Assembly (NCBI GenBank): GCA_051011575.1
Contig: JBPCTR010000230.1
Location: 1-52,425, forward strand
Direction: 5' to 3'
From: Acidimicrobiales bacterium
GTDB lineage: Bacteria > Actinomycetota > Acidimicrobiia > Acidimicrobiales > SHLQ01
Length of the DNA stretch: 52,425 bases
Part shown: positions 1-52,425 of the stretch, one piece after another
Position numbering within the stretch: position 1 is the first letter of the stretch
How the letters are laid out: every line of letters starts with the position of its first letter
The notes under the pieces: model-generated
Databases searched by the model: none
Told to the model about the DNA's origin: nothing
The model's input: only the letters and a program-made list of their open reading frames with translations
Position numbers and translations under genes: made by a program

Positions 1-319
1 AAACGGGGCAACAACAGAGACGCCAATCAGGACGATCTCGCTCTCGCCGTCTGACCTAGTCAGATAGCAGAGAGTCATCGCGAGCAGTAATGCCACGCGG
101 GGCCGGTTCACCGCAGCCCGGCAACAGAAGCGGTGGAGGACAGTAGGGAGAGACCACTGACGGCGTGAAAGAACGCTGACATCGGAGAAAGATCCGGCAG
201 CTGAACCTCGGTTCAGCCGACCCGACGGTGAGGCAGCTGCGAGCCTCAGATCGGGAATGGTCGTATCGCGGGTTGTGACCCTTCAGCGGACGAGGGTTCG
301 ATTCCCTCCAGCTCCACTA
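1..319 (+). ncRNA. ssrA: tmRNA (transfer-messenger RNA), 5' end outside window
   Basis: Tag reading frame GCC AAT CAG GAC GAT CTC GCT CTC GCC GTC TGA at 22-54 (ANQDDLALAV*). T-arm GAGGG-TTCGATT-CCCTC at 292-308. Acceptor strand CAGCTCC+A at 309-316 would pair with a canonical 5' GGGGCTG. CCA is not fully encoded (ACTA). Confidence 0.93.
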
Positions 320-360
320 CACGTCGGGACTTCCGCCCGACATCCGCGAAGACCGACATG

Positions 361-385
361 GTCGCTCCGCGCAGCTTCGCTCCCC
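361..385. repeat. Intergenic repeat family B copy (TCGCTCCGCG-nn-GCTYCGCTCCCC)
   Basis: 362-385 TCGCTCCGCGCAGCTTCGCTCCCC is near-identical to 35337-35360 TCGCTCCGCGAGGCTCCGCTCCCC; its reverse complement contains GCGGAGCGAC as at 38134-38143. Confidence 0.6.
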
Positions 386-470
386 TAGGAGGCGAGATCC
401 GGCCTCGACTCGCGCAGCGGTGTCCTGCGGCGCGGCAACGCCGCCCGGACGACCCTGCCACTCAGCCGTC

Positions 471-656
471 CTACGTCTCTGAGTACCAGACGGCGAGCCC
501 GGCGTGAGACCACGCGGCGTTCGGGGCCGTGATCTCATTCGTGTGCTCGATGACGAGCTTCGGGTTGTCTGCGAGCCACGCGTTCACATCCGCCTCAAGT
601 TGATCGAACCCCGGCTTCCGGTTCCTTGCCTCCATTGAAAACAGTTTCATCTTCAC
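471..656 (-). CDS. Small hypothetical protein (61 aa), loosely Cse60-like
   Basis: GTG start with GGAGGA RBS upstream; natural-looking sequence (MKMKLF...LEADVNAWL...AVWY). Confidence 0.7.
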   Translation of the reverse strand: MKMKLFSMEARNRKPGFDQLEADVNAWLADNPKLVIEHTNEITAPNAAWSHAGLAVWYSET

Positions 657-747
657 AGTCGTCCTCCGAGGTGATGCGACCCGTAGTGGGTCGGTGGCGA
701 ACGCTACCCGTCGTCTGCCAGTGACGAGCCGGAAATCCGCCGAATAT

Positions 748-848
748 GGGTCAGAGCACCATCAGGCCAAGGAGGTCAGACCCCTGTCCGAAGGCGTGAT
801 CCGGCCGGAATGGCGGCTGGTTCCCGCCACCATCAAAGGGTCGACCCC
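748..848. repeat. REP-like repeat family A (GGGGTCWGACCCC-type) cluster
   Basis: GGGTCAGAGCACCATC (748-763), GGTCAGACCCCT (774-785) and GGGTCGACCCC (838-848); these match the cluster at 46416-46503. Confidence 0.65.
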
Positions 849-909
849 ACTCACTTTGAGTGGTGGAGTCTGGCGTGGTGGACACTGTACGCGGTACGGT
901 CGGATTGTT

Positions 910-1053
910 ATGTTCCTGGCGCAGAACAGCGATTTCGAAAACGAGTTCAAGGAATATCTCCAGGATGCGGGACAGCAATCGTTGGAGTACTACCTGATCA
1001 TGGCGATCGGCATCTCGGTGATGGTCTACCTGATCGTCAAGATCATCAAGTGA
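910..1053 (+). CDS. Small membrane protein (47 aa) with Flp/class III prepilin-like motif G|QQSLEY
   Basis: ATG at 910. Acidic leader, then G-QQSL-EY and a ~17-residue hydrophobic helix ending in KIIK. Confidence 0.6.
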   Translation: MFLAQNSDFENEFKEYLQDAGQQSLEYYLIMAIGISVMVYLIVKIIK

Positions 1054-1056
1054 CTG

Positions 1057-2580
1057 TCAGCCCAAAGGGGCAGTGGAGAGCGTGACCTTGTTACGACCGG
1101 TCTCCTTCGACTCGTAGAGCGCTTCGTCGGCGGCCTTGATGAGCTGAACGCCCTCGTCGCGACTGGTCGGCTTGTCGATGACCGCCGCGCCAAACGACGC
1201 AGTGATCGTGAGCGGCGGTCCGCTCGGCAGCTCGACCTCGATCAATTCGAGGGTTTGTCGAATGCGTTCGGCCGCCTGCACGAGTTCCTCCGCGGTCACC
1301 AGCGGAGCGAGAAGAATGAACTCCTCCCCGCCGTATCGAGCCACCGTTTCCTCGGTACGGGTGGTCATTCGAAGAACGTCGGCAACCTTTCGGAGAACAG
1401 CATCTCCGATGTCGTGTCCGTGCGTGTCGTTGACCGCCTTGAAGTGGTCGAGGTCGATCATCACGATGCCCATTGGCTTCGGCATGGCATTGGTGCCACG
1501 CACCCGAAGATTGATCTGCTGATCGAACTGTTCGACGAAGGCACGGCGATTGCACAAGCCGGTAAGGGGATCCTGACGCGCCTCGGCTTCGAGCGTGCGA
1601 TTCTCAACCTCGAGCGCTTCACGCCGTCCTCGCTCCTCATGCCATGCAGCGTCTGTCTGCAGCGTGATCTCCACGAGGTGAGCGCGAGCCTGGGCAACGA
1701 TCTCGCCGTACCCCTCGATGTCGGTCGTCACGTTGAACTGCGCCGCCAACTCCTCGATGTGTGCAAACACCTCGTCGAGGAGCGCGTCCACCGAGTCGGT
1801 TGCGATTCCGCAACCCTGCGCCACCGAAATGATCTCGCGAAGGTCTTCACCATCGCCACCGGTGATGTAGAAGTCAGCGACGTCCGAGGCCAGACGAACG
1901 ATGCGAGCGACCCTGTCGGCGTCGACATCGAACACACCCGGCGTGGTGGCAACCGTCTCGACCTTCTCCGCCGCATCAGCGAAGAGATCGGGCATCTTCC
2001 AATGCCGAAGTAGAGCCGCGGTCGCGGCGGCGGAGCTGAAGCCGAATACCTCGGCCTCGACCTCGAAGGTCGGCCATCCCGCTCCAGCCTGAGCGATCGG
2101 TTCGTATTCGTCTGCGGCGACGAGCCCGAGTACGACACGTCCGAGGCCGGCCACGAGACCGACGAAAAAGGCTTCTTCCGAGAGTTCGGGGTGCATCTTG
2201 GCTGCGATCAGACGGGACGACGCAGCCGTGACGACGGAGCGGGTCCAGAAGTCTGACATCGGAATTCCGCCGACGACACCATCGGACGGCATAGAGCTCG
2301 CTACCGAGAACGCCAAGGAGATTGTCGTGACGCTCCGGAATCCGAGAATGCCGATGGCTCGGTCGACCGACGTCACCTCGTCACCACGGCGATAGGTGGG
2401 ACTGTTCGCCGTCGAGAGGATCTTCGCGGCGAGCGCAGGATCCTGCGAAACCGCTTGGACGAGATCGTTAACTCCCGCTTCGGGATTGTTCTTCACTTCC
2501 AGGACGCGAAGGGCCGCGCCGGGAGGTGTGGGCACCTCGCGAGCATCGGGAAGTGCATCCAGTTCAATAGGTCCTGCCAC
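1057..2580 (-). CDS. HDOD-GGDEF diguanylate cyclase
   Basis: N-terminal HDOD motifs (DPALAAKILSTANS, FWTRS). C-terminal DPLTGLCNRR, DLDHFKAVNDTHGH, RYGGEEF. GGAGG RBS. Confidence 0.93.
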   Translation of the reverse strand: MAGPIELDALPDAREVPTPPGAALRVLEVKNNPEAGVNDLVQAVSQDPALAAKILSTANSPTYRRGDEVTSVDRAIGILGFRSVTTISLAFSVASSMPSDGVVGGIPMSDFWTRSVVTAASSRLIAAKMHPELSEEAFFVGLVAGLGRVVLGLVAADEYEPIAQAGAGWPTFEVEAEVFGFSSAAATAALLRHWKMPDLFADAAEKVETVATTPGVFDVDADRVARIVRLASDVADFYITGGDGEDLREIISVAQGCGIATDSVDALLDEVFAHIEELAAQFNVTTDIEGYGEIVAQARAHLVEITLQTDAAWHEERGRREALEVENRTLEAEARQDPLTGLCNRRAFVEQFDQQINLRVRGTNAMPKPMGIVMIDLDHFKAVNDTHGHDIGDAVLRKVADVLRMTTRTEETVARYGGEEFILLAPLVTAEELVQAAERIRQTLELIEVELPSGPPLTITASFGAAVIDKPTSRDEGVQLIKAADEALYESKETGRNKVTLSTAPLG

Positions 2581-2613
2581 GGTGTTTCCGCCTCCTCCGT
2601 AGTGACTCGGATC

Positions 2614-2641
2614 CCATCGGTCCGACAGTTCCCGAATTGAA
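2614..2641 (-). promoter_or_regulatory. Sigma28 (FliA/WhiG)-like promoter of the diguanylate cyclase
   Basis: Minus strand TTCA-N16-ACCGATGG, matching the motif before the other flagellar units. Confidence 0.6.
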
Positions 2642-2667
2642 CTGTTTTGTGGGTTCGAGCGAGAAAG

Positions 2668-2925
2668 TCAGGATCCGTTGGTCGAGTACGGCGAGCGAGA
2701 CCGACGATTGCCTTCGATCGCCATCAGCGTGCGATCGAGCAAAGCGTCCGTTCGCTGCTGGAGGCCTGCGGCTCGAACCCGTTGCTCGGGAGACATCGGT
2801 TCGTTCGGGGCAATCGGAATGACGGCCGCGGGTACGTCGCCGCCATCGTCGAATGCACGCTCCTGGCGCTTCATCTGGTGTTCGAGTGCATCGAGTATCT
2901 CGGTCCACCCCACGTCAGCCACCAT
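2668..2925 (-). CDS. Hypothetical protein coupled to fliD (possible FliT-like chaperone)
   Basis: ATG at 2925 overlaps the end of fliD; 85 aa helical protein (WTEILDALE...RAAGLQQRTD). Function inferred from position only. Confidence 0.65.
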   Translation of the reverse strand: MVADVGWTEILDALEHQMKRQERAFDDGGDVPAAVIPIAPNEPMSPEQRVRAAGLQQRTDALLDRTLMAIEGNRRSRSPYSTNGS

Positions 2926-4468
2926 TCGATTGACCGAGCTGCCCGGCGAGGAACGCACTCTGGGCATTCAGCTGTGACAGGAGCGTCTCCATCGACGCAA
3001 ACCGGCGGCGCAGCGCCGCCTCAACGCCTTCGAGTCGCCGTTCGTATCGGCCGATCGATTCCTCGATCGTGAGCACGTTCGCTTCGAGGTTCTCCTGCGC
3101 GTTCTCGACCACGCCGTCCACGCCGGATGCGTTGTTCGCGGCGTCTGCGATCCGGCCGAGGTACCCGCTGTCGCTGCCGTCGCCGACGAAGAACGTCTCG
3201 AGAGCTGCGAAGTCTGAGGTGATCAGCTCCGTGAGGGTGGCTTCGTTCAGCGCGACCGACCCGTCCTGACTCGTTTCGATTCCTACCTGACTTCCGATCA
3301 CGAGCGTTCCCGTGCCGACTGCGGAGAACGCATCGCGTAGTTGGCGTTCGAGTCGGCGAAGCGAGAAGTCACCGGCGAGAAGTCCGATCGACTCGTTCTC
3401 GGGATCGGAGCGACCGTAGGCCGAGATTCCGGAGAAGAGACTGTTGGCAGCGTCGATCACCTCGCTCACGTTCGCCACGATCGCCTCGGTGTCTCGGGTC
3501 ACGTTGACCCTCAGCGACTCCCCAACCTCTGCACCGGTCAGGTCGATCGCCATACCCGGAACCAGCCCGTCGACGATCACCTCGCTCCGTTCGATCACCA
3601 ACGCCCCCTCCCCCATGGAGACGAGGGAGTTTGTCGCCTCTCGAATCTCGGTGAAGGCGCCGAGCAGTCCGGAGCTCTGATCGAGTGTGATCCCGTTGTC
3701 CTCACCAGGTTCGCGGGCCGTGATCACCATCGTGAGCGGTGTTGCGGACTCGTCGCCTGTGTCGATTATCTGGATCGTTGCGCTACCAGACCCCGAGGAC
3801 AGTTGTGTGACGAGTCCACCAACGGTGGTCGTCCCGTCGGCAACGATCGAACTCACGCGGCCCACACCTTCTTCAAACTCTCCGTCGGCGGTGAGCGTGA
3901 TGCTGTTTCCATCGCCGTTCGTGAGGGTGACGGATCCTGTCGACGACACATCGTGTGACTCTCCGTCGAAGACGATGGTGGCCGTTCCGCCTTCGACATT
4001 CGTTATCTCGATCGCATAGTGGCCATCGGTGAGACCGCCAGCGCCAGGGGCGACGGTCGCTACACCAATGCCGGCCAAGCCGGTCGACACCGTGAACTGG
4101 CCCGCACCGACGAGGTCGGCAGCAGTCGCGAAGCGGTCGCTCATCAGCTGGTGCGATGTGGCGATCTGATCGACCTGAACCTCGAACACGCCGATCGAAC
4201 CGGGACCGGTTGACGTGACGGTCACGTCAGGATTGGAAGATTCACCGACGAGCACGGACACGCCGTCACTGTCGACGATGGTGTCGATTGCCGAACCGAG
4301 CCGCTCGAGCCGAGCATCGAGGTCGGACCACGCCGTCGAACGAGCCTCGAGGTCGTCGCGCCGCTGCTCCAGCCGGACCACCGGCTGAGACTCCACCACC
4401 ATCAACTGCTCGATGATCGAGGTCGTGTCCAACCCGCTCGCCAAGCCGTCCACCGAAAACGTACTCAT
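2915..4468 (-). CDS. fliD: Flagellar filament cap protein FliD
   Basis: N-term GLASGLDTTSIIEQLM; C-term RRFASMETLLSQLNAQSAFL. Confidence 0.95.
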   Translation of the reverse strand: MSTFSVDGLASGLDTTSIIEQLMVVESQPVVRLEQRRDDLEARSTAWSDLDARLERLGSAIDTIVDSDGVSVLVGESSNPDVTVTSTGPGSIGVFEVQVDQIATSHQLMSDRFATAADLVGAGQFTVSTGLAGIGVATVAPGAGGLTDGHYAIEITNVEGGTATIVFDGESHDVSSTGSVTLTNGDGNSITLTADGEFEEGVGRVSSIVADGTTTVGGLVTQLSSGSGSATIQIIDTGDESATPLTMVITAREPGEDNGITLDQSSGLLGAFTEIREATNSLVSMGEGALVIERSEVIVDGLVPGMAIDLTGAEVGESLRVNVTRDTEAIVANVSEVIDAANSLFSGISAYGRSDPENESIGLLAGDFSLRRLERQLRDAFSAVGTGTLVIGSQVGIETSQDGSVALNEATLTELITSDFAALETFFVGDGSDSGYLGRIADAANNASGVDGVVENAQENLEANVLTIEESIGRYERRLEGVEAALRRRFASMETLLSQLNAQSAFLAGQLGQSNGG

Positions 4469-4475
4469 GGTCCGC

Positions 4476-4504
4476 TCATCGGCGGCCGGGGAGGCACTGA
4501 TGAG
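4476..4504 (-). promoter_or_regulatory. Sigma28-like promoter of fliD (likely leaderless transcript)
   Basis: Minus strand CTCA-N17-GCCGATGA, 7 nt before the ATG; no Shine-Dalgarno. Confidence 0.7.
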
Positions 4505-4522
4505 CCACTATGCTCGGTTTTC

Positions 4523-4753
4523 GTGCTGGTTCTGACACGTGAGGTGGGCGAAACGATCGTCATCGGAAACAATGTCCGCATCACGGTGGTCGCCGTTCGT
4601 GGAGACCAGGCTCGAATCGGGATCGATGCGCCTCGCTCGGTTCCGGTCCACCGTTTGGAAGTGTTCGAAGAGCTCAGTCGCGCGAACGAAGCCGCGGCCG
4701 CCCCCACACCTGCCGATCTCTCATTCCTCGACGATCTGGACCCTTCGAACTAG
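4523..4753 (+). CDS. csrA: Translational regulator CsrA
   Basis: MLVLTREVGETIVIG...RIGIDAPRSVPVHRLEV. TATGCT at 4509-4514 lies 8 nt before the GTG, suggesting a leaderless housekeeping promoter. Confidence 0.96.
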   Translation: MLVLTREVGETIVIGNNVRITVVAVRGDQARIGIDAPRSVPVHRLEVFEELSRANEAAAAPTPADLSFLDDLDPSN

Positions 4754-4770
4754 TCACCCCTGCTGTTCGG

Positions 4771-4798
4771 CTCATGTCGCACACGTTTCTGCCGATCC
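4771..4798 (+). promoter_or_regulatory. Sigma28-like promoter of fliM (likely leaderless)
   Basis: CTCA-N16-GCCGATCC, 7 nt before GTG 4806. Confidence 0.7.
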
Positions 4799-4805
4799 TG
4801 CCTTC

Positions 4806-5633
4806 GTGGCGAACGACATCCGTCCTCACGACCTCACCGCGAAGCCTCCGCTGAGCGACAAGGCAGTCGAGCAGCTGGCGCGCAGTATCACTGCGTCGGT
4901 TGCCGATGCGGCCGACGCGCTCACAGGAGCCACTCGAAGTGAGTGCTCCATCGTGTTGGCCGATGTTCTGACGCCCGCGTCCCGCGACGATGTCCTCGAC
5001 CCGGACCGGATGCAAATGATCGTGACGGTCTCGAATTCCGATGGAGCGGAGGAAATCGTCGGTCTGCTGTCGATCGCGGCCTCGTCGGCCGTAGGTATGG
5101 CCGACCTGTTCCTCGGAGGCCCGGGACATGGCGTCGAACGACCCACCACGGCGATCGAACGACACGCGATCGCACAGGTCTCGACTCCTATCGTCGCGCC
5201 GCTCGCACGCGCCGCGACCTTCCGCGAGACCGGCACGGTCGCGCTTCACGAGGTCGACGACGCGCACGCTGCGTTGATCCCGGCGCAGCTCGTGACGCTC
5301 GCGGCAACCTGGAACATCGACGACACGTCGATAGAAGTCGACCTGCACGTGGTGGATCCCGATCAGTCGGCTGGTTCGCAAGAGATCTCCGTGGCCCGAG
5401 CGGCACTGGAGAACAACGTGTCGACGCTGCCGATCGATCTCACGATCGACCTTGCAGCAACGTCGATGCACGCCAGCGAGATACATGCTCTCGCACCCGG
5501 TGATGTGGTCGTGTTCGATACGCCGGCAACGGGCGAGGCGGTCGCGACCCATCGCGGTCGAACGATGCTCGAAGGTCGGATCGCGGAGATCGGCGACCGG
5601 CGTCAGTTCGAGGTCACGACCACCCGGGTCTGA
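4806..5633 (+). CDS. fliM: Flagellar motor switch protein FliM (no N-terminal CheY-binding peptide)
   Basis: Middle-domain LFLGGPG and RPTTAIER; C-terminal SpoA/FliMN domain (LAPGDVV). Start moved to GTG 4806 based on promoter position. Confidence 0.8.
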   Translation: MANDIRPHDLTAKPPLSDKAVEQLARSITASVADAADALTGATRSECSIVLADVLTPASRDDVLDPDRMQMIVTVSNSDGAEEIVGLLSIAASSAVGMADLFLGGPGHGVERPTTAIERHAIAQVSTPIVAPLARAATFRETGTVALHEVDDAHAALIPAQLVTLAATWNIDDTSIEVDLHVVDPDQSAGSQEISVARAALENNVSTLPIDLTIDLAATSMHASEIHALAPGDVVVFDTPATGEAVATHRGRTMLEGRIAEIGDRRQFEVTTTRV

Positions 5634-5659
5634 CGACTCACGTCGCCTGGGTCGTACGG

Positions 5660-5687
5660 CTCATCTTTTCGACTCGACCGCCGAAAG
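5660..5687 (+). promoter_or_regulatory. Sigma28-like promoter of fliOPQR
   Basis: CTCA-N16-GCCGAAAG. Confidence 0.7.
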
Positions 5688-5781
5688 GTACGTCGACGAG
5701 GAGGCCAAGGATCATCCGATCCGGCCGCCATCCACACCTCCTCGTTTCGGCGGCGGCTTCAATCGAGCGGGGAGCAGAACA

Positions 5782-6141
5782 GTGGAAGGCATCGATGTCG
5801 TATCGACGACGATCAGCGTCGTTGTGGTCGTTGGAATACTCGTGGGCACCCTGATTGCGCTGCGATGGGTGAGCAGGTTTCGATTTCGTGGGAACAACCG
5901 CGGAGACGGAACCGGCCTCGAGGTGGTCGATCGTCAAACGCTCGGTAGAACAGGCGCCCTCGTCGTTGTGCGCTACGCCGGCCGGGAACACCTGATCGGC
6001 GTGACCGAGTCGAATGTCCAACACCTGATCGAGGGAGACGTCGTGGACGTCGACCCGATCGACCTTCGCAACGAGGATGAGTCCGGCTCGGTTCCGATTC
6101 GAATCCTGGAGTCCCTCCGCGACAAGACCGCCCGTCGCTGA
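5782..6141 (+). CDS. fliO: Flagellar biosynthesis protein FliO
   Basis: N-terminal TM helix, then LEVVDRQTLG...LIGVTE; GTG 5782 with GGGAG RBS; directly before fliP. Confidence 0.85.
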   Translation: MEGIDVVSTTISVVVVVGILVGTLIALRWVSRFRFRGNNRGDGTGLEVVDRQTLGRTGALVVVRYAGREHLIGVTESNVQHLIEGDVVDVDPIDLRNEDESGSVPIRILESLRDKTARR

Positions 6142-6152
6142 GAACGACCACG

Positions 6153-7124
6153 ATGCTCGTCCGCCGCAGTCCACCCATGAATCGTCCGCGAACCCTCGCC
6201 CGCGGAATTCCCCGGATGTCAGGCTCTCGGCCGCGCCTCATGGCATTCGCGGCCGTCGTTCTCGTCGGATGGCTGGCGCTCGGGCAGGCCTCCATCGCAT
6301 CGGCTCAAACCGACGCAGATGATCCATCCGACATCACAGACACACCGACCGGTATCGATCTGGACGAACCGATCGACGTGGCGCCCGCGAGCGACGTCGA
6401 ACCCACGACGCCCGACCCGGGCAGTCCGTTGCAAGCTCCGACTCCACCGGTGGTGGGCGGCCCCGACGGCCCCGAGAACACCGAAGGCGGCACGACGGAG
6501 GATTCCGCGATCTCGATCGTCGTCATCATCACCGCTCTCACGCTCGTCCCGACCGTGCTGATCATGGCCACATCGTTTACGAGGATCGTGATCGTGCTCG
6601 GGCTTACGCGGAACGCACTCGGGCTTCAAGGAGTCCCCCCGAATCAAGTGCTCATCGGACTCGCCCTCTTCCTCACGCTGTTCGTGATGGGCCCGACCTT
6701 GTCGGAGGCGAACGACGCCGCGCTCCAGCCGTACCTCGACGGTGAGCTCAGCTTCAGCGAAGCGTACGACCTCGGCGTCGAACCCTTCAGGGACTTCATG
6801 CTCGCCCAGGTACGCGAAGAAGACCTGTCGATGTTCATCGATCTCAGCGGTGAACCCGCCCCGACACAGGCCGATGATGTTCCGCTCACGACGCTCGCTC
6901 CTGCATTTCTCGTCTCCGAGCTGAGGGCGGCGTTCATCATCGGGTTCATCATCTTCGTGCCCTTCCTGGTCGTCGACATGATCGTGTCGGCAACCCTCAT
7001 GTCGATGGGCATGGTGATGCTGCCCCCGGTGGTCATCTCGCTGCCCTTCAAGATCCTGCTGTTCGTGATGGTCGACGGCTGGTTCCTACTCGTTCCCACC
7101 CTTGTCCGATCGTTCGAGCTGTGA
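6153..7124 (+). CDS. fliP: Export gate protein FliP (start may be further downstream, e.g. 6240)
   Basis: TSFTRIVIVL, PPNQVLIGLAL, PAFLVSELR, MGMVMLPP, LFVMVDGW; signal-peptide-like N-terminus. Confidence 0.96.
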   Translation: MLVRRSPPMNRPRTLARGIPRMSGSRPRLMAFAAVVLVGWLALGQASIASAQTDADDPSDITDTPTGIDLDEPIDVAPASDVEPTTPDPGSPLQAPTPPVVGGPDGPENTEGGTTEDSAISIVVIITALTLVPTVLIMATSFTRIVIVLGLTRNALGLQGVPPNQVLIGLALFLTLFVMGPTLSEANDAALQPYLDGELSFSEAYDLGVEPFRDFMLAQVREEDLSMFIDLSGEPAPTQADDVPLTTLAPAFLVSELRAAFIIGFIIFVPFLVVDMIVSATLMSMGMVMLPPVVISLPFKILLFVMVDGWFLLVPTLVRSFEL

Positions 7125-7167
7125 TGAGGCGCTCTCGGCAGAACCGACGCGCCCGGAAGGAAGGTCG

Positions 7168-7437
7168 ATGGATGCAGAACTGATGCGACTGATCAGCGAT
7201 ACCTTGCTGACCGCAACCAGATTGAGCGCGCCGATTCTGATCTCTGCCCTCGTTGTTGGCGTGGTCATAGGCCTCGGACAGACCGTCTTCCAGGTGCAGG
7301 AGGCGACCCTGACCTTCGTGCCCAAGCTCGTGGTCATCGCGATCGTTCTCGCCGTGTCCGGCAACTGGATGCTGGACGAGCTCCAGGAGTTCTTTCTCCG
7401 GTCGCTCGACTCGGTTCCAGCGCTCATCGCCGGCTGA
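7168..7437 (+). CDS. fliQ: Export gate protein FliQ
   Basis: QTVFQVQEATLTFVPK; ATG 7168 after GGAAGG. Confidence 0.95.
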   Translation: MDAELMRLISDTLLTATRLSAPILISALVVGVVIGLGQTVFQVQEATLTFVPKLVVIAIVLAVSGNWMLDELQEFFLRSLDSVPALIAG

Positions 7438-7439
7438 TC

Positions 7440-8186
7440 ATGTTCGAAGACCCAGCGCTGTTCGCGCTTGCTCTCGGTCGAGCCTCGGGTTGGGTTGCCA
7501 CCGTTCCGATCTTTGGGCCGGTGCGTACAACCGCGATCGGCCGCATCGGGTTGGCTGTTGCCATCGCGATGTTCGTCTCCGGCTCCATGCCGCCCACGGA
7601 CGTTCCATCTGAGCTCGGACCCATTGGCGTCGTTCTCGCCGGACAGGTTCTTTACGGCATGCTCCTCGGCTGGATCACATCGCTTGTGATCTCGGCCTTC
7701 GAGGCGGCAGGCGGCACGATCGATCTCGTGGGCGGTCTCTCGGCAGGCGCGGTGCTCGACCCATCGACAGGAACAAGTAACGCAACGGTCGCCCGACTCT
7801 TCCAAATGACATTTGTGGCGGTCCTCGTGATCACGAATGCTCACCTCCTCATCGTGGGAGGGTTCGTTCGCTCGTTCGCGCGGGTGCCCGCCACGACAAT
7901 TCCGGTGATCGGCGAGGATGACCTGTCGGCGATCGTTCGGGCCGCCGCCGATCTGCTGCTCGCATCACTGGAGATCGGTGCGCCGGTCGTGGGTGTGCTG
8001 ATCCTGGCGGAGGTGGCGATGGCTCTTGCCGCTCGATTCGCACCGCAGGCCAACATCTTCATGCTCAGCCTCCCCCTCAAGGCCATGATCGTCTTGGTGC
8101 TGCTCGCGAATGTCCTGCTATTCCTTCCCGTGTTCACCGAGCGAATCACCGAGGAGGCGGCCACGCTCCTCGTGAGGGTCGGTTGA
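7440..8186 (+). CDS. fliR: Export gate protein FliR
   Basis: Hydrophobic 248 aa protein with AGGTID and RFAPQANIF...PLK; follows fliQ. Confidence 0.93.
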   Translation: MFEDPALFALALGRASGWVATVPIFGPVRTTAIGRIGLAVAIAMFVSGSMPPTDVPSELGPIGVVLAGQVLYGMLLGWITSLVISAFEAAGGTIDLVGGLSAGAVLDPSTGTSNATVARLFQMTFVAVLVITNAHLLIVGGFVRSFARVPATTIPVIGEDDLSAIVRAAADLLLASLEIGAPVVGVLILAEVAMALAARFAPQANIFMLSLPLKAMIVLVLLANVLLFLPVFTERITEEAATLLVRVG

Positions 8187-8189
8187 CGC

Positions 8190-8510
8190 ATGGCATCGGA
8201 CGCACCGGAGGAGCTGTGGGCACGAGAATGCCTGGGCGTAGGGCCGCGCGCGGGGGTCCGCGAGGTCAAGCGTGCGCACCGAGTGCTCTCGAAGCGACAC
8301 CACCCCGACCGCGGTGGAGATCCCGACACGTTCGCGGACATCCAATACGCGTACGAGCTGCTGCGACAGATCGACGAGCCGGCGATCGTGTGGCTCACCG
8401 ACGAACCTCACGACCCGGAGTCTCCCTGGTTCGCGTACGACTCTCCACCGCCTCCCCGCAAAAAGACGTTTCGCCGACTCTTCGACGAAGCGGTGCGGGA
8501 TCGGTACTGA
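8190..8510 (+). CDS. Small J-domain (DnaJ-like) protein
   Basis: LGV...VKRAHRVLSKRHHPDRGG...IQYAYELL with an intact HPD motif; starts 3 nt after the fliR stop. Confidence 0.85.
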   Translation: MASDAPEELWARECLGVGPRAGVREVKRAHRVLSKRHHPDRGGDPDTFADIQYAYELLRQIDEPAIVWLTDEPHDPESPWFAYDSPPPPRKKTFRRLFDEAVRDRY

Positions 8511-8531
8511 CCCAGAAGCTGGGCCATTCGA

Positions 8532-8559
8532 CTCATATCGAGTCTTGATGGGCCGAACT
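8532..8559 (+). promoter_or_regulatory. Sigma28-like promoter of flhB-flhA
   Basis: CTCA-N16-GCCGAACT. Confidence 0.7.
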
Positions 8560-8637
8560 ACCCACTAGGCGAACCGCGCAAGCGGAGAAGGACAACAGGT
8601 CGGCGGTAGGGATGTTCCCGTTCGCCGGCACGGCACC

Positions 8638-9699
8638 ATGGCGAAGCCCGCAGATACTCGTAGCGAGAAGGCGACCCCCAAGAAGCGACGCGACGCGCGG
8701 CGCCGAGGCGAGGCTGCCCGATCCACAGAACTCCCCCAGTCGGTCACTCTGGTGGCGGCGATCGCAATCCTCACGCCGGTCCTCGCAGCGATGTGGGATC
8801 AGCTCCAGGCCGACACGATCGGCCTGATCCAGACCTCGGATCGATTGGACCCCAGCCTGATCGCCGCCGACGGCGCGCGCGCGATGTCGAACGCGGCGAT
8901 GACGTTGGTCCCGATGTTGGTATTGATCATCCTCGTGAGCGTTGCGGCACAGGTCGGTCTCGCTGGCCTTCCGAACCTCCACAAGCTCAAACCGAAGTTC
9001 GACAGCCTCAAGCCGCAGAACGGATTGAAAAAGATCTTCTCCCGCCAGCAGCTCTGGGAGCTCGGCCGCACCGTGCTCAAACTCTCGCTGCTCGGCGTCG
9101 TCGCGCTGCTGGTAGGCGATCGGCTGACGAGTTTCATCTCGCTCGGACCTGCACCACTCGCCGCGATCTTCGACGAGTGGCAGACGGTGCTCGAGGGTCT
9201 GGCGGTGGGTGTCGCCCTTCTCGGTCTCCTCATTGGATTCGCCGACACCGTCATCTCGAAGCGCAACTTTGAACGACAGCTCAAGATGAGCAAACAGGAG
9301 ATCAAGGACGAGATGAAACAGAGCGAAGGCGATCCGCTCATCCGCAGTCAGATCCGACAGGCACAGGCTCGCCTCTCCCGTACTCGGATGCTCGCGGCGG
9401 TCGCCGATGCAACCGTCGTGGTCACGAATCCGACACACCTCTCGGTCGCCCTTCGCTACGACGAGACCGATGACGCTCCGATCGTCGTGGCGAAGGGTGC
9501 AGACGAACTCGCCATGCGCATGCGCACCGAAGCGCGGCGCCACGGCGTACCGATTCGAGAGAACAAGCCGATCGCGCGTTCGCTGTTCGCCACAGCCAAT
9601 GTCGGCGATGAGATCCCGGTGGCGTTGTATCGCGCCGTTGCTCAGCTGCTCGCATCGATCCTGTCGGCCGGCTCTTCAACCATCGGAGCGCAGCGATGA
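8638..9699 (+). CDS. flhB: Export switch protein FlhB
   Basis: SEKATPKK, KMSKQEIKDEMKQSEGDP and the NPTH autocleavage motif. Confidence 0.97.
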   Translation: MAKPADTRSEKATPKKRRDARRRGEAARSTELPQSVTLVAAIAILTPVLAAMWDQLQADTIGLIQTSDRLDPSLIAADGARAMSNAAMTLVPMLVLIILVSVAAQVGLAGLPNLHKLKPKFDSLKPQNGLKKIFSRQQLWELGRTVLKLSLLGVVALLVGDRLTSFISLGPAPLAAIFDEWQTVLEGLAVGVALLGLLIGFADTVISKRNFERQLKMSKQEIKDEMKQSEGDPLIRSQIRQAQARLSRTRMLAAVADATVVVTNPTHLSVALRYDETDDAPIVVAKGADELAMRMRTEARRHGVPIRENKPIARSLFATANVGDEIPVALYRAVAQLLASILSAGSSTIGAQR

Positions 9700-11768
9700 C
9701 AGCACCCGTTCGTCCCGCAACCCGACTCGCCCAGCTGGGCATCCCATTTCTGATCGTCAGCATCGTCGTCGTGATGGTGGTGCCACTTCCCGCGGTGATG
9801 ATCGACCTGCTCATCTCGTTCAATCTCGGTGTCGCACTCGTGATCATGCTGACGTCGATGATCGTCAATGAACCGCTGCAGTTCTCGGTATTCCCGGCTC
9901 TGTTGCTCGTGACGACCCTGTTCCGTCTGGCGCTCAACATCTCGACGACACGGCTGATCCTGTCCGAGGGGCGCGGCGGTGCCGTCATCGAGACGTTCGG
10001 TGGCTTCGTTGTCGGCGGCAACATCGTCATCGGACTCGTGATCTTCCTCATACTCGTCGTGATTCAGTTCGCCGTGGTCACCACCGGCGCCGGGCGAGTC
10101 GCCGAGGTGTCGGCCCGATTCACCCTCGATGCGATGCCCGGAAAGCAAATGGCCATCGATGGCGAGCTGAATTCCGGATCGATTACCGAGGCCGAGGCCA
10201 CACGCCGACGTCGGCTCGTCGCCCAGGAAGCTGATTTCTATGGGTCCATGGACGGCGCATCAAAGTTCGTGAAGGGAGACGCGATCGCCTCGGTCGTGAT
10301 CGTGGTGATCAATCTCCTCGGTGGGATCGCGATCGGAGCCATTCAGCTCGGCTTGTCGATAAGCGACTCCGTCACCCGATTCGCACTCCTGTCCGTCGGC
10401 GATGGGCTCGTGTCGCAGATTCCGGCCCTCCTGATCTCGGTGGCGTCAGGCATCGTCGTCACTCGAGCGGTCAGCGACCATGATGGCGGACTCGGCAGCG
10501 ACCTCTGGACTCAACTGCTGCAGGACAAACGTGTTCTGGGCGTCGCGTCAGCGGCCATGCTTCTCGTGGCACTCATGCCAGGTATTCCGAAGATTCCGTT
10601 TCTCCTGATTGCAGCCGCGCTCGGCGCCGGCACCCTCCGACCCGAGTCGGAGCCCGTGGAAGGCGACGAGACGACAGGCGGACGCAACCTCACCCCGGCA
10701 GCGTCAGCGACTGCTGACGCCGAGGACCTCGCTCTCGACATTCGGGTCGAGCCACTCGAGATCGCGCTGGCGCCCGACCTCTTCGACCTCGTCGATCCCG
10801 ACCGAGGTGGCACGCTGCTCACTCGGGTGGCCTCGCTTCGGCGAAAGATCGCGCTCGACCTCGGCCTCATCATCCCGCTGGTTCGGACCCGCGACGAGGT
10901 GACCCTCCCCCGTTCGACCTATGTGATTCGGATGAACGGAGTCGAAGCCGGACGCGGTGAGCTTCCACTCGGCAAATCATTGGTCCTGGTTCCTGGCGAC
11001 GACCTCGCGCTACACGGAGAAGTCACCGTCGACCCGGTGTTCGGCCTCCCCGCTGCCTGGGTCTCGTCGGACATCGCAGAGATCCAGGAGCGTCAGGGGC
11101 GAACCGTGATCGACCGTCCGTCGGTCATGGTCACGCATCTCTCCGAGCTGGTTACATCGCGCGCCGATGAGCTTCTCAGCCGGCAATCGGTTCAGGAACT
11201 CGTCGAAGGGGTCGCTGCAACCGCACCTGCGGTTGCGAACGAGGTGGGTGGCGACGTACTCACGCTCGCCGAGCTCCATGATGTGCTCCGAGGCTTGCTG
11301 CGTGAACGGGTTCCGATCCGCGACCTCACTCGAATCCTCGAAGCGATCAGCGCTCGGGCGCGGACCTCACGCGATCCCGATGCGCTCCTCGAGGCGGCGC
11401 GTACGGCTCTCTCCAGCGTTCTGACCGCTCAGGTCTCCCCCGAGGGAATCCTGCGGCCGATCACGCTCGATCCACTGCTCGAACAGCGCCTCATCGAATC
11501 GGTTCGGGCCGGCGAGAACGGGAGTTTCCTGGCGGTCGAGCCCGGCATCACCGAGCAATTCCTCGCGTCCGCCGACGAGCAGATCCTCGCTGCAGAACGA
11601 CTCGGCCACGAGCCGATCATCGTGTGCAGCGCCAGTCTTCGCCAGGTCATCCGCAGGCTGCTCGCCGCGGGCCGACCCGGCCTGCGCGTGTTGTCTTTCG
11701 CCGAATTGACCGACGGACCCACCATCGAACCATTGGGAGTGATCAATGTCTCTACCGAGAACGTATGA
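9696..11768 (+). CDS. flhA: Flagellar export protein FlhA
   Basis: RVAEVSARFTLDAMPGKQMAID and DFYGSMDGASKFVKGDA. Confidence 0.98.
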   Translation: MTAPVRPATRLAQLGIPFLIVSIVVVMVVPLPAVMIDLLISFNLGVALVIMLTSMIVNEPLQFSVFPALLLVTTLFRLALNISTTRLILSEGRGGAVIETFGGFVVGGNIVIGLVIFLILVVIQFAVVTTGAGRVAEVSARFTLDAMPGKQMAIDGELNSGSITEAEATRRRRLVAQEADFYGSMDGASKFVKGDAIASVVIVVINLLGGIAIGAIQLGLSISDSVTRFALLSVGDGLVSQIPALLISVASGIVVTRAVSDHDGGLGSDLWTQLLQDKRVLGVASAAMLLVALMPGIPKIPFLLIAAALGAGTLRPESEPVEGDETTGGRNLTPAASATADAEDLALDIRVEPLEIALAPDLFDLVDPDRGGTLLTRVASLRRKIALDLGLIIPLVRTRDEVTLPRSTYVIRMNGVEAGRGELPLGKSLVLVPGDDLALHGEVTVDPVFGLPAAWVSSDIAEIQERQGRTVIDRPSVMVTHLSELVTSRADELLSRQSVQELVEGVAATAPAVANEVGGDVLTLAELHDVLRGLLRERVPIRDLTRILEAISARARTSRDPDALLEAARTALSSVLTAQVSPEGILRPITLDPLLEQRLIESVRAGENGSFLAVEPGITEQFLASADEQILAAERLGHEPIIVCSASLRQVIRRLLAAGRPGLRVLSFAELTDGPTIEPLGVINVSTENV

Positions 11769-12636
11769 GGGAACGACGATCGAGGACGCCCTGTTGGCGG
11801 CAGCCGCCGACCTGGGCGATGACCTCGAGATCGTCGACGCCTCGAAGGTTCGCATGGGCGGCATCTTCGGTTTCTTCGCACGCGAAGGATTCGTCGTGAC
11901 GGCCGAGCGACGAAGGAAACGCCGTTCGGCGGATGACGAGTCGTTCAACGACGTGCTCCTGTCGCTCGCCGACTCGGTCGCCGACCGCTACGAGGCACCC
12001 ACCATCGACCTCACGACGCGGGGCGAGGCCTCCCCGTCGACGCGGACACCGGCACTCGATGAGCACCCTGAAGCCGCGATGATCGACCTGACGAACACAG
12101 CTGCCAACGAGCACCCGGTTGAAACCGAATCCGGTTCATTCGGACTGATCGACCTCCGCGAACGGCGCCGAATCTCGGCACCCGCCGCGGTCGTACAGGA
12201 GTCACCGGCCATTCCGCCGCCCTCGCCGGCGCCGGCGCCGGTCGAAGCTGCCCCCGCCTTTCCGGTGGATCCACCCTTCAGCTTCGGCTCCGAACGGCCA
12301 TCCAAGCTGCGCTCCCAACTGAGCGGGCCGCAATGGAGTCTTATCTCGCTACGCGACCTCGGCGTTCCGAAGCCGACTCTCGACGCGCTCGCACACGCTG
12401 GGCCGAGCACCGACCTGGAATGGGTTCGGGCGTTGACACACGCCATCGACACCCAGATCGGATCGATGTCGGCCACGGGCACGCTACGCATGTCCGCCGA
12501 CGGTCACCCGGGTGCGGTTGAGCTCGTGAATGCCCTCGAAGGCGGCGTGCGGCCCGACGCGCTGGTGATCGATGGTGAGCGCATCGCTGCCACGGCCGAA
12601 CAGCTGGCCCTCTCGATCCGCGAGTGCCTCCGATGA
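11746..12636 (+). CDS. FlhF-like protein with N-terminal domain only (no SRP GTPase domain)
   Basis: N-term YEGTTIEDAL...LGDDLEIV...KVRMGGIFGFF resembles the FlhF N-terminus and the gene follows flhA; no Walker A motif. Confidence 0.65.
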   Translation: MSLPRTYEGTTIEDALLAAAADLGDDLEIVDASKVRMGGIFGFFAREGFVVTAERRRKRRSADDESFNDVLLSLADSVADRYEAPTIDLTTRGEASPSTRTPALDEHPEAAMIDLTNTAANEHPVETESGSFGLIDLRERRRISAPAAVVQESPAIPPPSPAPAPVEAAPAFPVDPPFSFGSERPSKLRSQLSGPQWSLISLRDLGVPKPTLDALAHAGPSTDLEWVRALTHAIDTQIGSMSATGTLRMSADGHPGAVELVNALEGGVRPDALVIDGERIAATAEQLALSIRECLR

Positions 12637-12869
12637 TCAGAGGAGCACTCAGCTTTGTGGGACTCATCATCATGGCCGTGCTGCTCCTGGGCGCGGTTCA
12701 GGGGCGTATGAGCATCGGTGACGTGGCGTCTCGGGGCGTTGTGATCGTCGTCGCCATCGCTGTCGTCGACAAGATCGTCGCGCCGGTTCTCAGCATGGGG
12801 ATCCAGGCGACGACACCGAAGAACGACAAGACGTTGCCCTTCGATGCGCCGATCGACCCCGGCGAATAA
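12633..12869 (+). CDS. Small two-TM membrane protein
   Basis: ATGA overlap with the previous stop; two hydrophobic segments. Confidence 0.7.
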   Translation: MIRGALSFVGLIIMAVLLLGAVQGRMSIGDVASRGVVIVVAIAVVDKIVAPVLSMGIQATTPKNDKTLPFDAPIDPGE

Positions 12870-12883
12870 TTCTCTCGACCCAC

Positions 12884-12911
12884 CTCAACTCGATCGGAGA
12901 TCGGTCGACAG
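12884..12911 (+). promoter_or_regulatory. Sigma28-like promoter of flgB operon (variant -10)
   Basis: CTCA-N16-GTCGACAG. Confidence 0.5.
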
Positions 12912-12975
12912 GATCACCACACCTGAGACATACGACCTGCTTGGCGGCTGGTCCTCGGGCACGGAAGGCAAGTGA

Positions 12976-12991
12976 CGTTCACGGACGAACG
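12976..12991 (+). promoter_or_regulatory. Putative CsrA-binding hairpin in flgB leader
   Basis: CGTTC-ACGGAC-GAACG: ANGGAN hexaloop on a 5-bp stem. Confidence 0.55.
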
Positions 12992-13049
12992 GCGGAGAGG
13001 AAGCGGAGACACCTGACGGTGTGTCGGTTTCCGACTGGCGGAGGCGGAG

Positions 13050-13400
13050 ATGAACGACTTGTTCACCGATACGACGACGTGGGCGCTCGAACACGCCCTC
13101 GACGCTGTCGCGGAACGACAGCGTGTCGCATCCCACAACATCGCGAATTCGGCGACGCCCGGCTTCCGTTCCAAACGCGTCGATTTCGAAAAGGAACTCG
13201 CCGGCGCTCTCCGGAACGACTCTCGACATGCGGCGATCCTCGTCCGAGCAGCGAACACGCCGGTCGGACTCAACAACAACGACGTCTCCCTCGAGGAGGA
13301 GTCGGCGATTCTGATGCGATCCGAGCTTCTGTACGAGGCGCTCGTCGCAGCCGAGAACTACAAACTCGGTCTGCTGCGCACGGCGATCGGTGGTTCGTGA
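13050..13400 (+). CDS. flgB: Basal-body rod protein FlgB
   Basis: RQRVASHNIANSATPGF and NNNDVSLEEE. Confidence 0.95.
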   Translation: MNDLFTDTTTWALEHALDAVAERQRVASHNIANSATPGFRSKRVDFEKELAGALRNDSRHAAILVRAANTPVGLNNNDVSLEEESAILMRSELLYEALVAAENYKLGLLRTAIGGS

Positions 13401-13804
13401 TGCCGCTGTTCCAGGCGCTCGACACCGCAGTGAGCGGCGCAACCATGACACGCATGTGGCTCGACGCGATCGCCGACAACGTCGCGAACATCAACACCAC
13501 ACGCCCACCCGACGAGGAGCCGTTTCGCGCCCGACAGGTCATCGCACAGTCGGTGACGGGGTCCGACGGAACCGGCCGCGGCGTACAGGTCCGCGAGATC
13601 ACTCTCAACGATCGTAACCCGAAGCTGATCTACGACCCGACCCACCCCCACGCCGACGAGTTCGGCATCGTGCAGATGCCCAACGTCGAACTCGATCAGG
13701 AGATGACGAACCTTCTGATCGCGAATCGCGTGTACGGCATGAATCTCGCGGTCATGGACCGTGCGGTCAACGCCTATCGATCCGCGCTGCAGATCGGGCG
13801 GTGA
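13400..13804 (+). CDS. flgC: Basal-body rod protein FlgC
   Basis: DNVANINTT and YDPTHPHAD...MPNV...EM; start overlaps the flgB stop. Confidence 0.96.
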   Translation: MPLFQALDTAVSGATMTRMWLDAIADNVANINTTRPPDEEPFRARQVIAQSVTGSDGTGRGVQVREITLNDRNPKLIYDPTHPHADEFGIVQMPNVELDQEMTNLLIANRVYGMNLAVMDRAVNAYRSALQIGR

Positions 13805-14097
13805 TGGCAGTGATCCCTCCAATCAGCTCGGGCATTGCGCCAATCACATCGGCTCCGGCACCGACGTCGACGGGAACACCTGCGATCGGCGGCAACTTTC
13901 TCGACGGCTTGAAAGAGGCGCTCGACTCGACCGGCGAAGCCAATGCTCTCGCCCAGGATCTGGCGACTGGAAATCTCAGCGACATTCACCGCTTCACGGC
14001 CACATCGGCCAAGGCGGGGCTTGCTCTCGAACTCACTGTGGCCGTTCGCGACCGGGCCCTCTCGGCATACCAGGAAGTCATGAGGATGCAGCTCTGA
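13801..14097 (+). CDS. fliE: Hook-basal body protein FliE
   Basis: VRDRALSAYQEVMRMQL C-terminus. Confidence 0.95.
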   Translation: MMAVIPPISSGIAPITSAPAPTSTGTPAIGGNFLDGLKEALDSTGEANALAQDLATGNLSDIHRFTATSAKAGLALELTVAVRDRALSAYQEVMRMQL

Positions 14098-14135
14098 TGC
14101 ACACGACCTCGACATCGACGGAAGGAATCTGAGGC

Positions 14136-15740
14136 ATGGAAGACGAACGGACGACGGGCGCTGCCCGTCTCCTCGAGCCGATCAGCTCGATGGCGCCACA
14201 TCAGATGGCGATATCGGCGCTCCTCGCGCTCGCCGCGATCGTCGGCAGCTTTGCGCTGTTCCAGTGGTCGACCGCGCCCGCATATCAGGCGTTTCTCGTC
14301 GGCGAAGAACCCTCGGTGGTATCCGACTCGATCACTGAGCTCGAGTCCGCTGGCATTCCCTATCGGGTGTCCGCTGGCGGCACGACGCTCGAGGTACCTC
14401 GTGATCAGCTCGCCGATGCTGAGGTCCGGCTGGCGGCCGCCGGCGTCAGCGGTTCGTCGGTAACCGGATACGAGCTGCTCGATGATCAGGGCTTCTCCAC
14501 ATCATCTTTTCAGCAGCGCATCAACTTTCAACGTGCACTCGAGGGTGAACTCACCCGAACGATCATGGAGATGGACCACGTCCTCGTGGCGAGCGTGCAC
14601 CTCTCCATCCCCGAGGACGAACTGTTCACCGACGATGAAGAGCCCCCGACCGCGGCCGTCGTGATCGATCCCGCCGGAACCATCGGACGCCAGGGTGTCG
14701 ATGGCATCGTGAGCGTCGTTTCATCCGCCGTCCCGGGAATGGCACCCGAAGGCGTGACGGTCACAGACACGTCGGGCCGTGTTCTCACCGACAACGGGTC
14801 AGCAGCTTCATCGAGCGGACTCGAGGCCCGACGGTCGCTCGAACAGCAGCTCGAGACGTCAGCGCAGACCATGTTGATCGCCGCGTTCGGACCTGAGAAT
14901 GCAATGGTTCGAGTGTCGGCTGAGCTCGATCTCGACGACAGCGAACGCGAAACAGTGACGTACAACCCTGAGTCGCAGATCGCGATCCGCGAGCAGATCA
15001 TTCAAGAGTCATATGTGGCAGATGGCGACGATGCCGCCGGCATCGTCGGCGTCACCGACGACATCAATACCGGGATCCCCGATCTCGAGGCGGGCGGGTC
15101 TGACTACACCCGCAACGAACAAACCTCGGAATACGGCATCGATCGGGTGCGAACGGTCGAACGAAATTCCTCGGGAGATGTGACCCGACTCTCGGTGGCC
15201 GTCGTAGTCAACGAATCGCTCGACCCCCAGCCCGATCTCGCCCAGGTGGCTCAGGTCGTGTCGGCAGCGGTCGGCTTGAACGAGGCGCGCGGCGACGTGA
15301 TCGCCGTCGAGGCGATTCCGTTCGACGAAGAGTTCGCGGCTGATATCGCTGAGTTCATACCCGAGCCGCCTGCGGCGGACCCGTTGGCACCGATCGCGCC
15401 GTACCTGGGAATTCTGAAGACGGCGTTCGCCGTGCTTCTCCTCGTGCTGGTCGTGCTCTCGCTGCGAAAGGGAACCAAGACCCTGACCGCGACGCTCAAG
15501 CCGGTCGCGGTCGATCTCACCGCAATCGAGGCTGCCGACGCGGAATCTTCGAGCAGTGGTGATGAGATCTCCAAATCCGGCGACTCCGACGCTTCGGAAA
15601 ACGAGGGCTCCGAGGAAGCGCTCGCCCTGGAGCGAGGCGCGGCGGCTGCTGACGACGTGATGCGGATCATCGATCAACAGCCGATCGAGGTAGCCAGCCT
15701 GCTTCGAAGCTGGGCGAACGACGCGGCGGTGAGTAACTGA
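14136..15740 (+). CDS. fliF: MS-ring protein FliF
   Basis: GYELLD, FQRALEGELTRTI, VHLSIP; two TM segments. Confidence 0.96.
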   Translation: MEDERTTGAARLLEPISSMAPHQMAISALLALAAIVGSFALFQWSTAPAYQAFLVGEEPSVVSDSITELESAGIPYRVSAGGTTLEVPRDQLADAEVRLAAAGVSGSSVTGYELLDDQGFSTSSFQQRINFQRALEGELTRTIMEMDHVLVASVHLSIPEDELFTDDEEPPTAAVVIDPAGTIGRQGVDGIVSVVSSAVPGMAPEGVTVTDTSGRVLTDNGSAASSSGLEARRSLEQQLETSAQTMLIAAFGPENAMVRVSAELDLDDSERETVTYNPESQIAIREQIIQESYVADGDDAAGIVGVTDDINTGIPDLEAGGSDYTRNEQTSEYGIDRVRTVERNSSGDVTRLSVAVVVNESLDPQPDLAQVAQVVSAAVGLNEARGDVIAVEAIPFDEEFAADIAEFIPEPPAADPLAPIAPYLGILKTAFAVLLLVLVVLSLRKGTKTLTATLKPVAVDLTAIEAADAESSSSGDEISKSGDSDASENEGSEEALALERGAAAADDVMRIIDQQPIEVASLLRSWANDAAVSN

Positions 15741-16750
15741 TGATGGCGACGATTGCCGACCCGGCAAAGCTCGATCAGCTCGCACGTGTTCTTGTCGCCA
15801 TCGGCGAGGACCGCGCCGCGGCCATTGTGCAGACCTTCCCGCCGGACTCCCTTCCCGCGATCGCGGAGGCGATGTCGCAGGTGCCCGAGCTCTCGGAGGA
15901 AGAGGTGGCCGAGGTCCTCGAGACCATGGTCGACGTCCTCAACACCCCTCCTACCCCGAGCGGTGACATGCGCTACGTGAACGACGTGATCGAGCGTGCG
16001 TTCGGCGCCGAAACCGCTGCCGACGTGCGCGAAGCGCTCGATCCGGCTCGAAGGCCCTTTGGATTCCTGTCGATCGGCGATCCGGCCATCGTCGCTCGAG
16101 CGATCAGCAAGGAGCCGATCGGCGTACTCGCCCTCGCCCTCGCATCCCTGGATTCCGGCGTGTCATCGAAGATTCTCAAGTACTTCGAACCGGATGCCCA
16201 GGCCGAGCTGCACATCCGGATCGCGACGATCTCCCCGGTCAGCGAACAGCTGCTACTCGACGTCGAATCCGACCTTCGAGCCCGTATAACGCCTCTCATT
16301 CAGCCCGATGGCGTAGAAGAGATCCCGGGGATGGAGGTCGTCGTCGACATTCTCGGACAGGCATCGAAGAAGCTCGAGAAGCGAATCCTCGACCAGATCG
16401 CCGAACGGGACGAGGACCTCGCCCTGAAGATCCGTGAAGCCTTGTTCGTCTTCGAGGACATCGCCGTGCTCGACAATCGGGCCATCCAGGAAATCCTGAA
16501 GGTCGTCGACACCAGCGACCTCTCGCTCGCGCTCTACCCCGCCGAGGAGGCGGTCCGAGAAAAGTTCATGTCGAATCTCTCGACCCGTGCCCGCGAAAAC
16601 CTCGCGGAGGAAATCGAGTTCCTTCGCAATCCTGCTGCCGGCGATATGCGTGCCGCTCAGAAGCGGATCGTGGCCGAAGTCCGAGCACTCGAGGAGTCGG
16701 GTGCGATCACCATCGATCGAGGGGGCGACGACGACGATGACGACGAATAG
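15740..16750 (+). CDS. fliG: Motor switch protein FliG
   Basis: PFGFL, LFVFEDI...DNRAIQEIL, NLSTRA, AQKRIV. Confidence 0.94.
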   Translation: MMATIADPAKLDQLARVLVAIGEDRAAAIVQTFPPDSLPAIAEAMSQVPELSEEEVAEVLETMVDVLNTPPTPSGDMRYVNDVIERAFGAETAADVREALDPARRPFGFLSIGDPAIVARAISKEPIGVLALALASLDSGVSSKILKYFEPDAQAELHIRIATISPVSEQLLLDVESDLRARITPLIQPDGVEEIPGMEVVVDILGQASKKLEKRILDQIAERDEDLALKIREALFVFEDIAVLDNRAIQEILKVVDTSDLSLALYPAEEAVREKFMSNLSTRARENLAEEIEFLRNPAAGDMRAAQKRIVAEVRALEESGAITIDRGGDDDDDDE

Positions 16751-17381
16751 ACCCCGCGTCCTCAAGGCGGCCGACGTCGCATCTGTCGCAGATCTCACCG
16801 TCGACTTGCGGCCGTTCGCGGCCTACGCCAACGGCGACGCGACTGGCGAACCCGCAACGCTGGCTCACGGAAATGGCGACCACGGCCGAACGATCGACCT
16901 CGCTGAGGTCGAACAACGTTGCGCCGATGCCCATGCGCGCGGCTTGGCCGAGGGGTCCGATCAGCTGCGCGACGCGCTCGAGACGACCCGAGGCTCGCTC
17001 GATCAGCTGCTCGAGGCGCGACCTGACGCACTTGTCGCCGCCATGCGCGCCGACACACGGGACGTTGTCGACGCGGCGATCGCGCTGGCTCGATGGGTGC
17101 TGGCGAAGGAACTCGCCGACCCCGACACCCTGTGGGAAATGGTGCAGCGCGCGTTGCTCCACGCGGAGTCACCGACTCCCCTGCGGATCCAGGTTCAGCC
17201 CGACGTTGCCAGCGTGCTGCGCGATCTCGTCGGACCCGACATCACCGTCGTTGCCGACGGGAACCTCACCTCTGGCGAGTTCGTTTGTCGGACCGACGGA
17301 CCAACGATCAGCTTCCGGGTCGAGGAAGCGCTGGCGCTGGCTTCGACCGCACTCGAAGGAGATGACGATGGCACTCGCTGA
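16737..17381 (+). CDS. fliH: Flagellar assembly protein FliH
   Basis: Between fliG and fliI; AHARGLAEG (AxxxGxxxG) pattern. Confidence 0.8.
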   Translation: MTTNRPRVLKAADVASVADLTVDLRPFAAYANGDATGEPATLAHGNGDHGRTIDLAEVEQRCADAHARGLAEGSDQLRDALETTRGSLDQLLEARPDALVAAMRADTRDVVDAAIALARWVLAKELADPDTLWEMVQRALLHAESPTPLRIQVQPDVASVLRDLVGPDITVVADGNLTSGEFVCRTDGPTISFRVEEALALASTALEGDDDGTR

Positions 17382-18696
17382 GCTACTCGATGACGTATCG
17401 CCGTTTCGCGTCAGCGGCCAGGTGACCGGAATTTCGGGCCTGGAGATCACTGTGCAGGGCCTGGACGCTGCGGTCGGCACGGTCGTCCACGTCGGAACGG
17501 AGCGCACCCCGGCCGAGGTCGTGGCGATTCGACACAACCAGTGTGTGACGATGGCGCTCACCGAGGTTCAGGGAATCGCTCCCGGCGATCCCGTCGATGC
17601 GGGAACGCCGCTGCGCCTCGAGGTTGGCGATTCGCTTCGCGGCCGGACTCTGGACGCGCTCGGGCGACCCATAGATGGACTCGGGCCGATCGGCGGACCG
17701 ACCGAACGAATCCCGCTCGAGTCGAAGGTGCCCGGCCCACTCACTCGCCAGCGCATCTCGGATCCCCTTGGACTCGGCGTGAGAGCGATCGACGCCCTTT
17801 TGCCCTGCGGACGCGGCCAGCGCGTCGGAATCTTCGCCGGCAGTGGGGTCGGGAAGAGCTCCCTCCTCGGCATGATGGCGCGCGGCACCCAAGCCGACGT
17901 GGTGGTCGTCGGGCTGATCGGTGAACGGGGCCGCGAGGTTCGCGAATTCATCGAGGACGATCTCGGTCCTGCCGGGATGCAAAACGCAGTCGTGATCGCG
18001 GCGACCTCGGACGAACCAGCACCGGTTCGACTCAGAGCAGCATTCACCGCTACTCGGGTCGCCGAATGGTTCGCGTCGCACGGGCTCGACGTTCTACTCC
18101 TCATGGACTCGGTGACCCGGGTCGCGATGGCACAACGGGAGGTCGGTCTCACGGCGGGAGAACCGCCAACGACCCGTGGTTACCCGCCGTCGGTGTTCGC
18201 CATGCTCCCCAGGCTCCTCGAACGTGCCGGACCACTCGCCACCGGATCGATCACAGGCGTGTACACCGTGCTCGTCGAAGGTGACGACCTCAGTGAGCCC
18301 GTAACCGATCACGTGCGGTCGATTCTCGACGGGCACGTCGTGCTCAGCCGAGATCTCGCAGCGGCGGGCCACTTCCCGACAATCGATGTCCTCAACAGCG
18401 TGAGCAGGCTCGCCAGCCGCGTGGCCACTCCCTCACATCTGACCGATGCGACGGCGGTGCGCCGACTCCTGCTGGAATGGGAGAGCGGTCGGGACCTCGT
18501 CGAACTCGGTGCCTATCACGGCGGCACGAACCCCGAGCTGGACGCGTTTCTCACCCTGCGGAGCCCGATCGAGTCTTTCTTGCGACAGAACATCGACGAG
18601 GTCATCGAGCGGGATCGGTCGATGGGCGAGCTGACTGCGCTCAGCGATGCGATCAGGTCCCTCGGTGCCGCGGGCGGAGTGGAGACGGCGTCATGA
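17368..18696 (+). CDS. fliI: Flagellar export ATPase FliI
   Basis: Walker A GSGVGKS, GERGREV, DSVTR, GYPPSVF; AAGGAG RBS. Confidence 0.97.
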   Translation: MALAELLDDVSPFRVSGQVTGISGLEITVQGLDAAVGTVVHVGTERTPAEVVAIRHNQCVTMALTEVQGIAPGDPVDAGTPLRLEVGDSLRGRTLDALGRPIDGLGPIGGPTERIPLESKVPGPLTRQRISDPLGLGVRAIDALLPCGRGQRVGIFAGSGVGKSSLLGMMARGTQADVVVVGLIGERGREVREFIEDDLGPAGMQNAVVIAATSDEPAPVRLRAAFTATRVAEWFASHGLDVLLLMDSVTRVAMAQREVGLTAGEPPTTRGYPPSVFAMLPRLLERAGPLATGSITGVYTVLVEGDDLSEPVTDHVRSILDGHVVLSRDLAAAGHFPTIDVLNSVSRLASRVATPSHLTDATAVRRLLLEWESGRDLVELGAYHGGTNPELDAFLTLRSPIESFLRQNIDEVIERDRSMGELTALSDAIRSLGAAGGVETAS

Positions 18697-19115
18697 AGAA
18701 GAATTCTCGAATTCACGCCGTCATTCGACTTTCCCGACATCGGGAGCGTGCAGCGAAGGCAAAACACGCGGACAACCTGCGTCGGCTCGAGGAAGCCCGT
18801 TCGCAGTTCGTCGATGCGCAACATCGTGCATCCGTCGAAGACATGCGAGCCGACTCGCTCGATGAGCTTCACCGTCATCGGATGCGGAAGGCGCTGGCTG
18901 CGCAGGTCGCGCTGGGTCACGAGTCCGATGTTCGGGATCAGGTCGAACAAGCCGTCATCGCCCAGAACGAGCTCCACGCGGCGATGCGGTACAAGCGCAC
19001 GGTCGAACGTATCGAAGATCGGCACCGCAAGGCATGGGCCGTCCTCGCGACCCAGGCCGCCGACCGAGCGATCGACGACATCGCCATCGCCGGCTGGAAA
19101 CGGAGGCAGTCATGA
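18693..19115 (+). CDS. fliJ: Flagellar export protein FliJ
   Basis: 140 aa coiled-coil protein after fliI (ATGA overlap) with C-terminal IDDIA. Confidence 0.8.
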   Translation: MKKNSRIHAVIRLSRHRERAAKAKHADNLRRLEEARSQFVDAQHRASVEDMRADSLDELHRHRMRKALAAQVALGHESDVRDQVEQAVIAQNELHAAMRYKRTVERIEDRHRKAWAVLATQAADRAIDDIAIAGWKRRQS

Positions 19116-20719
19116 ATGGATTGTTTGGAGTCCTGAGTCGAATCGGCACGATCGAGGCCCGATTCGGAGCGGCGAGTGCCACACCGATCGGCACGGCCGG
19201 CACGGAGTCCGCGTCGTTCGGTTCACTTCTCGAGTCCGTTGACGCACCCAACTCAGGTTCTCGCGCATTTGCGTTCTCGGGCCTCACCGGAGGAGCGGGC
19301 ACCACCCCCGGAACCCTGCCGAACATCTCGCCTGCGCTTCGACGTGCATTCGAGGAAGCTGCCGATCGCTACGACCTCGATGTGAACTTCCTGATGGCGG
19401 TCTCCTGGACCGAATCGGCGTTCAACCCTGACGCCGTCTCGCATGCCGGCGCAATCGGTCTGATGCAGCTCATGCCGGGCACCGCGGCCGGACTCGGGGT
19501 GAATCCTCGTGATCCCCTCGAGAACATCGACGGAGGCGCGCGCTATCTGCGGGAGCAGCTCGATCGATTCGGATCACCCGAACTGGCCCTCGCCGCCTAC
19601 AACGCCGGACCCGGCGCGGTGCAGAGGTATGGCGGAGTCCCGCCGTTCGAGGAAACACAGAACTACGTGCCCCGGGTGATGGATCGATTCCGTGCACTCC
19701 TCGGCGCCGGGGTCGCCGGACTGAACAGTCCCGGTTCCGTCACGCCGACTGGCGCGAATCCAGTCGTCTCGGCCGCAGCCACGCCGGCGGCATCAGAGCT
19801 GGCAAACCCCAACCCGAGCCCCGACGCGGTTCGTGGTGAGGCAACCCAACCGCCGACGAAGCCGGCCGAGAACCCAGCGGCGATCGTCGATGCGGCGCCG
19901 GTACGCGTCGATGGCAACGAACAGCAGGACACTCGCCGCCGGGCGACGCCTGAGGTCAGGGCGTCCGAGTTGCAGCGAACCGTGATCACACCCGCTCAGG
20001 CCAGCGCCGCATCGACCGATCGTTCGGTCGATCTGGTCTCAGCGAGCACAGCGGGACCCCAGGTCGCGGCGTCCTCGGCCATCGCAGGGGAGATCATCGA
20101 GTCGAACGAGCCCGCGGCCGCCGAGATCATCAGCCAGGCGGTCGCCGATGGCGTGGCCCGTGAATCGTCGTCGTCCTCAACCTGGGGTGATGGGTCCCGA
20201 CCCGGTGATGGCGGACCCAGCACCGACGGCGGTTCCGCGTCGTCGCCATCGCTGAGTGCGGTTTCAGCTTCAGCGACACCGGGCACCACTGCGTCACCGA
20301 ACGTGACGCTCGCCGAGCCGGTTCCGATCAGCCGTGTGCCGGAGGCCCTGATGCAATTCGTGCAGCGCGGAGAGAACCAGATGGTTCGTCTGCAACTCGA
20401 CCCGGATGGGCTCGGCGAGATCTCCATACAGCTCTCCATGACAGCGACCGGCGAGGTGGCGGTGGAGATTCTCACCGAATCCGACACCACCGCGGCGCTG
20501 TTGGGACGAATCCGCGAAGCGCTCGACGCCAACCTGCGCAGCGAAGGGCTTCATCTCGACTCGTTCGACGTGTCGAGCCAGAGCGACACCGAAGAATCGA
20601 CCGCTGAGTCCGCTCGAGATGAGCGGGCTCGCGAGTCCGGCGATTCGGCCGACGACGTCGCTGATCCCGAAACCGAACCCGACCCAGACATCGACCGACC
20701 GTCGGTGCTCCGAATCTGA
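19112..20719 (+). CDS. fliK: Fusion: soluble lytic transglycosylase (SLT) + long linker + FliK C-terminal hook-length control domain
   Basis: SLT motifs TES, AGAIGLMQLMP, AAYNAG, ETQNYV (~19335-19690); Ala/Pro/Ser/Thr-rich linker; VRLQLDPDGLGEISI FliK-C signature (~20385-20580); single ORF between fliJ and flgD. Confidence 0.88.
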   Translation: MNGLFGVLSRIGTIEARFGAASATPIGTAGTESASFGSLLESVDAPNSGSRAFAFSGLTGGAGTTPGTLPNISPALRRAFEEAADRYDLDVNFLMAVSWTESAFNPDAVSHAGAIGLMQLMPGTAAGLGVNPRDPLENIDGGARYLREQLDRFGSPELALAAYNAGPGAVQRYGGVPPFEETQNYVPRVMDRFRALLGAGVAGLNSPGSVTPTGANPVVSAAATPAASELANPNPSPDAVRGEATQPPTKPAENPAAIVDAAPVRVDGNEQQDTRRRATPEVRASELQRTVITPAQASAASTDRSVDLVSASTAGPQVAASSAIAGEIIESNEPAAAEIISQAVADGVARESSSSSTWGDGSRPGDGGPSTDGGSASSPSLSAVSASATPGTTASPNVTLAEPVPISRVPEALMQFVQRGENQMVRLQLDPDGLGEISIQLSMTATGEVAVEILTESDTTAALLGRIREALDANLRSEGLHLDSFDVSSQSDTEESTAESARDERARESGDSADDVADPETEPDPDIDRPSVLRI

Positions 20720-20726
20720 GGAAATC

Positions 20727-21155
20727 ATGATCAACGGAATCAGTGGTATCGCCACGAGTGAGACGAGTCAGCCCATGATCGCCGACTCGATGGGGAACGA
20801 CAGAGATCTCTTTCTGAAGCTCCTCGTCGCGCAGGTCCAGTATCAGGACCCTCTCGAGCCCATGGACAACCAGGAGTACCTGGCCCAGACAGCTCAGTTC
20901 ACGATGGTCGAGCAGATCACGCGAATGGCAGAACAGACATCGGAACTCCTTGCGTTCCAACGTGCGACCCTCGCGTCGGGAATGATCGGCCAAACCGTGA
21001 CCGCCGTCGACGAATCAGAGGCGAGCACGACCGGGGTCGTGTCGGGGGTCGATTACAACTTCGGCGATCCACAACTTCTCATCGACGGCCAACGGGTCGG
21101 ACTCGACGAGGTGGTGGCCGCTGGTGCGACGCCAGAGGAGGAGTCGACCGACTGA
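20727..21155 (+). CDS. flgD: Hook capping protein FlgD
   Basis: FLKLLVAQVQYQDPLEPMD...AQTAQF. Confidence 0.96.
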   Translation: MINGISGIATSETSQPMIADSMGNDRDLFLKLLVAQVQYQDPLEPMDNQEYLAQTAQFTMVEQITRMAEQTSELLAFQRATLASGMIGQTVTAVDESEASTTGVVSGVDYNFGDPQLLIDGQRVGLDEVVAAGATPEEESTD

Positions 21156-21172
21156 CACCCACTCGGAATCTC

Positions 21173-21260
21173 ACAGGACGATGCCAACGCCACGGATGGC
21201 GGACACGCACTTCAGCGCTCGAGCGATCGGGCAGATCGAGAAATCGATGACTACAAGGAG
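21173..21260 (+). promoter_or_regulatory. Putative CsrA-binding sites in flgE leader
   Basis: ACAGGACG (21173-21180), hairpin CGCC-ACGGAT-GGCG (21188-21201) and ACAAGGAG overlapping the SD (21253-21260). Confidence 0.55.
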
Positions 21261-21269
21261 AACACAATC

Positions 21270-22496
21270 ATGATGCGTTCCATGTTCGCAGCCGTTTCCG
21301 GCCTGCGATCCCATCAGGTGATGGCCGACGTGATCGGCAACAACATCGCAAACGTCAACACGACCGGCTTCAAGTCGAGTCGCGTCGAGTTCGCGGACAC
21401 CATGTCGCAGCTCATGCAGGCGGGGTCACTCGCCACCAGCGCCGCGGCAAACGTGAATCCGACCCAGATTGGCCTCGGCGTCAAAGTTGCGGCCACGCAG
21501 CTGTCGCAGACACCGGGTGCCGCCCAGGTCACGAACCAGACCACCGACGTCGCGATCCAGGGCGATGGATTCTTCGTCGTTCGGATGGAGAACGAACAGC
21601 TGTATTCGAGGGCGGGCTCGTTCCGCTTTGATGCACTCGGACGTCTCGCAAACCCGTCGGGTGGGCTCGTGCAGGGTTGGCTGATCGACCCCGCCACGAA
21701 CGAGATCAACTCGAACGCACCCCTCACGGACATCGAGGTGCCGACGAGCTCGACGATCGAACCACAGATCACGACCGAGGTCGTCTATGGCGGCAACATG
21801 TCTGCCGTCGCTGCAGTGGGCGATCCCCCCGCTGAGTCTGTGATCGAGGTCGTCGACGGCCAGGGCGTACCCCACAAGGTGTCGCTCTCGTTCGAGAAGA
21901 CCGCGATCGATCAGTGGACCCTCACGATGACCGATGTCGCAGGCGGCGGCGTGATCAACACGACCACGCTCGACTTTGATCCAGCGAATGGCCAACTCGT
22001 TGCTCCCCCGGCTCCGTTCCCCGTCACGTTCACGACCCCGAACGGCGAGAACATCGTGTTCGACCTCGACCTCACCCAGACAACCCAGTACGGCACGCCC
22101 ACCGATCCTCGACTCATCTCGAGCGATGGATCAGAGGCCGGCTCGCTCAGAGGATTCGCAATCGATGCCAACGGCATCATCTCGGGAGTCTTCTCGAACG
22201 GTGAGACGCGTGATCTCGCTCAGCTCGCCCTCGCGGCGTTCTCCAACCCGAACGGGCTGGGAGCAGAGGGCGACACGGTGTTCCGCTCCACGCTCGCAAG
22301 TGGCGATGCCACCGTCGGTGCTGCTGGGACATCGGGCCGTGGCCTCCTCGCCGCCGGCCAGGTGGAGGCGTCAAACGTCGAGTTGGCCCTGGAGTTCACC
22401 AACTTGATCATCGCCCAGAGAGGCTTCCAGGCGAACAGCAGGGTGATCACTACGAGCGACGAGATGATCCAGGAACTCGTCAACCTGACGCGATAG
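21270..22496 (+). CDS. flgE: Flagellar hook protein FlgE
   Basis: GNNIANVNTTGFK, DVAIQGDGFF, EASNVELALEFTNLIIAQRGFQANSR; 408 aa. Confidence 0.96.
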   Translation: MMRSMFAAVSGLRSHQVMADVIGNNIANVNTTGFKSSRVEFADTMSQLMQAGSLATSAAANVNPTQIGLGVKVAATQLSQTPGAAQVTNQTTDVAIQGDGFFVVRMENEQLYSRAGSFRFDALGRLANPSGGLVQGWLIDPATNEINSNAPLTDIEVPTSSTIEPQITTEVVYGGNMSAVAAVGDPPAESVIEVVDGQGVPHKVSLSFEKTAIDQWTLTMTDVAGGGVINTTTLDFDPANGQLVAPPAPFPVTFTTPNGENIVFDLDLTQTTQYGTPTDPRLISSDGSEAGSLRGFAIDANGIISGVFSNGETRDLAQLALAAFSNPNGLGAEGDTVFRSTLASGDATVGAAGTSGRGLLAAGQVEASNVELALEFTNLIIAQRGFQANSRVITTSDEMIQELVNLTR

Positions 22497-22593
22497 GCGA
22501 CTGGCGGTAGCGGCGGACCGGCGGCGATAGCAGCACCCAAGTGGTGTCTGCACGTGCGGCGACGGCGACTGCTCCCTCCGATGGGAGAGACAC

Positions 22594-22893
22594 ATGATTC
22601 AGACAACGAGATTGAACGGCAGCCATCTGGTGGTGAACGCCGACCTCATCGAGGTCATCGAGGCCACGCCCGACACGGTGATCACCCTCATCGACGGAAC
22701 CCGGTTCATCGTGGTCGAGAGCCCCGATGAGCTCATTCGGCGCATCCAGCTCTTTCGTGCAGGCGTTCTCCGTTTGCGCGACGACCCCGAGCTTTCATCG
22801 AGCCATTCGGGCGGCGACCGCTCGCTCAGCGTGGTCCCGAACGAGGGGGCCCGACGTGACGATGGTCGAACGATCAAGAGAGAGGGGCGGTAG
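22594..22893 (+). CDS. flbD: FlbD/SwrD family flagellar protein
   Basis: MIQTTRLNG...NADLIEVIEATPDTVITL; between flgE and motA. Confidence 0.92.
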   Translation: MIQTTRLNGSHLVVNADLIEVIEATPDTVITLIDGTRFIVVESPDELIRRIQLFRAGVLRLRDDPELSSSHSGGDRSLSVVPNEGARRDDGRTIKREGR

Positions 22894-22896
22894 GCA

Positions 22897-23685
22897 ATGG
22901 ATCCGATAACCCTTGCGGGTCTTGCAATGGCAATTGGCGCAACGATGGGCGCCATGATCATGGGCGGTATCGACCCTGTCGGTGTGTTCCTGTCATCTCC
23001 GAGCTCGATCATTCTCGTCGTGTGCGGCACGATCGGCGCAACGCTTGCGTCCGGCTCGATGGGCGAGGCCACCGGCTTCGTCAAGGTGATGCTGAAGGCG
23101 CTCATGCCGCCGGCAGAGCCGGACTCCGAGAAGACGATTCAGACGGTGCTCGAATTCGCCGACACCGCACGTCGAGACGGCCTCCTCGCCCTCGAGGAAA
23201 GCGTTGCCACACTCGACGACGAGTTCCTTCAACGCGGCGTCCAGATGGCTGTCGATGGGACGGACCCCGAGGTGGTGCGAGAGGTCCTCGAGACCGACAT
23301 CGCTGCGACGGAGGACAGACACAAGGTCGGTGTCGGCTTCTTCGACAGGTGCGTCGGATATGCACCTGCGTTCGGAGTGGCCGGAACGGTGATCGGCCTG
23401 ATCGACATGTTGAACAACCTCGACGATCCGTCGGCACTCGGCCCGGCGATTGGCGTGGCGTTCGCGACCACACTCTGGGGCGTGTTCTTGGCGAACTACA
23501 TCTTCTCGCCCATGGCCAACCGGCTGCGGACGTCATCGAAGCAGGAAATCGCGTACAAGAACATGGTGCTGGAAGGCGTGATCGCCATCCAGGCCGGGGC
23601 CAGCCCCCGCGCGGTGGCGGACCGTCTCGCCGCGTATCTGGCGCCGTCGGCGCGCGAATCGATCGACGGGAGCAAGAGTGCCTAA
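22897..23685 (+). CDS. motA: Stator A subunit (MotA/PomA/MotP family)
   Basis: RRDGLLALE, APAFGVAGTVIGL, ATTLWG. Confidence 0.96.
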   Translation: MDPITLAGLAMAIGATMGAMIMGGIDPVGVFLSSPSSIILVVCGTIGATLASGSMGEATGFVKVMLKALMPPAEPDSEKTIQTVLEFADTARRDGLLALEESVATLDDEFLQRGVQMAVDGTDPEVVREVLETDIAATEDRHKVGVGFFDRCVGYAPAFGVAGTVIGLIDMLNNLDDPSALGPAIGVAFATTLWGVFLANYIFSPMANRLRTSSKQEIAYKNMVLEGVIAIQAGASPRAVADRLAAYLAPSARESIDGSKSA

Positions 23686-24679
23686 GCACAAGTGTCCCGA
23701 GCCGGAGCCGGACAACTCGAAGGCGTGGCTCGACAGCTACGCAGATGCAATGACGCTGCTTCTCGCGTTCTTCATCCTGTTGTTCGCGTTCTCGCTCGTG
23801 GATCAAAAGAAATTCCTCGAGTTCAAAGCGGGCCTGCACCTTGCGGCGGGAAAGGCCGCACCCACCCTCGACGGCGGAAACGGCATCCTCGACCTGGGCA
23901 GTGGTGTCACACCGCAGGTCGCGGCACCTCCGGTACTCGCGAATCAAGAGAAGACCGATCAGCGTTTCGACGTATCGAAAATCGACCCGTCGACCGCGTC
24001 GGTTCTCTACGACGAGCTCCGAGACCAGATACAGGCGATGCGCGCCACGCCGTTCGTGGAGGTCGAGAGGAATGCGCGCGGCGTCACGATTCGCATGGAC
24101 GCGTCGGTGGCGTTTGCATCGGGCTCGTCCGAACTCGTGCCCGATGGTGCCACGATTCTCTCCGGCCTCACACCCGTTCTCGAAGAGATCGACAATCCAA
24201 TCCTCATCGAAGGCCACACCGACAGCCAACCGACCAACGGTGGGGGTGGCTTCGCCACGAACTGGGAACTGTCGGCGATGCGGGCGGTAACCACATTGAG
24301 GTACATGTCCGAGATCCTCGGCATGCCAGACGCCCGATTGTCAGCGATCGGACACGCGGACACGATGCCGCGCAGCACGAACGAGACCGCTGAAGGTCGC
24401 GCGGCCAACCGACGGGTCGAGCTCGTCGTTCTTATCGAAGAGGAGCAAGCGGCGGAGATCCTGGGGACACCGGGCCAACATCCGCTCAATATGACCGCCT
24501 CGTCCGGGGTCGCACCTTTCGTCGACCTCAGCATTCCCACGCCTCTCGAACTCGCTGGAGTGACGAGAGACCAATCGCTGTTCGACATCACGCCGCCGAT
24601 CGTGGGGCAGGTCTACAACGGCGACACGTCAACCGAATTCGTATCCGATCCGAGCGGACAGGAGCAGTCAGATGGCTGA
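23678..24679 (+). CDS. motB: Stator B subunit (MotB/PomB/MotS family)
   Basis: WLDSYADAMTLLLAFFILL TM segment with catalytic Asp; OmpA-like IEGHTD, NWELSAMRA, NRRVE. Confidence 0.96.
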   Translation: MPKHKCPEPEPDNSKAWLDSYADAMTLLLAFFILLFAFSLVDQKKFLEFKAGLHLAAGKAAPTLDGGNGILDLGSGVTPQVAAPPVLANQEKTDQRFDVSKIDPSTASVLYDELRDQIQAMRATPFVEVERNARGVTIRMDASVAFASGSSELVPDGATILSGLTPVLEEIDNPILIEGHTDSQPTNGGGGFATNWELSAMRAVTTLRYMSEILGMPDARLSAIGHADTMPRSTNETAEGRAANRRVELVVLIEEEQAAEILGTPGQHPLNMTASSGVAPFVDLSIPTPLELAGVTRDQSLFDITPPIVGQVYNGDTSTEFVSDPSGQEQSDG

Positions 24680-25148
24680 AGAAGAAAACGCAGAAGAAGA
24701 AGCGGCCGCGGCGGCTGCGAAGAAAAAGAAGATGATCATCGGTGGCGTTCTCGCGGCCGGTGCGATCTATCGATTCGTCCTCAGCGGCGGAGCCGCAGAG
24801 GAGGTCCCCGAAGCGATGGCTGCGGTCGAGGAGGTGGACGTCGCAGAAGGAGAGATCTTGCCGATTCCCGAGATGACGCTCAACCTTGCCGACCCGGAGG
24901 CCCTCCACTTCGCGCGAATCGGGCTCGCCGCTGTTCTTCTCGAAGGCGAGGACCCTGTCATCGCCGAGGGCAAACTGCCGATCATCCAGGACATCGTCAT
25001 CGACGTCGTTGGCAACCGCACGTTCGCGGAGCTGCGAGAGCCAGGCATCAAGAACATCCTGCGAGACGAGATCTCGGAGAAGACCCGTGAAGCATTCGAC
25101 GGTGAAACCGTGTCGCGTGTGATTTTCACGTCGTTCGTCATGCAATAG
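24672..25148 (+). CDS. fliL: Basal body-associated protein FliL
   Basis: KKKK + TM segment, MTLNLAD, C-terminal VIFTSFVMQ. Confidence 0.93.
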   Translation: MAEEENAEEEAAAAAAKKKKMIIGGVLAAGAIYRFVLSGGAAEEVPEAMAAVEEVDVAEGEILPIPEMTLNLADPEALHFARIGLAAVLLEGEDPVIAEGKLPIIQDIVIDVVGNRTFAELREPGIKNILRDEISEKTREAFDGETVSRVIFTSFVMQ

Positions 25149-25299
25149 CTCAACCGCTCCACAAGACGTGATGCGGGAGGGCTCACACTTCACACGCTTA
25201 CTCCTCCCGTCTCGCCACGAAGCACCCCGCTTCGTTTCGGTCCCACGGATCGCCTGAAGGCGGCTCGTGGGGCCGCTGGCGTTTTCTCGTGATTTTCTT

Positions 25300-25328
25300 G
25301 TCAAGGCCCCCGAATCGCATCCCGATAC
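25300..25328 (+). promoter_or_regulatory. Sigma28-like promoter of flagellin 1
   Basis: GTCA-N17-CCCGATAC. Confidence 0.6.
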
Positions 25329-25335
25329 CTCCATT

Positions 25336-25406
25336 GCTCACAGGACGTGAGCGACGCAAACAAATACCGGATCCCAAGTCGGGGTCTGGAAATGTCAAGG
25401 AGGACA
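25336..25406 (+). promoter_or_regulatory. CsrA-binding leader of flagellin 1 (two GGA hairpins)
   Basis: GCTCAC-AGGAC-GTGAGC (25336-25352) and TGTC-AAGGAG-GACA over the SD (25393-25406), the same layout as the Bacillus hag leader. Confidence 0.75.
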
Positions 25407-25413
25407 GGGCGAA

Positions 25414-26220
25414 ATGACCTTGCGAATCAATCAGAATGTTGCGGCGGTAAACGCCCACCGCAACTTGGTGGGAAACGACAACGCCTTGAGTAAATCACTC
25501 GAGCGTCTGTCTTCGGGTTTCCGGATCAACCGAGCTGCAGATGATGCTGCCGGCCTGATCAAGTCGGAAACACTTCGCTCTGAGGTGCGTGGCACCAAAC
25601 AGGCGATTCAGAATGCCCAGGACGGGATCAGCTTCGTGCAGACGGCCGAGGGTTCACTCAACGAGGTCCACAGCATCCTTCAGCGGATGAACGAGCTGGC
25701 GGTTTCGGCCGCCAACACGGCGACCAGTGACGGGTCCGCCGAACAGGCCGAGATCGACGAACTTCTGCTGCAGATCGACTCGATCGGCACCAACACGAAG
25801 TTTGCCGGCCTCGATGTCTTTGCCGCAGCTGCGCAGACGTTCCACGTGGGCGCCAACAGCGGTGAGAGCATCGACGTGACGACGGGAGTGCTCACGCAGA
25901 CGTCGGTCGGTGTCAACGGACTCGACGTCACCACAGCCACGGGCGATGCCGACGCCGCCATCGGCACCATTGCGACGGCGATCGATACCGTCTCCACACT
26001 TCGTGGAACGCTGGGCGCCAAGCAGAACCGGCTCGAGTCGACCACGAACAACCTGCGGGTGAGCGTCGAGAATCTGTCGGCATCGGAATCACGAATCCGT
26101 GACACAGACATGGCCCTCGAGATGTCCGCCTTCACCCGGAACCAGATCATGGTCCAGGCCGGCACGGCGATGCTCGCGCAGGCCAACGCGGTTCCGCAGA
26201 CCATGCTCGGCCTTCTCTGA
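25414..26220 (+). CDS. fliC: Flagellin 1 (short, 268 aa)
   Basis: RLSSGFRINRAADDAAGL, LGAKQNRLES, SRIRDTDMA, AMLAQAN. Confidence 0.98.
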   Translation: MTLRINQNVAAVNAHRNLVGNDNALSKSLERLSSGFRINRAADDAAGLIKSETLRSEVRGTKQAIQNAQDGISFVQTAEGSLNEVHSILQRMNELAVSAANTATSDGSAEQAEIDELLLQIDSIGTNTKFAGLDVFAAAAQTFHVGANSGESIDVTTGVLTQTSVGVNGLDVTTATGDADAAIGTIATAIDTVSTLRGTLGAKQNRLESTTNNLRVSVENLSASESRIRDTDMALEMSAFTRNQIMVQAGTAMLAQANAVPQTMLGLL

Positions 26221-26272
26221 TACAGGCCAAATAGCACCACCGGGCCGGGAACAACGTCGTTTCCGGTCGAAC

Positions 26273-26320
26273 CACGATTCCCCGATGCCGGTCAGCCGGC
26301 GTCGGGGAATCGTGTGTTTT
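26273..26320 (+). terminator. Rho-independent terminator after flagellin 1
   Basis: CACGATTCCCCGATGCCGG-TCAG-CCGGCGTCGGGGAATCGTG followed by TGTTTT. Confidence 0.85.
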
Positions 26321-26395
26321 AGCCACCAATACAGGTAATCGGGCAGTCCGTCCGACCCATATCAGTGAGCCAAACGCCCAAACTCGCCCGAAGTC

Positions 26396-26423
26396 CTCAT
26401 CAGTGCTGCCACAAGTCCGATTG
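26396..26423 (+). promoter_or_regulatory. Sigma28-like promoter of flagellin 2
   Basis: CTCA-N16-TCCGATTG; CTCATCAGTGC is shared exactly with the fliD promoter. Confidence 0.65.
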
Positions 26424-26430
26424 ATCTCTT

Positions 26431-26465
26431 GCCCGCAAGGAAGTGGGTTACTAGTCAAGGAGGAC
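26431..26465 (+). promoter_or_regulatory. CsrA-binding leader of flagellin 2
   Basis: GCCCGC-AAGGAA-GTGGGT and GTC-AAGGAG-GAC (over the SD). Confidence 0.72.
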
Positions 26466-26473
26466 GCAGCACC

Positions 26474-27283
26474 ATGAGTCTGCAGATCAATCAGAATGTT
26501 GCGGCGATCAACGCTCACCGCAACCTTGTTTCCAACGACAACATGCTGAGCAAGTCGCTCGAGCGGCTGTCGTCTGGTTTCCGGATCAACCGAGCTGCAG
26601 ACGATGCAGCCGGCCTGATCAAGTCGGAAACCCTCCGTGCTGAGGTGCGTGGCACCCAGCAGGCGGTCAAGAATGCCCAGGACGGTATCAGCTTCGTCCA
26701 GACTGCAGAAGGCTCCCTCGTTGAGGTCCATGCCATGCTGCAGCGGATGAATGAGCTGGCTGTCTCTGCAGCCAACACCGCGACCAGCGACGGTTCCGCC
26801 GAACAGGCCGAGATCGACGAGCTCCTGCTCCAGATCGACGCCATCGGCACGAACACCAAGTTCGCTGGCCTCGATGTGTTCGACGCCGCCGCTCGTACGT
26901 TCCACGTGGGCGCCAACAGCGGTGAGTCCATCGATGTCACCACGGGTGCCCTCGATGTGGCCTCGGTCGGCGTGACCGGCCTCGACGTCACCACCGCAAC
27001 TGGTGACGCCGATGCTGCGATCGGAACATTGGCCACGGCCATCCAGACCGTGTCTGATCTGCGAGGAACCCTCGGTGCCAAGCAGAACCGTCTCGAGTCG
27101 ACGATCAACAACCTGCGTGTCAGCGTCGAGAACCTCTCGGCATCGGAATCACGAATTCGTGATACCGACATGGCTCTCGAGATGTCGATGTTCACCCGGA
27201 ACCAGATCATGGTCCAGGCCGGCACGGCGATGCTCGCACAGGCCAACGCTGTCCCCCAGAACATCCTCGGACTGCTCCGATAG
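26474..27283 (+). CDS. fliC: Flagellin 2 (short, 269 aa)
   Basis: Same flagellin motifs; close paralog of 25414..26220; ATG 26474 after AAGGAGG. Confidence 0.98.
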   Translation: MSLQINQNVAAINAHRNLVSNDNMLSKSLERLSSGFRINRAADDAAGLIKSETLRAEVRGTQQAVKNAQDGISFVQTAEGSLVEVHAMLQRMNELAVSAANTATSDGSAEQAEIDELLLQIDAIGTNTKFAGLDVFDAAARTFHVGANSGESIDVTTGALDVASVGVTGLDVTTATGDADAAIGTLATAIQTVSDLRGTLGAKQNRLESTINNLRVSVENLSASESRIRDTDMALEMSMFTRNQIMVQAGTAMLAQANAVPQNILGLLR

Positions 27284-27311
27284 TCCAACTGGCAACCCAA
27301 TTCCAGCCCTG

Positions 27312-27477
27312 GTCTCCCGGTCCGCTAGTCGGACCGGGAGACAAGGTCCGAATCGGCGGGATTCGGACGAGCTTCGGATTACCGGCGGGAAATCTGAGGC
27401 GGGTGAACCCGGATCGGCGGGTTGATCCGGGAGCTGGCGATCGGCGGTGGCCAATGGCGGGAACCCACCGCCGATCG
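27312..27477 (+). other. Highly structured intergenic region with repeated GGCGGG motif (ncRNA/terminator candidate)
   Basis: Four inverted repeats: 27312-27342 (13 bp), 27346-27368 (9 bp), 27408-27431 (8 bp), 27438-27477 (13 bp). The last overlaps GCCA-N16-GCCGATCG. Confidence 0.55.
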
Positions 27478-27509
27478 ACCAGCGGAAATTCACGACGGAA
27501 GAAAAGGGA

Positions 27510-27905
27510 ATGACGAACACGGCGGAACAGGCGAGGGATCGAGAGCTCACTCTTCATCAGAAGCAGGAGCTCGAGCGATACCGGACGGAACGAATTCTCA
27601 CGGCTCCTCCCGGCACGCTGATTTCGATGCTCCTGGAGCGTGCTGTCATCGATCTCGACGGCGCGATGGCGAAGCCCGACGCAGCCGAACGAAGCGCTCT
27701 CATTCGACACGCTCAAGACATTGTGCTCGAGCTTCGGTGCTGTATCGATCTGTCTCAAGGAGAGGTCGCTGAGAACCTCGACGCCTTGTACGCCTACGTT
27801 GAGCGTCAGTGTCTCGAGGCGTTTCTGACTCGGTCGAACGAGCCTCTGGGACCTGCCCGAAACGTGCTTGCCGACATTCACGAGGGTTGGGCCGCAATTC
27901 TCTGA
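27510..27905 (+). CDS. fliS: Flagellin chaperone FliS
   Basis: ILTAPPGTLISMLL, AQDIVLEL, AENLDALYAY, EGW. Confidence 0.92.
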   Translation: MTNTAEQARDRELTLHQKQELERYRTERILTAPPGTLISMLLERAVIDLDGAMAKPDAAERSALIRHAQDIVLELRCCIDLSQGEVAENLDALYAYVERQCLEAFLTRSNEPLGPARNVLADIHEGWAAIL

Positions 27906-27908
27906 CGC

Positions 27909-27936
27909 CTCACATGGCTCACACTTCGGCCGATAG
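27909..27936 (+). promoter_or_regulatory. Sigma28-like promoter of flgN-flgK-flgL-fliW (likely leaderless)
   Basis: CTCA-N16-GCCGATAG, 6 nt before GTG 27943. Confidence 0.72.
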
Positions 27937-27942
27937 GGCGAG

Positions 27943-28407
27943 GTGATTGGCGGAACAAGTGAAACGGCGGACCGCGTCCACGACGCATTGGCGATCCTTC
28001 TCGATCGCGAGGTGAACCTGCTCAAAGGGCTGCGTCACCGCATGGCACTACTGCGACTCGCGCTGCTCGATGGCGACCCTGGCGTCGCTCAGCTTGCGAC
28101 AAAGGACGTCGTTGCGGCCACAGAGTTTCTCGCCGACCTCGCGGAAGAACGAGAGACCACGTTGAGTGGGATGCTCGGTGCAGGACAGCCTCCGATAGAG
28201 ATCGACGACATCGCGATCACGGCTCCGGACACCCACAAAGCCGTTCTTGGCCGACTTGTCGCCGAACGCCGAACAGAGGTCCGCCTCGTCGAGGCGCTGC
28301 GAGACTCGACCAAGTCGATTGCCGAGGAAGGAAAGCGCTCGGTGACCGGTCTGCTCGATCTCCGTGGCGGTCCAGACGGACCGACAATCATCACGGGCGG
28401 CCTGTAG
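27943..28407 (+). CDS. flgN: FlgN-like export chaperone
   Basis: Helical 154 aa protein directly upstream of flgK; pattern LLDRE.NLL..L. Confidence 0.7.
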   Translation: MIGGTSETADRVHDALAILLDREVNLLKGLRHRMALLRLALLDGDPGVAQLATKDVVAATEFLADLAEERETTLSGMLGAGQPPIEIDDIAITAPDTHKAVLGRLVAERRTEVRLVEALRDSTKSIAEEGKRSVTGLLDLRGGPDGPTIITGGL

Positions 28408-28409
28408 CC

Positions 28410-29762
28410 ATGGCTTTCGAAGGCCTGCACATCGCAAGGTCCGGAATTCTCGCGAGCCAAAGGGCGCTCGACGTCACGGGCAACAACATCGCCAACGTCG
28501 GCACCCCCGACTACAGCCGTCAGCGCGTCCAGCAGGTGAGCACCGAACGGGCCGGCGCCTCCATTCTCCTCGGCCCAGGAGCCAACGGCACCGGCGTGAT
28601 GATCACGGGGGTCGAACGAATTCGAGATGTGCTCCTCGATCGTGGTGTCAGGGGCGAGATGGCCAACGCGGCCGGCTCGCAGACCACGGCGACGACCCTC
28701 GAACACATCGAGACGGCGCTGGGGCCGCTCAGAGGAGGCTTGACCGACGACCTCACGGCCTTTTGGAACAGCTGGGAGGAGCTGAGTCTCGACCCGGCAT
28801 CAACTACCGCTCGACAGCTCGTACTCGACGCCGGCGCTCAGATCGGCCGGTCGGTTCGATCGATGTCGACGGCCGTGAACGAAGTCGTGACCGCCACTCG
28901 CGGTGAAGCGGAGCTCGTCCTCGAAGCCCAGAATGGCGTTCTCGCGGACGTCGCTCGGCTCAATGGCGAGATCCGCGCTCATACCGCACTCGGCGAGAAC
29001 CCAAACGCTCTTCTCGATGAACGGGATCGATTGCTCGACCGAATGGCCGAGAACCTCGGTGCCAAGGTTCACACGCTTGAAAGCGGGGAGATCCACGTCT
29101 CGGTCGGCGGGTACGCACTCGTTCGGGGCGACCGAACGACCACACTTGGCATCGCCGGCACACCACCAACTCTTCTCACGGCTGAAGGGCACACACTCAA
29201 CCCAGGAGGGCGTCTTGGCGCGCTTCTCGTCGGCGCCGCTGCGGCTGCAGGACAGGTCCAATCGGATCTCGATGTGCTCGCCATCAGCCTCCGCGACGCC
29301 GTAAACGATCAGCACCGTCTCGGCTTCGACCTCGACGGTGCAGGTGGAGGCGACTTCTTCGGTGGATCCGGAGCGACTGATCTCGATCTCGCTGTCGGTC
29401 TGGACGTGCGAGCGATCGCAGCCTCGGCCGACGGTGCGGCACGAGATGGCAACAACGGAATCGCCCTCGCCGGCGTGCGCTCGCTCGGCGGACCTGGTGG
29501 CACGATCGATGAGACCGCTCGAGCAATCCTGGGACGAGTCGGCGCAGCCGTACAGACGGCGTCGCATCGAGCAGCTCTGGGGTCGACCTCACTCGAAGGC
29601 CTTCGCTCGGCTCGCTCGGCAGTGAATGGCGTGAACCTCGACGAGGAACTCACGATGCTGATGCAGTACCAGCGCTCATATGAAGCGTCGGCCAGGGTGA
29701 TGACATCGGTCGACGAGATGCTGGATGTGTTGATCAATCGAACCGGCCTGGTCGGTCGATGA
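28410..29762 (+). CDS. flgK: Hook-associated protein FlgK
   Basis: VTGNNIANVGTPDYSRQ and GVNLDEE...YQRSYEASARV. Confidence 0.96.
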   Translation: MAFEGLHIARSGILASQRALDVTGNNIANVGTPDYSRQRVQQVSTERAGASILLGPGANGTGVMITGVERIRDVLLDRGVRGEMANAAGSQTTATTLEHIETALGPLRGGLTDDLTAFWNSWEELSLDPASTTARQLVLDAGAQIGRSVRSMSTAVNEVVTATRGEAELVLEAQNGVLADVARLNGEIRAHTALGENPNALLDERDRLLDRMAENLGAKVHTLESGEIHVSVGGYALVRGDRTTTLGIAGTPPTLLTAEGHTLNPGGRLGALLVGAAAAAGQVQSDLDVLAISLRDAVNDQHRLGFDLDGAGGGDFFGGSGATDLDLAVGLDVRAIAASADGAARDGNNGIALAGVRSLGGPGGTIDETARAILGRVGAAVQTASHRAALGSTSLEGLRSARSAVNGVNLDEELTMLMQYQRSYEASARVMTSVDEMLDVLINRTGLVGR

Positions 29763-29779
29763 GGAATCGGTAGGCGGAC

Positions 29780-30664
29780 ATGAGAATTTCGACCCCCCAG
29801 ATGTGGCGCTCATCGATCAACGATGTGTCGCGTGCGCAGGTGGCTTCGGCCGAGGCGGGCAAACGCGTCTCCACCGGTCGGCGGATCGACCGTGCGTCCG
29901 ACGACCCCGTCGGAGCACTCCGAGCCACGCAGCTGCGCACGGATGCGGACGCCATCGACCAGTACCATCGGGCTGCGCAGGACGCGGTCACCGTCATGAA
30001 CGAACAGGACACGGCTCTCCAATCCGTCCTGAACCGGATGATCGAGGTCGAGGGACTCACGATCTCATCGGCAAATGATGTGCAGACCGTCGACGGACGT
30101 GAAGCGATTGCGACCGAACTCGAAGAGTTGCGCGCACAACTCGTCGACATCGCAAACACCGATCATCGCGGTCGCGCACTCTTCGGTGGATTCAATGGCG
30201 CGGCGGTCGATGCGTCGGCGCCGACCGTTGCACTCAGCTCCGATGGTGGCGCTGTCCTCCGGCGCGTGGACGAGAACCATGTCGTTCAGATCAACGTCGA
30301 CGCGGGTGAGGTCTTCGGCTTCTCGTCAGGGCGCAGCCTGTTCGATGTGCTCGACGACATCATCATCGACGTCCGCGCTGCCGACGTTGCGACACTCGGC
30401 ACGACGAGGCTCGACGAGCTCGAGTCTGCTCGGACCAATGTCAGCAATGCGCTGGGCACGATCGGCGCTCGTACGTCGCGGGTTCAGACCACGATCACCC
30501 ACTCGACCGAACGCCGAGACACGAACCGCGCCGCGGCCGCGTCCATTGACGAGGTCGATCTGGCGCAGGCATCGATCGACGTATCCGAGGCCGCGCTGGC
30601 CTACGAAGCCGCGCTGGCGATCACCGCCCAGATAAACCGCACGAGCCTCCTCAACTTCCTCTGA
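29780..30664 (+). CDS. flgL: Hook-associated protein FlgL
   Basis: MRIST, STGRRIDRASDDP, YEAAL...SLLNFL. Confidence 0.95.
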   Translation: MRISTPQMWRSSINDVSRAQVASAEAGKRVSTGRRIDRASDDPVGALRATQLRTDADAIDQYHRAAQDAVTVMNEQDTALQSVLNRMIEVEGLTISSANDVQTVDGREAIATELEELRAQLVDIANTDHRGRALFGGFNGAAVDASAPTVALSSDGGAVLRRVDENHVVQINVDAGEVFGFSSGRSLFDVLDDIIIDVRAADVATLGTTRLDELESARTNVSNALGTIGARTSRVQTTITHSTERRDTNRAAAASIDEVDLAQASIDVSEAALAYEAALAITAQINRTSLLNFL

Positions 30665-30668
30665 TCCG

Positions 30669-31151
30669 ATGGCCATCACCGAAGCAGACAACCCACATGG
30701 CGCGTCCAGTACGATTTCGCCGATGCAGCTTCATACAAGTCGGTTTGGCGATATCGAGATCGACAGCGCGGCCGTGATCTCGATTCCTGATGGGATTCCG
30801 GGGTTTGCGAGCTTCACCGGGTTCCTCCTGGTGGAAGCGGCACCCGATCAACCCTTCTACTGGCTGCAGTCGACCGACGACGGCGATCTGGCGTTTCTGG
30901 CAGCCGTGCCGTGGAACTACTTTCCCGACTACGAGCTATCGCTCGGCGACGACGACGAATCCGCGCTGGACGTCGAAAACCCGGGAGATTTGCTCGTGCT
31001 CAACCTGATTACCGTCGATCACGAAGCAGAAGCTGTTTCGGCCAATCTTCTCGCTCCGGTTGTCGTGAACCAGGCGAATCGGATGGCTCGACAGATCGTG
31101 ATGGACGACGACTTGCCGGTTCGAGCGCCGCTCGGGCCTGTCTCCGCCTAG
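30669..31151 (+). CDS. fliW: Flagellar assembly factor FliW (CsrA antagonist); start may be 30723
   Basis: TSRFG, GIPGF, WLQS, FPDY, ANLLAPVVVN. Confidence 0.93.
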   Translation: MAITEADNPHGASSTISPMQLHTSRFGDIEIDSAAVISIPDGIPGFASFTGFLLVEAAPDQPFYWLQSTDDGDLAFLAAVPWNYFPDYELSLGDDDESALDVENPGDLLVLNLITVDHEAEAVSANLLAPVVVNQANRMARQIVMDDDLPVRAPLGPVSA

Positions 31152-31178
31152 AGAACAGTCGAAATTCCGGCTCCAACA

Positions 31179-31207
31179 CTCAACGTCGGGCACCGATCTG
31201 CCGATCA
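31179..31207 (+). promoter_or_regulatory. Sigma28-like promoter of fliN
   Basis: CTCA-N17-GCCGATCA, 5-8 nt before GTG 31213/ATG 31216. Confidence 0.65.
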
Positions 31208-31212
31208 CAGAG

Positions 31213-31635
31213 GTGATGGCGGATGAATTGACCACCGATGTCGACGAGACCGACGTACACGCAGACGTCGCTCCGGACGCGCAATCGGACGCGCCCGAGA
31301 CACTCGCTCAGGCATTGGGCGAGGACGGTCCCGGAATCGCCGCCGAGATCGAACAGGAACTCCAGCCAAACGCGGCCGGGCCCTCGACCGGACCACTCTC
31401 CGAGCGGCTCGGGGTACTCAATGATCTCGAAGTGACGGTGACCGCTCGCCTATGTGCAGTCACGCAGCCGCTGGGTGAGGTGCTTTCGATGACGCCGGGC
31501 TCGGTGCTGGATCTCGGCCGCAACGTCGGCGATCCGATCGAACTGCTCGCGAACGGCGTGCTCGTCGCCCACGGCGAGGTCGTTGCTGTCGGGTCGAGCC
31601 TGGGCGTACGAATCACGTCGATCCCGAACGCCTGA
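31213..31635 (+). CDS. fliN: Motor switch protein FliN
   Basis: GSVLDL...ELLANGVLVAHGEVV...GVRIT SpoA domain. Confidence 0.93.
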   Translation: MMADELTTDVDETDVHADVAPDAQSDAPETLAQALGEDGPGIAAEIEQELQPNAAGPSTGPLSERLGVLNDLEVTVTARLCAVTQPLGEVLSMTPGSVLDLGRNVGDPIELLANGVLVAHGEVVAVGSSLGVRITSIPNA

Positions 31636-31642
31636 CCGGAGT

Positions 31643-33055
31643 TCACAACGTTCCGGCAACGGGCGTGTCGCCAACGGTCGACTGCAGTCGCCCGAGTTCG
31701 GCCAGCAGCTCCATCGTGATGGCTTCGTATCCGCGCTTGCCGTAAACGTTCTCGACCTCGTGGGGGTCGGCAACGAGGTCGAAGAGCTCCCACTCGACCG
31801 GGTTCGCCGGGCCCCGCGCCCCCGGCTGATCGAGGGGATCGTTGTAGTAGCAGATCAGCTTGTGCGTTGCGGTTCGGACACCGAAGTGTGCGGGTACCGC
31901 ATGGCAGTCGTCGTTGTGCATCCAGTACCGGTAGTACATCGACCTGGGCCAATCGTCTGGTGTTCTGCCCTCGAGCAGCGGCGCGAATGATCGGCCTTGG
32001 ACCGAGTCGGGGATTTCCACGCCGGCGAGGTCGAGGAAGGTGGGGCCGAAATCGACGTTCACGACGATGTCGTCGACGACCGATCCCGGGTCGATGCGGC
32101 GTGGGTACCGGATCAGGAGCGGCATGGCCAGAGACTCTTCGTACATCAGTCGCTTGTCGAACCAACCGTGATCGCCCAGGAAGAAACCTTGGTCGCTCGT
32201 GTAGACGACGATCGTGTCGTTCGCGAGCCCGGTTTCGTCGAGATGGTCGAGAAGCCGTCCGACGTTGTCGTCGATCGACGCGACAACTCGCAGATAATCC
32301 TTGATGTATCGCTGGTACCGCCAGTCGATCTCCTCGTCGAGTGTGAGTCCCGGTGGAACGGTGGCCTTCAGATCGATGACGGGATCCAGGTCGAGCATGC
32401 GCATCTTCACCGCCTGCACGACCTCGGCCCGCCCCTGCAGATCGTCGCGGAACGTATCGGGGTACGGGATCTCGACGTCGTCGTACATCGTGAAGTGTTT
32501 GGTGTCCGGTTCCCACGTGCGATGGGGAGCCTTGTGATGGCAGAACAGGGCGAACGGACGATCGGGGTCACAGCCGTCGAGAAAGTCCACGCAGTCGTCG
32601 GTGATGAGGTCGGTGACGTACCCACCGCGCTCCACGATCCCTTCCTCGCCGTCGATGAACACGGGGTTGTGGTAGTGGCCCTGACCGGGAAGAACCCGCC
32701 AGCGATCGAAGCCACGGGGATCCGCTTCCGGCCCGTGCCCGAGATGCCACTTGCCGAACAACGCCGTCTGCCATCCCTGCGCCTGCAACGCCTTTGGAAA
32801 GGTCCACAGAGAATTGTCCAGAGGTGTGTCAAGCGTGGTCACGCCGTTCACATGGTTGTACGTACCTGTCAGGATGGCGGCCCGGCTCGGTGCGCAGATC
32901 GAGTTCGTACAGAACGCGGCATCGAAGCGCATCCCTTCCGCCGCGATGCGGTCGAGATGGGGGGTCTCGTTGATCCGGCTGCCGTACGCCGACACGGCGT
33001 GGCACGCATGGTCGTCGCTCATGATGAACAGGAGATTCGGACGGGGAGATTCCAT
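31643..33055 (-). CDS. Cys-type (formylglycine) sulfatase
   Basis: PNLLFIMSDD, CAPSRAAILTG (CxPxR), GKWHLG, YTSDQG. Confidence 0.95.
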   Translation of the reverse strand: MESPRPNLLFIMSDDHACHAVSAYGSRINETPHLDRIAAEGMRFDAAFCTNSICAPSRAAILTGTYNHVNGVTTLDTPLDNSLWTFPKALQAQGWQTALFGKWHLGHGPEADPRGFDRWRVLPGQGHYHNPVFIDGEEGIVERGGYVTDLITDDCVDFLDGCDPDRPFALFCHHKAPHRTWEPDTKHFTMYDDVEIPYPDTFRDDLQGRAEVVQAVKMRMLDLDPVIDLKATVPPGLTLDEEIDWRYQRYIKDYLRVVASIDDNVGRLLDHLDETGLANDTIVVYTSDQGFFLGDHGWFDKRLMYEESLAMPLLIRYPRRIDPGSVVDDIVVNVDFGPTFLDLAGVEIPDSVQGRSFAPLLEGRTPDDWPRSMYYRYWMHNDDCHAVPAHFGVRTATHKLICYYNDPLDQPGARGPANPVEWELFDLVADPHEVENVYGKRGYEAITMELLAELGRLQSTVGDTPVAGTL

Positions 33056-33095
33056 GGGCCGTTTTCTAGTGCCTCGTCGTGGCTAGGTTGTCGAC

Positions 33096-34121
33096 GTGCG
33101 TGTGTTCGTGACCCACAACCCCGAGGATCTCGATGCGTACTACGCCCGATCGCTTCCCGACCTGCGGGCGATCGCCGAGGTCACGCTCAACCCGCTCGAC
33201 CGCGACCTTGAATCCGGCGAGCTCGCCGAGGCCGCCGCCCACCACGATGTGATCATCGCCCATCGCTCTACCCCGGCAGACGCCCTCCTGTTCGAGACGC
33301 TTCCCGACCTGCTCGCGCTCCTGCGCTGCGCAATCGATGTGAGCACGATCGACGTCGACGCCGCCTCCCAGCACGGAATTCTCGTCGCCAACGCCGACAA
33401 GAGCTTCATCGCCTCGACCGCCGAGCTGGCGATTGGGCTCCTCCTCGATGTGGCCCGGAACATCTCGGCGAGCGCATGCGACTATCGCGCCGGAGTGGAG
33501 CCGCCGCAGCGTCCCGGCTGGCAGATATCGGGCCTCACGGCCGGCATCATCGGCTACGGATCGATTGGCGCATACTTGGCCGTCACACTTCGGGCCCTCG
33601 GGATGACCGTCCTGGTCAACGATCACGACCCCGACGTGGGTGTCGGCGACGACATCACCCCGGCGTCGCTCGGCGAACTTCTGTCGGCGAGCGACGTCGT
33701 GTTTCCTCTGACGCCCGGAGGCTCCGAGACCGCTGGTCTCATCGGCGTAGACCAGCTGGCCACCATGAAGCCCGGCGCCGCGCTGATCAACGTATCCCGC
33801 GGGGAGGTGCTCGATGAGGGTGCGGTACTCGACGCACTCGATTCTGGACGGCTGTCAGGTCTCGGTATCGACGTGGGACAATCACACGACCAGCGCCCGT
33901 CGGCAGCATTGGCTGCACACCCCCTGGTCGTTGCCACGCCGCACCTGGGTGGCCTGACCGCAGCAAATGCCGACGCCCAGGCCGACAGCTCGGTGAAGCA
34001 GGTGGCCGCCATGATCGCCCACGACGCTCCACCTCGAAGCCTCAACTTCGACGATGCCCATCGTCTCCGGGCCTGGTGGAACCAAGAACAAAGCCCGGAT
34101 GAACAAAGGAACCCCTCATGA
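33096..34121 (+). CDS. D-2-hydroxyacid dehydrogenase family protein
   Basis: GIIGYGSIG, INVSRG, TPHLGG; TAGGTT lies 6 nt before the GTG (leaderless-type). Confidence 0.9.
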   Translation: MRVFVTHNPEDLDAYYARSLPDLRAIAEVTLNPLDRDLESGELAEAAAHHDVIIAHRSTPADALLFETLPDLLALLRCAIDVSTIDVDAASQHGILVANADKSFIASTAELAIGLLLDVARNISASACDYRAGVEPPQRPGWQISGLTAGIIGYGSIGAYLAVTLRALGMTVLVNDHDPDVGVGDDITPASLGELLSASDVVFPLTPGGSETAGLIGVDQLATMKPGAALINVSRGEVLDEGAVLDALDSGRLSGLGIDVGQSHDQRPSAALAAHPLVVATPHLGGLTAANADAQADSSVKQVAAMIAHDAPPRSLNFDDAHRLRAWWNQEQSPDEQRNPS

Positions 34122-34912
34122 TCGACCCGACGGCCGCTCCCCCTCAGAACTATGCGAGGTACCCATCGCTCGTCGACCGCACGGTTTTCGTGACCGGCGG
34201 AGCGGATGGCATCGGAGCCGGGATCGTCGAACAGCTCGTACGTCAGGGAAGCCGTGTCGCCTTCGCCGACATCCAGGCCGACAAGGCCGAAGCGACCATC
34301 GCCCGTTGTGCCGAACACGATCCCAGACACCATCCGCTCTTCGTGGAGGTCGACCTCCACGATATTGACGCCCTCCGAGCAGCCATTGCCGCCACGATCG
34401 ATGAGCTCGGCACCATCACCGTGCTCGTCAACAACGCGGCCAACGACGAGCGGCACACCTGGGACGAAATGTCGCCCGAATACTGGGACGATCGCATCAA
34501 TGTGAACCTGCGCCACTACTTCTTCGCCATCCAGGCGGTCGCTCCCGGGATGATCGCACAGGAGAAGGGCTCGATCGTCAACATCGGCTCGAGTAGCTAC
34601 ATGATGCAAGAGGATTTCTTTCCGGGGTACGCGATCGCGAAATCCGGCGTCGAGGGGATCACCCGCACGATGGCCCGAACATTCGGCCCCCACAACGTGC
34701 GTGTGAACACCGTGCTCCCCGGTTGGGTGGCGACCGAACGCCAACTCACCAAGTGGTGGAGCCCGGAGGGCGAGGAGAGCACGTTGAACGATCAAGCGAT
34801 CAAACGCCGGATCTACCCGGCCGAGTTCGCCCAGATGGTCCTGTTTCTCGCGGCCGACGACGGCGGTGCATGCACCGCTCAACAGTTCATGGTCGACGGT
34901 GGCCGATTCTGA
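34118..34912 (+). CDS. SDR oxidoreductase, similar to D-xylose 1-dehydrogenase (XylB-type)
   Basis: YPSL...TGGADGIG, NNAAND.RH, YAIAK, RVNTVLPGWVATERQ. Confidence 0.88.
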   Translation: MIDPTAAPPQNYARYPSLVDRTVFVTGGADGIGAGIVEQLVRQGSRVAFADIQADKAEATIARCAEHDPRHHPLFVEVDLHDIDALRAAIAATIDELGTITVLVNNAANDERHTWDEMSPEYWDDRINVNLRHYFFAIQAVAPGMIAQEKGSIVNIGSSSYMMQEDFFPGYAIAKSGVEGITRTMARTFGPHNVRVNTVLPGWVATERQLTKWWSPEGEESTLNDQAIKRRIYPAEFAQMVLFLAADDGGACTAQQFMVDGGRF

Positions 34913-34927
34913 CTCGGGCGGGCGCCC

Positions 34928-35233
34928 TTACGCGGCGTCGGTAACCGGACTCTCGATTGCCAACCAGAGAGCGGCGCGGATCTGATCGGCTCGGGCACCG
35001 GTCAGGCGATTCGACACGACGATTCCCTCGACCATGTCGGCCAGAACCGCACCCCAGGGTCGACCCCTCAGCACGATCGACACCGTGTCGCCATTGGGAC
35101 GACGTCGAATCGTCCGCGAGAAACCGGAGAGACGGGGCGGTGATGTGAAGCTCGGCGGATCGAGCCCACGCAGGCGCGAAGCGCGGGACAAATCCCGGGC
35201 AGCCCCCGCAAAACGGATCGATGTCGACTCCAC
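34928..35233 (-). CDS. Hypothetical protein (101 aa)
   Basis: GTG 35233; compact natural-looking sequence (PSFTSPPR...RGRPW.AVLADMVEG). Confidence 0.7.
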   Translation of the reverse strand: MESTSIRFAGAARDLSRASRLRGLDPPSFTSPPRLSGFSRTIRRRPNGDTVSIVLRGRPWGAVLADMVEGIVVSNRLTGARADQIRAALWLAIESPVTDAA

Positions 35234-35336
35234 CTCTTCATCATCGCGCCCGGGTGTGACAGGCAACCCTCCGGGTTGCTTGCGAGTTGCTTCGCAACTC
35301 GACACTCCCGGTCGAGAACCGCGGCCACCACCATGA

Positions 35337-35496
35337 TCGCTCCGCGAGGCTCCGCTCCCCCGGCCCCTACCGATGGCGGGACGCCAGCACCGAAGGAGCG
35401 AGGGACGAGCGACGGCTCGCCGCCTCGGGCGCAGCAGGCGCGAGGTCGAGGAGCGAAGCGACGGATCCGAGCCCTGGAGCGAGGCACGAGCGGGAA
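35337..35496. repeat. Intergenic repeat family B (GAGCGRAGCGAC / GGAGCGAGGNACGAGCG)
   Basis: 35448-35462 and 35476-35496 match 38129-38143 and 38160-38180 with one mismatch each; 35337-35360 matches 362-385. Confidence 0.7.
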
Positions 35497-35533
35497 GCAA
35501 GTAATCTCACGACCCGAAACCGGAGGTGCTGCG

Positions 35534-37153
35534 TTGACCACGAATCCCTACGATGCGCTACCGAAGACTGCGGCGAATCACGTGCCGCTCACACCGCTGT
35601 CATTCCTTCGGCGAACCGTCGATGTGCACCCGCAACGGGAGGCAGTGATCTACGGAGAGCGTCGCTACACCTGGGCCGAGGTGGGCGATCGGACCACTCG
35701 GCTGGCCTCTGCGCTCACCAGTGAGGGTGTCGGGATCGGCGACACGGTGAGCATCATCGCCGCGAACACACCCGAGCTCTTCGAGGCCCATTTCGGCGTT
35801 CCGATGGCAGGAGCGGTGCTCAACGCAATAAACACCCGCCTCGACGTGGACACGATCGCCTACATCCTCGATCATTCCGACGCCAAGGTCCTGATCACCG
35901 ATGCGGCATTCGCCGACCGTGTGGGCTCAGCGCTGAAGCGGCTCGACCGGTCGATCGCCGTGATCGACATCGAAGACGCGGCCGGGCCCGGCGGACAGCG
36001 ACTCGGTGATCGCACCTACGAGGAATTCGTCGCATCGGGCGATGCCGAGTTCGCGTGGCGTATGCCGGCCGACGAATGGCAGGCCCACGCCCTCAACTAC
36101 ACCTCGGGGAGCACCGGCAAGCCAAAAGGTGTGGTCTACCACCACCGCGGCTCCTACCTGATGAGCATGGGAACGGTGGTCGGCTGGGAGCTCACGAGCA
36201 AGCCCACGTACCTGTACACCGTGCCGATGTTCCATTGCAACGGGTGGGGTCATGCGTGGACTATGGCGCTGCTCGCCGGCACCGTCGTGTGCATCCGGGA
36301 CGTCACCGCGCAGGGTGTGTTCGACGCGATCGCCGACCACGGCGTGACCCACTTCGGCGGGGCGCCGGTCGTGCTCGGCATGCTGGTGAACGCCGGCAGC
36401 GACGAACGCCGCCGCTTCGATCACACGGTGAAAGCGATGACCGCGGGCGCTCCCCCACCCGCGGCCATCCTCAAAGCGGTCGAGGCGATCGGCTTCGACG
36501 TGATGCAGGTGTACGGCCTGACCGAGACCTACGGGCACGTGTCGCAATGCGAGTGGCGCGACGAGTGGGAGGAGCTCGACTTCGATGGCCGGGCCGATAA
36601 GAAGGCCTGGCAGGGTGTGACCATGCCGATGAGCGAAGAGCTCGCGGTGTTCGATGTGGAAACCATGACTCCCGTTCCCCGCGACGGCGAGACCCAGGGC
36701 GAGATCTTCATGCGGGGAAACACGGTGATGAAGGGGTACTACAAAGATCAGGCTTCCACCGGCGCCGCCTTCGCCGGTGGGTGGTTCCATTCGGGCGACG
36801 CAGCGGTTTGGCGGGACAACGGCTACATCCAGATCACCGATCGGCTCAAGGACGTCATCATCTCGGGTGGCGAAAACGTGTCGTCGGTCGAGGTCGAGAA
36901 CATCCTCTACAAACATCCCGCCGTGCTCGCGGCAGGCGTGGTGGCGAAGCCCGATGAGAAGTGGGGTGAGGTTCCGATGGCGTTCGTCGAACTCAAGCCG
37001 GACCACGACGCAACCGCCGACGAGGTGATCGCGTTCTGCCGCGAGCACCTCGCCGGCTTCAAGACCCCCAAGGCGGTCGAGTTCGGGGTGCTCCCGAAGA
37101 CCTCCACCGGCAAGATCCAGAAATTCCTTCTTCGCGAAAAGGCACGCTCCTGA
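35534..37153 (+). CDS. Acyl-CoA synthetase / AMP-dependent ligase
   Basis: TTG 35534 after GGAGG; NHVPLTPLSFL, YTSGSTGKPKG, YGLTE, DRLKDVIISGGEN, TGKIQK. Confidence 0.95.
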   Translation: MTTNPYDALPKTAANHVPLTPLSFLRRTVDVHPQREAVIYGERRYTWAEVGDRTTRLASALTSEGVGIGDTVSIIAANTPELFEAHFGVPMAGAVLNAINTRLDVDTIAYILDHSDAKVLITDAAFADRVGSALKRLDRSIAVIDIEDAAGPGGQRLGDRTYEEFVASGDAEFAWRMPADEWQAHALNYTSGSTGKPKGVVYHHRGSYLMSMGTVVGWELTSKPTYLYTVPMFHCNGWGHAWTMALLAGTVVCIRDVTAQGVFDAIADHGVTHFGGAPVVLGMLVNAGSDERRRFDHTVKAMTAGAPPPAAILKAVEAIGFDVMQVYGLTETYGHVSQCEWRDEWEELDFDGRADKKAWQGVTMPMSEELAVFDVETMTPVPRDGETQGEIFMRGNTVMKGYYKDQASTGAAFAGGWFHSGDAAVWRDNGYIQITDRLKDVIISGGENVSSVEVENILYKHPAVLAAGVVAKPDEKWGEVPMAFVELKPDHDATADEVIAFCREHLAGFKTPKAVEFGVLPKTSTGKIQKFLLREKARS

Positions 37154-38112
37154 CCAACCACGACCATCCCGAGGACCACCTCTCTCCGGCGCAGCTCGAC
37201 ATCAAGTCGTTGCTCGGTGCGACCGTCGGCGAACGCCCCGAGTTCTCCGCCGAGCTTCGCTACGAACTCCGGGGCGAGCTCGAAACGTCGATCGCAGGCT
37301 CGGTCGAGCGACTCCCGGCCGACGCTGAGATCTTCGCCAACAAACATGCGATCGCGTCGGTGCACGGTTGTGAAACAAAGTTCCTGGCCGATCGTGAATT
37401 CCCGGGCTGGTCGGTTCCCCTCGCTCGGGGGACGGTCGTGCACAAAGCGATCGAACTCTCGATCAACTGGCGGGGTGCTCCCCATCCGGCTGACCTCGTC
37501 GACGAGGCGCTGGCATCCCTGGAACATTCCGAGCAGAACATCGGTGAGTTCCTCCAGGAACTTCCCGAGGCGCAACGCGCTCAACTCCGTGGCGATGTAG
37601 TCGGGCATGTCACCGCATTCACCGAGTGCTGGCCGCCCCTCGAGAAGAAATGGCGGCCCGTCACCGAATCGAGGGTGCGCCTCGAACTCTTCGAGGGTCG
37701 GGTGGTGTTGCAGGGCAAGATCGATCTCACACTCGGTCGGGCGAACGGTCTCAGGGCGGGAAAGGTGCTCATCGACCTGAAGAGTGGCAAGGTGCGGCCC
37801 AGCCATCTCGACGACCTCCGCTACTACGCACTGGTCGAAACGATTCGGGTTGGGGTACCTCCCCGCATGCTCGCCAGCTACTACCTCGACCAGGGCAAAC
37901 TCCACCGAGAACAGGTGAACGAGGACGTGCTCTTTGCAGCGGTCGGGCGCGCGGCCGCCGGCATCAACCGGATGATCGATCTCCACCTCGATGACTCGAC
38001 GCGGACGACCGTGCCTGGGCCTCAGTGCCGTTGGTGTCGGGTACTCGACACGTGCGACGTTGGTCAGCGCAGTCTGAGAGAGTTCGACGACCCGCTCGAC
38101 GATCTTGACTAG
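37150..38112 (+). CDS. PD-(D/E)XK nuclease family protein (RecB/Cas4-like, 4-Cys); start CTG 37150 or TTG 37210
   Basis: GTVVH, E.R, GKIDL, IDLKSG, L.YY; one N-terminal Cys plus CRWC-x5-C. Confidence 0.88.
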   Translation: MTNHDHPEDHLSPAQLDIKSLLGATVGERPEFSAELRYELRGELETSIAGSVERLPADAEIFANKHAIASVHGCETKFLADREFPGWSVPLARGTVVHKAIELSINWRGAPHPADLVDEALASLEHSEQNIGEFLQELPEAQRAQLRGDVVGHVTAFTECWPPLEKKWRPVTESRVRLELFEGRVVLQGKIDLTLGRANGLRAGKVLIDLKSGKVRPSHLDDLRYYALVETIRVGVPPRMLASYYLDQGKLHREQVNEDVLFAAVGRAAAGINRMIDLHLDDSTRTTVPGPQCRWCRVLDTCDVGQRSLREFDDPLDDLD

Positions 38113-38180
38113 ACGAGCGACGAGGGACGAGGAGCGGAGCGACAAAGCTGCGATTGTCGGGAGCGAGGAACGAGCGGGAA
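38113..38180. repeat. Intergenic repeat family B copy between convergent genes
   Basis: GAGGAGCGGAGCGAC...GGAGCGAGGAACGAGCGGGAA, near-identical to 35448-35496. Confidence 0.7.
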
Positions 38181-38792
38181 CTAGAGCCAATCCGAGAACT
38201 CGGCATGGCGCTCGTACCACTCCTCCGACGTGATCGCGTACCGGAGATGGTCCTCCCACACGCCGTCGATCTCCAGATACCGCTCGGCAAGACCCTCGAG
38301 TCGAATCGCCAACTTCTCAACCACTCGCCGCGAAGGCTTGTTGCGGGGAATGATCGAAATCTGGAGGCGATGCAGTCGGAGCTCCTCGAAAGCGAAGCGA
38401 AGCGCGAGCACAAGCGCCTCGGGGGTGTACCCGTTCCCGGCCTGCCGCTCGTCGATCCAGTACCCCACGTATGCGTTCTGAAACGGACCCCGCTGGATCG
38501 AAGAGACGTTCATCTCCCCGATCAGCTCGGCCCCGAGGAAGACACCGAACCCATAGCCGGTGCCGAGCTGGCGCTCCCGATGTCGGGCCGCACAGCGCGA
38601 CGAGAACGCCTGCTTGCTCTGCACGACATCGGGTTGGCCCGGCACCCGCTGAGGTTCCCAACGGGTGAGCCAGTCCTCGTTGGCCGAGCGGACGTCCTTC
38701 CATTGGGAGTAGTCGTCGACCACGAGCGGGCGGAGCATCACTCGACGGCCCTCGAGCGGGGCCGCGCCCGGCTCGGGAAGCGATCGGATCAC
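38181..38792 (-). CDS. RimJ/RimL-family GNAT N-acetyltransferase
   Basis: VGYWID, G.GY, LHRL, N.PSRRVVEK, IDGVWEDH; GTG overlaps the ppx stop. Confidence 0.92.
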   Translation of the reverse strand: MIRSLPEPGAAPLEGRRVMLRPLVVDDYSQWKDVRSANEDWLTRWEPQRVPGQPDVVQSKQAFSSRCAARHRERQLGTGYGFGVFLGAELIGEMNVSSIQRGPFQNAYVGYWIDERQAGNGYTPEALVLALRFAFEELRLHRLQISIIPRNKPSRRVVEKLAIRLEGLAERYLEIDGVWEDHLRYAITSEEWYERHAEFSDWL

Positions 38793-39712
38793 GTGATCTG
38801 GCTCAGGATGAGCCCATCGAGGATGTCCGACTCCGATACGAGGACGTCTTCGGCGTCGAAGTACCGGACGATGCGGGCGAGGATGCACATACCGCCAACG
38901 ATCGTATCGACCCGCCCGGGCTCGAGCCCGGGGTTGTGCAATCGATCGGCTCGTGATTCGGTGACGAGCGTGCGGAAGACGTCCTCGATCGCAGGCCGGT
39001 CGAGACGGAAGTGATGGATCTGATCCCGGTCATACTCGAGCAGCCCGATCTCCACTGCCGCCGCGGTCGAGACCGTTCCTGCCAGGCCCACCAATTGTCG
39101 CGCTCCCAGCACCATCGGGACCTCGCGTACGACATCGTCGATGTGAGCCTCGGCGATCGAGAGACACGCCACCAGTTCTTCCGGGAGCGGCGGATCGCTC
39201 TCGATGTACTTCTCGCTGAAGCGCACACTGCCCATGTCGGTCGACAGCCCGCCTTCCATCCGCGTCGTTCCAATCGCGAACTCGGTGGAGCCACCGCCGA
39301 TGTCGAAAACGAGGAACGGTCCGTCGGCAGCATCCAGTTCCGCCGTCGCGCCAATGAAGGAGAGCTCGGCTTCCTCGTGTCCCGAGATCAGTTCAGGGCG
39401 GACACCGACCGCCTTTTCGGACACGTCGAAGAATCTCTCGCGATTCGAGGCATCGCGGGCGGCCGAAGTCGCTGTCATGCGAACGCCGGCCAACTCGTAG
39501 CGATCCATGATCGAGGCAAACTCGTCGAGTGCGACACGAACCCGCTCGATCGCATCGTCGGCCAGGCGACCTGTCGCATCGACGCCGCGTCCGAGGCCGG
39601 TGATACGCATCTCGCGTTCAAAGGTTGAGGCCCCATCGCCCACGATGAGCCGGGTGGAGTTCGTGCCACAATCGATGGCGGCGTACACCGGACGGGTCGG
39701 ATCGTTGGTCAC
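38789..39712 (-). CDS. ppx: Ppx/GppA exopolyphosphatase (ppx2-type)
   Basis: AAIDCGTNSTRL, ATSAARDASN, DIGGGSTE, SDILDG. Confidence 0.95.
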   Translation of the reverse strand: MTNDPTRPVYAAIDCGTNSTRLIVGDGASTFEREMRITGLGRGVDATGRLADDAIERVRVALDEFASIMDRYELAGVRMTATSAARDASNRERFFDVSEKAVGVRPELISGHEEAELSFIGATAELDAADGPFLVFDIGGGSTEFAIGTTRMEGGLSTDMGSVRFSEKYIESDPPLPEELVACLSIAEAHIDDVVREVPMVLGARQLVGLAGTVSTAAAVEIGLLEYDRDQIHHFRLDRPAIEDVFRTLVTESRADRLHNPGLEPGRVDTIVGGMCILARIVRYFDAEDVLVSESDILDGLILSQIT

Positions 39713-40758
39713 TCGTTGTCCTCTCGAGACGCCGCCGGCCAGTCGGGGCGATCGACCTCGTGGAGATGCTCGGCAACCCACTCGCCGACCGGATCGTCCC
39801 CGCCAGCCAACCACCAGCCGTAGTGCGCGTGCAGGCATTTCACGCCGGTGCGGGTTCCTCCCACTCCACCCGATGGCCGATGCTGAGGCTGAAGCGGCAT
39901 GGCGTCGAGCGCGGCATCTCGCTCCTCGCGATACCGGTCGTGGGCGTCTGCGATCGCGTCGAGACCGACCTCGGCCTCGGCCCGGCGCACGCCTCCCATC
40001 GACTCGAGTCGTCCCACGAGCACGTTCTCTCGCTCACCACACAACCAGTAGAGCGTCGGCATCGGCGTGCCATCGTGCAGGATCGGCGCGTTCCGAAGCA
40101 CGACGGGCCCACCGGTTGCGTCTCGGACGACTACCGCAAATGCACCCTGCGGCTCCCGGCCGAGAAGCTCGGAGACCCGACGCCTGTCGACCGCCAGCTT
40201 CTGTACGACCTCGAGCGCCTCGACCGTATCCACATCGGTCGGATCGCCGAATGACGGAATCGTCGTGACCAGCTCTGGGTGTTCAGAGATCAGGCCGCGG
40301 GCACCGGCGTCGCCCCGAGAAGGCAGACGATCCCAGATCTCGGCCGCTAGCCGGGTGGGCGTACGACGGAGCCCGTCGAAGAGCGAGACGATGATCGGTG
40401 TCGCGGCGACACCCCGGATGGCCCGCCATGCGCGCACTCCCACGAGCGGTTGGTCGGCCACACTGACCACGAACGCATCGTGGCCGTGCGCTCGTGCGTG
40501 CGCGGCTGCGGCCTGTAGCGACGTCGACTGCCCCTCCGCCCAATCGGGGTTGCGGATCACCAAAACGTCCGACGGCAGGAGGTCGGCAAAGTCGTCGTCG
40601 CCGACGACCACGACCACGTCGTCGTACCCGGCCGCGCGGGCCGCATTGACCGTGCGGAGCAGCATCGCGGTGCCGTCGATCTCGGCTCGGAGTTTGTGCC
40701 CGGCACCCTCGAAGCGCGAGCCACGACCGGCGGCGAGAACGACAGCCGCCTCGGTCAT
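39709..40758 (-). CDS. Fusion: MocA/MobA-like nucleotidyltransferase + DUF501
   Basis: N-term VLAAGRGSRF, NPDWAEGQSTSL, DQP, GDAGAR, DVDT; C-term DGTPMPTLYWL, GGVGG, KCLHAHY. Confidence 0.88.
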   Translation of the reverse strand: MTEAAVVLAAGRGSRFEGAGHKLRAEIDGTAMLLRTVNAARAAGYDDVVVVVGDDDFADLLPSDVLVIRNPDWAEGQSTSLQAAAAHARAHGHDAFVVSVADQPLVGVRAWRAIRGVAATPIIVSLFDGLRRTPTRLAAEIWDRLPSRGDAGARGLISEHPELVTTIPSFGDPTDVDTVEALEVVQKLAVDRRRVSELLGREPQGAFAVVVRDATGGPVVLRNAPILHDGTPMPTLYWLCGERENVLVGRLESMGGVRRAEAEVGLDAIADAHDRYREERDAALDAMPLQPQHRPSGGVGGTRTGVKCLHAHYGWWLAGGDDPVGEWVAEHLHEVDRPDWPAASREDNE

Positions 40759-40802
40759 CGCACACCCGCGTTCGCTCCACGAGCGCCGCTAGGGTCGACG
40801 CC

Positions 40803-41243
40803 GTGGATCAGCCTGACCTCGAGTTCAACCCGCCGGCCTTCCAGGCGATCGTCCTGATGGCGGACTCGGTTCAGGTGGCTGAGGGAAAGCTCTTCATTCT
40901 CGGCGGCGGACTGGGTGTGATCGGCCCCCGGCCGCAACACATTTCGGTGGCGGTACGAATCGCCGTTCCGTGGGACCAAGCCAACGTGAAACACGACTGG
41001 CGTCTCGATCTCACCGACGAAGACGGTCGACCGGTGCTCGTCCGCGAGAAACCCGTGTCCCTGGCCGGGCGATTCGAGGCCGGTCGTCCGGCGGGTGTCC
41101 CGCCGGGAACCGCACTGTGGGTGCCGCTCGGCATCAACTTCGGTGCGGTGCCACTCCCCCGGGGCAAGCGCTACACATGGAAGCTGTACATCAACGACGC
41201 GACGTCGGAGACGTGGAGCGCCACCTTCGCTGTCCGTCCCTGA
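40803..41243 (+). CDS. Hypothetical protein (all-beta, DUF6941-like)
   Basis: LMADS...GKLFILGGG, VPW, G.RYTW; TAGGGT lies 7 nt before the GTG. Confidence 0.8.
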   Translation: MDQPDLEFNPPAFQAIVLMADSVQVAEGKLFILGGGLGVIGPRPQHISVAVRIAVPWDQANVKHDWRLDLTDEDGRPVLVREKPVSLAGRFEAGRPAGVPPGTALWVPLGINFGAVPLPRGKRYTWKLYINDATSETWSATFAVRP

Positions 41244-41280
41244 CGGGGCTGCACAATACGAGATTTTGTGGTTGCCCATG

Positions 41281-42096
41281 TCAGTGATCGCGGTGAATCG
41301 GTCCGTCGCTGTCGCGCAGCGCCGCGACATTCCGCCCGGTCCGCAACGCAATGATTTCGGCCACGATGGAGACCGCCGTCTCCTCGGGGGTTCGTCCACC
41401 GATGTCGAGTCCGATCGGTGACCGCAGGCGATCAAGCTGTTCCGGTGTCAGACCGACGTCGACGAGCCGAGCGCTGCGGTCGTCGTGGGTCCGGCGACTC
41501 CCCATCACCCCGATGTAGCCGACTCCGGTCTCGAGTGCCGACGTGATCGCGGGCACGTCGAACTTCGCATCGTGGGTGAGCACTGCTACCGCATCACGCT
41601 CTCCGAGTGACGGCCCGATCTCGGCAAGAAGCCGATCGGGCCAGTCGACCACGACATCGTCGGCGGTCGGAAAGCGACGTTTGGTTGCGAAGACCGGCCG
41701 AGCGTCGCACACGGTGACGCGGTAGCCGAGCAGCTTCGACACCTTCACCAGGGCCGCGGTGAAGTCGACAGCCCCGAAAATGACCATCTGTGGTGGAGGC
41801 GCATACGACTCGATGAAGATCGCCACATCCTCCTCGCGCGCCTGCCCGTCGGCTCCGTAGTGTCGAAGGCCCGTACGCCCCGCAGCGAGTTCGCCCAGCA
41901 CATCGCGAGTAACGACCCGGTCGAGATCTGAGTTCCCCAGTGTGCCCAACACGTCTTGGTCGGGGCGCACGAGGATCTTCGCGCCGACCGATGGACCGTC
42001 GATCATCGTCGCGAGCGCCACTGGGTTCTCGGCGCGGATGGCGGTGCTGAGCGCGTGGAAGAGCGGGCGTTCAGCCTCGGAGTGGTCCGCCATCAC
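41281..42096 (-). CDS. XdhC/CoxI family Moco chaperone, C-terminal part
   Basis: IFGAVDF, VCDARPVFAT..RFP, LTHD.KFD, GVMGSRR, SPIGLDIG.RTPEETA; GTGA overlap with the upstream gene. Confidence 0.9.
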   Translation of the reverse strand: MMADHSEAERPLFHALSTAIRAENPVALATMIDGPSVGAKILVRPDQDVLGTLGNSDLDRVVTRDVLGELAAGRTGLRHYGADGQAREEDVAIFIESYAPPPQMVIFGAVDFTAALVKVSKLLGYRVTVCDARPVFATKRRFPTADDVVVDWPDRLLAEIGPSLGERDAVAVLTHDAKFDVPAITSALETGVGYIGVMGSRRTHDDRSARLVDVGLTPEQLDRLRSPIGLDIGGRTPEETAVSIVAEIIALRTGRNVAALRDSDGPIHRDH

Positions 42097-42407
42097 CAGT
42101 CGAGCGGCTCGATGAACAGATGGATCGTGCCACCACACGTGAGACCCACGGCAAATGCTTCGTCGTCGGAGTAGCCGAACGTGACGGTGCGCCGATCGCC
42201 CGTCTCGATCACGTCGAGCGCCTCGACGACCACGGCACCCTCGACGCAACCACCCGAAACCGATCCGGCCACTTCGCCGTCGTCGTTGACGGCCATGGCA
42301 GCACCCGGGAGACGAGGCCCGGAACCGTCGAGATCGACGACCCGCGCCACGGCCACTTGCTTGCCCTGGCGTTGCCAGCGATCGAGGTCGTTCAGCAGTT
42401 CCTTCAT
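42093..42407 (-). CDS. XdhC/CoxI family, N-terminal domain
   Basis: GSGPRLPGAAM, GSVSGGCVE, GLTCGGTI. Confidence 0.9.
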   Translation of the reverse strand: MKELLNDLDRWQRQGKQVAVARVVDLDGSGPRLPGAAMAVNDDGEVAGSVSGGCVEGAVVVEALDVIETGDRRTVTFGYSDDEAFAVGLTCGGTIHLFIEPLDW

Positions 42408-42459
42408 CGGCTACGACGCTACCGCCGGCAGGAACGACGGCCCCAACCACATGGAGTGC

Positions 42460-43575
42460 TCAGGCATCTATGGCGTCGGCCAGCGTCTGGAGAGAATCCA
42501 GGCTGTGACCCTCGAGGAACGTGTCGACATGAGGTAGCGCTGCGGCCATACCTCGAGCCAGAGGTTCGTAGCCGGGGCTGGCCTTGAGCGGGTTCACCCA
42601 GATCACCCGGTTGGCCGTGCGGTGAAGGCGCTCCATCTCGAGCGCCATCTGGTCTGGATCGCCCCGGTCCCACCCGTCGGAGAGCACCACCACGATGGCC
42701 CCTCGCGCCATCCCGCGAACTCCCCACTCGTCATTGAATCGTCCGATGGCCTCGCCGAGCCTCGTGCCACCGGACCAGTCGACCACCGACGCCGCCGCAT
42801 CGGCGACCGCCGCATCGACGTCGTGCGACCCGAGCTGCCGGGTCATGCGGGTGAGTCGGGTGCCAAGACCAAAGACCTCGACCCGGCCGCGCCCGACGAC
42901 CGCGGCGTGTGCGAAGCGAATCAGGACCCGTGCGTAGGCCTCCATCGACCCGCTCACGTCGAGCAGCAGAACCAGTCGCCGTGTGCGTGAACCCTGACTC
43001 GTCATTGCCAACGAGAGCGGTTCGCCGGACGTTCGCATCGCCTGACGCACGGTTCGACGCAGGTCGTGGCGGTCGCCGCGTCGTGCGGAAACCCGGCGCC
43101 TCGACCGACGTTGCGAAGGCGAGAGGCGCATCGCAGCCATTACTCGCTGCGCTTCACGGAGCTCGTCAGAGGTGAACTCGGCGAAGTCCTTCTCTCCCAG
43201 AACCTCCGCCGCGCTGTAGCGCAGCGCAACGACGTCGTCGTCGCTTCCTTCGCCGGAGCCGTCGTCGTCGCCCTCATCGGTTGCAAGCGACGCCGACTCG
43301 GGCTCATCCTCGAATCGAACCTTGAACCCCGAGCTGTCGTTGTGGAAGAAGGCGAGGAACATCGCGTCGTACATTGCGATGTCCTCGGGCCGCGAGACCA
43401 ATGTGGCGCGCCCTGCCCAGTACACATCGTCACCGCGGCGCATCCCTACAGCATCGAGCGCCGATCGGAACTGCACCGATGCACTGACCGGCACGGTGAG
43501 ACCACCACTCCGGAGCGCGTGCACAAATCCCGCGACAACGCGCTCGAGCGGCGGTGGCCTGGTAGCCGTCGTCAC
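42460..43575 (-). CDS. CoxE-like VWA domain protein
   Basis: DLRRTVR, DVSGSM (MIDAS), WSGGTRLG, LSDGW, WVNP. Confidence 0.92.
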   Translation of the reverse strand: MTTATRPPPLERVVAGFVHALRSGGLTVPVSASVQFRSALDAVGMRRGDDVYWAGRATLVSRPEDIAMYDAMFLAFFHNDSSGFKVRFEDEPESASLATDEGDDDGSGEGSDDDVVALRYSAAEVLGEKDFAEFTSDELREAQRVMAAMRLSPSQRRSRRRVSARRGDRHDLRRTVRQAMRTSGEPLSLAMTSQGSRTRRLVLLLDVSGSMEAYARVLIRFAHAAVVGRGRVEVFGLGTRLTRMTRQLGSHDVDAAVADAAASVVDWSGGTRLGEAIGRFNDEWGVRGMARGAIVVVLSDGWDRGDPDQMALEMERLHRTANRVIWVNPLKASPGYEPLARGMAAALPHVDTFLEGHSLDSLQTLADAIDA

Positions 43576-43577
43576 GG

Positions 43578-44495
43578 TCAGGCCCCGAGGGCGATCTCGA
43601 TCACGCTCTCGATGCCGGCTCGGCGGGCTCGCTCCTGATCTTCGCGGTACTTGAGCAGCGTGCCGAGCGTGGCATCGACCGCGTCGGCGGTGAGCGTGTT
43701 CTCGCCCAACACGTGCAGCGCGTTGGCCCAATCGAGCGTCTCGGCGATGCCGGGAGGTTTGTACATACCCATCTCGCGAAACTGTGCCGTGGCCGAGGCA
43801 ACCTGACGGGCCAGCCCATCGGGAACGCCGGGAGCCTTCGTCTCGATGATCGCCACCTCGCGCTCGAAGTCGGGGTGCTCCACCCAGTGATAGAGGGCCC
43901 GACGCTTGAGGGCATCGTGAACATCGCGGGTGCGATTCGAGGTGATGATCACAAGCGGCGGTGTATCGGCGTGAAATGTTCCGAGCTCCGGCACGGTGAC
44001 CGAGTAGTCGGACAGAGCTTCGAGCAGGAAGGCCTCGAACTCGTCGTCGGCTCGATCGACCTCGTCGATCAACAACACCGGAGGCACCTCGCTGCGGTGG
44101 TCGATAGCGGCGAGCAGCGGCCGGCGGATGAGGTATCGCTCGGTGAACAGCTCCTCCTCGAGGTGGTCGGCGCCTTCGCGGGCGGCTTCGCCCGTGGCCT
44201 CAGCGGTGCGAAGGTGCAGGAGCTGACGGGTGTAGTTCCACTCGTAGAGGGCCTGCGACGAGTCGATTCCCTCATAACACTGCAAGCGGATCAGGTCGGC
44301 CCCCGTGATGGCCGCAACGACCTTGGCGACCTCGGTCTTGCCGACTCCGGCTTCCCCTTCGAGGAGAAGAGGACGTTTCAGGGACGCAGCGAGGAAGATC
44401 GACGTGGCGAGCCCGCGATCGGCGAGGTACTGCTGTGCCGCAAGTTGCTCGAGGACGTCGTTCACCGAGCCGAGCGGGTGCGGGGCGCTGGTCAT
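43578..44495 (-). CDS. MoxR/CoxD-like AAA+ ATPase
   Basis: GEAGVGKT, RLQCYEG, LIDEVDR, TSNRTR..HDALKRR. Confidence 0.95.
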   Translation of the reverse strand: MTSAPHPLGSVNDVLEQLAAQQYLADRGLATSIFLAASLKRPLLLEGEAGVGKTEVAKVVAAITGADLIRLQCYEGIDSSQALYEWNYTRQLLHLRTAEATGEAAREGADHLEEELFTERYLIRRPLLAAIDHRSEVPPVLLIDEVDRADDEFEAFLLEALSDYSVTVPELGTFHADTPPLVIITSNRTRDVHDALKRRALYHWVEHPDFEREVAIIETKAPGVPDGLARQVASATAQFREMGMYKPPGIAETLDWANALHVLGENTLTADAVDATLGTLLKYREDQERARRAGIESVIEIALGA

Positions 44496-44545
44496 GGCGT
44501 TCAGGGTAGGGCACCCCCGGCCGGCCGCGGGAACCGCCGCATCGC

Positions 44546-46386
<1,841 letters not shown>

Positions 46387-46415
46387 CTAAAAACCTACAC
46401 CCCCACGATCGCCAA

Positions 46416-46503
46416 GGGGTCTGACCCCAGGGTGCCAAATGGGGTCTGACCCGTTCCAACAGATTGTGCTCTGACCCCTTATTCGATTTAGGGGTCAGAC
46501 CCC
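46416..46503. repeat. REP-like repeat family A cluster (four GGGGTCWGACCCC-type units)
   Basis: 46416-46428, 46441-46452, 46466-46478 (variant) and 46491-46503; the last unit supplies the mazG stop codon. Confidence 0.8.
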
Positions 46504-47898
46504 TTTGGCGGTGGTCCAGCGGGCTCGGAGCTCGGTCATGTCGAGGTCGGCGAGGTCGACGCCGTCGGCCTGCGCGCCGGCTTCGACGTGGCGGAAGCGG
46601 TCGGCGAAGCGGTTCGAGGCCTGTCGGAGGGCCGTTTCGGGGTCGACGTCGAGCATTCGAGCGACCTGAACCCCGGCGTAGAGAAGGTCGCCGACCTCAT
46701 GTTTGTTCGGCTCGGCGGTCACCTCGGCCAACTCCTCGGCCACGTCTGCCAGCGCCCAATCGAGGTCCGGGCCACTGAAACCAACGGTGGCGGCACGCTT
46801 CTGGGTCTTCAGCGCATGGAGAAGGGCCGGAAGCGCACTCGGGATGCCATCCATCACGCTTTTGCGCTTCTTCTCGACCTGCTTTGCCTGTTCCCAGTTG
46901 TCCATGATGTGGTCGGGATCGGCATCACCGAACACGTGCGGATGCCGTTCGAACAACTTGTCGTGGATGCCATCGGCTACGTCGGCAACGGTGAACCAGC
47001 CCTGTTCCGAGGCGAGGCGACTGTGGAAGAAGATCTGGAACAGTAGGTCGCCGAGCTCCTCTTCGAGCTCGATGGGGCCACCGTCGTCGCCCGCCTCGAC
47101 CATATCGATGGCCTCGAGGACCTCGTAGGCCTCCTCGAGCAGATATCGGCGGAGGCTGCCATGGGTTTGTTCGCGATCCCATGGACATTCGGCCCGCAGT
47201 CGCCGAACCAGCTCGTCGAAACGAGCAAACGCGCCGGCGACCGGTGCGGCAAGCCGCGGGATCCATAGCGACGTCAGGTGATCGGGGTCCGTTGCGTCGC
47301 GGAGATCGCCCCAGGGCACGGCCCGCACATCGGCGACGGGTGTACCCAAACCTTTCAGGATGGTCACGTCGGGCGGATCAAGTTCGTCGAGGGCCAGGAT
47401 CACGTCGTCGAGCACGTCGGCGGAGTGCACCTGCGTCACCAGAAACGGACCGAGTCGGCCGGCAGCATCGATCACAAACCGGTGAGCATCGACGATCGTG
47501 GCCGCCTCGGCCATGGGGTCGATCCCCAGCGCAATCCACGCGAGGTCGGCGAAGCTCATCGCTGCCCGAACGTCGAGGGTGATTCGTTCGTCGGCGCGAA
47601 GCAGCTCCACCGTGCGTTCGGCGACGACGGGCGAACCCGGAACGGCGTACACGACGTGGCCGCGTTCGACTGCCTCTGCCACGAGGTGCTCGACAATTGC
47701 CCGGTACACCTCGGGAAACGACGCGTGTTCGTCGTAGAGGTGGTCGAACGTGCCCGCGACGGTCAGGCCGCCGGCGGCCGGATGTCGTTCGGTCCGCAGC
47801 CACACCGGATCTGGGCCGGCGAGAAGTGCAGAGGTCTCGGCTGTGATCAGCTCGGGACCGGCCGGCCCGAGCCCCACGACCGTGACGATCGAGGTCAT
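46495..47898 (-). CDS. mazG: YabN-type tetrapyrrole methylase-MazG pyrophosphohydrolase fusion
   Basis: N-term VVGLGPAG, YAVPGSP; C-term CPWDREQTH, EEAYEV, EELGDLL. Confidence 0.93.
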   Translation of the reverse strand: MTSIVTVVGLGPAGPELITAETSALLAGPDPVWLRTERHPAAGGLTVAGTFDHLYDEHASFPEVYRAIVEHLVAEAVERGHVVYAVPGSPVVAERTVELLRADERITLDVRAAMSFADLAWIALGIDPMAEAATIVDAHRFVIDAAGRLGPFLVTQVHSADVLDDVILALDELDPPDVTILKGLGTPVADVRAVPWGDLRDATDPDHLTSLWIPRLAAPVAGAFARFDELVRRLRAECPWDREQTHGSLRRYLLEEAYEVLEAIDMVEAGDDGGPIELEEELGDLLFQIFFHSRLASEQGWFTVADVADGIHDKLFERHPHVFGDADPDHIMDNWEQAKQVEKKRKSVMDGIPSALPALLHALKTQKRAATVGFSGPDLDWALADVAEELAEVTAEPNKHEVGDLLYAGVQVARMLDVDPETALRQASNRFADRFRHVEAGAQADGVDLADLDMTELRARWTTAKGV

Positions 47899-47908
47899 GA
47901 CACCTTCC

Positions 47909-48448
47909 TCAGGGGTTGGCCACGACCCGGGGCACGATCACTCGGTCGACGGGGTCCCATACACCGAGCCTCGAGTCGACGTCGGCCTCGTTGAGCAGCA
48001 CATCGATCGCTGCCTGAGACTCGGGGTTATCGAAGTTGTTCTGGACCGAGGTGAGCCACACGTTTCGAACGAGCGCTGCCCATGCCTCACTCGACCGGCT
48101 CAAGGGACCGAGCCCTCCATTCGCGATCGCTTCCTCGAGCGTTTGCGAGGCAACAGATTCGTCGGATTCCGACATGTCGATCCCAAGGGTGGACAGGTAC
48201 TGCGTTTGCGCCGCGTTCACGATCCAGATCGCACCGTCGAGGCGTACCTGGTCGGCATTGAGGGTGACCGGTAGGTCCGGACCGTCGGGATCGATCTGCT
48301 GCAGCGAGACTCTCAGCTCATTGAGCCCGCTGCGGCTTATCGACAGCTCGCCCACCGCCAAAGCGTCGGGCTCGCCGCCGGCGCCACACGCCGACAGCGC
48401 CAGGGTCGCGAGCAAAACGGGGGCAAGACGTCGGATCACGGAGTTCAT
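47909..48448 (-). CDS. Putative lipoprotein
   Basis: Signal peptide with lipobox LSAC; between mfd and mazG. Confidence 0.8.
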   Translation of the reverse strand: MNSVIRRLAPVLLATLALSACGAGGEPDALAVGELSISRSGLNELRVSLQQIDPDGPDLPVTLNADQVRLDGAIWIVNAAQTQYLSTLGIDMSESDESVASQTLEEAIANGGLGPLSRSSEAWAALVRNVWLTSVQNNFDNPESQAAIDVLLNEADVDSRLGVWDPVDRVIVPRVVANP

Positions 48449-51400
48449 GATGGCACCTTCTCGGCCTCGGGTTCGGGTTCGTCGACGGGTGCAAGGTCGT
48501 CGAGCGCCAACACGATCTGCTCGGCGATGTTGCCCTTCTTCATACCCAGTTGCAGGAAGCCGCCATCGGCCTCCTTGTACACGGAATGTTTGTAGATGCG
48601 GTCGAGTCGGATCTGTTTGCTCGTGGGCAGCGCAATCGGCGACATGCGCACGAGATGATCGGGACCTCCGAACCCGGGGCCCTTGGCAGTCGTGAGTTCG
48701 GTGATGCCGATACGTATGCAGTGCGCACGGACCATCGCCACGTCAAGCAGGTTCGCCGCGGCATCGGGTAGCGGGCCGTAGCGATCGAGCCACTCCGCTC
48801 GAACGTCATCGACCTCGGCGGTCGTGGAGATCGCGGCGAGTCGGCGGTAGGCCTCGAGCCGCTGATCCTCGGTGTTCATGTAGCTGTCGGGCAGGAAAGC
48901 CTTGACCGGTAGCTCGACGTTCAGTTCGACCGCCTGCTCGACCGTCTCGCCCTTGAGCTCTGAGACCGCTTCGGTGACCATCTGGCAGTAGAGGTCGTAG
49001 CCGACCGCGGCGATGTGGCCCGATTGGCCGGTGCCCAGCAGGTTGCCCGCGCCGCGGATTTCGAGATCGCGCATGGCGATCTTGAATCCTGACCCCAGAT
49101 CTGTGGCCTCGCCGATTGTCTTCAGGCGCTCGTAGGCCTGCTCGGAGAGCGATTTGTCGGGAGGCACCATCAGGTAGGCGTAGGCCCGTTGTCCCGATCG
49201 ACCCACGCGGCCGCGCAGCTGGTGCATCTGTCCCAGGCCAAGCAGATCGGCGCGGTCGACCACGAGCGTGTTCACCGAAGGCATGTCGATGCCCGACTCG
49301 ATGATCGTGGTGCACACGAGCACGTCGTAGAGGCCTTCCCAAAAATCGAGCACGACCTGTTCGAGCGTGCCCTCGTCCATCTGGCCATGAGCGATCGCGA
49401 TCCGAGCCTCGGGGACGAGCTCGCGGACTCGGGCCGCGATGTGTTCGATGTCCATCACCCGGTTGTGAACGAAGAACACCTGCCCCTCGCGGAGCAGTTC
49501 GCGGCGGATCGCCTCGGCGATCGCCCGATCGTTCTGTTCGCCCACGTACGTGAGGATCGGCTGTCGTTCGGCCGGCGCCGTGTTCAGCAGTGTCATGTCG
49601 CGTATGCCGGTGAGGCTCATCTCGAGCGTGCGAGGAATCGGCGTGGCCGTGAGCGTCAGGACGTCGACATCGGTACGGAGCGCCTTGATCGCCTCTTTGT
49701 GCTTCACCCCGAACCGTTGTTCCTCATCGACGACCAGCAGACCGAGGTCCTTGAAGTTCAGCTCGCTGTTCAGCATTCGATGGGTGCCGATCAGCACGTC
49801 GACCTTGCCCTCATTCACGCCTTCGATCACCTGCTTCGCCTGGGCGTTGGTGAGAAAGCGACTGAGTACCTCAACCCGGATCGGGAAGCTGGCGAACCGT
49901 TCGCCGAACGTCATGTGGTGTTGCTGGGCAAGAAGCGTCGTGGGCACGAGCACTGCCACCTGTTTTCCGTCCTGCACCGCCTTGAACGCCGCCCGGATCG
50001 CGATCTCCGTCTTGCCGAAGCCGACGTCGCCCACGACGAGCCGATCCATCGGATACGGAAGTTCCATGTCGCCCTTGACATCGACCACCGCCTGAAGCTG
50101 GTCGGGGGTCTCCTCATACGGGAACGAGTCCTCGAGCTCCGACTGGAACGGGGTGTCGGCACCGAACGCATGGCCTTCGGCAGTAACGCGCTTCTGGTAC
50201 AGCACGACGAGTTCCTGCGCGATCTCTGCCACCTCGGAACGGACCCTCGCCTTGGTCTTTGCCCAGTCGGCGCCGCCCATCTTTGACAGCGACGGGCTGT
50301 CGCCGCCCGTGTAGTGACGCACGATGCCGATCTGGTCGGACGGCACATAGAGCTTGTCGTCGCCGCGGTATTCGAGCAGCAGGTAGTCGCGCTCCACTCC
50401 CCCGATGGCGCGAGTGACCATGCCGGCGAAGCGGGCCACACCGTGCTGGTGGTGCACGACGTAGTCGCCGGGTGCGAGATCATCGAAGGTGTCCTGTGCT
50501 GCAGGGGTGCGCTTGCGCGCCCGCCGGTGTGTGCGCCGTCGGCCCGTGATGTCGCTCTCGGACAGGACCGCGAGCTTGGCCGAGGTGAATACCGCGCCGC
50601 GCTCGAGGGGCGCGACCACGATGCCCGACTGTGCCGGGCCGAGCTCGTCGACGAGCTCGAGGTGCACGCCGTTGTCAGCGAGAAGTACGGCCAGGCGGGG
50701 GGCCGTGCCGGTGCCATCGGCGCCCACGACGATGCGGAAACCATCGGCGATGAGGCGGTGCAGTTGGTTGACGAGCGGAGGTGGATCTCCGAGCGGTGAC
50801 TCCCAACCGGTCGCAGCGACCACCCCAACGTCGGGACCCTCCGGGGCGACCGTCATCGTCCAGACCGGCGCCGTGGCGTGGGCGAGAATCCGGTCGAAGG
50901 GCACGTGGAGGCGGGGGAACTCGTCTTCGGTGGCGTCGTGGGCGATCGCTCCCCACGTGCGGGCAAGACTGTGCGCGAGATCTGCTTCCTCGGCCAAAAT
51001 GTCGGCCGCCCGGTCGCGCAATCGCCGAGGTTCGACGAGGACGATGAGGGCGTCATCGCCGAGATGATCGATCAGGATGGATTCCGAGTCGGTGAGCCAC
51101 GGGAGCCACGACTCCATCCCGTCGAAGAACTCGCCGTCGGAGAGCCGCTCCCACTGTTCCCGACCCCACGGTTCTTCGGCCACGAGCGAGGCGGCCTTCT
51201 CGACGATCTCCTCCGATGCGACGACTTCGCGGGCGGCATGGATGATCACTTCGCTACGGGTCACGGTGGCGCGCTGGTCGCTCACACCGAACTCGGTGAG
51301 ACGATCGACCTCATCGCCCCACAGGTCGATTCGTACCGGGGCATCGGCGGTACTCGGGTAGACGTCGACGATCGAGCCACGAACGGCGAAATGGCCGCGA

Positions 51401-51924
51401 TTCTCGACCTGGGGTTCACGGCGGTACCCGGCGTCGACCAGTGCGCGTGAGAGGTCGCCGATGTCGACCTGGTCACCGACGCCGACGATGACGGGCTCGA
51501 GCTCGTCGATGCCCGGACCCAGTCGTTGCACGATCGCTCGGGCCGACGTGACCACGACCTTGGGGGCGGTGGCTGGATCCTGAAGGCGCCAAAGGACCTC
51601 GAGACGTCGGCCCATCGTCTCGACATTCGGGCTGATTCGTTCGAAGGGCAACGTCTCCCAGGCGGGGAAGATCGCGACGTTGTTCTCGCCCAGATAGTGG
51701 ACGAGGTCGCTTCGAAGTCGTTCGGCCTCGGTCGACGTGGGAACCGCCACCACGACGGGACTTCGTTCGCTCTGGGCTGCGGCAGTGGCAACAGCCAGGG
51801 GTCGGCCCGCCTCGGGCACCGCGAGCACAGCGGTGCGGCGACCGAGCACGTCGATGATCCCGGGATCGTCGCGCAAGGCCGCGGTGAGTCCGGCGAGCGC
51901 GGCACCATCGACGTCCAGGCTCAT
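48445..51924 (-). CDS. mfd: Transcription-repair coupling factor Mfd
   Basis: GDVGFGKT, DEEQRFG, TATPIPRT, QLRGRVGR, DLEIRGAG; 1159 aa. Confidence 0.98.
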   Translation of the reverse strand: MSLDVDGAALAGLTAALRDDPGIIDVLGRRTAVLAVPEAGRPLAVATAAAQSERSPVVVAVPTSTEAERLRSDLVHYLGENNVAIFPAWETLPFERISPNVETMGRRLEVLWRLQDPATAPKVVVTSARAIVQRLGPGIDELEPVIVGVGDQVDIGDLSRALVDAGYRREPQVENRGHFAVRGSIVDVYPSTADAPVRIDLWGDEVDRLTEFGVSDQRATVTRSEVIIHAAREVVASEEIVEKAASLVAEEPWGREQWERLSDGEFFDGMESWLPWLTDSESILIDHLGDDALIVLVEPRRLRDRAADILAEEADLAHSLARTWGAIAHDATEDEFPRLHVPFDRILAHATAPVWTMTVAPEGPDVGVVAATGWESPLGDPPPLVNQLHRLIADGFRIVVGADGTGTAPRLAVLLADNGVHLELVDELGPAQSGIVVAPLERGAVFTSAKLAVLSESDITGRRRTHRRARKRTPAAQDTFDDLAPGDYVVHHQHGVARFAGMVTRAIGGVERDYLLLEYRGDDKLYVPSDQIGIVRHYTGGDSPSLSKMGGADWAKTKARVRSEVAEIAQELVVLYQKRVTAEGHAFGADTPFQSELEDSFPYEETPDQLQAVVDVKGDMELPYPMDRLVVGDVGFGKTEIAIRAAFKAVQDGKQVAVLVPTTLLAQQHHMTFGERFASFPIRVEVLSRFLTNAQAKQVIEGVNEGKVDVLIGTHRMLNSELNFKDLGLLVVDEEQRFGVKHKEAIKALRTDVDVLTLTATPIPRTLEMSLTGIRDMTLLNTAPAERQPILTYVGEQNDRAIAEAIRRELLREGQVFFVHNRVMDIEHIAARVRELVPEARIAIAHGQMDEGTLEQVVLDFWEGLYDVLVCTTIIESGIDMPSVNTLVVDRADLLGLGQMHQLRGRVGRSGQRAYAYLMVPPDKSLSEQAYERLKTIGEATDLGSGFKIAMRDLEIRGAGNLLGTGQSGHIAAVGYDLYCQMVTEAVSELKGETVEQAVELNVELPVKAFLPDSYMNTEDQRLEAYRRLAAISTTAEVDDVRAEWLDRYGPLPDAAANLLDVAMVRAHCIRIGITELTTAKGPGFGGPDHLVRMSPIALPTSKQIRLDRIYKHSVYKEADGGFLQLGMKKGNIAEQIVLALDDLAPVDEPEPEAEKVPS

Positions 51925-52424
51925 CGGTTGACCTCGTTCATGGTGTTCTCGACCCCGTCGACAAGCAGGCGTTCGACCGCATCGGCTGCCTGCTGAACAG
52001 CGATGTCGAGCTCGGTTCGATCGGTCTTTCCAGGTCGCCGGAGAACGTAGTCGCTCACCGATTGGCGGCCGGGCGGCCGTCCGATACCAATGCGAAGTCG
52101 GAGGAAGTCGGGGGTCTTGATGTGCCGTCTGATCGACTTCAGCCCATTGTGCCCGGCGAGGCCTCCCCCCACTTTGAGCTTGATTCGCCCGGGGTCGAGG
52201 TCGAGTTCGTCGTGGATCACGAGGAGGTCTTCGGGATCGTCGATGCCGTAGCGCTTCACGAGGTCCCGGACCGAACGGCCGGAGTCATTCATGAATGTCT
52301 GCGGAAACGCAAGCGCGACCCGACTGCCACCGATGTGCACTTCGTCGGCGAGTGCAGCCTGCTTCGACGGGCGGAGCCGGCCGCCATGACGCTCAGCGAG
52401 CACCTCGACGACCTCGGCGCCCAC
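51921..52424 (-). CDS. pth: Peptidyl-tRNA hydrolase (5' end outside window)
   Basis: PQTFMNDSG, HDELD, GHNGLKSI, RLRIGIG. Confidence 0.96.
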   Translation of the reverse strand: MGAEVVEVLAERHGGRLRPSKQAALADEVHIGGSRVALAFPQTFMNDSGRSVRDLVKRYGIDDPEDLLVIHDELDLDPGRIKLKVGGGLAGHNGLKSIRRHIKTPDFLRLRIGIGRPPGRQSVSDYVLRRPGKTDRTELDIAVQQAADAVERLLVDGVENTMNEVNR

Positions 52425-52425
52425 G

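Follow-up and report, generated by a model that had tools for sequence, protein, structure and literature searches.

A lytic transglycosylase domain fused to FliK in the flagellar operon of an Acidimicrobiales bacterium

RESULTS

The fusion gene and its neighbors

The window, which is the whole stretch of 52,425 nucleotides analyzed here, contains a flagellar operon of an Acidimicrobiales (Actinomycetota) bacterium with the gene order fliF, fliG, fliH, fliI, a fliJ-like gene, a gene for an SLT-FliK fusion, flgD, and flgE. All features given with coordinates below are on the forward strand. The gene for the fusion, at positions 19112 to 20719, is located before flgD and flgE, as expected of fliK. 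It is a single open reading frame of 535 codons plus a stop codon, extending from the ATG at 19112 to the TGA at 20717 to 20719 with no internal stops, which agrees with the unbroken 535-aa frame proposed in a first-pass annotation of this DNA. The coding signal is also unbroken in the linker between the two domains, with GC3 values of 0.73 to 0.75 across this region, and the other two frames both contain stops there. SLT-FliK is a genuine, conserved gene fusion in this operon.

An alternative, longer version of the reading frame begins at 19034. The ATG at 19112 was preferred because it overlaps the TGA of the upstream fliJ-like gene (ATGA, 19112 to 19115), because a sequence resembling a ribosome-binding site, GGAGG at 19102 to 19106 as read from the sequence, is located 5 nt before it, and because the relatives likewise start at the equivalent Met. 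The fliJ-like gene (18693 to 19115) was named by its position between fliI and the fusion gene; it had no Pfam match in the window, and its equivalent in the relative G038 matched FliJ only weakly (E = 1.4e-4), with a score under the cutoff. Downstream, flgD for the hook cap (20727 to 21155) starts 7 nt after the stop codon of the fusion gene, with a GAGGA site that overlaps this stop, followed by flgE for the hook (21270 to 22496), as assigned by a Pfam search.

No wall hydrolase was among the 28 open reading frames scanned between 8638 and 34912, and profile searches of the whole assembly, which is 92% complete, yielded no matches for Rod-binding, Glucosaminidase, or NlpC/P60, so that the absence of FlgJ or a separate hydrolase noted in the first-pass annotation for the cluster was borne out. 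The assembly contained just one more SLT match, which was weak and on a different contig, no other candidate for a flagellar hydrolase, and no FlgI. The only Flg_hook match of the genome was that in SLT-FliK.

Domain architecture of SLT-FliK

The SLT (family 1 lytic transglycosylase) domain comprises aa 70 to 203 (19319 to 19720) and is supported by Pfam, AF2, and Foldseek. The Pfam profile SLT (PF01464) matched aa 79 to 184 with an E value of 3.2e-28 and 98.1 bits versus a cutoff of 21.3. Together with the motifs E101-S102, G116-L-M-Q119, and A162-Y-N-A-G166 read from the sequence, this match confirmed the intact SLT domain. The residue E101 (codon at 19412 to 19414) is putatively catalytic, an assignment that we make by homology. 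The AF2 model had a pLDDT of about 90 for aa 70 to 203, and a Foldseek search with it retrieved Slt of Pseudomonas aeruginosa (5ohu, E = 1.2e-8), MltF, Slt70 (1qte), and MltD, so the region is confidently predicted to adopt an SLT-like fold, that is, the all-helical fold of goose-type lysozyme. A protein atlas provided no usable feature matches, and its structural rows were clusters with SLT only and a TM score below 0.3 by query. The best NCBIfam match of the full protein was BB0259_flg_lyt (NF047373), but membership in this family was rejected since the match reached 84.6 bits versus a cutoff of 234 and covered only profile positions 553 to 681 of 705.

Between the enzyme and the C-terminal domain is a disordered low-complexity linker, aa 204 to 405 (19721 to 20326), which is rich in A, S, P, V, and T and has a pLDDT below 50 for most of aa 203 to 402. 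Its length of about 200 aa by AF2 (disordered from 203 to 402), or about 235 aa when counted from one Pfam match to the next, agrees with the low-complexity stretch of about 230 residues described before and differs among the homologues. The FliK C-terminal (Flg_hook or T3S4) domain at aa 406 to 494 (20327 to 20593), likewise recognized in the first-pass annotation, was identified by the Pfam profile Flg_hook at aa 420 to 494 (E = 9.3e-13, 48.3 bits versus a cutoff of 29.8). AF2 predicts a topology of helix, three strands, helix, and strand with a pLDDT of 65 to 77, and the match to the solved FliK structure 2RRL was weak (E = 0.04). The protein ends with an acidic tail, disordered by AF2 (20594 to 20716), with a conserved terminal L-R-I, of which L533 and R534 were invariant in 30 homologues.

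A Sec-like hydrophobic segment was not present: the Kyte-Doolittle maximum for 19 residues reached 0.85 within aa 1 to 60 and 1.23 within the whole protein, in line with the absence of a Sec signal peptide reported before. A Sec-exported lipoprotein or a membrane-bound lytic transglycosylase was rejected on these grounds.

Evaluation of the SLT domain needs to consider that its export and its activity are both predictions from sequence. It might be a degenerate or merely binding part of the ruler, or might reach the wall by another route. This is very unlikely, given that E101-S102, GLMQ, and AYNAG are invariant across the 30 fused homologues at a mean column identity of only 42%, that the fold is confidently predicted to be SLT-like, and that a Sec-type hydrophobic segment is absent.

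Conservation of the fusion

The closest relatives carry the fused and not the split form: of 25 genomes of the genus searched, five contained a FliK-C domain, and in all five the fusion was uninterrupted, four of them being species-level genomes other than the one analyzed here. Among the matches listed, 30 of 120 relatives possessed both domains, and the fusion was present in 23 further database clusters of sequence group 1, which came from several sources. The reading frame remained open across a divergence to about 40% identity and with spacers of differing length. Short contigs from metagenomes, whose pieces spanning 19206 to 20417 include most of the linker, were free of indels there, except for a 23-nt gap in the cover; these contigs are a partial and nonindependent control from four low-depth runs of one study, possibly of the source sample, with good cover missing at 19118 to 19205 (in three of the four runs), at 20051 to 20073, and everywhere after 20481.

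An assembly or sequencing artifact, or a read-through of recent origin that resembles a pseudogene and is limited to one metagenome bin, would have to be considered because the sequence stems from a fragmented metagenome-assembled genome of 315 contigs and because the study that provided the runs containing the window may be its source. Such an origin is hardly credible, since four other species of the genus and the 23 further clusters have the same architecture and the contig pieces are free of indels apart from the gap.

SLT-FliK fusions also occurred in at least two other sequence groups, among them groups 2 and 3. As judged from the sequences, the fusion recurs in at least two groups and probably in three or more. 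In a tree of the SLT domain (FastTree, 127 columns), the starred branches force at least two changes of the label “fused” and the best tree has six, although this tree was poorly resolved, with 55 of 127 inner branches open and 40 “other” rows drawn at random from 261. Within the group 1 clade, three “stand-alone” rows (P0025, P0026, and P0126) probably represent fusions that are truncated because their contigs are short. When the fused protein P0082 of group 2 was compared with a phylum-wide set of 401 genomes, of which 34 matched at E ≤ 1e-30, none of the 41 listed matches reached FliK-C; one of the 34, G680, carries an unpublished flag and is used in this count only. A word-indexed search with the FliK-C region alone (aa 400 to 535) gave no match beyond the query and was thus uninformative concerning the architecture of FliK relatives. 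The assignment of many SLT relatives from Bacillota and Rhodobacterales to flagella was dropped, because flagellar genes were near only 7 of 80 loci (L013 to L017, L024, and L082) in a neighborhood check by tblastn with 11 proteins of the window. The literature searches found no paper that describes an SLT-FliK fusion and no functional work on the separate hydrolase of the split operons.

The split state in Acidimicrobiia

A survey of FliK at the class level gave a match in 34 of 401 genomes, and 33 loci were examined by tblastn and blastp with a small set of query domains (E ≤ 1e-4). At 16 of these 33 Acidimicrobiia loci, the gene immediately preceding a separate fliK encoded a wall hydrolase, with P60 plus SLT in 10 cases, SLT only in 3, and P60 only in 3. 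Nothing was found in 12 loci, which refers to the 3 to 4.5 kb upstream, 3 were cut by a contig end, 1 was doubtful, and 1 was the fused gene of the window. The Actinosynnema operon has the comparable order fliI-tolA-nlpC (SLT protein)-fliK-flgD (PMC9019756).

The relative G035 has an SLT gene followed by a separate fliK, and its SLT protein ends with ...DRFRSLGGTP at the site where the window protein continues with ...DRFRALLGAG... The two genes overlap at 12 of the 16 split loci, where fliK begins 4 nt inside the stop of the hydrolase gene; these starts were set by the rule that the start codon nearest to this stop was used. This overlap indicates that a small change can join both genes. The hydrolases of the split operons resemble the N-terminal half of SLT-FliK by their position after fliJ and before fliK, by their N-terminal module, and by SLT domains that are 47 to 72% identical (tblastn). 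They differ as products of separate genes that usually contain a P60 domain, which is absent from the window protein, and by a stand-alone fliK as the next gene, which has its own N-terminal FxxxΦ motif.

The N-terminal module as a putative export signal

The N-terminal module, aa 1 to 45 (19112 to 19246), was delineated by an AF2 helix and by conservation in the 30 fused proteins. It consists of a hydrophobic start (L4, F5, G6, V7, and L8), a helix at aa 3 to 18 with block means of the pLDDT of 77 for aa 1 to 10 and 69 for aa 11 to 20, and a FxxxΦ motif, F36-G-S-L-L40 (19217 to 19231), which is conserved and resembles a gate-recognition motif (GRM). Across the 30 fused proteins, no column before aa 70 was invariant except R10, I14, and F36, and all 30 had the helix motif at aa 10 to 16 and FxxxΦ at aa 32 to 46.

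The consensus of the GRM is FXXXΦ (PMC10965912). It docks early substrates at FlhBc (PMC10965912 and PMC8983047), and the GRM of Salmonella FlgD, in the latter source, is at the same position, 36 to 40, as F36 to L40 of SLT-FliK. [quoted passage not shown] Since the FxxxΦ motif itself is short, its evidential weight comes only from its positional conservation. By our own estimate, about 4 of 10 N termini of 75 residues have a FxxxΦ by chance. A predicted complex of the C-terminal domain of FlhB with aa 1 to 60, computed without controls, had a score of 0.02, which carries no weight either way regarding binding. The conserved module with FxxxΦ at aa 36 to 40 makes a plausible case for N-terminus-first export through the flagellar T3SS.

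A hidden Markov model of aa 1 to 45 that was built from fused proteins only matched 11 of 17 split hydrolases, including all three with P60 but without SLT; the other six have looser versions of the module by eye. The occurrence of the module in P60-only hydrolases of the same operon slot is a further argument against an SLT domain that is not an exported enzyme. The stand-alone FliK proteins possess their own FxxxΦ at about aa 28 to 58 in 15 of 16 cases, also by eye on the N termini. A positionally conserved FxxxΦ was not present downstream of SLT in the 30 fused proteins, and the examined spacer stretch of the window protein contains no Phe. By comparison of these sequences, the fused protein retains the module of the hydrolase and has lost the N-terminal signal of FliK and the P60 domain.

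These observations also bear on the question of whether the joined frame yields two products, with FliK made from an internal start or by cleavage in the spacer, which would render the fusion functionally meaningless. Long disordered spacers are accessible to proteases, and in-frame TTG or GTG codons exist at aa 287, 291, 348, 398, and 409, of which one is preceded by a Shine-Dalgarno-like sequence. A FliK started in the spacer, however, would not possess an N-terminal FxxxΦ, versus 15 of 16 stand-alone FliKs with one, and the frame has stayed open across the divergence to about 40% identity and in spacers of various lengths. Two products are thus quite unlikely, and an internally started FliK, which the first-pass annotation had named as an outcome that would speak against its reading, finds no export-signal motif in the region downstream of SLT.

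Relation to known systems

In Salmonella and Escherichia coli, FlgJ is a rod cap fused to a glucosaminidase and an early substrate of the flagellar T3SS. SLT-FliK is a variation on this principle. Both join a domain that cuts peptidoglycan to a protein of flagellar assembly and lack a Sec signal. Their shared route would be the flagellar T3SS, an inference in the case of SLT-FliK, whose export would likewise end at the substrate switch. In contrast to FlgJ, the enzyme is an SLT lytic transglycosylase instead of a GH73 glucosaminidase, it is N terminal instead of C terminal, and its partner is the switch domain of a ruler instead of a Rod-binding cap domain. Membership in the FlgJ family was rejected because Rod-binding (PF10135) is absent from the protein and the genome, and Glucosaminidase (PF01832) from the genome.

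With the FliK/T3S4 rulers, such as Salmonella FliK and the YscP-type rulers of injectisomes, SLT-FliK shares the C-terminal Flg_hook domain, the long, variable, and disordered spacer, and the position before flgD and flgE, but it begins with an enzyme and a putative export module belonging to this enzyme, and not with the N-terminal region of FliK. Borrelia BB0259, Rhodobacter SltF, and EtgA/IagB of injectisomes are similar in having an SLT catalytic domain dedicated to wall crossing by a secretion machine. These are stand-alone proteins, and SltF and EtgA are Sec-exported partners of rod proteins that are not known to be fused to a ruler.

DISCUSSION

A conserved protein that unites the hydrolase with FliK points to export of both by way of the channel of the flagellum itself. 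The explanation that we favor, with moderate confidence, is that an SLT hydrolase was fused to fliK and that the product is exported via the flagellar gate, cuts the wall, and switches FlhB. The comparison with the split loci shows the ancestral state, a hydrolase gene of the flagellar operon just upstream of fliK. In this genus, an SLT-type hydrolase gene lost its stop codon near codon 200 and now reads into fliK. For the route of export, the activity of the enzyme, the function as a ruler, and the timing, we infer the following course. During growth of rod and hook, the whole protein would be exported unfolded and N terminus first by the flagellar export gate, and the SLT part would refold outside the membrane and cut glycan strands around the growing rod. 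Once the hook is long enough, FliK-C would flip FlhB to late substrates, which would also end the export of the enzyme.

Compared with the first-pass annotation, the anatomy has held up with respect to the SLT domain, the disordered linker, FliK-C, and the absence of a Sec signal and of FlgJ, and the history has become simpler, since an upstream hydrolase was joined to the ruler. Its statement that the rod normally passes the wall by FlgJ or a separate hydrolase has to be tempered regarding the need for a dedicated enzyme, because dedicated hydrolysis is described in PMC13584718 as nonessential in Salmonella and is reported there to be unnecessary in Bacillus subtilis.

The mechanism has its difficulties. 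A folded enzyme domain of 130 aa that heads the ruler has to be unfolded for its passage through the channel, where folding is impossible. The N-terminal region of Salmonella FliK is thought to contact hook and cap, and SLT replaces this region here. The rod has already crossed the wall when the hook is being measured, which means that cutting would need molecules exported earlier.

The first-pass annotation had gone further and proposed that each exported ruler could carry the enzyme to the growing tip of rod or hook, with the SLT domain counting in the ruler length. In this reading, the fusion would be adaptive because length measurement would meter the cutting of the wall. That the fusion recurs in two or more sequence groups, and probably in no fewer than three, points to an advantage. 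Moreover, the distance from the N terminus to FliK-C in group 1 was 389 to 440 aa (median, 410; n = 24), which is inside the range of stand-alone FliK (240 to 496 aa; median, 355; n = 16), and the group 1 spacer alone was shorter (195 to 249 aa). The spacers of group 3, however, already comprise 144 to 557 aa by themselves (median, 399; n = 21), so SLT is unnecessary there for making up the length, and the two-gene relatives manage without a fusion (16 of 33 loci). Since early substrates, FlgJ included, stop at the switch, the enzyme would be metered with no need for the fusion. Delivery by each ruler is unlikely, if not as remote as the production of two proteins.

The fusion by loss of a stop codon, with export through the flagellar gate, remains the preferred reading. 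A wider version of it is doubtful, although slightly less so than delivery by each ruler. Repeatedly, in no fewer than two lineages and probably in three or more, the ruler may have become a carrier of an enzyme that cuts the wall. The enzyme would then be metered by the intermittent export that also measures the length of rod plus hook, and turned off at the FlhB switch. Its enzyme head would replace the N-terminal domain of FliK and add to the ruler length. The N-terminal module might then mark an unrecognized class of T3SS-exported autolysins, with P60, SLT, or both, in Actinomycetota.

How the rod passes through the thick wall of a monoderm is an unsettled question. In Salmonella, the activity of FlgJ is helpful and nonessential according to PMC13584718. 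Flagellated Actinomycetota appear to be different in that the hydrolase gene is kept inside the flagellar operon. The fusion ties this hydrolase physically to a protein known to pass the flagellar export gate and provides natural “Rosetta stone” evidence that the operon hydrolases may be early T3SS substrates, with aa 1 to 45, including F36, as a simple and testable candidate signal. It is also a natural experiment concerning how much change a molecular ruler tolerates in its N-terminal half. If the coupling of enzyme and ruler is true, it would represent a novel means of confining an autolysin both spatially and temporally.

The fusion gene and its flagellar cluster

The gene joining a lytic transglycosylase (SLT) domain to the FliK C-terminal domain (FliK-C) is a single open frame of 535 codons at 19112-20719 on the forward strand. 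Its start codon and the TGA stop of the fliJ-like gene upstream overlap as ATGA, GGAGG lies 5 bases before the ATG, and flgD starts 7 nt past the stop of the fusion gene. The product, P0001, contains SLT at aa 79-184 (98.1 bits versus a Pfam cut-off of 21.3) and Flg_hook, the FliK-C family, at aa 420-494 (48.3 versus 29.8 bits), and a search along the protein returned no Sec-like hydrophobic stretch; open frame, domain content, and hydrophobicity agree here with the first-pass annotation. The spacer between the domains had a GC3 of 0.73 to 0.75 throughout, like the neighboring genes, and several stops in each of the two alternative frames. No insertion or deletion was seen in short metagenome contigs that cover 19206-20417 except for a 23-nt gap, a partial and non-independent check of the linker from a single study, possibly of the source sample.

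An AF2 model built with 30 sequences predicted a helix (aa 3-18), disorder (aa 19-65), a confident SLT domain (aa 70-203, pLDDT of about 90), again disorder (aa 203-402), an alpha/beta FliK-C domain (aa 406-490, pLDDT of 65 to 77), and a disordered C-terminal tail. Foldseek matched the model to Slt, MltF, Slt70, and MltD.

The surrounding cluster is of the monoderm type, in the order flhB, flhA, rod genes, fliF, fliG, fliH, fliI, fliJ-like gene, fusion gene, flgD, and flgE, followed by flbD, motA, motB, fliL, flagellins, flgK, flgL, fliW, and fliN; the assembly yielded no FlgI. Two flagellin genes lie in tandem (25414-26220 and 26429-27283), and flgK is followed by a third gene of the flagellin family (29780-30664, all forward), probably flgL, and then by fliW. 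Three forward ORFs inside the cluster had no Pfam match, 11746-12636 (296 aa), 27422-27772 (116 aa), and 27943-28407 (154 aa), the latter two of which could, by position, encode small proteins of chaperone or anti-sigma type. Elsewhere in the assembly, SLT was matched only once more, weakly (E = 1.9e-5, contig C111, 9655-9951, reverse), within a 708-aa open frame. No NlpC/P60 match was obtained in the whole 92%-complete assembly, which is unusual for an actinobacterium; a control Corynebacterium genome has one.

Conservation and origin of the fusion

Flg_hook was matched in 5 of the 25 genus genomes, the window's own counted, and in none of the other 20. All five encode SLT and FliK-C in one stop-free frame, so that close relatives share the fused rather than the split state. 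Both Pfam domains were present in 30 of the 120 relatives listed from a 5.8-billion-protein collection, and when a profile of 16 fused proteins was compared with 1.84 billion cluster representatives, at least 26 of its best 150 matches were fused. The 56 database proteins gathered with both domains comprise group 1, this genus's kind (n = 24, 535 to 579 aa), group 2 (n = 10, 420 to 556 aa, C-terminal end LRL), group 3 (n = 21, 451 to 880 aa), and P0127 outside these groups. On a poorly resolved SLT-domain tree, the "fused" label changed 6 times, with at least 2 changes forced by well-supported branches. The SLT-FliK fusion is a real and conserved feature. It is already present in public databases, unremarked (some JGI labels read "FliK" or "hypothetical"), and the literature searched contained no description of it or of the N-terminal module below.

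A class-wide draw of 401 genomes yielded Flg_hook in 34 (FlhB in 48), and 33 loci were analyzed, G179 being left out. The gene upstream of fliK was a separate hydrolase with NlpC/P60 plus SLT in 10 loci, SLT only in 3, and P60 only in 3; the queries used found no hydrolase in 12, contig ends cut off 3, 1 match was doubtful, and 1 locus, that of the window, was fused. In 12 of the 16 split loci, the fliK start codon lies 4 nt inside the stop of the hydrolase gene. G038 and G039 encode P60 plus SLT and then FliK as a separate protein, as Pfam confirmed. In G035, an SLT gene precedes a separate fliK with a FliK-C too diverged for Pfam (reverse strand, oriented coordinates 6076-7653), which was recognized by eye from FKDLL near the start, a FliK-C-like stretch, and GLRL at the end. 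The G035 SLT protein ends with DRFRSLGGTP where the window protein continues with DRFRALLGAG, which places the junction near codon 200. The fusion arose from neighboring genes, and its origin is thereby explained.

This hydrolase slot before fliK is conserved beyond Acidimicrobiia: the Actinosynnema operon reads fliI-tolA-nlpC (an SLT protein)-fliK-flgD (PMC9019756). In three genomes (G059, G064, and G159), the slot gene has P60 without SLT, indicating that the enzyme chemistry in the slot is interchangeable. In Zhenpiania hominis, a 264-aa SLT protein (5950-6744 of its locus; 48% identity to aa 8-191), with a looser N-terminal helix and an FRSVI motif, lies beside cheA, an FlhB-C-like gene, flgB, fliE, and fliF; most other Bacillota SLT relatives have no flagellar genes nearby.

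A shared N-terminal module as putative export signal

Whatever their catalytic domains, the slot hydrolases all start by eye with a helix of consensus h-x-x-R-I-x-x-I-E-x-R-F, followed about 15 to 30 residues later by F-x-x-x-hydrophobic (FxxxPhi). Both elements occur in 30 of 30 fused proteins (aa 10-16 and aa 32-46), and before aa 70 only the columns R10, I14, and F36 are invariant. An HMM of aa 1-45, built from fused proteins alone, matched 11 of the 17 split hydrolases, with E values from 4e-5 to 4e-10, and left 6 unmatched; all 3 P60-only proteins, which have no catalytic domain in common with the query, were matched.

Published work describes early flagellar substrates as having a hydrophobic extreme N terminus and an FlhBc-docking gate recognition motif, which spans residues 36-40 in FlgD and 39-43 in FlgE and lies no closer than about 26 residues to the N-terminal signal (PMC8983047); the consensus of the motif is FXXXPhi (PMC10965912). 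P0001 begins with L4-F-G-V-L8, followed by F36-G-S-L-L40, and similar motifs are readable in the window's own FlgD (F29LKLL33) and FlgE (F41ADTM45). The segment of aa 1-45 (19112-19246) is a putative early-substrate export signal, with the caveat that the motif is short. By eye, 15 of 16 stand-alone FliKs have an FxxxPhi of their own at about aa 28-58. After SLT, no FxxxPhi is conserved in position among the fused proteins, and the P0001 spacer stretch examined contains no Phe. The hydrolase signal was therefore kept and that of FliK lost, which argues against a separately translated FliK.

Possible role in flagellar assembly

The flagellar gate would export the fusion protein N terminus first; the predicted enzyme may refold outside the membrane and cut glycan locally while the rod grows, and FliK-C would then switch FlhB, thereby also stopping enzyme export. 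Caveats on this proposed route are that wall crossing comes before hook measurement, that the N-terminal region of FliK is replaced by the enzyme head, and that model species can do without a dedicated hydrolase, according to PMC13584718. By the lengths of fused and stand-alone proteins, SLT may or may not count in the ruler. The first-pass annotation had gone further and suggested that wall cutting is coupled to length measurement, which is possible but unsupported.

[quoted passage not shown] P0001 lacks the defining domains of FlgJ and was not assigned to it, nor to the BB0259 family, being below the family cut-off. The shared module of about 45 aa may define a class of Actinomycetota autolysins that are exported through the flagellar T3SS.
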